DNA from: Scyliorhinus canicula
Taxonomy: Eukaryota
NCBI RefSeq assembly: GCF_902713615.1
Contig: NC_052158.1
Coordinates: 30,421,990-30,485,989, forward strand
DNA: 64,000 nucleotides
Reading direction: 5' to 3'
The first letter of the stretch is position 1, and every line of letters starts with the position of its first letter. Made by a program: the position numbers and the translations under genes. This document shows, piece after piece, positions 1-64,000 of this stretch. The notes beneath the pieces were generated by a model, which did not search any database, had not been told where the DNA came from, and saw only the letters and a list, made by a program, of their open reading frames with translations.

Positions 1-39
1 TTCCTTCTTAAATGCATCCCACTGTTCAGTCACAGATTT

Positions 40-150
40 ACCTAGGAGGGGTTATTGGGTTCCGGGGGTACGGTGGACGTGAGGGCTTAGAGTTGGCCGG
101 TGCAGACTCGATGGGCCGAATGGCCTCCTTCTGCACTATATGTTCTATAA
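40..150 (+). mobile_element. HE1-type SINE 3' part
   Basis: gccggtgcagactcgatgggccgaatggcctccttctgcacta..ttcta CR1-like tail shared with other copies in the window. Confidence 0.7.
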
Positions 151-849
151 TGTACTTCCCATGTTTCTCGAGCACGGAGTCTTCCTAGAATCTACTCGGG
201 AACGTCAAATAAACAGAAAATACTTAAACATGTTACCAGAAAAAAGAACCGCTGCCCAGATCATTATGTTCGGAATAATTTCTGTTCGCTGTCTCCAAAT
301 AATAGACAGTCTAAAGGAAGCGTGGGTCATGAACGCTGCTCCTTTTAGTGCAAAGATCACTCTGGCCAGAATATGATGAAATGGAACATGTTGTTTACCA
401 CTTTCTCGCTGTCTATTTTGGTAGACCTGGATTTGACTCTACCTCTCTCGGCTATGTTCAGTATTTTTTTTTTTGCATGCCTGTGCACCAGCGCTGCATT
501 ATTTTGTCCGCTGAAGAACGAGTAATATAGGGTGCTGTAATTCCGAAATAAAAACACGACATTCTGGGGCTCTCAACTGGTCAGGTTAGAATCTATGGAG
601 AACCCGGACACGTTAAGCTTCTCGGTGTAAGCTCTTCCTCAAAGACATCTGCTAGGGCCGCAAATGTTGACTGAAGGTTTTTGTGCTTCGAGCATTCCCT
701 CTTTTTGTTCGGCTTCTATCACCAACATCCGTACCAATATAAATATTTGGTCATTGCTCTCTCTTGTACTTTTGGGAATTTGCATTTAATTTCTATAAAA
801 ATGGAGTAGAAATACAATATTTACGCGGTTAGTTTAAAGAACCGTTTGA

Positions 850-2140
850 GATATTGATTGATTGATATTGATTGATATTTATTGTCACATGTACCAGAGT
901 ACCGTGAAAAGTATTTATCTGAGGCCAAGGGAACGTACACAGTACATACGGAGTAGACAAAAGAATAATCGACAGAGTGCATTGACAATGGCACATCAAC
1001 AAATAGAGATTGTTTACAGTGCAGAACAAGGGACAAACAAGTGCAGCATAGGGCGTCGTGAATAGTGTTCTTACAGGGAACAGATCAGTTCAAGGGAGAG
1101 CCGTTGAGGAGTCTTAAAGCTGTGGAGAAAAAACTGTTCCTATGTACGGATGCGGGGTTCTTCAGACTTCTGTATCTTCTGCCTGATGGAAGGGTCTGGA
1201 AGAGGGCAAAGCTTGCGTGTGAGGCGTCTCTGACTCTGCTGCCTGTCTTTCTGGGGCGGTGGAAGGTGTACACAGAATCAATGGTAGGATGGCAAGATTG
1301 TGTGATGCATTGGGCAGAGTTCACCACACTCTGCAGTTCCTTACAATCTTGAGCCGATCAGTTGCCATACCAAACAGTAATGCAGCCGGATTGGACGCTC
1401 TCTATGGCACATCTATGGAACATCTGTGCGAGTCGATGTAGACATGCCGAATTTATTTTGTTTCCACAGGAAGTAGATAAGTTGTTGGGTTTTCTTGACT
1501 GTTGCATCAACGTGAGTGGGCCAGGACAGACTCATGGTGATGGTGACCCCAGGAAGTTAAAGCAATCGAGCATCTCTACTTCGGAGCCATTGATGTAGAT
1601 AGGGGGGGGGGGGGTAGTTCTACGTTTCCTGGTCGATCTTAAGTTCCTTGGTCTTTCCAATATTTAGAGAGAGGTTGCTTTCGGTACAGCATGCAACCAA
1701 GTGATCTACCTCCCTTCTGTAGTCTGATTCGTCCATGTTTGAGATACGTCCCACCACAGTCGTATCATCTGCAAACTTATAGATTGAATTGGAGTTGAAT
1801 CTTGCCACAGTCCTGTGTGCATAGGGAGTACAGTAGAGGACAGAGCACACATACGTGTGGGACCCCGATGTTGAGGACTATTGTGGAGGAGGTGTTGTTA
1901 CCTATCCTGACAGATTGCGGTCTGTTGGTGAGGATGTTAAGGATCCAGCTGCACAGGGAGGGGTGAAGTGCAATGTCGTAGAGTTTGGTTATGTCTTGTT
2001 GGGATAATGGTGTTGAATTCGGAACTGTAGTCTATAAACAACAGTCTGATGTAGGTGTCCTTGTTATCGAGGGTTGATTGTAGAGCCAGAGAGATAGCAT
2101 CTGCTGTGGATTGGTTGCCGTGGTAGGCACACTGCAAAAG
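850..2140 (-). mobile_element. 5'-truncated Rex1/Babar-type LINE (RT fragment)
   Basis: ORFs 1937-2179 ([10 protein letters not shown]...[18 protein letters not shown]) and 1620-1850 (KFADDTTVVGRISN..ES.YRREV); microsatellite tail gatattgatt near 850-880. Confidence 0.75.
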
Positions 2141-2183
2141 ATCGAGACCATCTGGGAGGCTGGCTCTGATCCGTCTCACAACA

Positions 2184-2380
2184 GGGGCTAGTTTAGCACA
2201 TTGGGCTAAATTCGCTGACTTTTAAAGCACACCAAGGTAGGACAGCAGCACGGCTCAATTCTCGTACCAGCCTCCCTGAACAGGCGCCGGAATGTGGCGA
2301 CTAGGGGCTCTTCACAGTAACATCATTGAAGCCTACTCTTGACAATAAGCAATTTTCATTTCATTTCATTTTTTCATTTT
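2184..2380 (+). mobile_element. tRNA-head SINE, second family (tail ...gcgccggaatgtggcgactagggg..., (catt)n end)
   Basis: Homologous to copies at 9490-9770 (tail), 51725-51910 (minus strand) and 63480-63580. Confidence 0.7.
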
Positions 2381-3579
2381 CTTAACTAGCCGCTCGAAGC
2401 ATTTCATGATTGCAGATGTCAGGGGCCACCGGTCGGTAGTTGTTAAGGCACGCCACCTTGTCCTTCTTTGGTACTGGTATTATGGTGGTCTTCTATCATC
2501 TACGACCACTAAAGGCAGTGGTGACTTTAGAAATTCTTTGGGCAGAGACTCTGCAAGAAATCTATTTCACTTCATATCATTAAAACTAATTTAACCAAAA
2601 TGAAGCATTTGCACTTTTTCCCATCAAGCTTATCTTTCAATAAAGTTCCTGATCAGGTTGAGATGCAAGTCTTCAAAAATCGATATGATCACCAAGCATC
2701 TGCTCCTAATTACCTTTGATCATGGTACGGTTACACATGGCAATGGAAAAGAGAGATCAAACATCATAAGAAAACCCTTTAATGTAAAGACAAATTAATT
2801 ATATACCACTGAAGTGTGTTTTTGTTTATTGCATTCAATAATTCGGAAGTCATTGTCTATAGCCAGGAGGCCAGAATTTAGTATCGAGCTCTAACTGTCT
2901 TTGAGAATCTATTTGTGAAACGTCTTCTTGAAATGTGCAATGCATATTTCTATGTACATTCAATGTGCATATAGGGGAGGACAGCTGTGGTTCTTACCAG
3001 GGGCAATGAAGAAACTATGATATATTGTCAACTCAATATGATCTGTCTTTTGGCGGAAAACATGAGGATGTTGCCGTTCTTATTTGCCTGCTGCCTTTGC
3101 CCTTCTAGATGGTAACGACTGTGGATTTTTGTTGCTGTAGGGCATCTTGTCAATGGTACAGAGCGCTTTAAAAAACTATTAATATCAGGGGTAGGTTGTA
3201 ACTTCAAGGTCTTGTTTGAATTCAAATTCCACTTTTAGTCATTCGAACCTTTAACCATATCAACTAAAGGAGATTTTTTTTTAAGTGGCTCAGGAAATAT
3301 TGCTTAAGTTATACATGAATATTTATCAAAGCAGGGCAGTGACTTTGCAGGCATATTCATCCTTCATGGACCAGCATCGCGCATGTGGCAAAACTTTGTC
3401 TGTTTTCTCCACATAAGTTTTGTGCTGTTATGCTTCACTGTGGAGTGCAGGATCTAAACAGTTTCAAACTTTTTTTACACCTTGATCAGTAAAAGATGCT
3501 ACTTATTAACGCTTTCCAATTGGCAGCCAAGAGCATGATCAATGATATTCTGGCATTATGACTTTTTAATATTCATTTT

Positions 3580-5095
3580 TATGGAATGTGCACTTCGCTG
3601 GCCCATTCCTAATTCCCTTTGAAGAGGTGGTGGTGAGTGGCCTTCTTGAATAGCTGCAGCCCATGTGCTATAGGTACACAGACTGTGCTACTAGAGAGAG
3701 AGAGTTCCAAGACTTTGACCCAGCGATAGTGAACGAATGATGATTCAGTTCCCAAACAGAGTGGTGAATGACTTGGAGGGGAGCTTCCAGGTAGCGGTGT
3801 TCCCATGTATCTGCTGTCCTTCTTCTCGATTGTAGTGGTTGTGTGCGTGGAATGTGCTGCCTAAGGAAACTTGGTGGGTTCGTGCAGTGCATTTTGTAAA
3901 TGGTACACACGGCTGCCATAGTGCATCGGAAGTGGAGGGAGTGAATGCCTGTGGAAGGGATGCAAATCAAGCTGGCTGCTTTGTCGTAGATAGTGTGGTG
4001 TCTTGAGTGATGTGAGGGTGGCACCCATCCAGACAATTGTTGAGTATTCTTTCACATTCCTGTTGTTACGTGTAGTTGGTGGACAGGCGTTGAGGAGTGC
4101 CATGTGAGAGTACCTTTAAGAAATGCATGTTTAAGCAATGTACCTTTAAGAAATGGAGCTATGCTCACTTCTGCTTTTAGTTTCAGTTTGGGCGAGCAGC
4201 TGAAAAGTGCCTGGCTGGTTTACTGAGAGCTGCAGAAGAAAACGAGCTTGGGTGTGTCGTTGTTTGCAGTGAGCTGGATCTGTTGTGATATCTGCCATGA
4301 AAGACTGTCTCTGAATCATTTGGGTGATTTAAACTCATAATAGTAATGTATTTAACCTGATGTGTTTCTGTTGTTAAAGGTAAAGTCTTTTGGAGGTTTG
4401 AAGGATCATTTTGAGGGGTTATTTAGTGTTGTATTATTTTCGTGGTTATCTTTGAAGTAAGGGGTGTGAAGTTAAACGGGGATGTTGGTTGAACTCCATC
4501 ATACATTTTGGGGTTCTCAAAACGCCGCTCCCATAACAGGAGCAAGGGGTTGGGTTACTTGCCGCATGATTCCTACCCTCTGACTTGCTCTTGTAGCCAA
4601 AGTATTTATTTGTCTATCCCAGTTCAGTTTCCGGTCAAGGATAGCCTCTTCGATGGTGGAGAATTCAGTATTGGCTTTACCATTGAATGTTATTTGCCAC
4701 TGGTCAACCCAAGCCTAGATATTTCCCAGTCTTGCTGCACTTGCACGTGGACTGCTTCGCTTTCTGAGAAGCCACGAATGGTGCTGAACATTGTGCAGGC
4801 ATCAGCAAGCATCCCCGCATGTGACGTTATATAGGAAGGAAGGTCATTGATGAAGCAGCTGAAGATTGTTGGGCCGAGGACAGTACCCTTAGGAACTCCT
4901 GCACTGATGCCCCTGGACTGAGCTGACTGACCTCCAACAGGCAGAACCATTTTCCTTTGCGTTAGGCATGACTCCAGTCAGGTGGAGATTTTTCTCCCAG
5001 ATCCCATTAACTTCGGTTTTGCTCGGGCCTCTTGTTGCCATACTCGAACAAATGCTGCCTTGATGTGAAGTGCAGTCACTTTCACCCTGACAATT
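3580..5095 (-). mobile_element. Old CR1-superfamily LINE 3' region, interrupted by a solo LTR
   Basis: ORF 4690-4950 GVPKGTVLGPTIFSCFINDLPS; the same family recurs at 16040-16970 (+), 31630-32350, 47540-48050 and 60000-60380. Confidence 0.75.
4098..4538. mobile_element. Solo LTR (441 bp, TG...CA) with 4-bp TSD GGAG
   Basis: ggag|tgccatgtgagagtacc ... ctcccataaca|ggag; ends like the Gypsy 3' LTR at 38914 (cccataaca). Confidence 0.75.
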
Positions 5096-6596
5096 CACTC
5101 TGGCATTTATCTTGGCATGTCCATATGCTAATTTTCTTAATGTGTATATGAGTGATCTATAACTGGTCCCTTAGTTGAAGATCATCGAATGATGTCACTT
5201 CGCACTACATCCTGTCTGTCCTTTAAAAATGTAAATTACGTAGGGGACATCCTCCTTTTTGCAGCTTATGTGTGTTACTTCAACAACGTATTGCTAAAAT
5301 GAAATGCTTTTTTAAAATATTGTCTTTAACCATTTGTTTAAGATCGTAGAAATGTGTTTTCATACTCTCATGAATGATATCTTGGGCACATTGTCTCACA
5401 ATTTGGGGCGACTTAGTTGAAGTTTCTATTAAATTAGACCTCTCTCGGTGACTTGTTTTCTGCCATTGTCATTTTGTGGCTGTATTTCTTCTTTCTGTTT
5501 TTCGTACTTTTAAATAGTTGCTTTGCTTTTCAATAAATATATAGAATGTAAGTTGCTTCTAACAATAAAACTGTAAAAACCTACTGCAGAAGATTACCCC
5601 AGAAAATGCAAAAGATTACAAAGTAGGCGGCACGTAAGTGGGGTACAGTGTGTGTGAAATGTAAGTACATACAATAATGAGTGCGTCACACGGAAGGTTA
5701 TAAAGAAACCTGATACATTCAGTTAACCCACATACTGGAGTGATAATCATGTAAAAGGTCTCCTTCTGCACTGTATGGATTCTATGATTTTATGCTTCAA
5801 TCTGGCTAATTGAAGTGGCAATACGCACAACAGGAGTCTCTTCTGCAGTTGTTCAACTCCTTAGTGTGTCCCATATATTCTGGACATTTCTCTGTGAAGT
5901 GATGAGAAACAGAGTCACATGATGGTAAGTGCTGCACTCCTCTCTTGGTTACATCTGAAACATATCATATTACGTTAATCAATATATTGTGTGCATAAAC
6001 TAAACTAAAAGTAATTGTTTGACATCAATTTCCCTATAGAGCTGTCAATCAAGCGGGATGCTATTTTGCAGAGGTTGTTAAACTTCTTGAGTGTCACTGA
6101 AGCTGCATTCAACAAGATTAAACCAATTAATCTATTGTGCCTTGGAGTGGTGGAGATCCCTGGGGAGTGTCAGAAAGGTTGGATAAAACAAAGATTAAAT
6201 GTGGGATGCAAAAGAGCATTGTGGCGCAGTGGTTATCTCTGCTGCCTACGACGCTGAGGACCTGGGTTCAATCCTGGCCGCAGGTCACTGTCCGTGCGGA
6301 GTTTTAATATTCTTCCCGTCTCTGCATGCGTTTCGCACCCACAACCCAAAATTATGGAGTTTAGATGGATTGGGCACACTAACTGCTCCTTAATTGGAAA
6401 AACAAATTAAATATCTTGGATGAAAATAGTTAGTTGATAAGCATTCAGGTGCCGTGAGGGGTTTCTGATATGCGAATTAGCTTAGCAATTGGGTAAACAG
6501 ATATTTTGTCAAGTGAAGTGGGGAATAATAGAATAGAGAATCTCAGCTATCAAAACTACAGAAGGTTACCTCCTGGGTAAAGCTCCTATACAACGC

Positions 6597-9220
6597 TCCC
6601 ATGCCGAGCGTATGGACCAACAATACCAACTCCCGATACTTCCCCCTGCACAGGGACACCAGGCAAGGTTGCCCACAGGCCCCACTGCTGTTCGCTCTAG
6701 CGATTGAACCACTAGCAATCGCGCTCAGAGCAGCACAAAGCTGGAGGGGGATAGAAAGGAGAGGCAGGGCGCACAGAGTCTCACTCTATGCAGATGACAT
6801 GCTCCTCTACATTTCGGACCCACAGAGCAGCATGGACAGAATCATCGCGCTCCTGAAAGAGTTTGGCGCCTTCTTGGGCTACAAACTCAACATGAGCAAA
6901 AGTGAGATCTTCCTGGTACACCCACAAGTAGGGAGGTGGGGGGGGGGGGGCAGCACTAACGGGACTGCGGTTTAAACAAGCCCGACACAAATTCCCCTAC
7001 CTGGAGATCCAAATAGCCCATGACTGAAAATGGAACCTCACCAGTCTGACGGAGGAATTAAAAAAGGACCTGCAAAGATGGAACACTCCCACTCTCCCTC
7101 GCGGGGAGAGTCCAGATGATCAAAATGACCATACTGCCCAGGTACCTCTTCGTACTTAGATCCATTCCGATCTACATCCCCAAGGCCTTTTTCAAAGCAT
7201 TGGACAAACTAATCATGGCGTTCGTAATGGGGGGGGGGGGGGGGGGGAATGCTAGAATCCCAAATCAGGCCCTACAAAAAACAAAATCCAGGGGGGGCTA
7301 GCTCTCCCAAACCTACAATTCGACCACTGGGGGGCAACGGCCGAGCAAATAAGGGGATGGATGAAGGAGCCAGAAGCCGAGTGGGTGCACGCAGAAGAGG
7401 CCTCTTGCATGGGAACCTCCCTCCGGGCCCTTGCCACGGCAGCACTCCCATCCCCACCCAAAAATACACTCCAGCAGCCCAGTGGTGAAAGCCTGGAACC
7501 AACTACAGCAGCAATTTTGCCTGACCCAAATGTCGGACAAAGCTCCCATCTGCAACAACCATAGGTTCACACCAGCACTGACTGATGCCACCTTCAAGTG
7601 GTGGGGGCAGGATGGCGGGACACTGACAGTCAGGGACCTACATACGGATGGCAGGATCGCAACACTGGGCGAACTGACAGAGAAATTCCAGCTAGCCAGG
7701 GGGAACAAGCTAAGGTATCTACAGCTCAAAAACTTCTTACGAAAGGAGACAAGGACATACCCACAACTGCCACAACAGACAATACTGGAAGAACTACTGG
7801 CGCAAGCATACTAGACAAAGAAAACAGTAATGTCGCGTATGACCGACTGATAGAAAGGGCCGACATCGTAGTGGACGTAACAAGAAAGAAATGGGAGGAA
7901 CACCTGGGGATTCAGATAGGGTGGGGATTCTGGAACGAAGCACTGCATAGTCAACTCCACCGCCACGTGCGCAAGGCTCAACCTGACACAGCTAAAAGTG
8001 GTACAATGAGCCCACTTAACAAGTAGCTGTATTAGTAGGTTCTTCCCGGAAGTGGAGGAAAGATGTGAATAGTGCCAAGGAGGCCCGGCCAACCACGCCA
8101 ACATTTTCTGGTCTTGCCCCAGACTTGCAGGATACTGGACAGGCTTCTTCGATGCAATGTCCAAAGTGGTGGGGATGAGGGTGCAGCCAGGCCCGAAAGT
8201 GGCGGTTTTCGGGGTTTCGGACTAGCCAGATCTATTCCTGGGGAGGAGGGTGGATGCCCTTGTCTTTGCCTTCCTGATCAACTGCCGTAGAATCATGTTC
8301 AGGCTGACGGTCAGCAGCACCACCCAAAGCTGCAGACTGGCTCTCCGATCTCTTGGAATCTCTCCAAATGGAGAAAATCAAATTCGCCATCTGGGGGTCA
8401 GACGACGGATTCCACAGAACGTGGGAGCCATTCACGCAATTGATCCGGGTCCTGTTTGTGGCCACGAACAAGAGGAAGAGTAGCCAGGTAGCCAAGAATC
8501 AGGGGAAAGTAACCAAAGCATGAAAGGGAGAGATAGACCGGGAGGGGGGGGGGGGGGGGGGGACAGCTAAACCTAAGAGGGAAGAAAGGCGAACCACGGG
8601 AGGGGGAGGGGGACAGAGGGAAGAGATAGGGAACAGGAGAGGAGAACCAGAGAGGTGAGGGGAGGCAGGGAAATGAGAGCCGGAAGGAAGGCGCGGGATA
8701 TAATCACGAACATGGCATCTCCAGGAGTAAGGAACAAGGAGAATGACGACAAAAGACGGGAGGAATGGCAGAAGCGGACGTGAGCGGGAGATGGCAGTGA
8801 GCTCCGTCTGGGAGAAGCAAGCGGCAAAAACACCAAACCCATTCGAGTATTGCCCACTGTGATTATTCCTCCAGCACCCAAATGTATACTTATCTCCCAA
8901 GTCTCCATCCCCTCCCTTCCCCCCCCCCAAATCCCCCCCCCCCCACCCCACCGCAAACATTCGCCTACTTATAGGTTGTAAATTATTTTGCCAGTTGTAC
9001 AGAGTTGCTGCTATTGAGGTAGTGCACAATACCCTACCAGTTATTCTATTTTATTTTTTATTGTATTTTTTTAACTATTTACTATTTTGTTTTCTTTGGT
9101 ATGTTTGGGTGTGCCCTTCTCTTTTTATATGTGTGTATATATATATGTTTCTTATCCTGTGTACATAACGGTAAATTACTTTGTTCATAAACCCATTAAA
9201 AAACATTGATAAAAAAAACT
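6597..9220 (+). mobile_element. 5'-truncated L1-clade LINE (RT C-terminal half, 3' UTR, poly-A)
   Basis: RDTRQGCPQAPLLFALAIEPLA, HRVSLYADDMLLY, IKMTILPRYLF motifs; G-rich 3' UTR; A-tail near 9200-9220; frameshifts at poly-G runs. Confidence 0.9.
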
Positions 9221-9489
9221 ACCGAAGATGGCATTTCAAACTGGACACATAAGAATGCGTGTCATATTTATATGCATAATTTCTGAGGTCAGTTGTTTTG
9301 ATAGGTTAACATCAAAATGAATTAAGGATATATCAGTGACAGGGTCAGTTCTGTCGTGCAGTGGGAGAAACACAGTTGATGAGAGCTTCAGATCATAGCC
9401 ACGGACAGACGGAACCAAGCTTCCAGCTAGAGATGTGGCTGTTATGAAAACCTCTAAAATTCTATGCTGAACCAGAAAATAGTATAGTG

Positions 9490-9770
9490 GTTACCACCGT
9501 TGTTTCACAGCGCGTATCCCAGGTGCGATTCCCGGCTTGGGTCACTGTCTGCACGTTCTCCCTGTGTCTGCGTGGGTTTCTTCCGGGTGCTCCGGTTTCC
9601 ACCCACAAGTCCCAAAAGACGTGCTGTTAGATCATTTGGACATTCTGAATTCTCCATCTGTGTACCCGAACAGGTGCCGGAATGTGGTGACTGGGGACTT
9701 TTCACAGAAACATCATTGCAGTGTTAATGTAAACCTACTTGTGACAGTAAAGATTATTATTATTATTAAA
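9490..9770 (+). mobile_element. tRNA-head SINE with (att)n tail
   Basis: HE1-like head and body joined to the second-family tail. Confidence 0.7.
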
Positions 9771-9974
9771 AAGACATCCACAAATAAAGGCAAAGATGGT
9801 GTATAATAACTATTTGCTGCATTGGGCTGGTACTGGTGTCCCTTTTTCGATGTTGTTTTCGTTAACGAGACAGTTTCAGACTTTAAGGACGTAGGTCGAC
9901 GTGGAATGGCGTTAATTGAGATGTACTGTGTGTAGCCATTATTGTAGTTCGTTTAGTTTTATGTTGTGGTCTTA

Positions 9975-10205
9975 TAGAATTTACAGTGCAGAAGGAGACC
10001 AGTCGGCCCATCGAGTCCGCACCAGCTCTTGGAAAGAGCACCCTACTCAAGCCCACACCTCCATCCTATCCCCATTACCCAGTAACCCCACCCAACACTA
10101 AGGGCAATTTTGGACACCAAGGGACAATTTAGCATAGCCAATCCACCTAACCTACTCATCTTTGGAATGTGGGAGGAAAACGGAACACCCGGAAAAACCC
10201 ACGCA
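9975..10205 (-). mobile_element. HE1-type SINE (5'-truncated)
   Basis: Reverse complement of the HE1 body and tail seen at 26597-26930. Confidence 0.75.
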
Positions 10206-10399
10206 CACACGGGATAATAAAAATTATTTTCATGGAATGACGACAATACGCCTGGACTTTTCCTCATTGGTTTGCATGTTTTTTTCCCCTCACATTGTAC
10301 TAAATTGCAAAATTAACAATTAAGCACCACCGTTCCACATTACCATTCTGGATTTTGGGATTGTCTTGCATGCAAAATCAGCCGTTTTTTTTTACCAAG

Positions 10400-10609
10400 C
10401 GTGAGGAAGTGAGTCAGGAACTTGCCTATGCTTCAATATCTGACAGGTACTTGACTGATACCAACGGTTCCAGTACAGTGATGAAGCATTGCCACGGAGC
10501 AGACATGCATTCACTTAACCCTGCTACTGAGGCACAATTCAAAAACGTATATGGTAACAGCAAAGAACTTCATGATACACTGTCATCTCAGTGGAGAACG
10601 TGGAGGTAA
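10400..10609 (+). CDS. Candidate terminal cytoplasmic exon with ITIM LAYASI (69 aa + stop)
   Basis: Acceptor gttttttttaccaag|, phase 0, REEVSQELAYASISDRYLTDTNGSS...KNVYGNSKELHDTLSSQWRTWR*; unique, non-repeat sequence; upstream exons not secure. Confidence 0.4.
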   Translation, partial: REEVSQELAYASISDRYLTDTNGSSTVMKHCHGADMHSLNPATEAQFKNVYGNSKELHDTLSSQWRTWR

Positions 10610-10743
10610 ACACACCGAAAACACCAACATCAACATCACCAATATTTGGAGGAACAACATTTTCCAAATAATGGAATAGCAAATTGGAAAGGTTGAAGCA
10701 CAACCTTACGCAATCTTTCGGCTACCTACTTGAATACGCCACA

Positions 10744-11111
10744 TATAGAACATCGAACAGTACAGCACAGAACAGGCCCTTCGGCCCTCGATGTTGTGCC
10801 GAGCAATGATCACCCTACTCAAACCCATGTATCCACCCTATACCCGTAACCCAACAACCCCCCCCCTCCCTTAACCTTACTTTTTAGGACACTACGGGCA
10901 ATTTAGGATGGCCAATCCACCTAACCCGCACATCTTTGGACTGTGGGAGGAAACCGGAGCACCCGGAGGAAACCCACGCACACACGGGGAGGACGTGCAG
11001 ACTCCGCACAGACAGTGACCCAGCTGGGAACCGAACCTGGGACCCTGGAGCTGTGAAGCATTTATGCTAACCACCATGCTACCGTGCTGCCCCCATGCTA
11101 CCGTGCTGCCC
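10744..11111 (-). mobile_element. Full-length young HE1-type SINE with a 19-nt tandem duplication of its 5' end
   Basis: Near-identical to 26597-26930; ccatgctaccgtgctgccc occurs at 11074-11092 and 11093-11111; (agaacat) tail. Confidence 0.85.
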
Positions 11112-11829
11112 AGATATATTCCTGACTTCAGAATCTTTCTGCAAGGTCCATTCCTATTATTTGCCTGCCGCGTTTATAGAAATGTTCGTGTATAAGGTGA
11201 GATTTTGTTGTATATTTTTCCCTCCGGGTATTGGATTTACTGGCTTGGACAAACAAGCGGCTCTATATATACACAGAAAGCAATCTCACATGCGGGAGAC
11301 AGTATTTCGCAGCCAGCATGTGTTCTTTCATAATAGCATGTCCCAAATTCGGATGGAAATATATTCTGAATATCAATCCTAGGCCATGTTATTTGGGAAC
11401 CGCAAGGTGGGGGGGGGGGGGGGGGAGAGAGAAACAGGACAGATCTAAATGGAGAAATCTCTTTCGTGGACTTCTCGACTTTTCAGGAGAACTGAGTCAG
11501 GACACGTGATCATGCCACAAAGCCACTGTAGTCGCCCACCAGTCCAATGGTGAATTGATTTGTAATATTTGTAATCGGGTCTTCAAATTGAGATTTGGAT
11601 TTTTATCACATTAGATACAATATCAACCCGGACAGCGAGCAAATTGTCTAATCGCTACACACTCATCCCTTTCCGCAACTGGATAATAAAACATGTGAGA
11701 ATAGAATAGGCTGTCTTTGTAAGCAGTGTGAATCACCTGTCCATCAAAGATCACCTTTGCTTCACTGTCACCAAACCAGAAACGTGGGACATTTTACATA
11801 ACCGATCGGCTTCAGCGTCGCCGGTCCGA

Positions 11830-12345
11830 CCTCCTACCCAACCTTGGAAATGCCCACTGAACTCTGGAACCGCTTGCCCGACTGCAGAACCGCCCACCTA
11901 GCTTCTGAATCGCATCGAGGAGGGCAGACAGGAGGCAGGAGCACACAATGCGGAGGAGTGAGCGGGCGAGGTGGGGGGGGGGGGGGGGGGAGAGGGGCGG
12001 GGAGGCAAGGAAGGAACTCAGAGAATAGCAATGAAAGAGATGGGAATAGACCGACGGGGGAGGGGCCAGGGAGCGGCTCCCCTCCCCACACCAGCGAACC
12101 CAGACAACATCAAGAACGGCGGAAGAAAAGAGCGAAGTTCAGCAATACGACGCCCAGTGCGAAAGGGGTTGCCAGAAGGGAGCTCGACTATCAACGGCGG
12201 AGAAGCGGATGCGGTGCACGGAGGGGGGGGGGGGGGGGTGAATTTGTACATAAGTCATCATACCCTGTAAATATCATGTGTCTTATATGTTAAACTGTTG
12301 GACAGTAAAAATTGGAAAAAGCGAATAAAAATATGTTTTAAAAAT
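11830..12345 (+). mobile_element. L1-clade fragments (ORF1 start joined to 3' UTR with poly-A)
   Basis: G-rich 3' UTR similar to 8500-9220, ending gaataaaaatatgttttaaaa. Confidence 0.5.
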
Positions 12346-12584
12346 CACCCACCCGACTGCAGAACACCTCAGCTAACTTTAAAACCGCCCAACCGACTTT
12401 AGAACCATCCAGCAGATGCGTTACTGTGTTTCCAGAAGACAGCCCGCTACCGGATTCTCAGTGACCGTTAGAATGCGCAACAAATGCTTGTATTGCTAGA
12501 AGCGGTCACATAGCATCAAATACTTTTTTAATCAATCCGTGACGCAATATTCGGTAAGACTGTCGAAGATGCAGACTATAAACA

Positions 12585-13030
12585 TCGAAACATAGAAATT
12601 CAGAACAGAGGGAGGCTAATCGGCCCTTAGAAACTTTTCCGGCATTCGTTATTATCATGGCTGATGATCCAACTCAAAAGCCTAATTTCGCTTTCCTCCC
12701 ATATGCATTGATCCCTCCACCCTAAGTGCCATATTTAACCTATTCTTGAAAACATACAATGTTTTGGACTCGACTACCTACTGCAGTAACGAATTCGACA
12801 GGTCGACCGACCACTCTGGGTGAAGACATTTCTCCTAATCTTTCCGTAAACGTAAATGGTCCACCCCGTGCCCTCAGACTGTGACCCTTGGTTCTGGACA
12901 CATTCACTATCTTGAAGATCCGTCCTGCATCCACTGTATCTAGTCATGTTCGAATTTCACAGGTTTCCAAGAGATCCAACCTCGTTTTTCTGTACTGCAG
13001 CGAATACAATCCTAACCGATTCAATGTTTT
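12585..13030 (-). mobile_element. CR1 LINE 3' end
   Basis: Minus frame LNRLGLYSLQYRKTRLDLLETC..RTKGHSLR; (agaaacat) tail. Confidence 0.75.
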
Positions 13031-13779
13031 CGGTCCACCAAAATTCACGCCCTCCACCACCGATGCACAGTAGCAGCCGGGTGTGCCATCTACATGGTGG
13101 ACTGCAGGAACTCGCCATAGCTCCTTAGGCAGCACCTTCCAAAACCTCTACTGCTACCACCTGGAGCGACAAGGAAAGCTGGAAACGCTATCGTCTGGAA
13201 TTTCCCTTCCAAGTGACTCCAAGCCTTGAATTCGAAATATATCTCCATTACTTCACTGTCATGGAGGTCAAAATCCTGGAACTCCCCTCCTCATAGCACG
13301 GTGGGTGCAACTACACCACATGACGTGCAGCGGTTCAAGAAGAAGGGCAATTGGTTATTGGAAATTAATACTGGTCTAGCCAGCGACATTATGCCATAAA
13401 AATGAATTTAAATAATTATTAAATGGCAATAAAGCTATTTTTGAAATGAACGCATGGAGGCAGAGTATAATCCAAAGTCCATAAGTGGTCTGGGGACGTG
13501 GGTAAAATCTCACCACAGCAGGTGGTAGAATTATAATTCAATTGTGAACACATATATAGCTGAAAGCTAGCCTCAGTTTCACGTTCACCGTCACCATCCT
13601 TGATTATCACAAAATCCCACATGATTAATCAATGTCCTTTAGCGAAGGAAATTTGCCTACATGTTACTCTAACTGACCTCCGATATATCACAGCAAGCCT
13701 CTCATTCAAGAGCAATTAGGGATGTGTCACAAATGATGACCTTACCAGTGACACCTACATTCCTGGAATAATCGAATCC

Positions 13780-14070
13780 TTACAGAACCAAAGGACATCA
13801 TTTGGCCTATTGAGTCTGCACTGACCCTCTGAAAGAGCCCGAGACCTAACGCCCGGCTTATCCCCGCAACCGCACCCAATCTTTGGATACCATGGTCAAT
13901 CCACCAACCCTACACATCTCTGGACTGTGGGATGAAACCGGAAAAATAGGAAACACACGGAGACACTGGGAGAACGTACAAATTCCACACAGATAAGCAC
14001 CCGAGGCCGGTACCGAATTCGGATCCTTGGGGCTGTGAGGCAATAGTGCTGACCATCGTGCTATCGTGCC
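13780..14070 (-). mobile_element. Diverged HE1-type SINE
   Basis: tRNA-like head and body homology. Confidence 0.65.
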
Positions 14071-15009
14071 ATCATTAATTGAAATATTAAAAATATAGGT
14101 AGATAGGTTGTATCTCCGTGACATGCAATAGCTTATAATGTCGGAGGCAAATGCATAAAATGTCTTCAGGATCGCTTCATAATGCCACAAAATCTTGTCT
14201 TTCTCTACGGATGTACAGTCTTTTCATTACACCTCATTGGTTTCAATGTACGACATCGAACTTCTTCTGCTTCTTTTGCTTGTCAGAGGAGATTTAAAAC
14301 ATAAATGCAGATAACACCAGGACAAATAATTTAGAAAGAAATAATATGTTTTGATGTTGTCTTTGTTGAGATACATGTCAACATGCTTTCATATGTTACA
14401 CTACCGGACCAGACCCCAATTTATGTTAGGAAACCAGCCGAGATCCCAACATTGTTTCAAATTCTAAAACTGAGGAAATGTACTTCGCCACAGGAATGAT
14501 TCCACGACAAATATGTATCTTTTAAATTACAATAAACATCATTTTAACCACATTATCATCACAGAAAGATTCTTCTGCAATTAGTTATTAAACAGTGCTA
14601 AATTAAAACAGGGAAACACTTTAACTACTAACGTAACCTTCTCTATTTCCGATTGAGCAAAGTCCATTACAGATCAAAATCTACTTATAAATAAAGTTAG
14701 CAATGGAAGGCTACTCATTGTATTCTTGCGTAGAGATAACTTGGAAAGATTGCTTGGAGCGAGAGACCCTTCCAGGAACATCTTGTAAATCATTCTATAT
14801 TTGCCAGACTTCTGCTCAACTTGACAGCATTAGGCAAAACTGTTGTTCAACTTACAAACTCATAGCCGCTTGCAAAATCTCTACCAAACACTATCAAAAC
14901 TACCGACAGAGCTGGTCTCCCTGTTACTTACATCATCTTTATCCCAGTAGTATCACATGACCAGTTTAGTTAAAATTAATGCAACTTATATATGTAGTAC
15001 AATCTGTTT

Positions 15010-15384
15010 AATACAGAATCGCCGAGCAGAAACTTATAGCCAAGTTCCACACACATGAGTACGGTCTCAACCGGGAGCTTGGATTCACATTCACCCCCCT
15101 GCATCTGGCCTGGGCTTGCGAAGTCCTACCAACTGTCCAGGCTTCAGACAATTCACACCTCTTTAACCTGCGATTATTCCTCTCTCCAGTTGATCCGTCT
15201 GAACCTGTAGACTTAATTATCTGCAAAGACTTGCATTCAAAGTATCGTGTTGCATCTTTGACTTTGTCTACAGATATGTTTCTGGAACACACCTCTTATT
15301 TCACTTGCAGAAGTAGCAGCGTTCTGAAAGCTAGTGTTCGAAACATACCTGTTGGACTTTAACCTGGTGTTGTTAGACTTGTTA
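15010..15384 (+). mobile_element. 5'-truncated Penelope-like element (GIY-YIG endonuclease C-terminus plus terminal repeat)
   Basis: Frame RIAEQKLIAKFHTHEYGLNRELGF is typical of the Penelope endonuclease end; followed by gaaagctagtgttcgaaacatacctgttggactttaacctggtgttgttagact, shared with the 32045 and 61233 elements. Confidence 0.75.
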
Positions 15385-15851
15385 CATATTTTAAAGGTAC
15401 TGTGGTATTTGGGGGTAATTTCAATTCGCTGCAATTTTTTGATAGTTTTCCTGTCGGAATTTGGAGTTCAATCTACAAACGGAAATCTGTAAGTAACCGA
15501 TTATCCACAATAATGTAGTTGCATATTCTGACTAGGTATTTTAATTCAACTCAAATTATATCCTGTCGTTGAGAAATATAGTTGCCAATCGCTACTGGAA
15601 GAATCAGTCGTAGTTTAATTATGTTTTCAATATCTTACAGTCATCAGAATTAGACATTACATTCGAACATTTAATACCTGCCTCTGGATTGAGTTGACAA
15701 GAAATTGGTGAAATCGGAGTAATATTCTCATGTATAAATTGAGCGATACGCGCACATAGAGATGCACAGTTGAAGTGCGTGCAGGCATAATATTTAGCAA
15801 CATATAACGTGGATGGTAACGTGCTAATGGACTTGAAGATCAATCATTACA

Positions 15852-15956
15852 TTAACCACAGGCAGTCTTGTCCTTATCTATGGAAGTTCGAAGTGTTCGC
15901 TTCCCTTCTCTGAAGATCAGTGTACAATACTGCACATTATCTGCTTCATTTGCCTG
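15852..15956 (-). CDS. NCR3: NCR3-like exon 5: terminal cytoplasmic exon with ITIM VQYCTL
   Basis: Acceptor tttttttcttccag|, phase 0, QANEADNVQYCTLIFREGKRTLRTSIDKDKTACG*, TAA at 15852-15854. Confidence 0.8.
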   Translation of the reverse strand, partial: QANEADNVQYCTLIFREGKRTLRTSIDKDKTACG

Positions 15957-16039
15957 CTGGAAGAAAAAAATACCTTTTTAGATATATATCATATCCAAAC
16001 ATGAAAGGGTACTTATTTCGTTTTAATCTAACACGGAAA

Positions 16040-16970
16040 TGTGATCGATGATGGCATCAAGGAGCTAAATCAGAAACAATAGGAATCAGGGGAAAACTCT
16101 TTCGCTGGTTGGAGTCATACCTGGCACAAAGGAAGATGGTTGTGCCAAAGTCAATCATCTCTGCTCCAGGATATCACTGCAGGAGATCCTCAGGGTAGTG
16201 CCCGAGGCCCAACCATGTTCAGCTGCTTCATCAATGAACTCCCTTCCATCATAAGGTCAGAAGTGAGTATATTAGAGGATGACTGCACAAAGTTTAGCAC
16301 CATTCGCGATTCCTCAGATAATTAATCAGTTCATGTCCAAATACAGAAGACCTGGAGAATATCCAGGCTTGGGCTGAGAAGTGACAAGTAACATTCGCCA
16401 AGTAATGACTATCAAGCGAGGATCTAACTATCGCCACTTGATATTCAATGGTATTAACATTGCTTAATCCCCCACAATCAAAATCATGCGGCTTACCATT
16501 GATCTCAAACTGAACAGGATTGGCTATCTTAATACTATAGCTACCAAGGCAGATCAAAGGCTATGAATCTACTGCGAGCAATTCGCCTCTTGACCTCCCA
16601 AACACTGTCCACCATCTACAAGGCACAAGTCAGGAGTGTATTGGAATACTCCCCACTTGCCTGGACGAGTGCCACTCCAACAACACTGAAGACGCTCGGC
16701 ACAATCCAGGACAAAGCAGTCCGCCTGAATTCTCCAGTTTCCATAAACATTCAAACAATACTTCACCGGCAAACAGTGGCAGCCTTGCGTACCATCGCCA
16801 AATCCCCTGATGTAACTCGCCATGGTTCCTCAGACAACACCTTCCAGGCTCATGAACACTACCATCTAGATTCTAGAAGGACAGGAGCAGCAGCTACCTT
16901 GGAACCCCAGCTCCCGGATGTCCCCCTCCAAGTCACTCACAACCCTGACTTGGAAATATATCGCCGTTGA
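16040..16970 (+). mobile_element. Old CR1-superfamily LINE fragment
   Basis: GDPQGSARGPTMFSCFINELPS; IYKAQVRSVLEYSPLAW. Confidence 0.75.
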
Positions 16971-18049
16971 CAAATTAAAATAGCATTCTACAGCTTAGCT
17001 GTTACTCATAGGCATGATGGCACTACTTTCTATGAACGGAATTCGATTTCTACCAACTACCTGTGGGCTTCGTCATGGGCAACGCACTGGCGTGTATCAG
17101 TTTTAGTATCAACAACACATGTAAAACTACAAAAACGTGTTTGTATTTCGTATGAATAGTCCTGGATTGACTTCGTGTCAGAATTATTGTTCCTACTGAT
17201 CATATTTTATGTCCAAACGTTTTCAGCCTTTTCACTTGGTGCAATTGTGAATTACAGAATATAAGGGGGCCCAGGATTGTGTTTTGCTGATCTTTGATAG
17301 GATTCTTGCACTGGCTCAACAGCCCCTTGGCTGGGATGGCGAAAACACGCTACAGTAATTTTCAGCGGGATAGTTGGAAATCACAATGACGAATTACTTC
17401 CCTTGATCTCTATTACATCAAACTCCGAGACCGCTTTATCTCGAGGCTCAGAGTCAATGGCTTAACAACAATCCACGCTGCAGAAGAACAAACGACAATG
17501 CGAAAACCGCAAATCAACAGGAGAGCAGCAAATAAGAAAGAAATCGATGACTCAGAATCTGGCTTGAAATCTGATATACCAAAATAAGGTGCAACGGTTA
17601 ACGTTCGAAAGAAATTGATGCATCAGGCCTGAAATTTACGATAACGTATTCATTACATATGTGAAAAAGGGTCAATCAGGTTGGCTTTTAATCTGTTTCG
17701 GTAATCTCTTTCCTTATGGTATAGTAATATTAACCTTGAAGGAAGGAAAGAACACAGAATAGTGAACACTGAACGTTTTAACGGAAGCGCTGGTGGTCTT
17801 TAATTTCAAGTAATCATTTTCAAAATGAGTAAACATGTTTAGGGACATGTTACTGCCTGCTGGTTGATAAGTTTCAAGAAGAAGTACTGAACAACATATA
17901 AAATCGTCGAAAAAAGCAGTTGAGGAAACACTAGATTTTTAATTCGGGTTTCTCAAACTTCGGGGATTAGTTGCTCTTTATGTTTACCGCTTCAAAAAAG
18001 TTTACTGATTTTTTTCACTTGATGAAATTACAGTTATTTGTGACAAGCG

Positions 18050-18390
18050 CCAAGTTACCGATGAGGTTTAGATAGGGTGGACAGCGAGAGCCTTCTCCCG
18101 CGGATGGAGGTGGCTAGCACGAGGGGACATAGCCTTAAATTGAGGGGTAATAGATATAGGACAGAGGTCAGAGGTGGGTTTTTTACGCAAAGAGTGGTGA
18201 CGCCGTGGAATGCCCTACCTGCAACAGTAGTGAACTCGCCAACATTGAGGACATTAAAATTTTTATTGGATAAGCATATGGATCATAAGGGCATAGTGTA
18301 GGTTAGATGGCCTTTAGTTTTTTCCATGTCGGTGCAACATCGAGGGCCGAAGGGCCTGTACTGCGCTGTATCGTTCTATGTTCTATGTTA
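18050..18390 (+). mobile_element. CR1 LINE 3' end in intron 4 of the NCR3-like gene
   Basis: STRGHSLKLRGNRYRTEVRGGFFTQRVV; gggccgaagggcctg stem and (ttctatg) tail. Confidence 0.85.
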
Positions 18391-18813
18391 TATGAGGTAA
18401 TCGCGTCAACGGAAAAATAGTTTGTTGGTAAGGAACCAGTTTATTCATTAATGCTGTTAACGAGGTCAATCAGACTCATCGATAAAGTTGAATTTTTGGG
18501 CGAATCATGCTCGTCACCTTGTAGGAATTGCGCAAAGATTTTAATCTGCAATGTCCAATAGGTTTGATCGCCGGATGTCGGGAGGCCGGAAGTCCAGTAA
18601 ATCATGTGTGGATGTAATAAATAATTTCTAAGAAGAAATTTCTCATTGCAGGTTGTACTACTTTTGCAGCTACAGCATGCTTAATAAATTTATGAAAGGC
18701 TTAAATCGACATCTGAGTAACCAGTTTGGAATCAAGTGCTATATTAAATGATCGACGATCAACCCGAGTCACAGTGTTTAACGAGATACTACAATAGTTG
18801 AGTTGATAGATAC

Positions 18814-18854
18814 CTGATTGTCATTTCTGCTCGGTGGTCTTTCGTCATGTTTCT
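18814..18854 (-). CDS. NCR3: NCR3-like exon 4: short cytoplasmic exon (E)KHDERPPSRNDNQ
   Basis: Long pyrimidine tract ctatttttcctccctatcatcatacag|, 41 nt, phase 1->0, donor cag|gtatct; exactly bridges the TM exon (phase 1) to the ITIM exon (phase 0). Confidence 0.75.
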
Positions 18855-19619
18855 CTGTATGATGATAGGGAGGAAAAATAGAATGTTAGAAATGTCAATA
18901 ACCAGCAATGGTCACGAGGCACTCTCACGAACTCCCCTGCTTGTGATGGTAACTCGTCTAGTCCTTTGTCAGACACCGCGGACAAATATCTTTGAAGTTT
19001 GCCAAGCCAGTTTACATTATATGTGTCTATTTATTCATGGGATATGGGTGTCGCTGGCTGGATCAGCTTTTATTGCCCATCCCGGAGGGCATTTATGAGT
19101 CAACCACATTACTGTGGGTTTGGAGTCACATTTATGCCAAACCATGTAAGGATGACAGGTTTCCTTATCTAAAGGACATTGTGAGAACCAGATGAGATTT
19201 ACGGCAATAGGCCATGGTTATTGTTAGACATTAAATTGCAGGTTTTTGTTCAATTCAACTTTCACCATCTGCCCTGGTGGGTTTGGAACCCTGGTCTCAG
19301 AGCATTTACCTTCGGTCTCTGGATTGTCCGTCCACGACGTCACTGTTCCCCTATTGATCTTTATATGTGCAAATAGTTGACACAAAGTTTCACAACACAT
19401 GAAAATATAACACAGGATTTGTTTTAAACTGAACAACTGTTCAGATATAAGATTTCGGTATATGATGGATGAAATACGTCCACGTAAATAGAAAAAAACT
19501 TTTGGCATTGAAGTGGTAGCATCCGTTCAAATATGCCGTAATAACCCTTTATTCTTGGTTTCCCGGTTCCACAGCCTGCGCTGCAGATTTTTGTTTTTGC
19601 AAAATCGTACTTATTTATA

Positions 19620-20085
19620 GATTAATTCCATAGATGAGGGGTTTGCCTAATTAAGAGAGATCGAACAGTTTAGGTCGATACTTTCTCCACCTTAGAAGAA
19701 TGAGAGGAGATCTAATTGAGTTATATAAATTGCGAAAATGGATTGACAGTGTAAACGTTGAGCGGATGCTTCCTCTTGTGAGGAAATTTAGGATGACGTG
19801 CCATAACTTCAGGATCAGGGTAGCAGATTCAAAGCAGAGATGGGAACAAATTACTTTTCTCAAAGGGTCATGAACCTATGGAATTGACTACCCCAGAGTG
19901 CGGTGGATGCCGGGACATTGAGTAAATGTAAGGAGCAGATATGTTTTCATTAGTAACGTGTTGAAGGGTTACGGTAAGAGGGCAGTAAAATGGATTTGAG
20001 GCCCAGTGGAGATCACCCATGATTCTATTGAATGGCGGAGGGGACTCGAAGGGCTGAATTTCTTACTCCAGCTCCTAGTTCTTCT
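19620..20085 (+). mobile_element. CR1 LINE 3' end (older)
   Basis: RRMRGDLIELYK motif; CR1-like 3' stem. Confidence 0.7.
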
Positions 20086-20356
20086 GTGTTTTCTCACCCT
20101 CCCAGATTTGAAGCACAACCTGTTATTGACTAACCGTTCATTAGAATGTCAGGAAAAAGATATCAATGCAATACTGTTGTGATTACGTAGTATAATCGAT
20201 CATTTCTGCAGGCTGTCGGGAAATTATAACATCGGCAAATTATCTTTTCATTCTCAGCAAGGGACGGTCAAGCCTAGAATTGAATGGTGAAATTAATCGT
20301 TTTTACATTACTAGCATTAAACTTGGAATTGTGTTTATGTCTTTGGTGTGATAAAC

Positions 20357-20385
20357 TTATATCTTCACCCATTTCACTTCGCTGT
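20357..20385 (-). CDS. Possible alternative short terminal exon (D)SEVKWVKI* of the NCR3-like gene (177-aa isoform without Tyr motif)
   Basis: Strong acceptor gatttctctgtttcttcag| 230 nt downstream of the TM exon; phase 1 gives an in-frame 9-residue tail and TAA. Confidence 0.4.
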
Positions 20386-20615
20386 CTGAAGAAACAGAGA
20401 AATCGAGAGCATTAAACCCTGTCTTTAGATCAAACTAAAAATACATTCCACGGTTGTGTTTAGTGCACAATTTGCAATTGTTGAATTTGAACGTGGTAAG
20501 AGGAGAGTGTTCCAAAGATAAAAGTGATGCATAGCACGGGTGACATCACATCAAAATGTGACTAGTATTTTTGCATTGTGAAATGATTGAGTTAAAGCAG
20601 AGAAATATTATCCAC

Positions 20616-20738
20616 CTTTACTTCTCTTTCTGCAGTAAACGACAGTCGGTATCACCAAGAACAGGGCCAGTAAGCAGTACAGGGCAGTATGTAGAAGGCC
20701 AGAATTAGCCAGCAGTTGCGTTTGATTCCAAGTCTTCG
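20616..20738 (-). CDS. NCR3: NCR3-like exon 3: stalk, transmembrane and basic stop-transfer (RKRSK)
   Basis: Acceptor gttttcttataatag|, 123 nt, phase 1-1, GLLHTALYCLLALFLVIPTVVYCRKRSK, donor aaag|gtggat. Confidence 0.9.
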
Positions 20739-21507
20739 CTATTATAAGAAAACAGATGTTATTTATTTTTATTTTTCCCCTCTCCCGCCACAACTATATG
20801 GATTATATAAAACATTAAACAGGCAAAGGTTAGAGAGAAGAAGCAAAAATTGCACTTCGAATAGGGGTAGTTGGAATCGTCCTCAAGCAGAGAAGACTAG
20901 ATCGTTCAACGGGATACCCACTCCGGGGAAGAAATCGTATTTGACATTCTAAAAGAGTGGAGCGGCACTATGGCACAGAAAACATCCATTTCGACCGCAG
21001 GGTAAATTTTCATTTTTAGACCAACCGTCTGTCAAATGCCTCACTTACATTAACCTGGCGTTGTATGACTTCTTACTGTGCACACCCCAGTCTAACGTCC
21101 ACATCATTTAACCAGGATGTTGAGTATTTTTAGAGGACTCTACCTCCGAGAAATTTGTGGACGCTCAGTTGTTATGTTAATATGGATCTATAAATATAGA
21201 ACATAACTGAGCACCAAGAGGCATGGGATTAATGCATGAACATGCAGTTGATGTAACAATTCAGCCACGATCTTAATGGATGTTGGAGTACGCTTGAGGC
21301 ACCGTATGGTTAACACCAACTCTTACTTCTCATCTAATTTCTGCACTGCTCCAATAGATACAAATTCACAAATTGATGCATTGGGGAACGAAACGTTAAC
21401 GCCAGCTGTGATAGATTTTGTGTGCATATGTCTCTCCACACCCTGGAAGTTTGTATTACCATCTTTGTTCATTAATTTCTAAAGCTAACAGCGCGTAATA
21501 TGCCCAC

Positions 21508-21846
21508 CTGTCACAATGAGTGTTGTTCCTTGCCCATAATATTTAGTGCCCGTTATCGACTCCACTTTGCAATAATAGGTGGCCGCATCGCTCAATGTTA
21601 CATTTGTAACTTGAATGGAAACGCCCGTATTTCTGTCCTTTTGGTCCTTGCTGGATCCATTGACCCGGCCTTTGTATTCTGGTGTACTGTTAGAGACCTC
21701 AGTTCCATCTTTACTGTCCCTGTACCACATGTAGACGACGACTCCACTAAGTCCTTCCTGAGTGCAGTGCAGAACCGCTATCTCCCCCTCGGTTACATTA
21801 ATAGATGCCGGGCTTTGAACGACTGTAACATTCTCAGCAACCGCTG
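21508..21846 (-). CDS. NCR3: NCR3-like exon 2: VJ-type Ig V domain
   Basis: Acceptor tttgttcttttacag| (NAGNAG), 339 nt, phase 1-1; B-strand Cys (LHC), C-strand Trp (WYRD), D-x-A-x-Y-Y-C, germline J-like YGQGTTLIVT, donor acag|gtgggc; overlaps ORF 21485-21730. Confidence 0.95.
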
Positions 21847-21869
21847 CTGTAAAAGAACAAATAATAATT

Positions 21870-22037
21870 GGCCGTTGCGATTCAATTTCCCCACGGACAG
21901 AGCAACCCCGCCAGCGGATTTCCCGGCGGCGTGGGTGTGGTTACAATTGCCAAACGGCGGGAATTGAGAATCCCGCCGTTAGTAAACGGCACGCGGCCGC
22001 GAAACACACGGCTGGCGGACAGGAGAATCCCGCCCGC
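21870..22037. mobile_element. GC-rich MITE-like fragment in intron 1 of the NCR3-like gene
   Basis: CpG-rich sequence ending ggagaatcccgccc; a related element with inverted ends gggctggattc...gaattccagcc lies at 28370-28561. Confidence 0.45.
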
Positions 22038-22835
22038 ATGAAGCCAGAAACCTTCGTTGCGTTTAGACGTGTTTGCAATTCCGTTCCGAAAATTACACAT
22101 TGGAGTGCGAACCACACAACGCGCTTTTCCAACGACAGGTCTTCGCTTTGAAGAGTATTGCTAGCATAAAATAAAATGCTAACAGCCCCATTCTAATTGC
22201 AGAGCAAGAAAGGTCATTCAGCAATCGCTTTGCGGAATATCAGTGTGAAAAATATGTTTCTTTTGACGAAGGGTCAGGAGGACATCTGTGGAACTGAGCT
22301 GAATTACATTCGGAAGTATTTTTTTGTGGTCATCAAATTGCATTTAACATTTAATGACCGATTAAAAATAAATGGCATCAGGTGCTATCCTTCTAAAACA
22401 AAATTTTGATAATACACTCCAAGTATTTTTATGAGAAATCATAAAACATGGCATTTAATCCAGTTTGGTGTCCCTCCATCTCCGGGACTGCAGCCATTTA
22501 AGAAGGTAGATCGCCGCCACCGTCTCACGGGGCAATTAGTGATGGGCAATGGATGCTCGCACACACCTTGAATTAATTTTAAAAATGCAGCGCCTAATTT
22601 AGTGGTGGGATTGAACCGGTTATGGTTGATATAATTGCACCATACGATCACAGCTCCATATGTGGGGAGATGGCGGTACAGTGGTAATCACACTGGACTG
22701 GTAATCTAAAGTGTCCGCTTAATGCTCTGCATACTCGGGATCAGACAATATCTGACCAAGGAACGATCACCGACTGTCCCCAGGGAAGGAAATTTTAGCC
22801 CCTTACCTGGTCTTTGAATTAAGGAAAGTACTTAC

Positions 22836-22878
22836 CTAGGCCAAGAGTCAGGAGGCAGAGCACGAGGCTGAAAACCAT
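22836..22878 (-). CDS. NCR3: NCR3-like exon 1: signal peptide MVFSLVLCLLTLGL(A)
   Basis: ATG at 22878, 43 nt, hydrophobic, ends cta g|gtaagt (consensus donor, phase 1). Confidence 0.9.
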
Positions 22879-23599
22879 GCCAGCTGTTGTCTAAATGTAA
22901 TGAAATTATTTGTAGTTTGCTCACGGGACTGATGGGAGAAGGTCACAATTCATTTTTTTTTTACAACTATGTGTACCAATGTAAGGACTGGATGTGACGC
23001 AATGGAAAATATCAGATGAAGATTTGTCTCTCTCTCTTTCTCCGGGCACCACAAAAGTTGAGACGCGGTGAATGTTTCCACTGCTTTGAGGTTTGCAGAT
23101 TCTCGTTTTGATCGGCTTCTGGAGCAAAGATTTAGAGAAACCCATATACGGTTATGCACATTGTTCGGGCAGCTGCCAAATTTCTATAGCGAAGAGCTTC
23201 TTGTGTTTGCAAATGCTTTGCAAAGAATCAACGACTGGCCAAAGAGATTCCGAATTAGGGGGTTTGGGAAAACTTTCTTTCTCTCAGATAAATACACGGA
23301 CAGTGGCCCATTAATAGGTCCCAATGCTCAGGAGAACTTTTCAACGATTGTAATCTGGAATAAGGGTCAGGAAAATAAATGCTGGTGATTACCCGGGTAA
23401 TTTGCGTCTTTCTGAGTAAATTGTCAACATGTGCATCGCTCTGGCTCAAAAGTATTGAATGGCGGGTGATACAAAAATAGGTGCAATGCCCAGAATACGC
23501 AATACACGTTTTCCTTACTGTTTAAACCATTGGAAGGGAACGTCTGTTTAAGCCCTTACTTCATACCACGTCCAACATTATAATTCACCCCAGATTTCG

Positions 23600-24100
23600 C
23601 CCCTTTCTAACATATGATACACGGCGCCGAAAGCAGTGCACAAAGTGAATGGTCCGTCGAATCCCCACAGTGCAGAAGGAGACCATTCGTCCATCCAGTC
23701 TGCATCGCCCTTCCGAAACAGCACTCTACCAAGGCCCACTCCCAGTCCTATCCACCGTGCCGTCCAGCATGGATCATGGGTAATCCGCCTAAACTGCACA
23801 GCTTTGGACACTGAGGGGCAATTTAACATGGCCAAGCCAATAATGTAGGTTAGTTTACGGGCTCACAGGGCAGGAGAGTATGCCGAGGTAGACTGCTCGT
23901 TCGGATCACCGGAGCAGACCCGAGGAGCCGAACACTCTCCTTCACTGATTCTCTGACTCTAACGTGCACATTTCTGGACTCTGAGAGGGGCACCCGAAGG
24001 AAACCCACGCACAGATGGGGAGAACGTGAAAACCCCACAAGGTGGCCTAAAGCGCATCGTACCAGGGTCCTTGTTGCTGTGAGGCAGTAGTGATAACTAT
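23600..24100 (-). mobile_element. Two nested or adjacent HE1-type SINEs
   Basis: SINE tail, body and head homology. Confidence 0.6.
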
Positions 24101-24799
24101 TGTGCCACATGCTGGAGGGGCTGAACGGCTTCCTTCTGTTCCCATGTCCATGTGCCAGGATCTTACTGTTAGACTCATGTTCCTGACTTCCTTGTTTGTT
24201 GATTCTCACAAAAGATACCGCAAGCTTAAACTCAACTGGAGCCTCGACATAATTATCGCCTAATGATGAGGTTACGCTTCTGGTCACCCAGAAGCCCGGG
24301 ATAATGCCCTAGGTAAACGCATAAATCATTTTGAAACGTATACAATTCGGACAGAGCTAGGCAGACTTGGCGTAGATAAACTGTTTCCTCTGGCTGTGGA
24401 GCGGAGGGTGTAGACGAGGTGTCACAGTCTCAGGGTGCGAGGTAGTCGTTTTAAGACTGATATGAAAGAGATTTCTTCACTCGAGGGGTGGTTAGCCGGT
24501 GAAATTCCCGACCACAATTGGAGGACAAGTCACTTACTGCGTTTAAGAAGGAAATAGATGATTTTTAGACTCTGAAGGTGTCCAGGGGAATGCGTAGAGT
24601 GTGGGATATGGCATTGAGATAGAGGATCAGCCATGAACATATTGAATAGTGAAACAGGCTTCGATGGGCCGAATGTTTCCATGTTTCTACCACACCAGCT
24701 GTGAAATTTTAGCTTACTAAATTAATAAAAATATAATTAAAATCTAGTCTTCGCCATTGTGACCATAGAAGTCTTAACGTAGTAAAACGGAACATTGTA

Positions 24800-25020
24800 A
24801 GGGCAGCACAGTGGCGCAGTGGTTAGCATTGCTGCCTTACGGGCGCTGAGGTCCCAGTTTCGGTCCCGGCTCTGGGTCACTGTCCATGTGGAGTTTGCAC
24901 ATTCTCTCCGTGTTTGCGTGGGTTTCAGCGCCACAAGCCAAAAGATGCACAGGGTAGGTGGATTGGCCACGCTTAATTGCCCGTTAATTGGAAAAAATGA
25001 ATTGGGCACTCTAAATTTAT
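24800..25020 (+). mobile_element. tRNA-head SINE
   Basis: gggcagcacagtggcgcagtggttagcattgctgcc head. Confidence 0.7.
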
Positions 25021-25689
25021 GGAACAAAACACTGAGCACTGTAAAGGAGCGGGGACACCATGCCGCATTAAGTCTGAAATGTTCTCCTCAGGAGCAACTG
25101 TCCTAAAGTTTCGAGAGCTCTACCACAGATTAGTGAAGCAACTGCCTGACATAGTCACACACACACAAACTGAATAATACCCAACAACAAATATTCAAAC
25201 CACTCCAACGCCATTTCTAATGTGTCCCCGTGGTCATATCACGGTGTTATTCAGTTAGGAAAGAGTTGCCTTCGGAGTTCAGAGTTCGCGGGAGTTCCCG
25301 GGAAGGCCCCAGGCACTAGGTCAAACGTCGACAAGGAAACTTTCTGTTTATGAGATACCGCCCTTCCTCAACTGATAATATTGTTGCAAGTCGAATAGCA
25401 TGAAGCGTAGTAAGGCCACAGAAATCACCCTGGCTGAGGATGTCAATGTCTAGCGCACAAATTTGCATTGTCACAGTAAAACTGACATATGTACAAGAGT
25501 GTCGCTAAACCGGTAGTTGAGGGAATCAAGAAGAGGGGATAAAGCTACTTGCACTCACCCTCATCAATCTATCGGTTTCTGACCATAAGTGTTTTAATAG
25601 CAGTGAGAAACGGGCATTTTTGTGGAACGTACGTCTCAATTTCACATGAAGGATAAGTGACGCAGTCAGCGGTCTGAGACTTGCACTCG

Positions 25690-26110
25690 CGGAGATGCAG
25701 TGGGATTCTGAAAACAGCGTGAGTGGAGATGCAATGGGGGGGGGGGATGTCAAAACAGCGTGAGTGGAGATGCAATGGGGGGGGGTGTCAAAATAGCGTG
25801 AGTGGAGATGCAGTGGGGGGTGTCAAAACAGCGTGAGTGAAGATGCAATGGGGGGGCTGTCAAAACAGCGTGAATGCAGAGACAGTGGGAGTGTCAGAAT
25901 AGCGTGCGTGATGCAGTGGGGGGGGGGGGGGGGGTGCCAAAACAGCGTGAGTGAAGATGCAGTGGGGGGGGGGGGGCTGTCAAAACAGCGTGAATGCAGA
26001 GACAGTGGGAGTGTCAGAATAGCGTGCGTGGAGATGCAGTGGGTGTCAAAACAGCGTGAATGGGGATGCAGTGGGTGTGTCAAAACAGTGTGCGTAATGA
26101 TGCAGTGGGA
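25690..26110. repeat. Minisatellite, about 35-45 bp unit caaaacagcgtgagtggagatgca(a/g)tg(G)n, about 10 copies
   Basis: Direct inspection; two units carry the variant cgtgaatgcagagacagtgggagtgtcagaatagcg, showing a higher-order duplication. Confidence 0.85.
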
Positions 26111-26596
26111 GTGGAAAACCAGCTCAAATGGAGACGCAGTCGGAAGATTGAAAGCAGCGTAAGTGACGAGACAACAGGAGATTAAAAACAGCACAGGTGG
26201 AGAGGCAGTCCGGACTTTGAAAACAGCGGAGTAAACAAACAGTGGCATTACAGGAAAGAAGCAATGCGATTGGCTGGAGAAGAAGCTAGATGTTTGCTGA
26301 GTGACTGAAAAGTGGCTAAGGTTTACATTTTCCGAATCTTTAAAATATTCTAGCCAATTTATTTTTGTGAGTAGATAGTAAATTGTTTGGCCTGTCAGTG
26401 CGGTGTGTTAGGCCCTGACTGCTGATCGTCGATTTAGGACATGGGACCGAAGGTACATCAATCAAGAACAATAACTACAAACTTTGAAATTAAAATAAAA
26501 TTATTCAAAGAAATACTTAAAATACGTCATTTTAAATTCAGAGATGTAGAATTTTAATTGTCAATTATACCAGCATTGAAATAATACCAGCATTAA

Positions 26597-26930
26597 GGGC
26601 AGCGCGGTAGCATGGTGGTTAGCATAAATGCTTCACAGCTCCAGGGTCCCAGGTTCGATTCCCGGCTAGGTCACTGTCTGTGTGGAGTCTGCACGTCCTC
26701 CCCGTGTGTGCGTGGGTTTCCTCCGGGTGCTCCGGTTTCCTCCCACAGTCCAAAGATGTGCGGGTTAGGTGGATTGGCCATGCTAAATTGCCCGTAGTGT
26801 CCTTATAAGTAAGGTTAAGGGAGGGTTGTTGGGTTACGGGTATAGGGTGGATACGTGGGTTTGAGTAGGGTGATCATTGCTTGGCACAACATCGAGGGCC
26901 TGTTCTGTGCTGTACTGTTCTACTGTTCTA
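26597..26930 (+). mobile_element. Full-length HE1-type SINE
   Basis: tRNA head gggcagcgcggtagcatggtggttagc, body and (tactgttc) tail. Confidence 0.85.
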
Positions 26931-27039
26931 CTGAATGCGCACTGTCAATTGTAGCATACATAGGAATTACTCTCAGTTAATTAAGAGGGGAATTAAATTC
27001 AATTAATTAAATAACATAAGTTACAATGGCCTGTCGGGA

Positions 27040-28260
27040 GTTATGTTGAAGGGGTGGAGTATGGGATGATTTGGATGTGAAGGCGACCAGAACAAACAAG
27101 TATGCCAAAAGGGTAAGCAGCTGGAGGATTTCCGGATTAGATTATTTATCTGGAAGTCGAACTACAGGCATTGTGCAGCACAAGCGAGGATGAGAAACAT
27201 ATGGTCACTTCATTCCAAAAGATGGTCACAACCCTAGAAATAGGACTGTCTCTTTTGGTCAGAGATGAGGGACAAGAGGATGTGACCCAGAGTATAGAAA
27301 GGTAAAGGGGCCGAGGCTAACTGTAATGGAGGAGCCCTAGACTTTGTAATTGTCAAATAGGTTTGGGGTGCTCACAACCCATGTGGGTGGAAGCAAGGAC
27401 AGCAAGGAGGACGAGCCCACTTGGCCATCACATCGTGGTACAGGAAGCCATTCAAGTGGGTGCAGCAAATAGCAATGCAATCGTACTGGAGGACAGTGTA
27501 ATGAGGGGGGATGGACTCTGTCCCTGTAGCAAAGACCGGGAGTCCATACTATTGTGTTGCCTGCCAGGTGCCAGGGTTCAGGCCAGTAGATCAGGGTTGG
27601 AGAGGAGCATGCAGTTGTAGGGAGGATCTATCTCTCGTAGTACATGTAGCTACCAAAAGCATAGGCACGACCAGGGAAGAGACCGAGGCATCAAATTAAG
27701 AAGCAGAACTTAAAATAACCTTTTGATTGGGGCGTGCAAATGCACAAAAGCAAATAAGGTTATGGAACGAAGCGTGTGGGTCAGAGACTGCTTTGGGTAA
27801 GTGGATTCTGGTTCATGGCGCACTGGCATCAGGCCTGTCGAAAATAGTGCCTGTAGGATTGGAACGGTCGACACATGAACCATGGTAGGACCAGTGTTCT
27901 CGCGAGCTGCATACGAGGGAATTGGAGAGCTATTTAACATAAGCAATAGGGGTGAGAAATTCAGCTTTGGTAGGTGTCGCAAAACAAGGTGCAGAGTCAA
28001 GTCAGGAGAGCAAAATAGTAATTTGGGAAATGAGGGTAGAAATTTCTGGGTGAAAGAAAAACTTAAGAATACGTGAACAGTCAGGACAAGATATTGCAAA
28101 TATAGACAAACGACTAAACTGAAGTGTCTGTATCTGAGTGCAGGTGGCATTCATAACAAAGTAAATGAATTGATAGCACATTGTAGTAAATAGATATGAT
28201 CTGATAACCATTACAGAAACGTGACTGCAAAGTTACAAGGATATTAAAGAAGAATAGGAA
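27040..28260 (+). mobile_element. CR1 LINE 5' region (degenerate ORF1 esterase-like region and endonuclease start)
   Basis: IVLEDSVMRG..CCLPGARVQ; LKCLYLSAGGIHNKVNELIA. Confidence 0.65.
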
Positions 28261-29424
28261 GCTCGGTAATCGGTGGAGAACCGGTAATCAAGAAAAGTCG
28301 GTACGGTGGCATATTGGTTAGCACTGCTGCCTCAATGTGCCATGGATGCGCTTTCAATTCATGAGGTGTTGGGCTGGATTCGCCAGTCCGTCAGCCCTGT
28401 ATTTCTCGGCTGCGCACCAGTCGCTGGAGGCAGGTCCCTATCGTTCTGCTGATTGTCAATGGAATCTCCAATGATAACCACCCGCGGTTGTCACAAAACC
28501 CATTGACTGGGCTGCACTGCCAGTGGGAAAATTGAATTGCAACCGCTGGAGAATTCCAGCCATTGCTTTTAAACCGGTTATGGGACATCGAAGTGAGATA
28601 CAGATATCGTATTTAATAGGAGGAGCCAGGTCTGCCTGTAGTTTTGTACTTTGCCGTATTATTTCAGTCTGACAAGACAGAAGGATTTTAAGTTGAACAA
28701 CAATTTTGCCAAATGTTGCTGGATTGAGCAGAAATGCACTGATCCTGCTCTTGAAAGGGTCTCTCTCTCTCTCCAAATGTCTCGACACAACTAAGCAAGT
28801 AACCTGATTGTTAAATTTATAAGTTGCATTTCAACTGTGTTGGGCAGCTGAATGGGAGTTAGTAGCAAGTACAGATCGTAAGCGTATTTGTCGCGTGCAC
28901 TAAAGAACTCTTTAACTGATAATTGCAAAGCTATTTTCTTTTATGTTAATTATGTGGTTAAGTTAAAGTTTGGTTTAACATAAAAGTTACCAATTGGTCG
29001 AGTTATCATTCTGGGATGAAGTTACCTTTCCTCTTGTCTTGAAAATTTAAAACATTGTTTGGGGTTCCTGTGTGGTGTACCCTGTCAAATTGTACCCTGA
29101 GACTGGAAATTACTGTTCGTCCAGATGAAGATGCTGGCTGCTCTGTTTATTTAATTTAACAACAATGTAGAGGTAACTGTGAGGCTGAGTTAGATACTAT
29201 CAACATCCATGTGAAGACTAGTAGCGCGGATGCTTCCAGAATATGTCATGGAAGGGCAGCGTGAGCACGTTGAACATGTTGGTGATAAATAGGAGGCGCC
29301 AAAGCTAGATTCTTGTGGCAAATCAGAGGTGACGGCACTAGGGCAGGGAGAGAAGCCTATGCAAGCGAATGGATGGTGAGGATGAGATAAATGGGAATGG
29401 TGAGTGTAGCAACCGCCTATGAGG

Positions 29425-29665
29425 GGTTGCAGGGGGCAGCACGGTGGCGCATGGTGGCACAGCAGTCTCACGGCACCGAGGTCCCAGGTTCGATCCCGGC
29501 TCTGGGTCACTGTCCGTGCAGAGTTTGCACATTCTCCCCGTGATTGCATGGGGTTCGCCCCCACAACCCAAAAGATGTGCAAGGTAGCTGGATTAAAGAC
29601 GCCAAATTGCCCTTTAATTGGAAAAAATGAATTCAGTACTCTAAATTAAAAAAAATAATAATTTA
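29425..29665 (+). mobile_element. tRNA-head SINE
   Basis: Same family as 24800-25020. Confidence 0.7.
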
Positions 29666-30659
29666 AAAAAATGAGGGGTTGCAGGTTGGTGCTTGGCGAA
29701 CGGTGTCAAGAGATTGTGTCAACGGTGTCAGAGAGGTCGGAGAAGGAATCAGAGGGAACTGTTACCTTTGTCACCGCGGTATGTTCCTTGTGACTTTGCA
29801 GAGATGATAACATGATTGGGGGGGATTCAAACATGTGAGTTCCAGGGAAGATGGCAACGGCTATCAGGCAGTAGCCGAGTATTTTATTTTGCTTACGTTA
29901 TTTTTTTTTAACTAAAAGAAACTGCAGCTCCAGGCGACAGTGCGCAGTCGGATGCTCAAGCACTAACACCGCATTCAATTGCAATCTGAAGCGGAGTTTC
30001 TAAACGCTTCAAGTCCGTGCAACATATCATGGCCTCTGTGACCAGACGCCAACTGCAGTTCAACAGGACAGCTGAGCCTCACACGTGCCGCTAAATCCAT
30101 CTTGCCAGTTAATAACAAATAGCCAAATCTCCATCACATTGTCCGTGGAGTTGGTTGTTGCAATAGTTCGCTTCTGGCTTTTAGTTAATTGGGCCATAAG
30201 GACTTGGATCAATTAGCTGAAGGAAGTTGCAAGGTGAATATTGGTTGATTCAATATTTGAAGGCTGACTGCGGGAGCTCAGGAACTATTTTCAGTTCGTC
30301 CACCTCTTGCGAGCATTAGGAGAGTCTAATTCATTCAATCGGATGAGAGATTTCATGGAAGCAAGTTACACGTTCCGCCCAGTCGCACCTCATTCAGAAA
30401 TGTTCAGAGATCAGTTGAGAACCGCGGCATTGAACCGCCACGGATTCTTGGCGACTGTCTCGCCGTATCCCATCAAAACTGTCCCACCGGCATTCTTCAT
30501 CACTTGTCTACGCAATTGACTGTCTGAAAATCGTGCGATGGTAACTAATATTATACATTGGAGGGTCAAGTGAATTTGAAACATTTCGCTGGATAAGTAA
30601 ACAAACTTTAGAATTACATATAGAAATATATCTCCTCCCCCCCCCCCCCCTCCCCCATT

Positions 30660-30920
30660 AAACCCGCTGAAAGAGCAGTCAATCTAGGACCATTCCCTCG
30701 CCCCATCCCCGTAACCGCACCTAGCCTACACATCTTTCCACACTACGGGACAATTTTACAATGGCCAATATACCTAACCTGCAGATCGTTGGCCGTGGGA
30801 GGAAATCGAAGCACCCGGAAGAAACCCACGCAGACAGGGAGAGAACGTGCAAATTTCACAGACAGCAACCCAGGATTGAACCTGGGCCCTGGCGCTGTGA
30901 GGCAACAGTGCTAACCACCT
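30660..30920 (-). mobile_element. Diverged HE1-type SINE
   Basis: Body and head homology. Confidence 0.6.
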
Positions 30921-31048
30921 CTATTTTGTTGCTAAGTGGTTCATAGAATCAAGTTGTCATATTATGGAAAGGTTGTCACATTTCGCACAGAATTAACTGT
31001 CAAAGCCCAAACGTCGCAACAAATAGCATGATCTTTTTTCGTTTCCAG

Positions 31049-31383
31049 ACCATGAAGCTGGGATTTTCGCAGTTATTCAAAACGCGACCAGTATTCTGGC
31101 TGAGGAAGGACAGACTCCCTTGTGAGTACACAGCCCACGCCTCCAAAGCGATAGGATCTTCTAGCCGGTAGAAAGACGCGAGAAATGGAACTGAAGTATC
31201 CAACAGAACAGCTGCGCACAGAGGGCGGGTCCACAGGGTCAACCAGGATTTTGCCAGAACCGGAGACGCGTCCATTCTCATCAAAGATGTTCGAGTGAAG
31301 AATTCCGGGGTGTATAACTGTGAAGTGGCGATGATGCAGCTGGGTATGGAATTATGGAGCAGAGACACATCTCACCGCGAGAA
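31049..31383 (+). pseudogene. NKp30-like VJ-type V pseudo-exon, copy A
   Basis: Acceptor ttttttcgtttccag|; reads DHEAGIFAVIQNATSILAEEGQT/PCEYTAHASKAIGSSSR*KDARNGTEVSNRTAAHRGRVHRVNQDFARTGDASILIKDVRVKNSGVYNCEVAMMQLGM/YGAETHLTAR|gtaaac; 8-nt deletion, WY->R* and 1-nt insertion relative to copy B. Confidence 0.85.
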
Positions 31384-32044
31384 GTAAACCATTGGGTTCA
31401 ATCCATTAATATGAGACTGAGGGGTGGTATCTCCGATCCTATAACGTTCTGCTCTTAATTCCGACTGAAGCTCGGTCAAAACGGCTTCAACGCGGTAATT
31501 TCCGATTGTGGAATTCCCTTTCAGTTCCTTTGACGAGACATTTTAATCCTTTAAAATAACCGGGTTCGAAATAGGAGTAAATGTGACTTGTTGAGGGTGC
31601 AAAGTAAGCGAGATAGTCTTTACCACCAGTAACACCATGTGTACCCTCCATTTGCCTGGATCAGTACAGCTACATAAACCTTCAAGAAGTGCAACTCCAT
31701 TCAGCACAGAGCAGCCCGCTTGACTAGTACCTCACCCACCACCTTTAACATCCATTCCCGCATCCACTGACGAATAGTGGCAGCAGTGTGAACCATATTG
31801 AAGATGCACTGCAGCAGCTCAACCAGGGTTCTTCAGCAGCACCTTTCAAACCCGCGGCCTCTACTGTCTAGAAGGACAAGGACAGCAGATATCTGGAACG
31901 CCACCATCTGGCTGTTCCCCTCCAAGTCCTTGCCATCTTGACTTGGGAATATATCACCGTTCCTTCGGTGTGTCAAAATCCCTGAAGTCGCTCCATAATA
32001 GCACTGGGTGTTCCTACACCATATGGACTGCAAGGGTTCAAGAA

Positions 32045-32245
32045 CAGTAAGAAGTCTTACAACACCAGGTTAAAGTCCAACAGGTTTGTTTCAAACACGA
32101 GCTTTCGGAGCACGGCTCCTTCTTCAGGTGAAGAAGGAGCCGTGCTCCGAAAGCTCGTGTTTGAAACAAACCTGTTGGACTTTAACCTGGTGTTGTAAGA
32201 CTTCTTACTGTGCTCACCCCAGTCCAACGCCGGCATCTCCACATC
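32045..32245. mobile_element. 201-bp palindromic Penelope-derived insertion with 12-bp TSD (agggttcaagaa)
   Basis: TSD at 32033-32044 and 32246-32257; perfect 82-bp inverted repeat 32045-32126 / 32129-32210 with a 2-nt spacer. Confidence 0.9.
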
Positions 32246-32519
32246 AGGGTTCAAGAAGGCAGCTCACCACCACCACTTTCTCAACCACAAATACGCATGG
32301 GCGAACAGGTCTCTGGCCTGGCCAGCGAGGACCACATCACCCATGGGAGAATTAAAAAAATTCCATAATTTTCAATTGCCCATTATTCCACTCAATTGTT
32401 GCCAAGTGGTTCCCTGAATCCGGTAGTGAAATTAGGGAAACTTTGAAATAATAACACACAGGATTGAGTATCAACGCCACAGCATCGAAACAAGTAACAC
32501 GAACGTTTCTCTTTTCCAG

Positions 32520-32817
32520 GAATTGCAGTTATTCAAAGGTTAGCCACCATTCTGGCTGAGGAAGGCCAGACAGTATTTCTCCCTTGTGAGTACACAGCCA
32601 ACGTCTCCAAAGCGAAAGGATCTCCTCGCTGGTACAAAGACGGGAAAAATGGTACAGGGGCGGGTCCACAGTGTCAACCAGGTTTTTGCCAAAACCGGTG
32701 ACGCCTCGATTTTCACCAAAGATGTTCGAGTGTAGGATTCCTGGGTGTATTACTGCGAAGTGGTGATGATACAGCGGGGTGTGGAATATGGAGCAGGAAC
32801 AGATCTCACCGTCAGAA
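32520..32817 (+). pseudogene. NKp30-like VJ-type V pseudo-exon, copy B
   Basis: Acceptor gtttctcttttccag|; reads GIAVIQRLATILAEEGQTVFLPCEYTANVSKAKGSPRWYKDGKNGT/GRVHSVNQVFAKTGDASIFTKDVRV*DSWVYYCEVVMIQRGVEYGAGTDLTVR|gtaagc; 29-nt deletion and TAG stop; downstream intron (about 250 nt) homologous to that of copy A. Confidence 0.85.
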
Positions 32818-34840
32818 GTAAGCCATTCGGCTACATCAATTAGCATGAGATCGAGAGGTGGGAAATCCGACCCTTTAATATTCTGCTCTTATTTCCGACT
32901 GCACCTAAGTCAGAACGGCTTCAAGCGGTAATTTCCCATTCTGGAATCCCAGCTCAGCTCCATTGAGGAAACATTTTAATCATTTAAAATTACCGGGATT
33001 CTGACCAGGAATTAATTCGACTTTTTTGACGGTACATAACAAGCGAGGTAGCATTTAACATAACACTGAAAGCAAAATGTTGCGGAGCTAAGAATCTGAA
33101 ATGAAATCAGATACTGCTCCGGAAACGCGGCACGTCTGGTGGCATCTGGGGAGAAACAAAAATGTTAACTTATCGAGTCTGCCTGACTCTTCTTCAATGC
33201 CTTTCTTCATAGATTCCAGCGCCCCTTAAGCTATTTTTACTCTCTCTCTTGCGATGAGTACAGCTACAACAAGAGTCAAGAAACTAGACTCCATCCAGGA
33301 GAAAACAGCCCGCTTGATTGGCACCCCAGTTAGAAACATTGACTCCCTCCACCACCGGTGCACAGTGGCACCACTGTGTACCATCTACAACATGCACTGC
33401 AGCTCACAGAAGCTCCTTCGTCAGCACTTTCCAAACCCGCGACCTCTACCACCTGGTGTTGTATTCACGTTTTAATAGTGAGTGTGTTGTGGACAATGGC
33501 GCTATCAGCGGCTCAGACGATTTTGGGGAGGAGAAGGTCACGCAGTAGCTTAAAAATGGGCACTAAAACAAGGCTTTTAGAATTGGCAAAAAATATTGCA
33601 GGTAACACTGCCTGACAAAGTACGGAAAGAAGAGGTAATTGCGGCGGTAGCTGAACATTTAAACTTGCCTGAGACACAGTCAGACTCATTAGAAATGGCA
33701 AGAATTCAATGACAGATAAAGCATCTTGAACATGAAAAATAATTAAAGAAGCTTGAATTCGAAATGAGAGAAAAGGAGAGAGAGGAAAGCGAAAACGAAA
33801 GAATAGCCCTAGCAGAACAGAAAGCAAGAGAAAGGGAGGAACAAACAGCACAAGGAATGAAACTGCTTGAGGAACAGATCAGGGGGGAAAAAAAGAGAGA
33901 GACTTTGAACTTCAAACTGACCATTAAAAGTGAACGTCAGATAAAATTGTCGGAGAGCTTCGTAGTCGAAGGCATAGTGAGGATCTATTTAAATATGTCC
34001 AAGCATTGCCAAGGATTGATAAGAAGGATGGAGAAGCCTTTTTCATTTTATTTTTGAAGTTGGTTAATCAATGAAATGGCCACAGGACATGTGGGTATTA
34101 CTGATTCAAACAAAGTTGGTAGGTAGAGCTAGTGAAGTTTTTGCATCACTGTCAGAGGAGGTATCTGGGACGTATGAGGAGGTGTAAAAAATTCATCTTA
34201 GATGCATATGAACTAGTGCCTGTAGCTTACAGACAATGGTATAGAGATTTAAGGAAAGAACCTGGTCAAACATACAAAGCGTGAAAGGATCAAACAGAAA
34301 GATTTTGACAAGTGTAGAAGGGCTTTGAAAATAGACCAAACTTATGAAGCTCTTAAATAAATCATAATTTTGGTGGAGTTTAAAAGTTCAATTACTGATG
34401 TAGTGAGAACTCATGTGGAAGAGCAGAGGGTTAAAACTGCGAGTTAGCAGCACAAGTGGCAGATCTTCATGAATTAATTCATCAATCAAAGTTTGGCTTC
34501 CGATATCAGTTTAAGCCTATGAGGGTTAGAAACTGTGGAAGAGAGAAATACTCCGCTGGTAAAGGAGATCTAATGGGAGATGATAAGGTTAGTGTACCTC
34601 AGAATGAAATGAAATCCAGGAGGGTGGAAGGGAATGAAAAGTTTCAGAAGTTTTTACTGTAATAAACTAGGCCACATAAAGTCAGAGTTTTGGGCGTTTA
34701 ATAAAAGCACTGGGAAGGTTGATGTGGTAATACAGGATATGCCAGTGGGATTTTTTAAAGTGGAAATAGAAAGCCCAATTAAAGCGAAGGAGGTGCAAAC
34801 GAACATACAGCCTGACCAAGAGCTGATTAATAAGCAGGTG

Positions 34841-35030
34841 CCAAAGTTCTTGAACTAATTTACTTGTGTGGGTAAAGTTTACCAGGAACTAAAGTTCTTA
34901 AAATAATTTACTTGTGTGGGTAAAGTTTACCAGGAGCCAAAGTTCTTGAAATAATTTACTTGTGTGGGTAAAGTTTACCAGGATCCAAAGTTCTTGAAAG
35001 AATTTACTTGTGTGGGTAAAGTTTACCAGG
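34841..35030 (+). repeat. Four tandem copies of a 48-bp unit inside the Gypsy gag-pol junction
   Basis: ccaaagttcttgaaataatttacttgtgtgggtaaagtttaccaggag x4 with few variants. Confidence 0.9.
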
Positions 35031-36779
35031 AGGAGTAGGTCAGGAAGTCAACATTTTAAGAGATAAGGGAGCTAGTCAACGTTTAATGGTAAGAGATGAG
35101 GAGTTACAATGTTTGGGAGGAAAATTAACAGAAAAGGTGGTAATATGTGGAATTCAGGGTGAGAAGAGTAGTGTTCCATTATATAAGGTGATGCTGGAGA
35201 GGCCAGTGAAGAGAAGTGAAGTGGTAGTTGGAGTAATAGAGAAACTACCTTGTCCAGGAATACAGTATCTCTTGGGTAATGATATAGCTGGATCGCAGGT
35301 GGGAGTGATGCCTACTGAGGTTGATAAGCCAGTGGAAAATCAGAGAATAGGTGTTGAAGGACGAATATCCTGGGATTTTTCCTGATTGTGATGTAACAAG
35401 GTCACAAAGTCTCCGGTTAAGACATGAGGAGAAATCCAAGGGTGAAGGTGGTTGAAGTTCAATTATCAGAAACGATTTTTGGTCAGTTGATTGGAAAAGA
35501 CAAGAACAGGTGGAGGATGAGGTGGACATGTTTAGTACAGAAAGTTGGCAGTTACATCAGAAAGAATTGGAAATAAAATGGTTGTATTAGAAAGCAGACA
35601 CGGAAGAGGAATCTGAGTGGAACCAGAATGTTATTACCTTAAAAATGACGTCTTAATGAGACAATGGCGACCCTTACATATGCAGGTGGATGAAAAGTTG
35701 GCAGAAGTTCATCAAGTGGTATTGCCGGTGGGGTATAGAAAGGATGTGTTGCAAGTAGCATATGAGCTACCAGCAGAAGGACAGTTGGGAGTAAGGAAAA
35801 CTCAAGCTAAAATATCAAACATTTTAATTGGCTTGGACTACATAAAGATAGAGTTAAATTTTGTCGTTCATGTCACGCATGTCAAGTGATACAGAAACCT
35901 CAAGCAGTGATAAAGCCGGTGCCCTTAATACCCATTCCAGCATTTGAGGAACATTTTACAAGGTCTTAATTGATTGCACAGAACCACTTCCTAAAACGAA
36001 AAGTGGACATCAACATCCTTTGACTACAATGGATGTGTCTACTAGGCTTCCAGAGGCTATTCCATTGCACAATATTATAGCTAAAAGCATTTTGGAGGAG
36101 TTACTTTTTTTTACCAGATATGGACTACCCGCAGAAGTACAATCGGATCAAGGATCAAATTTTACCTCGAGGTTATTCAAGGAGGTTACAGATAGCTTAG
36201 GAGTAAAACAATTTGAATCAGCAGTGTACCATCCAGAGTTGCAGGGAGCGTTAGACCGGTTGCATCAAATGTAAAGACAATGTTGAGGGCTTATTGTCAA
36301 GACTATACAGAGGAATGGGTTAAAGGTTTTTCATTCGTACTGTTTGCAATTAGGGATGCACCGAATAAGTCAACCAAATTCTGCTCTTTTGAAGAAATGT
36401 TTGATCATGATTTAAGAGGACCACTTAAATTGATTAAGAGAAATTGGTGAGTGAGCAGTCTGAAACTACATCATTGGATTACGTGTCGAATTTTAGGGGG
36501 CAGTTAAATAGAGCAGGTGAATTGGCTAGAAACATCTAAAAGTTGCACTGTATGTAATGAAATAGGAAGTGGACAAGAAAGCCAAAAGTTTGTTGTTTTC
36601 GCCAGTGGAGATAAAGTTTTTAATTGTTACCAGTGGTAAGTGAACCTTTAAAAGCAAAGTGTTGTGGACTTTTTCAGATTGAAAGGAAATTAAGTGAGAT
36701 GAATTATTGGGCAAACGCCAGATGGAAGGGAAAGACACCGAATGTGTGATGTGAATATGCTCAATAGGTATTTTGAAAT

Positions 36780-36905
36780 AGAACATAGAACATAGAACAT
36801 AGAACAGTACAGCACAGAACAGGCCCTTCGGCCCTCGATGTTGTGCCGAGCCATGATCACCCTACTCAAACCCACGTATCCACCCTATACCCGTAACCCA
36901 ACAAC
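36780..36905 (-). mobile_element. 5'-truncated HE1 SINE inserted into the Gypsy element
   Basis: (agaacat)4 tail and body identical in layout to 10744-10860. Confidence 0.8.
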
Positions 36906-39159
36906 AAATGAAACGAGAGGAAAAGGAAGAACCGAATCCAGATGTCTATGAATTTGACATTCCTCAAATTAAATTGGATAAAGACGATGTTCTTAAAAAT
37001 TGAGATAAATTATTGAGCTACATCCAGAGGAAAAACGAACTGACCTGAAAGACTTATTTATATGACATGGGCAAGTTTGTGGAAATAAGTTTGGAAATAC
37101 TAAAATGGTGACACATGATGTGGGTGTGGGAAATGCTGTTCCAATTAAACAACATCCATATGGACTTAACCTCCTAAAATTGACACGTTCATAAAGAAAT
37201 TGAAAATATGCTTGAAAATTGCATAATTGAAGTGGGTTGCAGGGACTGGAGCTCACCCAAAGTGATAGTACCGAAACTGGACGGTGCCCAACGATTGTGT
37301 GTGAACTATAGAAATGTTAATGCAGTCAGAAAAACAGACTCTTTTTCTATCCACGGTTGGAGGACTGCATTGAGAAGGTGGGACAATCATCATTTATCTC
37401 CAAACTGGTTTTACTCAAAGGTTACTGGCAGGTGCCTTTTTCCTAAAGGGCGAGGGATATTTCAGATTTTGTGATTCCAAACGGTATATACCAATTCAAA
37501 GTTATGCCATTTTGGCATGAACAACGCCGCACCCACAGTTCAACTGTTAACTAACAAAGTAATTTCAGGATTACCCAATTGTGTGGTGTACATAGACGTT
37601 AAAGGAATAGAGCGGCCTATCCAGGAAGTGTTGGAGGGCATTTTGTGATATTGGACTATGATATAAATTATAGGTAGCCCTGTAACTACATTTGTGCTCC
37701 TATATTACTTTTGAATAGTTCCGATGAAACAAAGGGTACTCATTGGCTTAGATGTCTGTTCAGAAGAGGCAATTTGTTGAAATAGTGTATACACAATGCT
37801 GTTAATATCAGAAAATAGCTGTTAGCTATTTTGTGATATTAATGACACAAAATGGCTGAACAAGCCACATTCAATGTAAACTGTCTCATGAGACCCAAGC
37901 ATGGGTATGTGTAGAGACTGTCCAAACAGCCGCTGATAACAGCTTGACAGAACAAGACTGACAATGTATCCTTGACAAGCTGAAGGTTCCCCGCTGTAGA
38001 CAGGACACATGTGGAAGGTGAAGAAAATGATACAGCTGATGCTTTGTTACGAATGTGATGAAGAGAAGTCAAAGACCTAAAGGGACTGCATTATTGGAAA
38101 TCTTTGTCTGTTTTGATGTTTTAAAATGTATGTATATTTATGTTCAAGTGTCAGGAATGGGTAAGAGAAAGGGTGAAATATCAAACCGTCTTTGAAGTTA
38201 ATGTTTTTTTTCTGGGGAGGGGGTGATATCTTGTGAGTGCGCCTTGAAGAAAGGTGTCGTCTCTTCTCACGTGACTTGTAGCACAATAGGCCGTGGGTGT
38301 GAGATAAGAGCGGGTTTCAGTTTCCGTTTAACTCCTTTGGACTGCAGAAGGAGAAAGAAATGTTTTCTCTGTTTTTCTCTGTTTTCATTTTAAAAGCTGT
38401 TCCATCAGAAAGCACATTGATTATGGCTAACTGCCTTGGTAACTTTTAAGATATAGCTGCTTTCCGGAAGGAGTTTGAACCTGCCGGTTGGAACTGGATC
38501 TGAATTTCAGAAAAAGGACTTCTCCCATTCAAGTGAGAATACAGTGTGCTGGGTCACTCCCTTGAAACGGGGTTTGGTTTAATTGGATTTTGTTATTGAA
38601 TTGGAACTGCTAAGGGGGAACTCATTAAATGTTATGTACATAGAGTACTGTACCTGTGTGGTGTCTTTATGTTTGTATTTGATGAAAATTCTTGCTCTGT
38701 TTATATGCATAATTCTTGCTCTGTTCATATACATATCTGTGTGTCAACTACATTCTTTGAATAAACATTGTTTTGATTAATGTGTCGAGGAAGTCCAATC
38801 AACCACAGCTGTAGAGAAGGCTTTTGTGCTCATCCTAGCCAAATTTAACATAAAGGTTGTAGTCCGGTGAACATCATAATACACTTTGGGATTTCTAACC
38901 CCTTGCCCATAACAGAAGTGTCTCACCGAGTGTGAAAATGATGGGAGGTTAAGGATACAGTCACGTCCGGCCATTGTTACTCGCTGGGTGTGAACGCAGG
39001 GAAAAGGTAGAAACATGCTCTACATCGCGGATGTAACAGAGCTGGACAGTGCTTTGGGGGGTCTGGGGGAGGGGTCGTAAATCACAGGTGCGAAGCAGTG
39101 GACGGCATGGTGCCACTTCTGTTTATAATTGCAGATAATGAAGAATACTGCACGGTGAC

Positions 39160-40480
39160 TACAATCACAATGGGATATTATAGATGCCTGCAAACAGAAT
39201 AGTCCAGGTAGATTGGCAGGACATTAATAACGGTGCAAAGTGGGATGATCAGCGTGTTCCGTGACATCTTGAGCTGTATTGAGAAATCATGAACAAAATG
39301 AAAACTTGAGATATACATTCCACAGATGAAGGGAAAAGCAACAATGAAGATTGACTTTTTGTGAATGAGGAAGACGTGGAGACTTTATAAGAGAGGTAGG
39401 CAGCCTACGGGGAGCTAGATGCATATTGAAGTAAGATAGTTTGAAAGCGACACTGAGTAGGTGGATGGTAATTCTCATAGAGATCGTGAAACTGATGACA
39501 GGTTGGGTCAACAGAGGCATATAGGCAGGTTGAGTGATTGAGCAGAGATTTGGCAGATACCATAGAATGTACAGTACAGTGCAGAAGGACGCCGTTCGGC
39601 CCATCGAGTCTATACCGGCCCCTGGAACGAGCATCCCACTTAAGCCAACACTTCCAACCTATCCCCACAACCCAGTAACTCTAGTTAACATTTTTGAACA
39701 CTAAGGGCAATTTAGCGTGGCCAACCCACCTAAACTGCACATCTTTGGACTTTGGGAGGAAACCAGAGCACCCGAGGAAACCCATGCCGACACGGGGGAA
39801 CGTACAGACTCCACGTAGACAGTAACCCAAGCTGGGAATCGAACCTGGGATCCTGGAGCTGTGAAGCAACTGTGCTAACCACTGTAGTGCCGTGCTGCCA
39901 AGATGGAATATAGTGTAGGAAAATGAGTGTATGCACTTTGGTAGGAAGAATACAGGAGTTGTACATTATTTAAAAAAGGAATAACTGCAGAAAGCTGAAG
40001 CACGGAGGCTGTAGCAGAAATCACAAAAAGCTAGCATACGTTCAGCAGGTAATAAGGAAGATAAATGAAAATGTGGCGTTCTTTTCAAATGGAATGGAGT
40101 ATAGAAATAGGGATCTCGGCAAAATCTACATAAGGCATTAGTTCACCCCTTCCTGGAATATTGTGAACAGTTTTGTTCTCCTTATCTTAGGAAATATATA
40201 CTGGCATTGGAAGCAGTTCAGAGAAAGTTCGCCAAGTTTATGCTGGGCATGAAGGGTTTTTTAATTAGAGGTTGAGAAGGATGGGCTTGTACTCATTGGC
40301 GTTTAGAAGAATGGGAAGGGACCTTACGGAGATCAACAGGATTGTCAGGGAGCTAGACAGGGTAGATGCTGAGGTTGTATCCCCTTGTGGGAGAGTCCAG
40401 GATCGGAGGGCATAGGGTAAACAGGAGGAAACAGGGAGCACATATAGAGGAGAGGAAACAGGAAGCAAGTATATACGAGA
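39160..40480 (+). mobile_element. Degenerate CR1 RT 3' region, interrupted by an HE1 SINE (39560-39900, minus strand)
   Basis: LEYCEQFCSPYLRKYILALEAVQRKFAK motif; SINE homology. Confidence 0.7.
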
Positions 40481-41030
40481 GGAAACAGGAAGTGAAGATA
40501 GATGAGACGAAACAGGAATCAAATGTAACGGAGAGGAAACAGAAAGCAAAGATAGACGGGAGGAAACAGAAAGCAAAGATAGACGGGAGGAAACAGGAAG
40601 CAATGATATACGGGAGGAAACAGGAAGCAATGATAGACGGGAGGAAACAGGAAGAAATGATATACGGGAGGAAACAGGAAGCAATGATATACGGGAGGAA
40701 ACAGGAAGCAATGATATACGGGAGGAAACAGGAAGCAATGATAGGTGGGAGGAAACAGGAAGCAATGATATACGGGAGGAAACAGGAAGCAATAATAGGC
40801 GGGAGGAAACAGGAAGCAATGATAGGCGGGAGGAAACAGAAAGCAATGATAGGCGGGAGGAAACAGGAAGCAATGATAGACGGGAGGAAACAGGAAGCAA
40901 TGATAGGCGGGAGGAAACAGAAAGCAATGATAGACGGGAGGAAACAGGAAGCAATGATAGGCGGGAGGAAACAGGAAGCAATTATAAGCGGGAGGAAACA
41001 GGAAGCAATGATATACGAGACATTAAACAA
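40440..41030. repeat. 27-bp minisatellite gggaggaaacaggaagcaatgata(t/g)(a/g)c, about 21 copies
   Basis: Direct inspection; explains the repetitive ORFs 40366-41043 (+), 40265-40981 (-) and 40353-41054 (-). Confidence 0.95.
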
Positions 41031-42478
41031 ACGGGATATTTGAATTCCATGCAATAACGACTGTTAATTCGTGGGGCTACCTGTTAAAAATGGTACAGGA
41101 TTAAAGTGCGCTATAGAAAGACGAAACTTGAGTAGTTTACCAACACCTCCAACTCAATTCCGTTTCCAAGCACCTCTAATAGAAAGGGAAATGATGAGCA
41201 GTTTCATACATTGCTGTTTGTTAAGTGCCATGTGCAGTTATTTAGAGTTGTATTTCTGTTTCATTATGTTCCGTACACTCCTTCAGACTTGCGTTCTTTT
41301 TAAATCATTATGCCTAGATTAGTAATTTCCTACACACTGTTTATTTAGCAACTCGTGCCAGTTATGCACATTAAGTCAATTCAACTTGATGTACCTAACA
41401 AATTAGCCTTGAAAGCGATGGAAGTCAATATTCCGACGGACGGATTGGTTTAAAATGTATCCCATTGCGCTCATATCGACACCCACCACTATCTCCCGCC
41501 ATATTTTGCTCTTCCTCGGGACCAAGTCCTGGTAATTATTCTGGAGCAGGGTCAACCATGGATTATGTTTGACGCCATGAACCCTGCACGCTGGCATGCC
41601 TTGTGAAGGGTAATTGGAACCGAGAAACCCAGTTTACGTGGGGTCTCCGGCACATTATCTGTGGGGTAGCCGAACAAGCCTGGCTCATTAATTCAAACTG
41701 TGAAAGTACTGTGAGTTGGACCTCTACCCTACACTCTTAAACCTCCCTCGCAAGGCACAAGGTGATTCTACTTATATAGCCAAAAAATAAACTTGTCAAT
41801 GCAAAGTGCAGGGTACGCTTTTATTTGGTTAAAATGAGCAGCACCCTTACCCACAGTGGAAGGCCACTAAAGCTTGCTCTTGTCTATTTGGACTGAGATG
41901 AACGGGATGGGGTGGGGACAGACTGTACTGCTTCTTCCTAGTCAAATAGAATGCTGCTTCTAGTTTGGCCTGTAGTTTTATGGTCGACGTCTGAACGTCA
42001 GGCGTTCCTGTACCAAAAACAAATTGCTCCTCCCCCTCCACCCTCGGCCCACACTCTCCCCCTTCCTCCAATTTGGTTTGGTAAAATCCAATCTTCGGAT
42101 CATGTAATGTGACATCGTTTGTTTTGTCTGGACATTAATTTTACCTTTGTAAAGTTTCCAATTGCCTTCCCCATGTCTTTAGCCCAAGTAAAGTCTATAC
42201 TATAACAGGCTGGCGTGCGTGTGACCCCTTGGGCAACCACATGATGGGTGAAGACCCGTATATTCGTGGGTCCCTGAATACCTCCGGCTGACAGGAAAGA
42301 CAAGACCAACACTGAAGGGATATTCGGCGATGTATTGAAAGCATTCATAATAATGAACAGGCCCGTATCATCTGATTGTAAATACCCTTGGAGTGATATT
42401 CAAACATGAGTGTCGACTTCAACTAACCAGCTCCCAGTATTTTGCTAAGGAGTTCAAAACTCTCTATTCTAACACAGT

Positions 42479-42727
42479 ACGAGACATCCGAGCGTGTTAA
42501 ACGCAGAGCCGCTGAAAAATCAGCCGCAGACAACCTGTCTCTTCACCATGTTTCCCATGTTATTGGGACATGTAGGTGGGGAGATTTCGCGGGATGGCTC
42601 GGCGTCAGGTGTGTGTCTTTTACTGCGGCTTTCCACTCAGTGGATGGAAAGTAAATCGAAATATTTCTGCAGAACTGCTTACCCCTTGCGTGCAAGGCTC
42701 GCCCACACAATCACACACAGCCTCTGA
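42479..42727 (+). pseudogene. Degenerate Ig C1-set-like exon
   Basis: Acceptor ctctctattctaacacag|; frame PSVLNAEPLKNQPQTTCLFTMFP...SRDGSASGVCLLLRLSTQWMESKSKYFCRTAYPLRARLAHTI shows C1-like TC, DGS, W and KYFC in order but is about 20 aa short and out of phase. Confidence 0.3.
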
Positions 42728-43699
42728 ACAGCAATGCTCTACGATGTCGTCTTTATTATACAGATGCCGCCTTCACGGATTTTCCTTCGAGGTATCCTGT
42801 AGCTACGAATGAAAATATGCCCATACCAACAACGGGACCTGAGAATACCCACAGCCATCTGATCAATTAGGGACGGACAATAAATAATGGCCCAGCCAGA
42901 GATTCCCACATCCCATAATTGAATAGTTTAAGATATATATGTGTATGTATATATATATATATATATAATATATATATTATTGTTCGGATAGTTTTAACAT
43001 GTATGTCTCTATTTCAAACCAAGTAAAACACACTTGATATCGCTTGGCCGTTTATTCTACCCGTTATTTTAACACATGTGTCAGCATGCTGTGCACTGCA
43101 GTCCCTCGACGTTGCTACCTTGTTACCTCCTTGATGTTCCATTATGATGGTTAATGAAACTTAGGCACTGTCGTTGAAGCAACGTGTTGGATTTCAGTTG
43201 GACGTGTTTAATAAATTGGAGCATTTTTATTCTGAATTTATGACTAGAGAGGTTTAGGTTCGAAATCACCAACGCAAACTAATTTACAAAGGGATGCACA
43301 TATCAAAGCAAGTTGACAATTTAGAGCTCTTTTACACCAAGTACACAATTCCAAGTCCAAACTTGTGCAGATTAAGTGGATTAGCCATGTTCAATTGCCA
43401 CTTAGTATTCAAAGATATGCAGATTAGATGGGGTTATAGGTGAGGAATTTGGCCTAGGTAGTGTGATCAGAGGGTCGTAGCCGAATCGATGGGCAGGATG
43501 GCCTTCTTCTGCCCTGTATATATTCTACTGGGTGTGAATACCGCCTTCGCTGCCGGACTTCAAGTCAATAGGGGTGGATTATCCGATATGTAAATGCGGG
43601 TCCAATACTGGGTTTGCGTTCACCCAATTTTGCTCACCAATGGTGTTATTAAACAGCAACATCGTACGGAGTGTTACACTGGCCGGTCAAAGAACAAAG

Positions 43700-46600
43700 A
43701 ACAAACAAGAGTGCAGCACATGAACAGGCCCTTCGGCCCTCCAAGCCTGTATCGGTCATGGTACTACCCTTAGTTGGTGAGGCACGACCTCTTCTTCACA
43801 AAACAATGCTATTTGTCGCTAATAAGTCTATGTGTTTCCAAATGGGTATAAAGTCTGTCCCTAAGAATTCTCTCCATTAATTTACCTACTACCGACGTGA
43901 GGCTCATTGGCCTATAGTTTCCTGGATTATCCCTGCACATTTCTTAAAAAGCCGGACCAGATTCGCTATTCTCCAGTCCTCTGGGATCTTACCTGTAGAC
44001 AATGAGAATACAAATATGTCAGTCAACGCCCCAGCAATTTCCTCCCTTGCTTTCCCCAGTATTGTGGGGTAAATTCTGTGCGGCCAGGAGATTAGTCTAT
44101 CTTAATGTCTTTTAAAACACCCAATACTTCCTCCTTTTTGATGTAAACATGACCCAGACTGTCCACACACCCTTCCCAAGAATCGTCTTCCACAAAGTCC
44201 TTTTCTTTGATGAACGCTGATGCAAGGTACTCAGTTAGTACATCACCCATTTGCTCTGGCTCAACACATAGATTCTCCCCACTATTCTTAAGTGATCCAC
44301 TTCTTTCCCTGGCCACCCTCTTGCTTTTTATATATGAATAAATAGCTTAGTGATTCACCTTAATCCTACTTGCCAAGGACATTTCATGGCCTCTCCTAGC
44401 CCTCCTACATTTGCGCTTAGGTAACTTCATACTTTCCTTATACTCCTAACGGGCTTTGACTGTCCCCCACCCTCCTAGACCGTACACAAGCCTTTTCCTT
44501 TTTGGCCAGGTTCACAATATCCCTCGGTATCCAAGGCTCCCTAAACGTTCATACTTATCCCTCGTTCTCTCAGGAAGGTGACTTTCCTGAATCCTGACCA
44601 ACTGTCTTCGAAAAGAGTCCCACAAGTCCGATGCCGGTTTACCATCTAACAGCCGTACCCGCACTTAATCCAAATTCTCCAAATCCTGTCTAATTTTATC
44701 ATAATTTGCCATTCCCCATTTTAGCACTTTGACCGATCTTACCCTCATCCCTATCCAAAAGTATCCTACAATTTATGGATTGTGGTCACTACTCCCAATA
44801 TGTTCCCCGACTGAAACCTCAACCACCTACCCAGGCTCATTCCCCAATACCAAGTCCAGTACTGCCCCTTCCCTAGTTCGACTATCTGCATCGTTAATGC
44901 AGGATCATTCCTGGGTACACCTCACAATCACTGCCCCATCCAAGCCCCTGCATTAAGTGAATCCCAGTCAATATATGGAAGTTGAAATTCCCTACCAAGA
45001 CAACCCTTTTACACCTCTCCAAAATCTCTGTACATATCTGTTCCTCTATCTCTCGTTTGCGTTCGGGGCGGGGGGTGGCTGTAAAAAATCTCCGACATTG
45101 TGTTTGCTCCCTTCTTGTTGCTCAGCTCTGAGCTCTACCTAGATTGCCTCATTGTATGAGCTTTCCATGCTTCCACAGTATGGCTATAATATTTTCCTGA
45201 ACCGGTAACGCTAATCCCCCGCCTGCCTCTTTTACATCCCTATCTCGACCCAAGCATCTATATCCTTCAACGTTCAGCTGCCAATCCTGCTCTTCCTTTA
45301 ACCACGTTTATTTGGTAGCCATAACGTCATAGTTCCAAGTACTAATAAGTGCTTTAAGTTCATCTGTCTTACCTGCCATACTTCTGGCGTTGAAACAAAT
45401 ACACTTCAGACCACTGCGTTTGAGGAGACAGGATAATGTTATCCTCTTATTTTCGTTCTCTATTTCCCCTTCAGTTATTACACATTCTAAACTAGCACCC
45501 TGGTTCCCACCCCCCTGCCAAACTAATTTAAATCCTCCTGAGTGACTCTAGCAAACCTAGCCAGGATATTGGTTCCCCTCCAGTTAAATGTAACATGTCT
45601 TTCTTGTACAAGTCCCACCTGCCCCGGAAGCGATCCCAATAGTCCATAAATCTGAAACCACTAGCACTCCTGCACCACTAGTTTGGCCACGTACTTAGCT
45701 ACACTATACTGCTATTCGTAGCCTCACTGGCACGTGGCACAGGGAGTAATCCTGAGATTACAACTGCGTTTTAGCTTGTTGCTGAACTCCTTGAATTCAT
45801 TCTGCAGGGCCCCATCGCTCTCCCTGCCTCTTCGTAGCTATGTGTACGACGACGTCTGGCTGTTCACTCTCTCCCTTCAGAATGCTTTCTGCCCGTTTAG
45901 AGATATCCTGGACCCTGGCACCAAGGAGCCACCATACAATCCTGGAGTCTCTCTCACGTACACAGAAGTGTCTATCTGTGCCCCTTCTAACAGAGTATCA
46001 TATAACTATGATCCAGTGCTATTTGTCCCACACTGCTCAGCAACAGAGCCATCCGTGGTGTCACTGCCCTGGCTGATGCTGCTATTATCTCCTGTTAGGC
46101 CACCCCTCCCCAACTGTATCCAAAACGGTATACTTGTTAGAGGGGGAAACGACCACTGGAGATCCCTGCCCCTTCTATCGGTCACTCATCTATCTGCCTG
46201 CACCTTGAGTGTCACCACATCACTAAAACTCCTGTCCATGATGCTTTCCGCCACCTTCGTACTCCTAAATGCATCCGAATGTTGCTCTAACCTATCCAGG
46301 GTGTCTGTGAGGAGCTGCAATTGGGCGCACGTCCTGCAGATGTAGTCGGACGAGACGCTGGAGCGTCACGGATCTTCCGCATCTCACAAGTGCAGCACTT
46401 AACCCCACTTGCCGACATTTCTATCACCAACTAAATAATTTCAGAATGTTTTCTAAACTCTTACCTTCACTTATCGCTGCAGATACCTGAGATAGGTCTG
46501 TATCCCTTACCCTCTCAGTGTGCTCTGTGGATCTCTCCCTGCAGATTACCAGTTACAAAGCAAGAGGAAAGAAAACAAAACAAAAAGGGAAGAAGCACCT

Positions 46601-46700
46601 GCTCCTACTCTGCACCGAATCACTACACTGCTCCAAAAGACCTACTTTCAGTCCCAACTCTGCCTCCCACTTCACGAGTGCAAATCTTATTGGGAGTGCG
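43700..46700 (-). mobile_element. Degenerate CR1 LINE (5' UTR, ORF1, endonuclease, part of RT)
   Basis: VEPEQMGDVLTEYLASAFIKEKD..VYIKKEEVLGVLKDIKID; CR1-like ORF1 region 45700-46350. Confidence 0.75.
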
Positions 46701-49249
46701 TTTATGCCTCTCTTATATCAAGCTCAGCTAAAATCAGATGACGCACACTAGTTAGACTTCAGACAGAAGAATACAATTTGCCCCTTTTGCCTCTAATCAG
46801 GCTTCAGGTGATTGACAGGTAACTGCCGCTCAGATATGTGGGTGGGGCAGCTCCTTTTTTTGCCAGCTAACTAGACCATTAAATTTATAACTGGAAAAAC
46901 AGGAGAATTAGATTTACCACATACCTGTTTAGTTACCAGCCTGCTCCAGATTACCAACTTTCAATCCCCACCCTGGCTGCCTCACGCAGGATGCTCCAAC
47001 GTCACGTGCGCAAAGCTTACTCTATGCCTGCCGAGAATGTCAAGTGGAAATGAACTGATTGAAGCACGCTTGGCAGTTTCAAAACATGAAATTGGTATAT
47101 CTGGAAAATTATTTATTTTCCGTTTGTTTTCGGCCGATACACTGGTGTTTTTCCCCAATTTGCTTTAGGTGGCGGATTAACCCCCCCCCCCTCCCCAAAC
47201 ACGTGCCACAACAGACGAAGCCAACGATATTTCATCACCAAAACATTTATGTTTTACAAATAATACACTGATTTACAGATATCAGGCTGATTGGAACAGC
47301 AAAGGACTTTGAAATTAGAGAGAGATAACTTTTATTTAAGTGCTGTCCTCGGTGGAAGTAAAGCGCTTTGAGGGGCACTGGGGTCGTGACAGGCGCATGA
47401 TCAAGACATTTTTTGTTTTGTTTTACAAAGGGTGAAATAAAATCAAATTAGTGGTGACTTAACGCAATCTTTGAAATTATGAAAGATTCACTAATAATCG
47501 AGGAGGAAATTCTGGAAAAACGTCTTTACCAAAGAGTGGTGGGATGTTTTTAAATTATACATTTCCAGGATGTGGGCTTCACGGGCTAGGCCATCGTTTA
47601 TTACCCAGCCTAATTGTCCTTGAGAAGGTGGTGGTGAGCTGTCTCCTTGAACCCCTGCAATCCATATGGGGCAGGTGCATCCAATGTTCCGTTTGGGAGG
47701 GAGCACTCGGATTTTGACCCAGACACAGTGAAGGAACGACGATATAGTTCCCAATCAGGATAGTGATTAACCTGAAGGGGAACCTCCAGGTGGTGGAGTT
47801 CCTAGGTCTCTGCTGCCCTTGCCCTTATAAATGTTCGCTGTCTTGTGTTTGGAAGGTGCTGTCAATGGAGCTTTGGTGAGTTCCTGCAGTGCATCTTGCA
47901 GATGGTACACAGGGCTGCAACTGCACGTGGGTGGCAGAGGGAGTGAAAAATTAGAGATGAGGTGACAATAAAGTGGGGCTGCTTTGTCCTGGATGGGGTC
48001 AAGCTTCATGAACGGTATTGGAGCTGCACCCATCCAGGCAAGTGGATTGTGAAATTCGGTTCCACGTGGCCTAGATAGGTAAATTATATAATTGCATTAA
48101 AGGGAAATTAGATAAGAACTTGTGAAAAGGGGGAATAGATGGTTAGGATGCTCGATTCAGATGGGAAATGATATTAAGAGCGTTTAATAGAGTATTGACA
48201 CCGGCACGGAATGCCTGCATCGAATGGCCTGGCACTGTTCCGCGCATCATCATGCGTAATCCTGTGTCATCTTGAAAAATGAAACCGGAACTGGTTTCAT
48301 AAAGTCTGACATCAGACCGGACTTTCTCATGGGCCTCTGAGTTTAAAATTGCAGATTGGTTTCCAGATCTTCATTGCCACATCCATCGGCCACTGCAGCA
48401 AACTCTTCCGAATTTGTTCCATTTCCCTGCGGAGATTATGACAGGAAAATCATTTTGCACAATCAACTCAGTAAACAACCCAGCATGAATACTGTTTTTT
48501 TTTAAAGTCTTCCACTTAAATATCATCCTATAACTTTCAAGCTTAACACGCCAAGGAGCTTATTTTCATTACAAACTTCAAAGGCTATTCAATGATTGCT
48601 TCCACATCTTAATAAGCAATAAGACAGCCTCGCCTGCACAATGGTCTGCAGAGGGACCTGCTCCACATTTGTGCATTTCTTTTACCCTTCGCTTCATGTC
48701 AAGCATCTGGGAGAGCCACAAATTGTACATTGCTGAATTGTTTGCTATGTTGACCCACGTCCAATTTGGTTGGTTTTGTTGGCAATAAATATGGAAAGTT
48801 GCTGACACGCATATTTATTACAAATAATATAAAACACGTTCTGACGAGGCTGCACGAATTCTGTCTTGTGGCGCAGTGGGTACTCTTCCTACATCTGGAA
48901 CAGAAGTTACGAGTTCAAGTCCCGCCACAGGAATTGATGGCCATGGTTGATTAGCAGCCGGAAAATCCTCCCATTCCCCTGATGGCAGGCGGAAAAGAGC
49001 TGGAGAGTTTACTGTACAGCCGTGCTGCAGAAGGGAACTGCAAACCACTGCTGTGCTTTGTCAAACATAACCATAAAACAATCCAATGGAAGTCCGCCGA
49101 TGATGAGGACATGGTGCCTGACGGAGGAGGAGGTACCAATGCCACATGGTCACCAGGTGATGGATGCTGAGCTCTCTTCAGTTTTTTCCATTTGACCTAA
49201 ATCCACCTTTACCAAATCTCTCAGTTTCCTATAACACAATCATGAAAGA

Positions 49250-49680
49250 CATAGATAGGTAGATAGGAAGAAACTGTTCCCCATAGTGGAGCGATCAATA
49301 ACTAGGGGCATAGAGAGAGGTTATGGGGAAGAAGATTTAAAAATAGCTGAATCCCTGCACTGCAGAAGGAGGCCTTTCAGCCCATCGAGTTTGCACCGAC
49401 CGTCCGAAAGAGCTCACTTAAAGGGGAATTGAGGAAAAGCTTTTTCACCCAGAGGGTGGTGGGAACCTGTAGCTCGCTGCCTGAAAGGGTGTTAGAGGCG
49501 GGAACCCTCACAACACTTGAGAAAGATTTAGATGAGCACTCGAAATGCCACAACATACAAGGCTATGGACCAAGATCAGGACAATGGCATTAGAATAAAT
49601 AGGTACTTGATAGTCAATGCAGAGACAATAGACCAAAGGGTCTTTTTGTGTGCTGTAAAACTCTATGACTCCATGAATCT
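49250..49680 (+). mobile_element. CR1 3' end with embedded SINE tail fragment
   Basis: TRGHR..FTQRVVGTCSSLPERV motif. Confidence 0.65.
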
Positions 49681-51724
49681 AACTAGTTTCTAAATTAATC
49701 GAGTCAAACCCTGACCTGATAGTCCAACCGCTGACCACTGCCCCGTACAGAAGTGCCAAATATCAATTAGACGCTAATTTTTAACTTGTGCTGGTTCCTA
49801 TGAGTGAAGTTAAATATCGGGTTGCTTTACATAAGTGAAGGGCACAAGTATTGCTCTCTTACCTCATTTACTGAAATGTTTTCCAGTTGAGGATAACGTT
49901 TCGCTGTGAAGTAAACAAGAGGATTGCGTGTAAGTAGCATCATATCTTAACCCTACAAGGGAACAGTCTGAAAATATTTATTTCAGGCATTAATCTATTT
50001 AACCGTGCAATGATGTATTGAAAATAAAGTATACATTGTATATAATAAGCCAGAAGTCTGCTCCTGGTCATTCACAGGTAACTTGTTCATTAAAGTTTGC
50101 TTGCACTGTTGCAGGGAAAGAGATTATGAATGGGCCTAATTGGCCAGATCTTTCAAAGCAAAAGCATTTGGTACAATGTACAGAATGAGCCCCTTCTCTG
50201 CTTTTTAATTGCACGACAGTAGCAAGCTCATGAGAACAGAACTTCCTCCGATTCCCCTGCAAGGCAGGCGTAATCTATTTAGACATATGTCACTAGGCGA
50301 GACATCCAGGCTAATGCTCTGGGGAAATGGGTTCAAATCCAACTTTGGAAACTGGCAGAATTTAAACTCAAGTAATAAAATCTGGAATTAAATGCTTGTC
50401 TCGGTAATAGCGACGCTGGACCATCTGTCAACAGTCACAGAAAACCATTTGTTTCATTAATGTCCCTTAAGGATGGAAATCAGCCATCCTGACCTGGTCC
50501 AGCCTACATTGTGACTCCAGACCCACATCAGTAATGTGGTTGGCTCTTAACTACCCTCTAAAATAGCCTTGCAAGTCACTAGGTTCCAGCGTAATTCACA
50601 AATGGTGAATCAATGCTGGCCTTGACATCCCGCATGAACAAATAAATATATACATATTATTTTCATGCTTGCTGGGTCAAACTCCCCATATTACCTATCC
50701 AACACCATTTTGAGAGAACTATCACATCAGCTACCGTTATCCTCTGTTCTCAGAGCGACTAGAGTTGGTAATAAGTGCTGACCGGTTTACTTTACATGCA
50801 TCACAAAAAGGATTTCAACAATCACAAAGTTTTCAGATGGAAAATGTTAATTTCGCAGTGGTGATGATAGAGAAACTGCTCACTTCATCATCTCCATTGT
50901 TGCTTCACTGAAACTGACAATAAAGTCAGAAATGTACAGAATAAGATGGAAGAGCAGATATCGCTGCAGCTAATTCTACACTTCTCCAGATGATATCTTG
51001 ATTAAGACACAAAAGCTGTAATCGATTTGAAATCTCTGAACTGGCAAGAAGTTCCATTCTCATACTACTGTATTAGTCCAATCGAAAAAACCCTTGAAAA
51101 TTTACACATAGTTCAATGGAGCTTGCAATTGGCTTCATCTTGGCACTATATTATTCGGCAAGAAAACTTTACATTGTGGAATCTCAAACTTCTGTATTAT
51201 AATAAAACAACCACATATATTTAAAACATATTTTAAACTGTATATCTTAATTTTAACTTTTACAGTAATCCAATCTTGATTTATTTATTTTGCAAGCAGA
51301 ATTATCAACTTAAAGATAAATGGATTCAGTCATTTTACATTCCACGATTGCTGTCTGTGAGAATGATTCAGTTTGATTGGTTTGTTCCGATGCTTGCTGA
51401 CACCATCGATGCTGAATGCCTGGAGATCCCTTTGACTTAGCACCATATGCAAAGTGACAGAGAACATCACAGAGATTCGTACATCTAGAAATATCGCTTT
51501 GCAGGGGGCAAAATCGAAGTTAATTACTTACATGCTAAAGTCACACAGCATAAGTTGCCCAGAGTTATCTTTAGACAAACCTCCGCTCAGCATTCCTGGT
51601 CAACATTTTTATTTCAGCCTCCAGTTGTTTTATGCCTCTCTGAGTTATATTGGGAACGAGGGTCAAATGGTTTCAAATTACAGACCGTTTTCTGGTCCAA
51701 GAAGATGGCCGCTAAACTCCGTTT

Positions 51725-51910
51725 GAAAATGAAAAAAATGAAAATTGCTTAGTGTCACAAGTGGGCTTCAATGAAGTTACTGTGAAAAGCCCCTAGTCGC
51801 CATATTCCGGCGCCTGTTCGGGGGGCTGGTACAGGAATTGAACCGTGCTGCTGGCCTGCCTTGGTCTGCTTTAAAAGCCAGCGACTTAGCCCAGTGTGCT
51901 AAACCACCCC
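51725..51910 (-). mobile_element. tRNA-head SINE, second family
   Basis: Reverse complement of 2184-2380. Confidence 0.8.
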
Positions 51911-54900
51911 TGATGGTGGGGGAAGAGAACTGCGTCTAACTCCATTTGGCTAATTAAAACTGGCTATGAAAGGGGACTTCCGGTGGCAGTCATGGACTGA
52001 GTGGTCGCACATTTGGTCGACCCCACTCAAGGCTCTCTCCTGCCCGATAGGTGTAGTATTTGAGGGCAGAGGATACAGGAGCACCTGAGCAAGGTGTGGC
52101 TGGTGGATCGATGGAGTCCCAGGTCCCAGTGATCCAGAAAGTGGAGGAGGCGGGAGCACAAGGAGCAGTTGGCCTTGTTGGTAGCGGAGGTGGAAGTGAT
52201 GCTGGAAAGCCAGACGAGGCTGGGGGAGAAGGTGGAGGATCTGGAGAATCCTGAGGATGCCTGAAGGCATTGAATGTGCAGAGGCCGGTGTAATGTGGCA
52301 AAGATACTGCACAAATTAATGGGGAGTGGCCTTCCATCAGTCCCTGGAGGTGGACCAAGTGCACAGTGCGCTGAGGAAGAGGCCGCGTGGGCGAGCTGCT
52401 GAAGACATTGATGGTGCAGTTGCAGTGCTTTTGGGACAAGGCGAAGATTCTTTGAAGGGTGAGGCAGACCAGGAAATGTACCTGGGTAGGGAGTGAGTTG
52501 CGGGTGTATCAGGGCCTGGAAGAAGAACTGGTGAAGAGGAGGGTCGGGTTTAACCGGGTTAAGGCTGCCCTTTAGGGGCTGAAGCTTGGGTATCATACCA
52601 AGCACACCTGGGAGTGACTTTCCAGAAGCGAGTGCTTAAGTTTGACATGCCAGAGGAGCTGATCAAATTTAGGAGGAACAATAGGTTGGAAGGCATGTGA
52701 GGACATTGAACTTTGGAGGAGTTTTGTGTGCTTTCCAATGTGTTTGGTGGTGGGTATTGCAGGGCAGGTCTTGGCGGGGGGTCAGTGATCGTGAGTGCAC
52801 ACGTTGTTACTCTTTAGAGGCTGATGGTCGGGTTGCTTTTGCGGGGTTGGGGGGGGGGTGGTAACCAAAGGGAGATAAGGTGGTTGGAGGACTTGGGCAG
52901 GGCCCCCATGCTAGCTGGTTGGGCTAGTTAATTGGAGTGAAGTGGGTGGCTGTCAGGAGGAGGGTGTGGGGGTGGGGAGGATGGGGTTGGTTCTTGGTTT
53001 AGGGGCGGGGGAGGGGAAGGGCTGCTGATGAGGGCTTAGTTTGTGTGGTGCAGTTGGGAAGGGATCAATGATGGTGGACATCCGAGGGCGTGCCTGGGGT
53101 TGCGTGACAAAAGCCTGGGGCTGGCTCAAAAATGGGTATGGCTGATGGGTAGTGGAACCGGTGGGGATTCCCTGAACCAGGCAACGTGAGGGAGCTGAAT
53201 GGGCCAGTTAAAAGGTCATGTCTGTTCGCGCATCTGAGGAGTTTGAAGGCGGGTGTGCATTTATTGAAGGAAGCGCTGGGGATGAGATGAGGTTGAGAAA
53301 GGTATAGGTGGGCAGGAGTTTAATTTTGGGCTGGATCTGAAGACGAGAGGGGTGGCAGTGTTGGTTAATGAGCGGATTGTGTTTGAGGAGGGGTGTATTG
53401 TGGCTGATCTGCAGGGGGAGATGTGTGATGATCAGTCAGAAGTTGGAGGGATGTCGGTGGTTCTGGTCAACGTCTTTGCCCCGAATTGGGCTGACATGGT
53501 TTTATGAGATGGGTGTTGAGAAATATTTCGGAATTGGACTCACACCAGTTGATTATGAGGGGGAGAGACAGATTTTAACACAGTCGTAGATCTGAGCTTG
53601 GACCCGTCGAGTCCCAAGTCATTGAGGTGTTGGCAGTGGCGAAGGAGCTGAAGGGGTTCATGGAGCACATGAGGTGGTGAACCCATGGAGATTCGGCAGA
53701 CCAAGGATAAGGAGTTTTCAAACTTATCCCATGTGCACTGGGTGTACTCCCAGGTTGACTTTTTTGCGTTGGACAAGATATTGCTGGCGGGTGTGGCTGA
53801 CTGGGAATATTCAACAAATGTGGTTTCCGACCATGCGCCACACTGGATAGATTTGCGGGTGGCCTGGGGGCAGGGGGCTGTACCCGCAGTGAAGGCTAGG
53901 TGTGGGGATGCTGATGAACGAGGAGGTGCATAGGCAGGTGAGGGCTGCCATTCGGGGCACGTGAAGCTGAACAACATGGCGAGGTCACCACCACGCTGTG
54001 GGAGGAACTCAAGGCTGTTGTCAGGGCGGAGTTTAGATCAATTTGGGCGCATAGGAGAAAACGGAGGGGGAGGAGAGAGCAAGGCTGGTCGACAAGATTT
54101 TGAGGGTGGACAGCAGATATTCGGAGGTGCCAGAAGCTGGGCTGTTGAAGGAGAGGCAGAGGCTTCAGATATAGTTTATTTCTATAGGGAAGGCAGTGGG
54201 GCAACTGTGGAGGGCCAGAGGGACAGAGTTTGAGTATGAAGAAAAGGTGAGCACGGTGTTGGCCCATCAGCTGAGAAAGCAGGAGGCAGCAAGGGAGATT
54301 GGTATCGTTCAGAATGATAAGGGAAAGCTGATGGTGGAACCGGACGGGGTGAATATGGTATTTGAAACGTTCTATAAGTTTCTACAGGTCGAAGCCCCCA
54401 ACTAGAGAGGAAGGGATCCAGTGATTCCTGGATGGGTTAGTTTTTCCCAAAGTGCAGGAGGGGCTGGTTCAGGGACTGGGCGGCCCAATTAGGCTGAGAG
54501 AGGTGATGGGTAGTATGGAAACGATGCAGGCAAGGAAGGCACCGGGGCCTTACGGTTCCAGGTAGAATTTTATAAAGGAACACCCCTCTACATTGTTGCA
54601 GGCTTCCATCCTGATTTTAAAGGACAAGGATTCGGAGCAGTCAGGGTCGTACTGCCTGATATAATTATCTAACGTGGATGCTACGATTTTGCTGAAGGTG
54701 TTGGCATCGCAAATTGAGGACTGTGCCCCGGGCGTGATAGGCAAGGGTGACGTAGGCTTTGTGAAGTGGAGGCAGTCATTGGCGAATGTGAGGAGGCTCA
54801 TCAATGTAATCTTGATGCCTTTGGAGGGGCATAGGTGGAGGTATTGGTGGCGATGGTCACAGAGAAGGCATTTGATTAGATGGAAGGGCCTATTTCTGGA

Positions 54901-55064
54901 GGTGCTGGGCCAGTTCGGGATAGGGTAGGTGTTTGTGAATTGGGTCCAGCTGTTGTAATAGGTGCCGGTCAGGAGCATGAAGATGAACCGAGTGAGCTTG
55001 GGGTACTTCAAGCCGCACCGTGGGATGAAGCAAGGGGACACGCTCTCCTCATTGCTATTAGAAC

Positions 55065-55362
55065 ATAGAACATAGAACATTACAGTGCAGTACTAGCCCT
55101 TCGGCCCTCGATGTTGCGCCGACCTGTGAAATCACTCTAAAGCCCATCTACACTATTCCCTTATCATCCATATGTCTATCCAATGACCATTTGAATGCCC
55201 TAAGTGTTGGCGAATCCACTACTGTTGCAGGCAGGGCATTCCACGTCCTTACTACTCTCTGAGTAAATAACCTACCTCTAACTTCTGTCCTATATCTATC
55301 TCACCTCAATTTAAAGCTATGCCCCCTCGTGCTAGACATCACTATCCAAGGAAAAAGGCTCT
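55065..55362 (-). mobile_element. CR1 3' end nested in the L1
   Basis: (agaacat)3 tail; STRGHSFKLR motif. Confidence 0.8.
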
Positions 55363-56244
55363 CATTAGCCTTGGCGATAGCCATTTGCAACAGCACTTCA
55401 GGCGTCAAGGGACTGGAGAGGGATAGAAAAGTGGGAGGTGTCGAGCACAGGGTCTCATTGTGCCCAGATGACCTGTTATTATATATCTCGGACCGGGTGA
55501 GCAGCATCGGAGGCATCATGGAATCCTGAGGGAATTTGGTTGGTTTTCGGGACACAAATTGAATAAGGAAAACAGCGAGGTGGATGCCAGAGGGCAAGTA
55601 AGGAAACCAGGAGAATTGCAATTTAGAGTGGTGGGGCGAGGTTTAGGTATTTGTGTATCCAGGTGGTGCGGAGCTGGGCACAGTTGCATGAACTGAACCT
55701 GGCTCGATTGGTGGAGCAGATGAAGAGGGACTTTATGAGCTGGGATGTGCTGCTGCTGCCGTTGGCAGGACGGGTTCAGACAGTAAAAATGATGCTGCCG
55801 CCAACGTTTCTGTTTATATTTCAGAACCACCCAATCTATGTCGCCAAGTCATTTTGTAGGAAGGCCAATGGGCTGATCTCTGGATTTGGGTAGGCAGAGA
55901 AGACTGTGGGTCAGACGGACTTTATTGGAGTGGGGGTGGCGGGGGGCGGGGAGAGGAGGGTAGTTGGATTGCATTGCCGAATATGATGGACTATTACTCG
56001 GCAGTGAATATTGCTTTGGCTAGGAAATGGGCCGTGAGGGAGGGAATTGGTGTTGGGCGGGTGGAGGCGGCATTGTTTAGGGCTTTGTTGTTGGCACCTT
56101 CACCAGTCTTGCTGGCCAGGTACTCCATGAGTCTAATCGTGCTGTTGGCCCTAAGGGTGTGGGGGAAAACAGTCAGCACCTGGGGCTGGAGGGTGCCTCG
56201 GTGCGAGTGAAACCTGTAACCACCATTGGTTTGCACCAGCAGGG

Positions 56245-57915
56245 CTAGATAGATAGATAGTGAAATACAGCACAGAACAGGCCCTTCGGCCCATGATGTT
56301 GCGCCGAACTTTTGTCCTAGGTTAATCATAGAATTTTGGACAATTTTTCATGGCCAATCCACCCAACCTGCACATCTTTGGACTGTGGGAGGAAACCGGA
56401 GTACCCGAAGGAAACCCACGCAGTCACGGGGAGGATGTGCAGACTCCACACAGACAGCGACCCAAGTCGAAATCCAACTTGGGACCCTGGAGCTGTGATG
56501 CAATTGTGCTATCCACAATGCTACTGTGCTGCCCTTAAGAAGTTAACCTACACTCCATTATTCTACCCTAATCCATGTACCTATCCAATAGCCGCTTGAA
56601 GGTCCCTAACTTTTCCGACTCAACTACTTCCACAGGCAGTGCATTCCATGCCCCCACTGCTCTCTGGGTAAAGAACCTACCTCTGACATCCCCTCTATAT
56701 CTTCCACCATTTATCTTAAATTTATGTCCCCTTGTAATGGTGTGTTCCACCCGGGGAAAAGGTCTCTGACTGTCTACTCTATCTATTCCCCTGATCATCT
56801 TATAAACCTCTATCAAGTCCCCCCTCATCCTTCTCCGTTCTAATGAGAAAAGGCCTAGCACCCTCAACCTTTCCTCGTATGACCTACTCTCCATTCCAAG
56901 CAACATCCTGGTAAATCTCCTTTGCACCTTTTCCAAAGCTTCCACATCCTTCCTAAAATGAGGTGACCAGAATTGCACACAGTACTCCAAATGTGGCAAA
57001 ATGAGGTGACCAAGGTTTTGTACAGCTGCATCATCACCTCACGGCTCTTAAATTCAATCCCTCTGCTAATGAACGCTAGCACACCATAGGCCTTCTTCAC
57101 AGCTCTATCCACTTGAGTGGCAACTTTCAAAGATCTATGAACATAGACCCCAAGATCTCTCTGCTCATCCACATTGCCAAGAACCCTACCATTAACCCTG
57201 TATTCCGCATTCATATTTGTCCTTCCAAAATGGACAACCTCACACTTGTCAGGGTTAAACTCCATCTGCCACTTCTCAGCCCAGCTCTGCATTCTATCTA
57301 TGTCTCTTTGAAGCCGCCAACAGCCCTCCTCACTATCCACAACTCCACCAATCTTCGTATCATCTGCAAATTTACTGACCCACCCTTCAACTCCCTCATC
57401 CAAGGCGTTAATGAAAATCACAAACAGCAGAGGACCCAGAACTGATCCCTGCGGTACGCCACTGATAACTGGGCTCCAGGCTGAATATTTTCCATCCACC
57501 ACCACTCTCTGTCTTCTATCGGTTAGCCAGTTTGTTATCCAACTGGCCAAATTTCCCATTATCCCATGCCTCCTTACTTTCTGCATTAGCCTACCATGGG
57601 GAACCTTATCAAATGCCTTACTAAAATCCATGTACACTACATCCACTGCTTTACCTTCATCCACATGCTTGGTCACCTCCTCAAAGAAGTCAATAAGACT
57701 TGTAAGTCAAGACCTACCCCTCACAAATCCGTGCTGACTATCCCTAATCAAGCAATGCCTTTCCAGTTGCTCAGAAATCCTATCCCTCAGTACCCTTTCC
57801 ATTACTTTGCCTACCACCGAAGTAAGACTAACTGGCCTGTAATTCCCAGGGTTATCCCGATTCCCTTTTTTGAACAGGGGCAGGACATTCGCCACTCTCC
57901 AATTCTCTGGTACCG
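56245..57915 (-). mobile_element. Young 5'-truncated CR1 LINE (near-intact RT) with an internally deleted HE1 SINE embedded in its 3' UTR
   Basis: ORFs 57707-57895, 56864-57676 (VYMDFSKAFDKVPH, GVPQGSVLGPLLF, FADDTK) and 56568-56999; SINE head and body at 56325-56535 between the RT stop and the terminal gggccgaagggcctg stem. Confidence 0.9.
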
Positions 57916-58944
57916 ATGCGAGGTTTATCGGTAGTAACAGGCAGGAATTAAGTGCTTTGCTGACTTGCTTTGGGAAAATCTCCGGGGTTGGAGGACCTGG
58001 AGCAAGTGTATGAGTTGCCCAGGTAGAATGGCCTCAGGTACCTGCAGGTTCAGGACTTCGTAAGGAGAGAGATACTTTCCTTTCCTGAGCTGCAGCCCCT
58101 GAAGTTGCAGGACAAGGTGCTGTCGAAGGTCAAAATAGAGGAGGGGAAAGTATCATATGTCTCTCAGGCATTGATGGAGTGGGAGACAGATTGGTGGCGG
58201 ATATTAAATATAAATGGGAGGAGGAGTTGGGAGAGCAGTTGGGGACTGACATGTGGCAACAGGCCTTGCGGAGGGTGAACACATCCTCATTGTGTGCGAG
58301 GTTAAGCATCATCCAGTTTAAAGTAGTATATAGGGTTCATTTGATTGTGGCGAGGATGTGTATGTTATTTGCGGAGATCGAGGATAGGTGTGGGTGAGGT
58401 GCGAGGGGCCCCACAAGGGGCCCCACATATTTTGGATGTGTCGGAGATTAAGCAGGTTCTGGCAGAGATTCTTGGACGTGATGTCCGAGGTGCTGGGTGT
58501 GGAGTTGGTTCCGTGGTCAAAGGTTGCGATATTGGGAGTGTCAGATGTTTTGGGCTTTGCCTTCCTCATAGCCCGGAGACGGATTTTGCTTGGGTAGTGA
58601 GACTCAGATCCACTTAGAGTGGGCTTGTGGGTGAGCAACTTGGCAGAATTCCTGAGGCTGGAGAAGGTTAAGTTCACTTTGAGGGGCTCTGCAGAGGAGT
58701 TCACCCTGAGATGGAAGTTGTTTACTGATTTATTTAACAACGTTTGAGGGGGCTCAACAAGGGGGGAAGGTTGGGGCTGGGTGGTTGGGGTGTTTAAGGG
58801 TTAATGGGGTTAAAATGGGAAAGGTGGGGTGACGTTGTTTATGATTTCTTGAATTTTTTTGTTGTTCATCTGATTCGTTCTGTATATGTGAAAATGCCTT
58901 GAATAAAAATATTTTCAAAAAACTGGCTATCAAATGGAGTGTGG

Positions 58945-59205
58945 GCATTACGGTAGCACAAGTGGATAGCATTGTGGCTTCACTGCACCATGGTCCCAGG
59001 TTCGATTCCCTGCTGGGTCACTGTCTGTGTGGAGTCTGCACGTTGTCCCCGCGTCTGCGTGGGTTTCCTCCGGGTGCTCCGGTTTGCTCCCACAGTCCAA
59101 AGACATGCAGGTTAGGTGGATTGCCCATGATAAATTGTCCTTAGTGACCAAAAAGGTTAGGAGGGGTTACTGACCTCCTTCTGCACTGTATGTTCTATAT
59201 TCTAT
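58945..59205 (+). mobile_element. HE1-type SINE with internal deletion
   Basis: tRNA head, body and tail homology. Confidence 0.8.
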
Positions 59206-61232
59206 GTGTATAATAGGGGAAACTGATGGGAAACTAATCGGTCTGCCCAAGTCGAAATTCCATGACAATAAAGGGTCTCAAATACTTACGATCATTTGGG
59301 AGGAATAAAGTCATATTCAGTTAGCCAGTGCTTGTCTCAGATTCAGGAGGTTACAAGAGAAAAGTCAGACACAACAAACCACCCCCCGGTTACCCAAAGG
59401 TCGGTAATTTGCTGCGTTATTCACCTGTTATGTTAAGTTCGTCGTATCCATAATCATGTCTGCAAAAAAGGGAGACATTTTACATGCATTGAGAATTAAA
59501 TGCCTGCTAAGAAATAGGTTTAATTTGATAGCTTCCAACAAGTTTGATATAAACAAATGCATTTTATGTTGTCTAAGCCTCCACCTCCACCCATATTATT
59601 TTTTTAATAAACTATGCATTTCAACGGGGTATTATTAAGAAATCCTGGTGAGACTGTTAGCAATACGAAGACAACCCCAGTTACGCTGTTTAAATCTGCA
59701 TGTGGATAATATACACTATTGTCCTTTCCTGTAGCCATCGGCAATATCGACCTCATCTGTATCCCACAATATCATGCAAGGTTACTTTGGCTGGTAACAT
59801 GAAAAAATACTGGCTGAATTTTGGAAAGTTCCCAAGGAGGCCCTTTTTAGACTTCGATTTTCAGATAACCTAATCAAGTTGCAGTAGGGATGGAACCGAA
59901 GGTTGTTAAAATGACTTTCCTCAGCTGGCCTTACAGCAGTCCTTATATTGAGTTTAGGTATCTTTGCATATAACTTGCATAAAAGATTGCACTGACAACA
60001 AACCATCCTGATGCCTGTCCACCATCTACAAGGCACAAGTCAGAAGCGTGGTGGAACGCTTTGCATTTGGCTGGATGAGTGCAGCTCCATCAACAATGGG
60101 GGGGGGGGGGGGGGAGGGGGGAGTAGTGGGGGGGGCGTGATATTACAGGCTACTTAAGAATATCACTCACCAGCCTGATTCGGAAATATATCGTTCGCCC
60201 TTCACTGTCGCTGGGGCAACATCCTGGAATTCCCTTCCTAACAGCACAGTGGGTGTATCTACATCTCAAGGACTGCAGCGATTAGGAAGGCAACTCACCA
60301 CCACTTTATGAAGGGCAACTAGGTATGTGCAATAAATGCTGGCCTAACTTGCGACGCCCACATCCCGTAAATGATTTTTTTTTAATCATCCGGATCGCTG
60401 GATTAAAATCCTGAAACTGCTTATCTAGCATCACTTTGGGTGGGTCAAACAACCCAGGGGCTGCAGTAGTTCAAGAACGTGGCACATCAGTTATTTCTCA
60501 GGCGTAAATAACGATGGACACTAAAAGGTGGCCTTGCCCGGGTTTCTCCAATCGATTGAATAAAAGAAATGCTAACCGATGCTCTATCTGCATATAGCAA
60601 AGAGAGTAAACATATTTTAATTAATTGATACCGGATATATTTCTCAATTTATGGAATTATGTGCCAGCAAATTCCACTAATAGGAATGGCATTTTGGAAT
60701 TGGATGCACCTCTGGACTAACCAATAACTTGAGATGCTGATCAAATGCTATTGCGTTAAATTGAAAGGGGTGCGCGCGGAGCGGCGGTCTGGGCGTTGAG
60801 GTCAATGGGTCAGATAGATTCAGCTTCTTTTTTAAAATAACTGGTCCAGTTGACTCTGCTACCAGGGCAGACGGACAAGACTGAGCTGAAGACGTTTGGC
60901 TAGTTCCCTCACAAAGGGAACTTTCAATTATCGGCGATAGTCTTGAGTGTCAGAGGCAGCAATGCCATTTATATTAAAGAAATCGCATGCTTGGATTGAT
61001 TACTAGAATTTGAGGGATATCGACAACTTACATTGAAATGAATTCGAGAGAGTAACTCTTTCCGATAAAGAGATGCAGATTTAATGCACAAAAGGCAAAT
61101 GTGTGGTTTTATTTTCTTACACTTCTGCGCATCTCCTGGAATCTCCGGTAAAATATTTCATGTGATTTCTTTCTGCAGTCTTAGCCTGACCATGGATAAC
61201 ATTGAAGTGGCCCCTGGGCTATACTTATACTC

Positions 61233-61437
61233 GATGTGGAGATGCCGGCGTTGGACTGGGGTGAGCACAGTAAGAAGTCTTACAACACCAGGTTAAAGTC
61301 CAACAAGTTTGATTCAAACACGAGTTTTCGGAGCGCAGCTCCTGAGCGCAGTTCACCTGAGGAAGGAGCTGCACTCCGAAAGCTCGTGTTTGAATCAAAC
61401 CTGTTGGACTTTAACCTGGTGTTGTTAGACTTCTTAG
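61233..61437. mobile_element. 205-bp palindromic Penelope-derived insertion with 13-bp TSD (tatacttatactc)
   Basis: TSD at 61220-61232 and 61438-61450; same element as 32045-32245 in the opposite orientation, sharing the terminus gatgtggagatgccggcg. Confidence 0.9.
61357..61392 (+). ncRNA. Hammerhead ribozyme core-like motif within the Penelope-derived element
   Basis: CUGAGGA-a-GGAG-cugca-CUCC-GAAA-GC-ucgu-GUU-U: CUGANGA box, stem II, GAAA box, mini stem III. A second copy lies on the minus strand at about 32090-32127 (CUGAAGA-a-GGAGC-cgu-GCUCC-GAAA). Stem I is not evident because the upstream part is truncated. Confidence 0.55.
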
Positions 61438-62027
61438 TATACTTATACTCAACTGCAGGGGTCAGTATGGTTGGGAGTGTCAACCCAGATTTATTTCCAG
61501 GTGCTCGGCTCGTACCACAGCTCAGGTCTGTTTTCATCCCTATTTTCCCTGACCACATGGGTTCCAGGACTTCAATCTGCTAATTCGAAGTGTGGGTCAG
61601 TGGAACACTGATAGTTTTTGCTTCGAAACAATTGAGGAAGAATCCAAGTTTATTTAATTGACAATCGATTGTAATCCCGCTGTTTTCGCGCGTTGGCATC
61701 GGTCCAAAGAATATTATGTCCGAGTAACAAACTAAATCCAGTCCGCCATTCCTTATCCACAGCTTGTCACAAAAATTAATATTGCCACACGTACTTGGAC
61801 TTGGGTTAAAATCACCATTACAAAAAACAAGCTATTTTGACGGGAAGTGCGTGTCCAGCAGAATTTTTCAATCTATATATAAAGGAACTTAACTCTGTAA
61901 ATCCATTATTTTACTTTGCTGGGGAATAAAGATTTATTTCTGACCTTTAGGAAACTGTGATTGGAAATTAGTAACTGAAATGAGCATATCTGAAATGTGA
62001 TTGGTTGCATGAAGAGAAAGTAATGAC

Positions 62028-62126
62028 TCACTCTGAATCGTCGCGTTCCACAATTACCAGAGAAGACGATTGCTTTAAAAGATCCAACTTTATCGTCGCG
62101 TACTGTACATACTCTATTGCAGTAGT
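62028..62126 (-). CDS. Terminal ITIM exon TTAIEYVQYATIKLDLLKQSSSLVIVERDDSE* of a second receptor gene
   Basis: Acceptor ctaatcttcctgtttttacag|, phase 0, 99 nt, VQYATI aligns with VQYCTL of gene 1; the TGA overlaps a possible ga|gtgagt donor, so the exon may not be terminal. Confidence 0.7.
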   Translation of the reverse strand, partial: TTAIEYVQYATIKLDLLKQSSSLVIVERDDSE

Positions 62127-62254
62127 CTGTAAAAACAGGAAGATTAGATTAGTCTAGATTGGCATGGTGCATCTTCAGGAACCTCGCGTTCATCAGTTGA
62201 TGTTTCTGCAAAAGATCAGCTATTCTATCTCTTTAAACTGGGATTAAGTACCAC

Positions 62255-62450
62255 AGAACATAGAATCATAGAATTGCTACAGTGTAGAAGGAGGCTATTC
62301 AACCCATCACGTCTGTACTGACCCTCTGAAAGAGCACCCTACCTAGGCCCCATTCCCCCTCCCTATCCCCATAAACCTACCGAACCAGCACATGTTTGGA
62401 CACAGGGGCAATTGAGCATGACCAATACACCGAGCCCACACATCTTTGGT
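62255..62450 (-). mobile_element. Diverged HE1-type SINE 3' half
   Basis: Tail and body homology. Confidence 0.6.
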
Positions 62451-62850
62451 GTGAGACTTTGGAGAAAATAAATAAGCAGACTATGCAATCAAACTCTGAA
62501 GCATAGGTGAACTCAAACACGGTCCGGATGTATGTTTGCAGAGACCTTGGGGGGGGGGGGGGGGTTCATAACCAATAAACATTTGGTCTTCTTCCATCTT
62601 GTACTCCTTTACAATTCTTAACATCTCGTAGTCGTAAAAGTGAAATGTATAATTCCTATCGATCGACATAGATAATTGTTAAAGATACCAATCTATTAAA
62701 TCTATCCATGCTGCAGTTACCAAATTGTGTTCTGTTCCAGTTGCTACTGTAGAAAGCATGATATGGAATTTGGGGAATGAAATGTATCTCTTCGGTCTTC
62801 TATAACCTGAGACTTCGAAACAATTGCACTTCATTTATATTGCTGCTTAC

Positions 62851-62885
62851 CTCATTCTGTGAATTGTGTAGAGAACTTTGGGAAT
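62851..62885 (-). CDS. Cytoplasmic micro-exon (D)SQSSLHNSQNE of a second ITIM receptor gene
   Basis: cattacatttgtacttgtag| ... gag|gtaagc, 35 nt, phase 1->0, the same architecture as exon 4 of the NCR3-like gene. Confidence 0.65.
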
Positions 62886-64000
62886 CTACAAGTACAAATG
62901 TAATGGAGCGAAATGTCAGTGAAGTGAAATTCAATAAGGTGCAGCATAATATTCAAAGCGATTGATTGATGTTTGATGAGTGACGCTCAGACATATCGAT
63001 ATGTAGAAAAATAACTAATTTATTTGAGGGATAGCACAGGTATTCAATCGCAGATCAGATTCGAGAGGTTGAATGGTAGTTTCTGTTTCTATCACGTCTG
63101 GTCATGTTTCGCAGTGTCTCCGAGGTTCTTCTCATAGAGCTGATTACTTTGAGTGCATGATGAGCATGAATGTTAACAAACCAACACGGTTCCAGAAACA
63201 GCAAACAGCAATCAGCTAAATGACGAATAGATCATTTGTTTGTATATTTGTGTCTGTCGGTGTGTTTCAATAAACAGTATTAGAAAGTATACTGACATAA
63301 CGTCTTGCTGATTTGTCAAGGAGCTAACTCTAACCTGGACAAGCCGGTATGGCGAGGAAATCTGGCAATGCTGTGCTCCACCCCTGCTACAGGAAGGCGC
63401 CATCATCTATTAAACTCTTGAAGTTAAACTTTGATCTATTTTGCTCCGGAAGCAAGCGCATCAACAATTGAATCGAAGTAACACAAGACAGGGCGACTAG
63501 GGGATTTTCACAGTAACTTAATTGCACTGTTAATGTCAACCTACTTCTGACAGTAATATATTATTATTATTGACTACTATTATTGAGAGACACTTATTTG
63601 TGCAAAGTCCAACTGACATTCATTTGAAACTAATAATAGCTGGATTACTTCATGAAAGCTAATGGGTAAAACAGCAAGCGCAGTCCTTTCATACCAACTA
63701 AATTAGCGATCACCAATGACCAAGCTGCATTGATAAAATCGTCACAAGTTTCTGGAATCAGCATTAATTAAAACTTGCACATATAGACAGATAGGTTTTA
63801 TAACTGTAGATAGATGTTGTGCTCGCTCTCGTGAAGGACTCTTCCGTTACTTGCGCGAGGTCCAATGTAGCATGGGCGCAAAAAGAGCTCCAGAAAAGAT
63901 CTCCCGTGTAAAATTTCCATTTCCCGGAACTGATATCTCATCACAGGACAATGATCCGATAGCGCAGTCGATTCTGCTTAATTTCCTGCGGGGAGAGCAG

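What the first reader, a model, noticed from the sequence alone, without database searches (positions are those of the whole stretch)
62028..62885. Second ITIM receptor tail with the same two-exon architecture as gene 1
Seen: a 35-nt phase 1->0 exon (DSQSSLHNSQNE|gtaagc) followed by a phase-0 exon TTAIEYVQYATIKLDLLKQ...ERDDSE*, mirroring gene 1 (41-nt phase 1->0 exon, then VQYCTL...DKDKT). Neither exon appears in the ORF track. A phase-1 acceptor at about 62223 (ETSTDEREVPEDAPCQSRLI*) could be an alternative ending. No clean TM or V exon was found in 62.9-64 kb.
Basis: partly seen in the sequence, partly recalled or inferred. Interest (0 to 1): 0.7.

Follow-up and report, generated by a model that had tools for sequence, protein, structure and literature searches.

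The report
Inner tail exons of shark NKp30-like gene
The two small coding pieces are real and are spliced together as predicted, but they are middle pieces, not the end, of the tail of an annotated but unstudied catshark immune-receptor gene related to human NKp30.

Summary
The two minus-strand exons exist. Their predicted junction (62851/62126) is present in assembled transcript contigs of two runs. They belong to LOC119975535 (XP_038671255.1, "uncharacterized protein", small-spotted catshark), a 44-kb gene on the same chromosome as gene 1.

The "two-exon terminal tail" reading is wrong. The supposed TGA stop lies inside a GTGAGT splice donor. Contigs from three runs (two studies) stop matching exactly at 62032, and one of them (run X2) visibly continues at 59459. 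Five exons in the window reproduce the last 96 residues of the RefSeq protein exactly:
- A: 62885-62851
- B: 62126-62032
- C: 59459-59425
- D: 49903-49863
- E: 48426-48343

The protein has two V domains whose best solved-structure matches are human NKp30.

Relatives in four sharks (great white, zebra and two horn-shark genes) and one ray keep three tail motifs:
- YxxM
- a canonical ITIM (VQYATI here, in exon B)
- an acidic DxGY(D/E)EL motif 28-29 residues after the ITIM tyrosine

All these relatives have a membrane-spanning segment. The only catshark model has none, and the DNA that could settle this lies beyond 64000.

The alternative ending near 62223 has no read depth and no homologue.

Verdict: a real, ordinary member of the published shark NCR3 family. 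The scan had also noted this gene from the neighbouring window (s1-253726).

The parts
62851..62885 (-). Exon A: 35-nt internal coding micro-exon, phase 1->0, encodes (D)SQSSLHNSQNE = residues 292-303 of XP_038671255.1.
   Evidence: AG acceptor and GTAAGC donor. Joined to 62126 in contigs of X2 and X3. Exact match to P0005.
62127..62850 (-). Intron of 724 nt between exons A and B.
   Evidence: Skipped in the contigs, with CT..AC ends on the + strand, which is GT..AG on the minus strand.
62032..62126 (-). Exon B: 95-nt internal coding exon, phase 0->2, encodes TTAIEYVQYATIKLDLLKQSSSLVIVERDDS(E).
   Evidence: Contig pieces of X1, X2 and X3 all end at 62032. Exact match to P0005 residues 304-335.
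62091..62108 (-). Codons of the canonical ITIM, V-Q-Y-A-T-I.
   Evidence: Fits (S/I/V/L)xYxx(I/V/L). The homologous position is IQYASI, VQYATL, IQYATI, IQYTEI and IQYAVI in five elasmobranch relatives.
62026..62031 (-).
   Evidence: Sequence. The contigs leave the genome here, and the X2 contig's continuation resumes at 59459.
59425..59459 (-). Exon C: 35-nt coding micro-exon, phase 2->1, encodes HDYGYDELNIT. This is the invariant acidic YxxL motif.
   Evidence: The 30-nt continuation of the X2 contig maps here with no mismatch. AG acceptor and GTGAAT donor, exact match to P0005. If the donor is not used, the frame ends ...NITGE*.
49863..49903 (-). Exon D: 41-nt coding micro-exon, phase 1->0, encodes (A)KRYPQLENISVNE.
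   Evidence: tblastn match at 100% identity. Canonical splice sites.
48343..48426 (-). Exon E, coding part: GNGTNSEEFAAVADGCGNEDLETNLQF followed by the stop.
   Evidence: tblastn, sequence, exact match to the C-terminus of P0005.
48141..48342 (-). 3' UTR of exon E. Its extent is inferred, not shown. ATTAAA starts at 48188.
   Evidence: Run X2 holds 0.88 of the sampled words of 48100-48430, and three more runs of the same study hold 0.88-1.00. The 362 nt that the X2 contig carries past 62032 equal 35 + 41 + 286 nt, which would end near 48141.
62144..62205 (-). Not supported.
   Evidence: Zero depth in bin 62172-62255 in all four runs. No meaningful similarity to any relative.

Best explanation
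The finding is two internal coding exons of the catshark gene LOC119975535. This gene is a member of the shark NCR3 (NKp30) family with two tandem NKp30-like V domains and a long tail assembled from many micro-exons.

Exon A is a spacer. Exon B carries the single canonical ITIM (VQYATI) and the start of an acidic stretch. Exon C completes that stretch into the invariant motif DYGYDEL. Exons D and E finish the protein.

In the membrane-anchored form seen in other sharks and a ray, I infer the following. Ligand binding by the V domains lets Src-family kinases phosphorylate the tail tyrosines. The ITIM, together with the tyrosine fixed 28-29 residues downstream, then docks SH2 phosphatases (SHP-1/SHP-2 or SHIP) and dampens activation. 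The upstream YTPM could recruit PI3K.

Shown here: the exons, their splicing, their expression and the conservation of the motifs. Inferred: the membrane topology in catshark, phosphorylation, and the binding partners.
For: Splicing and gene model:
- The A-B splice joint stands in contigs of two runs. The match ends at 62032 in three runs from two studies.
- The X2 contig's continuation is located at 59459.
- The five exons, all with canonical sites, reproduce residues 292-387 of XP_038671255.1 exactly.
- The gene spans 44,106 bp on the same 163-Mb chromosome as gene 1.
- The terminal exon is held by four runs of study P2. Their contig totals are 137-298 M letters, against 1356-1905 M for the DNA runs, which suggests they are transcriptomes.

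Family:
- Both V domains hit human NKp30 structures first: E 3e-15 and 1e-12, against 6e-08 and 1e-08 for the next family.

Conservation:
- Relatives in Carcharodon, Stegostoma, Heterodontus (two genes) and Mobula keep YxxM, the ITIM and D.(G/E)Y(D/E)EL at homologous positions.
- The spacing between the two tyrosines is constant at 28-29 residues.
- All of these relatives have a strong hydrophobic segment between the V domains and the tail.
Against: - The only catshark protein model has no transmembrane segment: best 19-residue hydropathy is 0.75, against 2.5-2.8 in the orthologues. In that isoform the tail would be secreted with the V domains and an ITIM could not work.
- I could not read the DNA beyond 64000 (one search returned no DNA) to see whether a TM exon exists.
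- Runs X2 and X3 are not on record as RNA.
- The one run on record as RNA (X5, oligo-dT, a third of it read) gave no read on any of these exons.
- The distal motif looks more like an activating hemITAM than like a second ITIM.
- No phosphorylation or binding data exist.
Confidence: 0.6

Rival explanations
1. The tail ends with these two exons: exon B is terminal, translation stops at TGA 62030-62028 (...ERDDSE*), and the architecture copies gene 1.
For: The TGA is in frame directly after ...DDSE. If the intron were retained, this stop would be used. An AATAAA lies about 90 nt downstream.
Against: - Contigs from three runs stop fitting at exactly 62032, and the X2 contig is seen to go on to 59459.
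- Depth is zero in bins 61668-62003 in all runs.
- RefSeq splices here.
- The residues after the junction (HDYGYDELN.TAKR) are the best conserved part of the whole tail in five relatives.
Confidence: 0.04
2. In catshark the gene makes only a TM-less, secreted two-V-domain protein, a soluble decoy or a copy on its way to decay. The conserved tail motifs would then be inherited baggage with no signalling role in this species.
For: - XP_038671255.1 goes from the V2 domain (...GTHLIVK) straight to DVQLSQRQDTV. It omits exactly the block that holds the TM segment in the orthologues.
- No hydrophobic segment is present.
- It is the only catshark protein with this tail found in the length range that could be searched.
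- Dead NKp30-like V exons lie nearby at 31-33 kb.
Against: - The reading frame is intact through at least five micro-exons.
- All three tyrosine motifs are unchanged from those of species that have the TM segment.
- In gene 1 the TM exon is 123 nt, phase 1->1. Skipping such an exon keeps the frame, which is what an alternative soluble isoform or a predictor's omission would look like.
- A single Gnomon model is weak evidence of absence.
Confidence: 0.2
3. The tail is not purely inhibitory. The invariant acidic D.GY(D/E)EL motif works like a hemITAM (Syk recruitment) and YTPM recruits PI3K, so the receptor activates, or switches between activation and inhibition.
For: - The motif has Gly at -1 and acidic residues upstream: DDGYDEL in Mobula, HDYGYDEL in three sharks.
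- This is the layout of the Dectin-1 hemITAM, DEDG-YxxL. There the DEDG sequence is reported to contribute to activating signalling (PMC12669754).
- It is the most conserved block of the tail.
- Mammalian NKp30 is an activating receptor (PMC12272517).
Against: - Known hemITAMs sit in N-terminal tails of type II C-type lectins, not after an ITIM in a type I Ig receptor (my own knowledge).
- The fixed 28-29-residue distance from the ITIM tyrosine fits the spacing of tandem phosphatase-docking tyrosines in KIR-, LILRB- and SIRP-type receptors (my own knowledge).
- There are no functional data.
Confidence: 0.16

Closest known systems
Shark NCR3 (NKp30) family genes (Kinlein et al. 2021, Immunogenetics 73:333; Flajnik et al. 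2012, Immunogenetics 64:571). Both are cited in PMC12227049 and PMC12272517. I could not read the papers themselves.
   Same: - Non-rearranging V domains with a J-like Y-G-x-G-T motif.
- Best solved-structure match is NKp30.
- A multigene cluster in elasmobranchs. Gene 1 in this window is annotated NCR3-like, and further copies were noted 86 and 110 kb before the window.
   Different: - Two or three tandem V domains instead of one.
- A roughly 150-residue tail of many micro-exons with three conserved tyrosine motifs.
- All members found are annotated 'uncharacterized protein' or misnamed 'turtle homolog B-like'.
- I could not check whether this subtype is one of the eight published nurse-shark subtypes.
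Human NKp30 (NCR3)
   Same: V-domain sequence family (E 3e-15).
   Different: - Human NKp30 has one V domain, an arginine in the TM segment that pairs with CD3-zeta or FcR-gamma, and a short tail (my own knowledge).
- Here the orthologues' TM segments carry Glu, Gln or no charged residue and no Arg, and the tail has its own tyrosine motifs.
Gene 1 of this window (NCR3-like isoform X2, XP protein P0001, 22878-15852 minus)
   Same: - NKp30-like V domain, same strand and chromosome.
- ITIM VQYCTL against VQYATI.
- In both, the ITIM exon starts in phase 0 and is preceded by a micro-exon in phase 1->0 (41 nt against 35 nt).
   Different: - Gene 1 has one V domain, a TM exon, and only two tail exons with the ITIM exon last.
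- Gene 2 has two V domains and at least three exons after the ITIM exon.
- V domains are only 33% identical.
- The tails show no detectable similarity outside the motif.
Tandem-tyrosine inhibitory Ig receptors (KIR2DL/LILRB/SIRP-alpha/PECAM-1 type)
   Same: A type I Ig receptor (in the orthologues) with a canonical ITIM and a second conserved tyrosine at a fixed distance of 28-29 residues.
   Different: - The second motif is not an ITIM or ITSM: position -2 is Tyr, Asp or Phe.
- The V domains are of NKp30 type.
- There is no sequence relationship of the tails to these families.
hemITAM of Dectin-1 / CLEC-2 (DEDG-YxxL)
   Same: Acidic residues and Gly directly before YxxL (PMC12669754).
   Different: Different protein class and topology. 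Here the motif follows an ITIM. No evidence of Syk binding.

Membership tests
NCR3 / NKp30 family | V-set Ig domain most similar to NKp30 among known proteins | tested here: met
   P0005 residues 18-130 and 129-236: the four NKp30 structures rank first (E 3e-15 and 1e-12). The next families score 6e-08 (TCR V-alpha) and 1e-08 (pIgR). Pfam V-set E 1.8e-24.
NCR3 / NKp30 family | VJ-type domain: J-like G-x-G motif at the end of the V domain, encoded in the germline without rearrangement | tested here: inconclusive
   The motifs YGAGTWLTV and YGVGTHLIV are present in P0005. The V exons of this gene lie outside the window, so single-exon coding could not be checked. For gene 1 it is met: V exon 21846-21508 includes YGQGTTLIVT.
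NCR3 / NKp30 family | Single V domain, and a TM segment with a basic residue for pairing with CD3-zeta/FcR-gamma (mammalian type) | tested here: not met
   Two V domains in catshark, two or three in Carcharodon and Heterodontus. No TM segment in P0005. The orthologues' TM segments have Glu, Gln or no charge.
NCR3 / NKp30 family | Linkage to the MHC and binding of a B7H6-type ligand | not testable with these tools
   The chromosome context beyond the window is not available. No binding test was done. MHC linkage of NCR3 in elasmobranchs is stated in PMC10751288 and PMC12227049.
ITIM-bearing inhibitory receptors | Consensus (S/I/V/L)xYxx(I/V/L) | tested here: met
   VQYATI at P0005 residues 310-315 (window 62108-62091). 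It is conserved at the homologous position in five relatives. The consensus alone is weak: 231 chance matches in the window.
ITIM-bearing inhibitory receptors | The motif lies in the cytoplasm, downstream of a transmembrane segment | tested here: inconclusive
   Met in Carcharodon, Stegostoma, Heterodontus and Mobula (hydropathy 2.5-2.8). Not met in the only catshark model (0.75). The DNA that could hold a TM exon was not readable.
ITIM-bearing inhibitory receptors | Tyrosine phosphorylation and recruitment of SHP-1/SHP-2/SHIP | not testable with these tools
   Needs biochemistry.
hemITAM receptors | A single YxxL preceded by an acidic stretch and Gly, in a Syk-coupled C-type lectin | tested here: not met
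   The motif layout is similar (DDGYDEL / HDYGYDEL). The protein is an Ig-superfamily molecule, not a C-type lectin. Syk coupling is untested.

The most novel reading that the evidence does not exclude
Elasmobranchs keep a distinct NKp30 subfamily with two or three tandem V domains. Its micro-exon tail carries a fixed three-tyrosine module: YxxM, then an ITIM, then a hemITAM-like acidic GY(D/E)EL 28-29 residues later. This would be a signalling cassette not described for any NKp30. It could let one receptor switch between inhibition and activation. Catshark may also make a TM-less secreted form by skipping the TM exon.
Probability: 0.25. Interest if true: 0.5.

Novelty: new member of a known kind. 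Interest (0 to 1): 0.3.

Why it matters
NKp30 is described as the one natural-killer receptor that can be traced across jawed vertebrates, and it is discussed as a relative of the ancestor of antigen receptors (PMC10751288, PMC12227049).

This work shows that the catshark cluster holds, besides the small one-V ITIM gene, a larger tandem-V gene. The tail motifs of that gene are conserved across sharks and a ray. That gives a concrete set of tyrosines to test for how primitive NKp30 receptors signalled.

For the scan itself, the practical lesson is that an in-frame TGA followed by GT can be a GTGAGT donor rather than a stop. It also shows that micro-exon tails cannot be closed from sequence alone.

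Tried and rejected
- Searching with gene 1's V domain to find gene 2's protein found only gene 1 and its orthologues.
- For a moment I read the upstream loose end of the X2 contig as putting a stop in every frame. The cause was the single G that matches 62886 by chance: the joint's 'side' is 36, not 35. With that G the frame agrees with RefSeq.
- Fetching the gene's DNA beyond 64000 failed (no DNA, file too large). The findings tool does not accept places beyond 64000.
- The upstream exon (...TFSNSMGNLM) is not in the window on either strand.
- Rfam found nothing in the window.
- Looking for similarity between the two genes' tails and ITIM exons gave nothing at protein or DNA level.
- The alternative ending at about 62205 has no depth and no homologue.
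- The papers on shark NCR3 (PMC8273117, PMC3709836, PMC4594805) are not held.
- A text search for the tail motifs found no paper.
- Raw oligo-dT RNA run X5 showed reads only on two short dispersed repeats, none on the exons. That is no evidence of silence, because the tissue is unknown and only a third of the run was read.

Full report
**What the window is.** A neighbouring LINE reverse-transcriptase fragment and the protein matches place the window in the small-spotted catshark, Scyliorhinus canicula. Gene 1 lies on the minus strand at 22878-15852. It has a leader, a V exon, a TM exon, a 41-nt exon and an ITIM exon. It is the annotated "natural cytotoxicity triggering receptor 3-like isoform X2".

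**Checking the observation.** On the minus strand, 62885-62851 is a 35-nt stretch between ...ttgtag and gtaagc. After the acceptor ...ttttacag, 62126 onward reads TTAIEYVQYATIKLDLLKQSSSLVIVERDDSE followed by TGA. So the letters are as described. An ITIM consensus is no evidence by itself, because it occurs 231 times in the six-frame translation of the window.

**Read evidence.** I laid three contig-type runs and one raw RNA run on 61500-64000.
- The joint 62126<->62851 skips 724 bases, with GT..AG on the minus strand. It stands in a 574-nt contig of X2 (depth 80) and a 440-nt contig of X3 (depth 7).
- Flanking intron sequence appears in X2 only at depth of about 6.
- These runs have 137-298 million letters of contigs, against 1356-1905 million for the DNA runs of the species. 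I take them to be transcriptomes, although they are not on record as RNA.

**The second exon is not terminal.** The contig pieces of X1, X2 and X3 (two studies) all stop fitting at 62032, four bases before the end of the supposed stop. The X2 contig carries 362 more letters.
- Its first 30 letters beyond that point map without mismatch to 59459-59430 on the minus strand, directly after ...ttttttgcag.
- The letters at 62031-62026 are GTGAGT, so the TGA is part of a consensus donor.
- At the other end the X2 contig carries 81 more letters beyond 62886. These are not in the window.
- With the single G that happens to match 62886, the frame reads ...TFSNSMGNLM|DSQSS.

**Which gene.** An exhaustive search with the 41-residue open frame around exon B found one protein, P0005 (E 1.4e-09).
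- It is XP_038671255.1, "uncharacterized protein LOC119975535", 387 residues.
- The gene spans 44,106 bp on the same 163-Mb chromosome as gene 1.
- Five minus-strand exons in the window, all with AG/GT sites, reproduce its last 96 residues exactly:
  - A: 62885-62851, 35 nt, phase 1->0
  - B: 62126-62032, 95 nt, phase 0->2
  - C: 59459-59425, 35 nt, phase 2->1
  - D: 49903-49863, 41 nt, phase 1->0
  - E: 48426-48343, 84 nt including the stop
- X2 holds 0.88 of the sampled words of 48100-48430, and three other runs of its study hold 0.88-1.00.
- 35 + 41 + 286 = 362, so the X2 contig probably follows the RefSeq splicing to about 48141. That last step is inference.

**What the protein is.** P0005 has a signal peptide and two V-set domains (Pfam E 1.8e-24). 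Each V domain ends in a J-like YG.GT motif.
- For both V domains the best solved-structure matches are the four human NKp30 entries (E 3e-15 and 1e-12). The next families follow at 6e-08 and 1e-08.
- A roughly 150-residue tail follows the V domains.
- Searches with the tail and with an alignment found relatives in Carcharodon carcharias, Stegostoma tigrinum, Heterodontus francisci (several genes), Rhincodon, Chiloscyllium and the ray Mobula hypostoma.

**Conserved tail motifs.** In the six full tails, three motifs sit at homologous positions.
- IY(T/I)PM, which is a YxxM motif.
- A canonical ITIM: VQYATI, IQYASI, VQYATL, IQYATI, IQYTEI and IQYAVI.
- D(Y/D/F)(G/E)Y(D/E)EL, with its tyrosine 28-29 residues after the ITIM tyrosine.

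**The open problem.** All these relatives have a strongly hydrophobic segment between the last V domain and the tail (19-residue hydropathy 2.5-2.8).
- P0005 has none (0.75). Its sequence passes from ...GTHLIVK directly to DVQLSQRQDTV, omitting the whole TM block.
- In gene 1 the TM exon is 123 nt and phase 1->1, so skipping such an exon keeps the frame.
- The catshark model may therefore be a soluble splice form, a predictor's omission or a real loss.
- The DNA that would decide this lies beyond 64000 and could not be fetched.
- A note from the neighbouring window (s1-253726) describes a tail of eight micro-exons reaching to about 75.5 kb. This agrees with what I see at my end. I could not test it beyond the window.

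**Mechanism.** Shown: the exon structure, the splicing, the presence in transcript-like contigs and the conservation. Inferred from general knowledge of ITIM receptors:
- In the membrane form, the ITIM is phosphorylated and recruits SH2 phosphatases.
- The fixed 28-29-residue spacing to the second tyrosine is in the range of tandem docking sites of KIR/LILRB/SIRP-type receptors.
- Against a purely inhibitory role: the distal motif has Gly at -1 and acidic residues upstream, like the Dectin-1 hemITAM (DEDG-YxxL; PMC12669754). YxxM is a PI3K-type motif.

- The alternative ending is really at 62205-62144. It has zero depth in all runs and no homologue.
- "No TM or V exon in 62.9-64 kb" is right: the next upstream exon is outside the window.
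- The similarity to gene 1 is limited to the local phase pattern and the VQY.T(I/L) motif. No other protein or DNA similarity between the tails was found, and the V domains are 33% identical.

**Known or new.** The shark NCR3 family is published (Kinlein et al. 2021 and Flajnik et al. 2012, as cited in PMC12227049 and PMC12272517). I could not read those papers, so I cannot say whether this tandem-V, three-tyrosine subtype is among the eight nurse-shark subtypes. A text search for the motif strings found nothing. The gene itself is already in RefSeq, unnamed. I rate it a new, uncharacterised member of a known kind, of modest interest.

Noticed in passing
window 31055-31351 and 32522-32831, + strand: Two NKp30-like V exon remnants with in-frame stops. 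They are closer to gene 2's V1 (51-53% identity) than to gene 1's V (about 36%). A possible TM remnant follows at about 32880-32906.
   Followed up: partly
window 48296-48364, minus strand (end of exon E and start of the 3' UTR): In a frame shifted from the annotated one, GNQSAILNSEAHEKVRSDVRLYE matches the white-shark protein's C-terminal extension (65% identity, E 4e-05). The two species therefore end this protein in different frames of homologous DNA. Heterodontus shares the catshark frame (CGNEDL...).
   Followed up: partly
P0017 (Heterodontus francisci): A predicted protein joins a gene-2-type V domain and TM segment to a gene-1-type ITIM tail (NQANEVDYVQYSALNFNERERKPRSSIDKDK). This could be exon sharing or read-through between neighbouring NCR3-family genes, or a predictor's chimera.
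   Followed up: no
orthologues P0007, P0008, P0009, P0013: The TM segments of several orthologues hold a conserved glutamate (VVELGLL, LIELALL, AGEIGIF, AVEVGIL), which is Gln in Mobula and the whale shark. An acidic residue in the TM segment of an ITIM-bearing receptor is unusual and may point to a partner chain.
   Followed up: no
window 62311-62353 and 63492-63536: Two short cores of 40-45 nt have summed contig depths of thousands to tens of thousands in every run, at 95-99% identity. They are pieces of dispersed repeats (SINE-like) transcribed in many places, not part of the gene.
   Followed up: no
window 40424-41017: A 27-bp tandem repeat of 22 copies at 89% match, open in several frames. 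It lies downstream of the gene's 3' end.
   Followed up: no
window 56568-57676, minus strand; about 58980-59230: A LINE reverse-transcriptase fragment (two overlapping open frames of 143 and 270 aa) lies in the 9.5-kb intron between exons C and D. A tRNA-derived SINE-like element lies just downstream of exon C.
   Followed up: no
window 15953-15956, minus strand (gene 1): Tandem cag|cag acceptor. My splice gives ...NDNQQANE, while the RefSeq isoform X2 has ...NDNQANE. This is a NAGNAG alternative acceptor.
   Followed up: no
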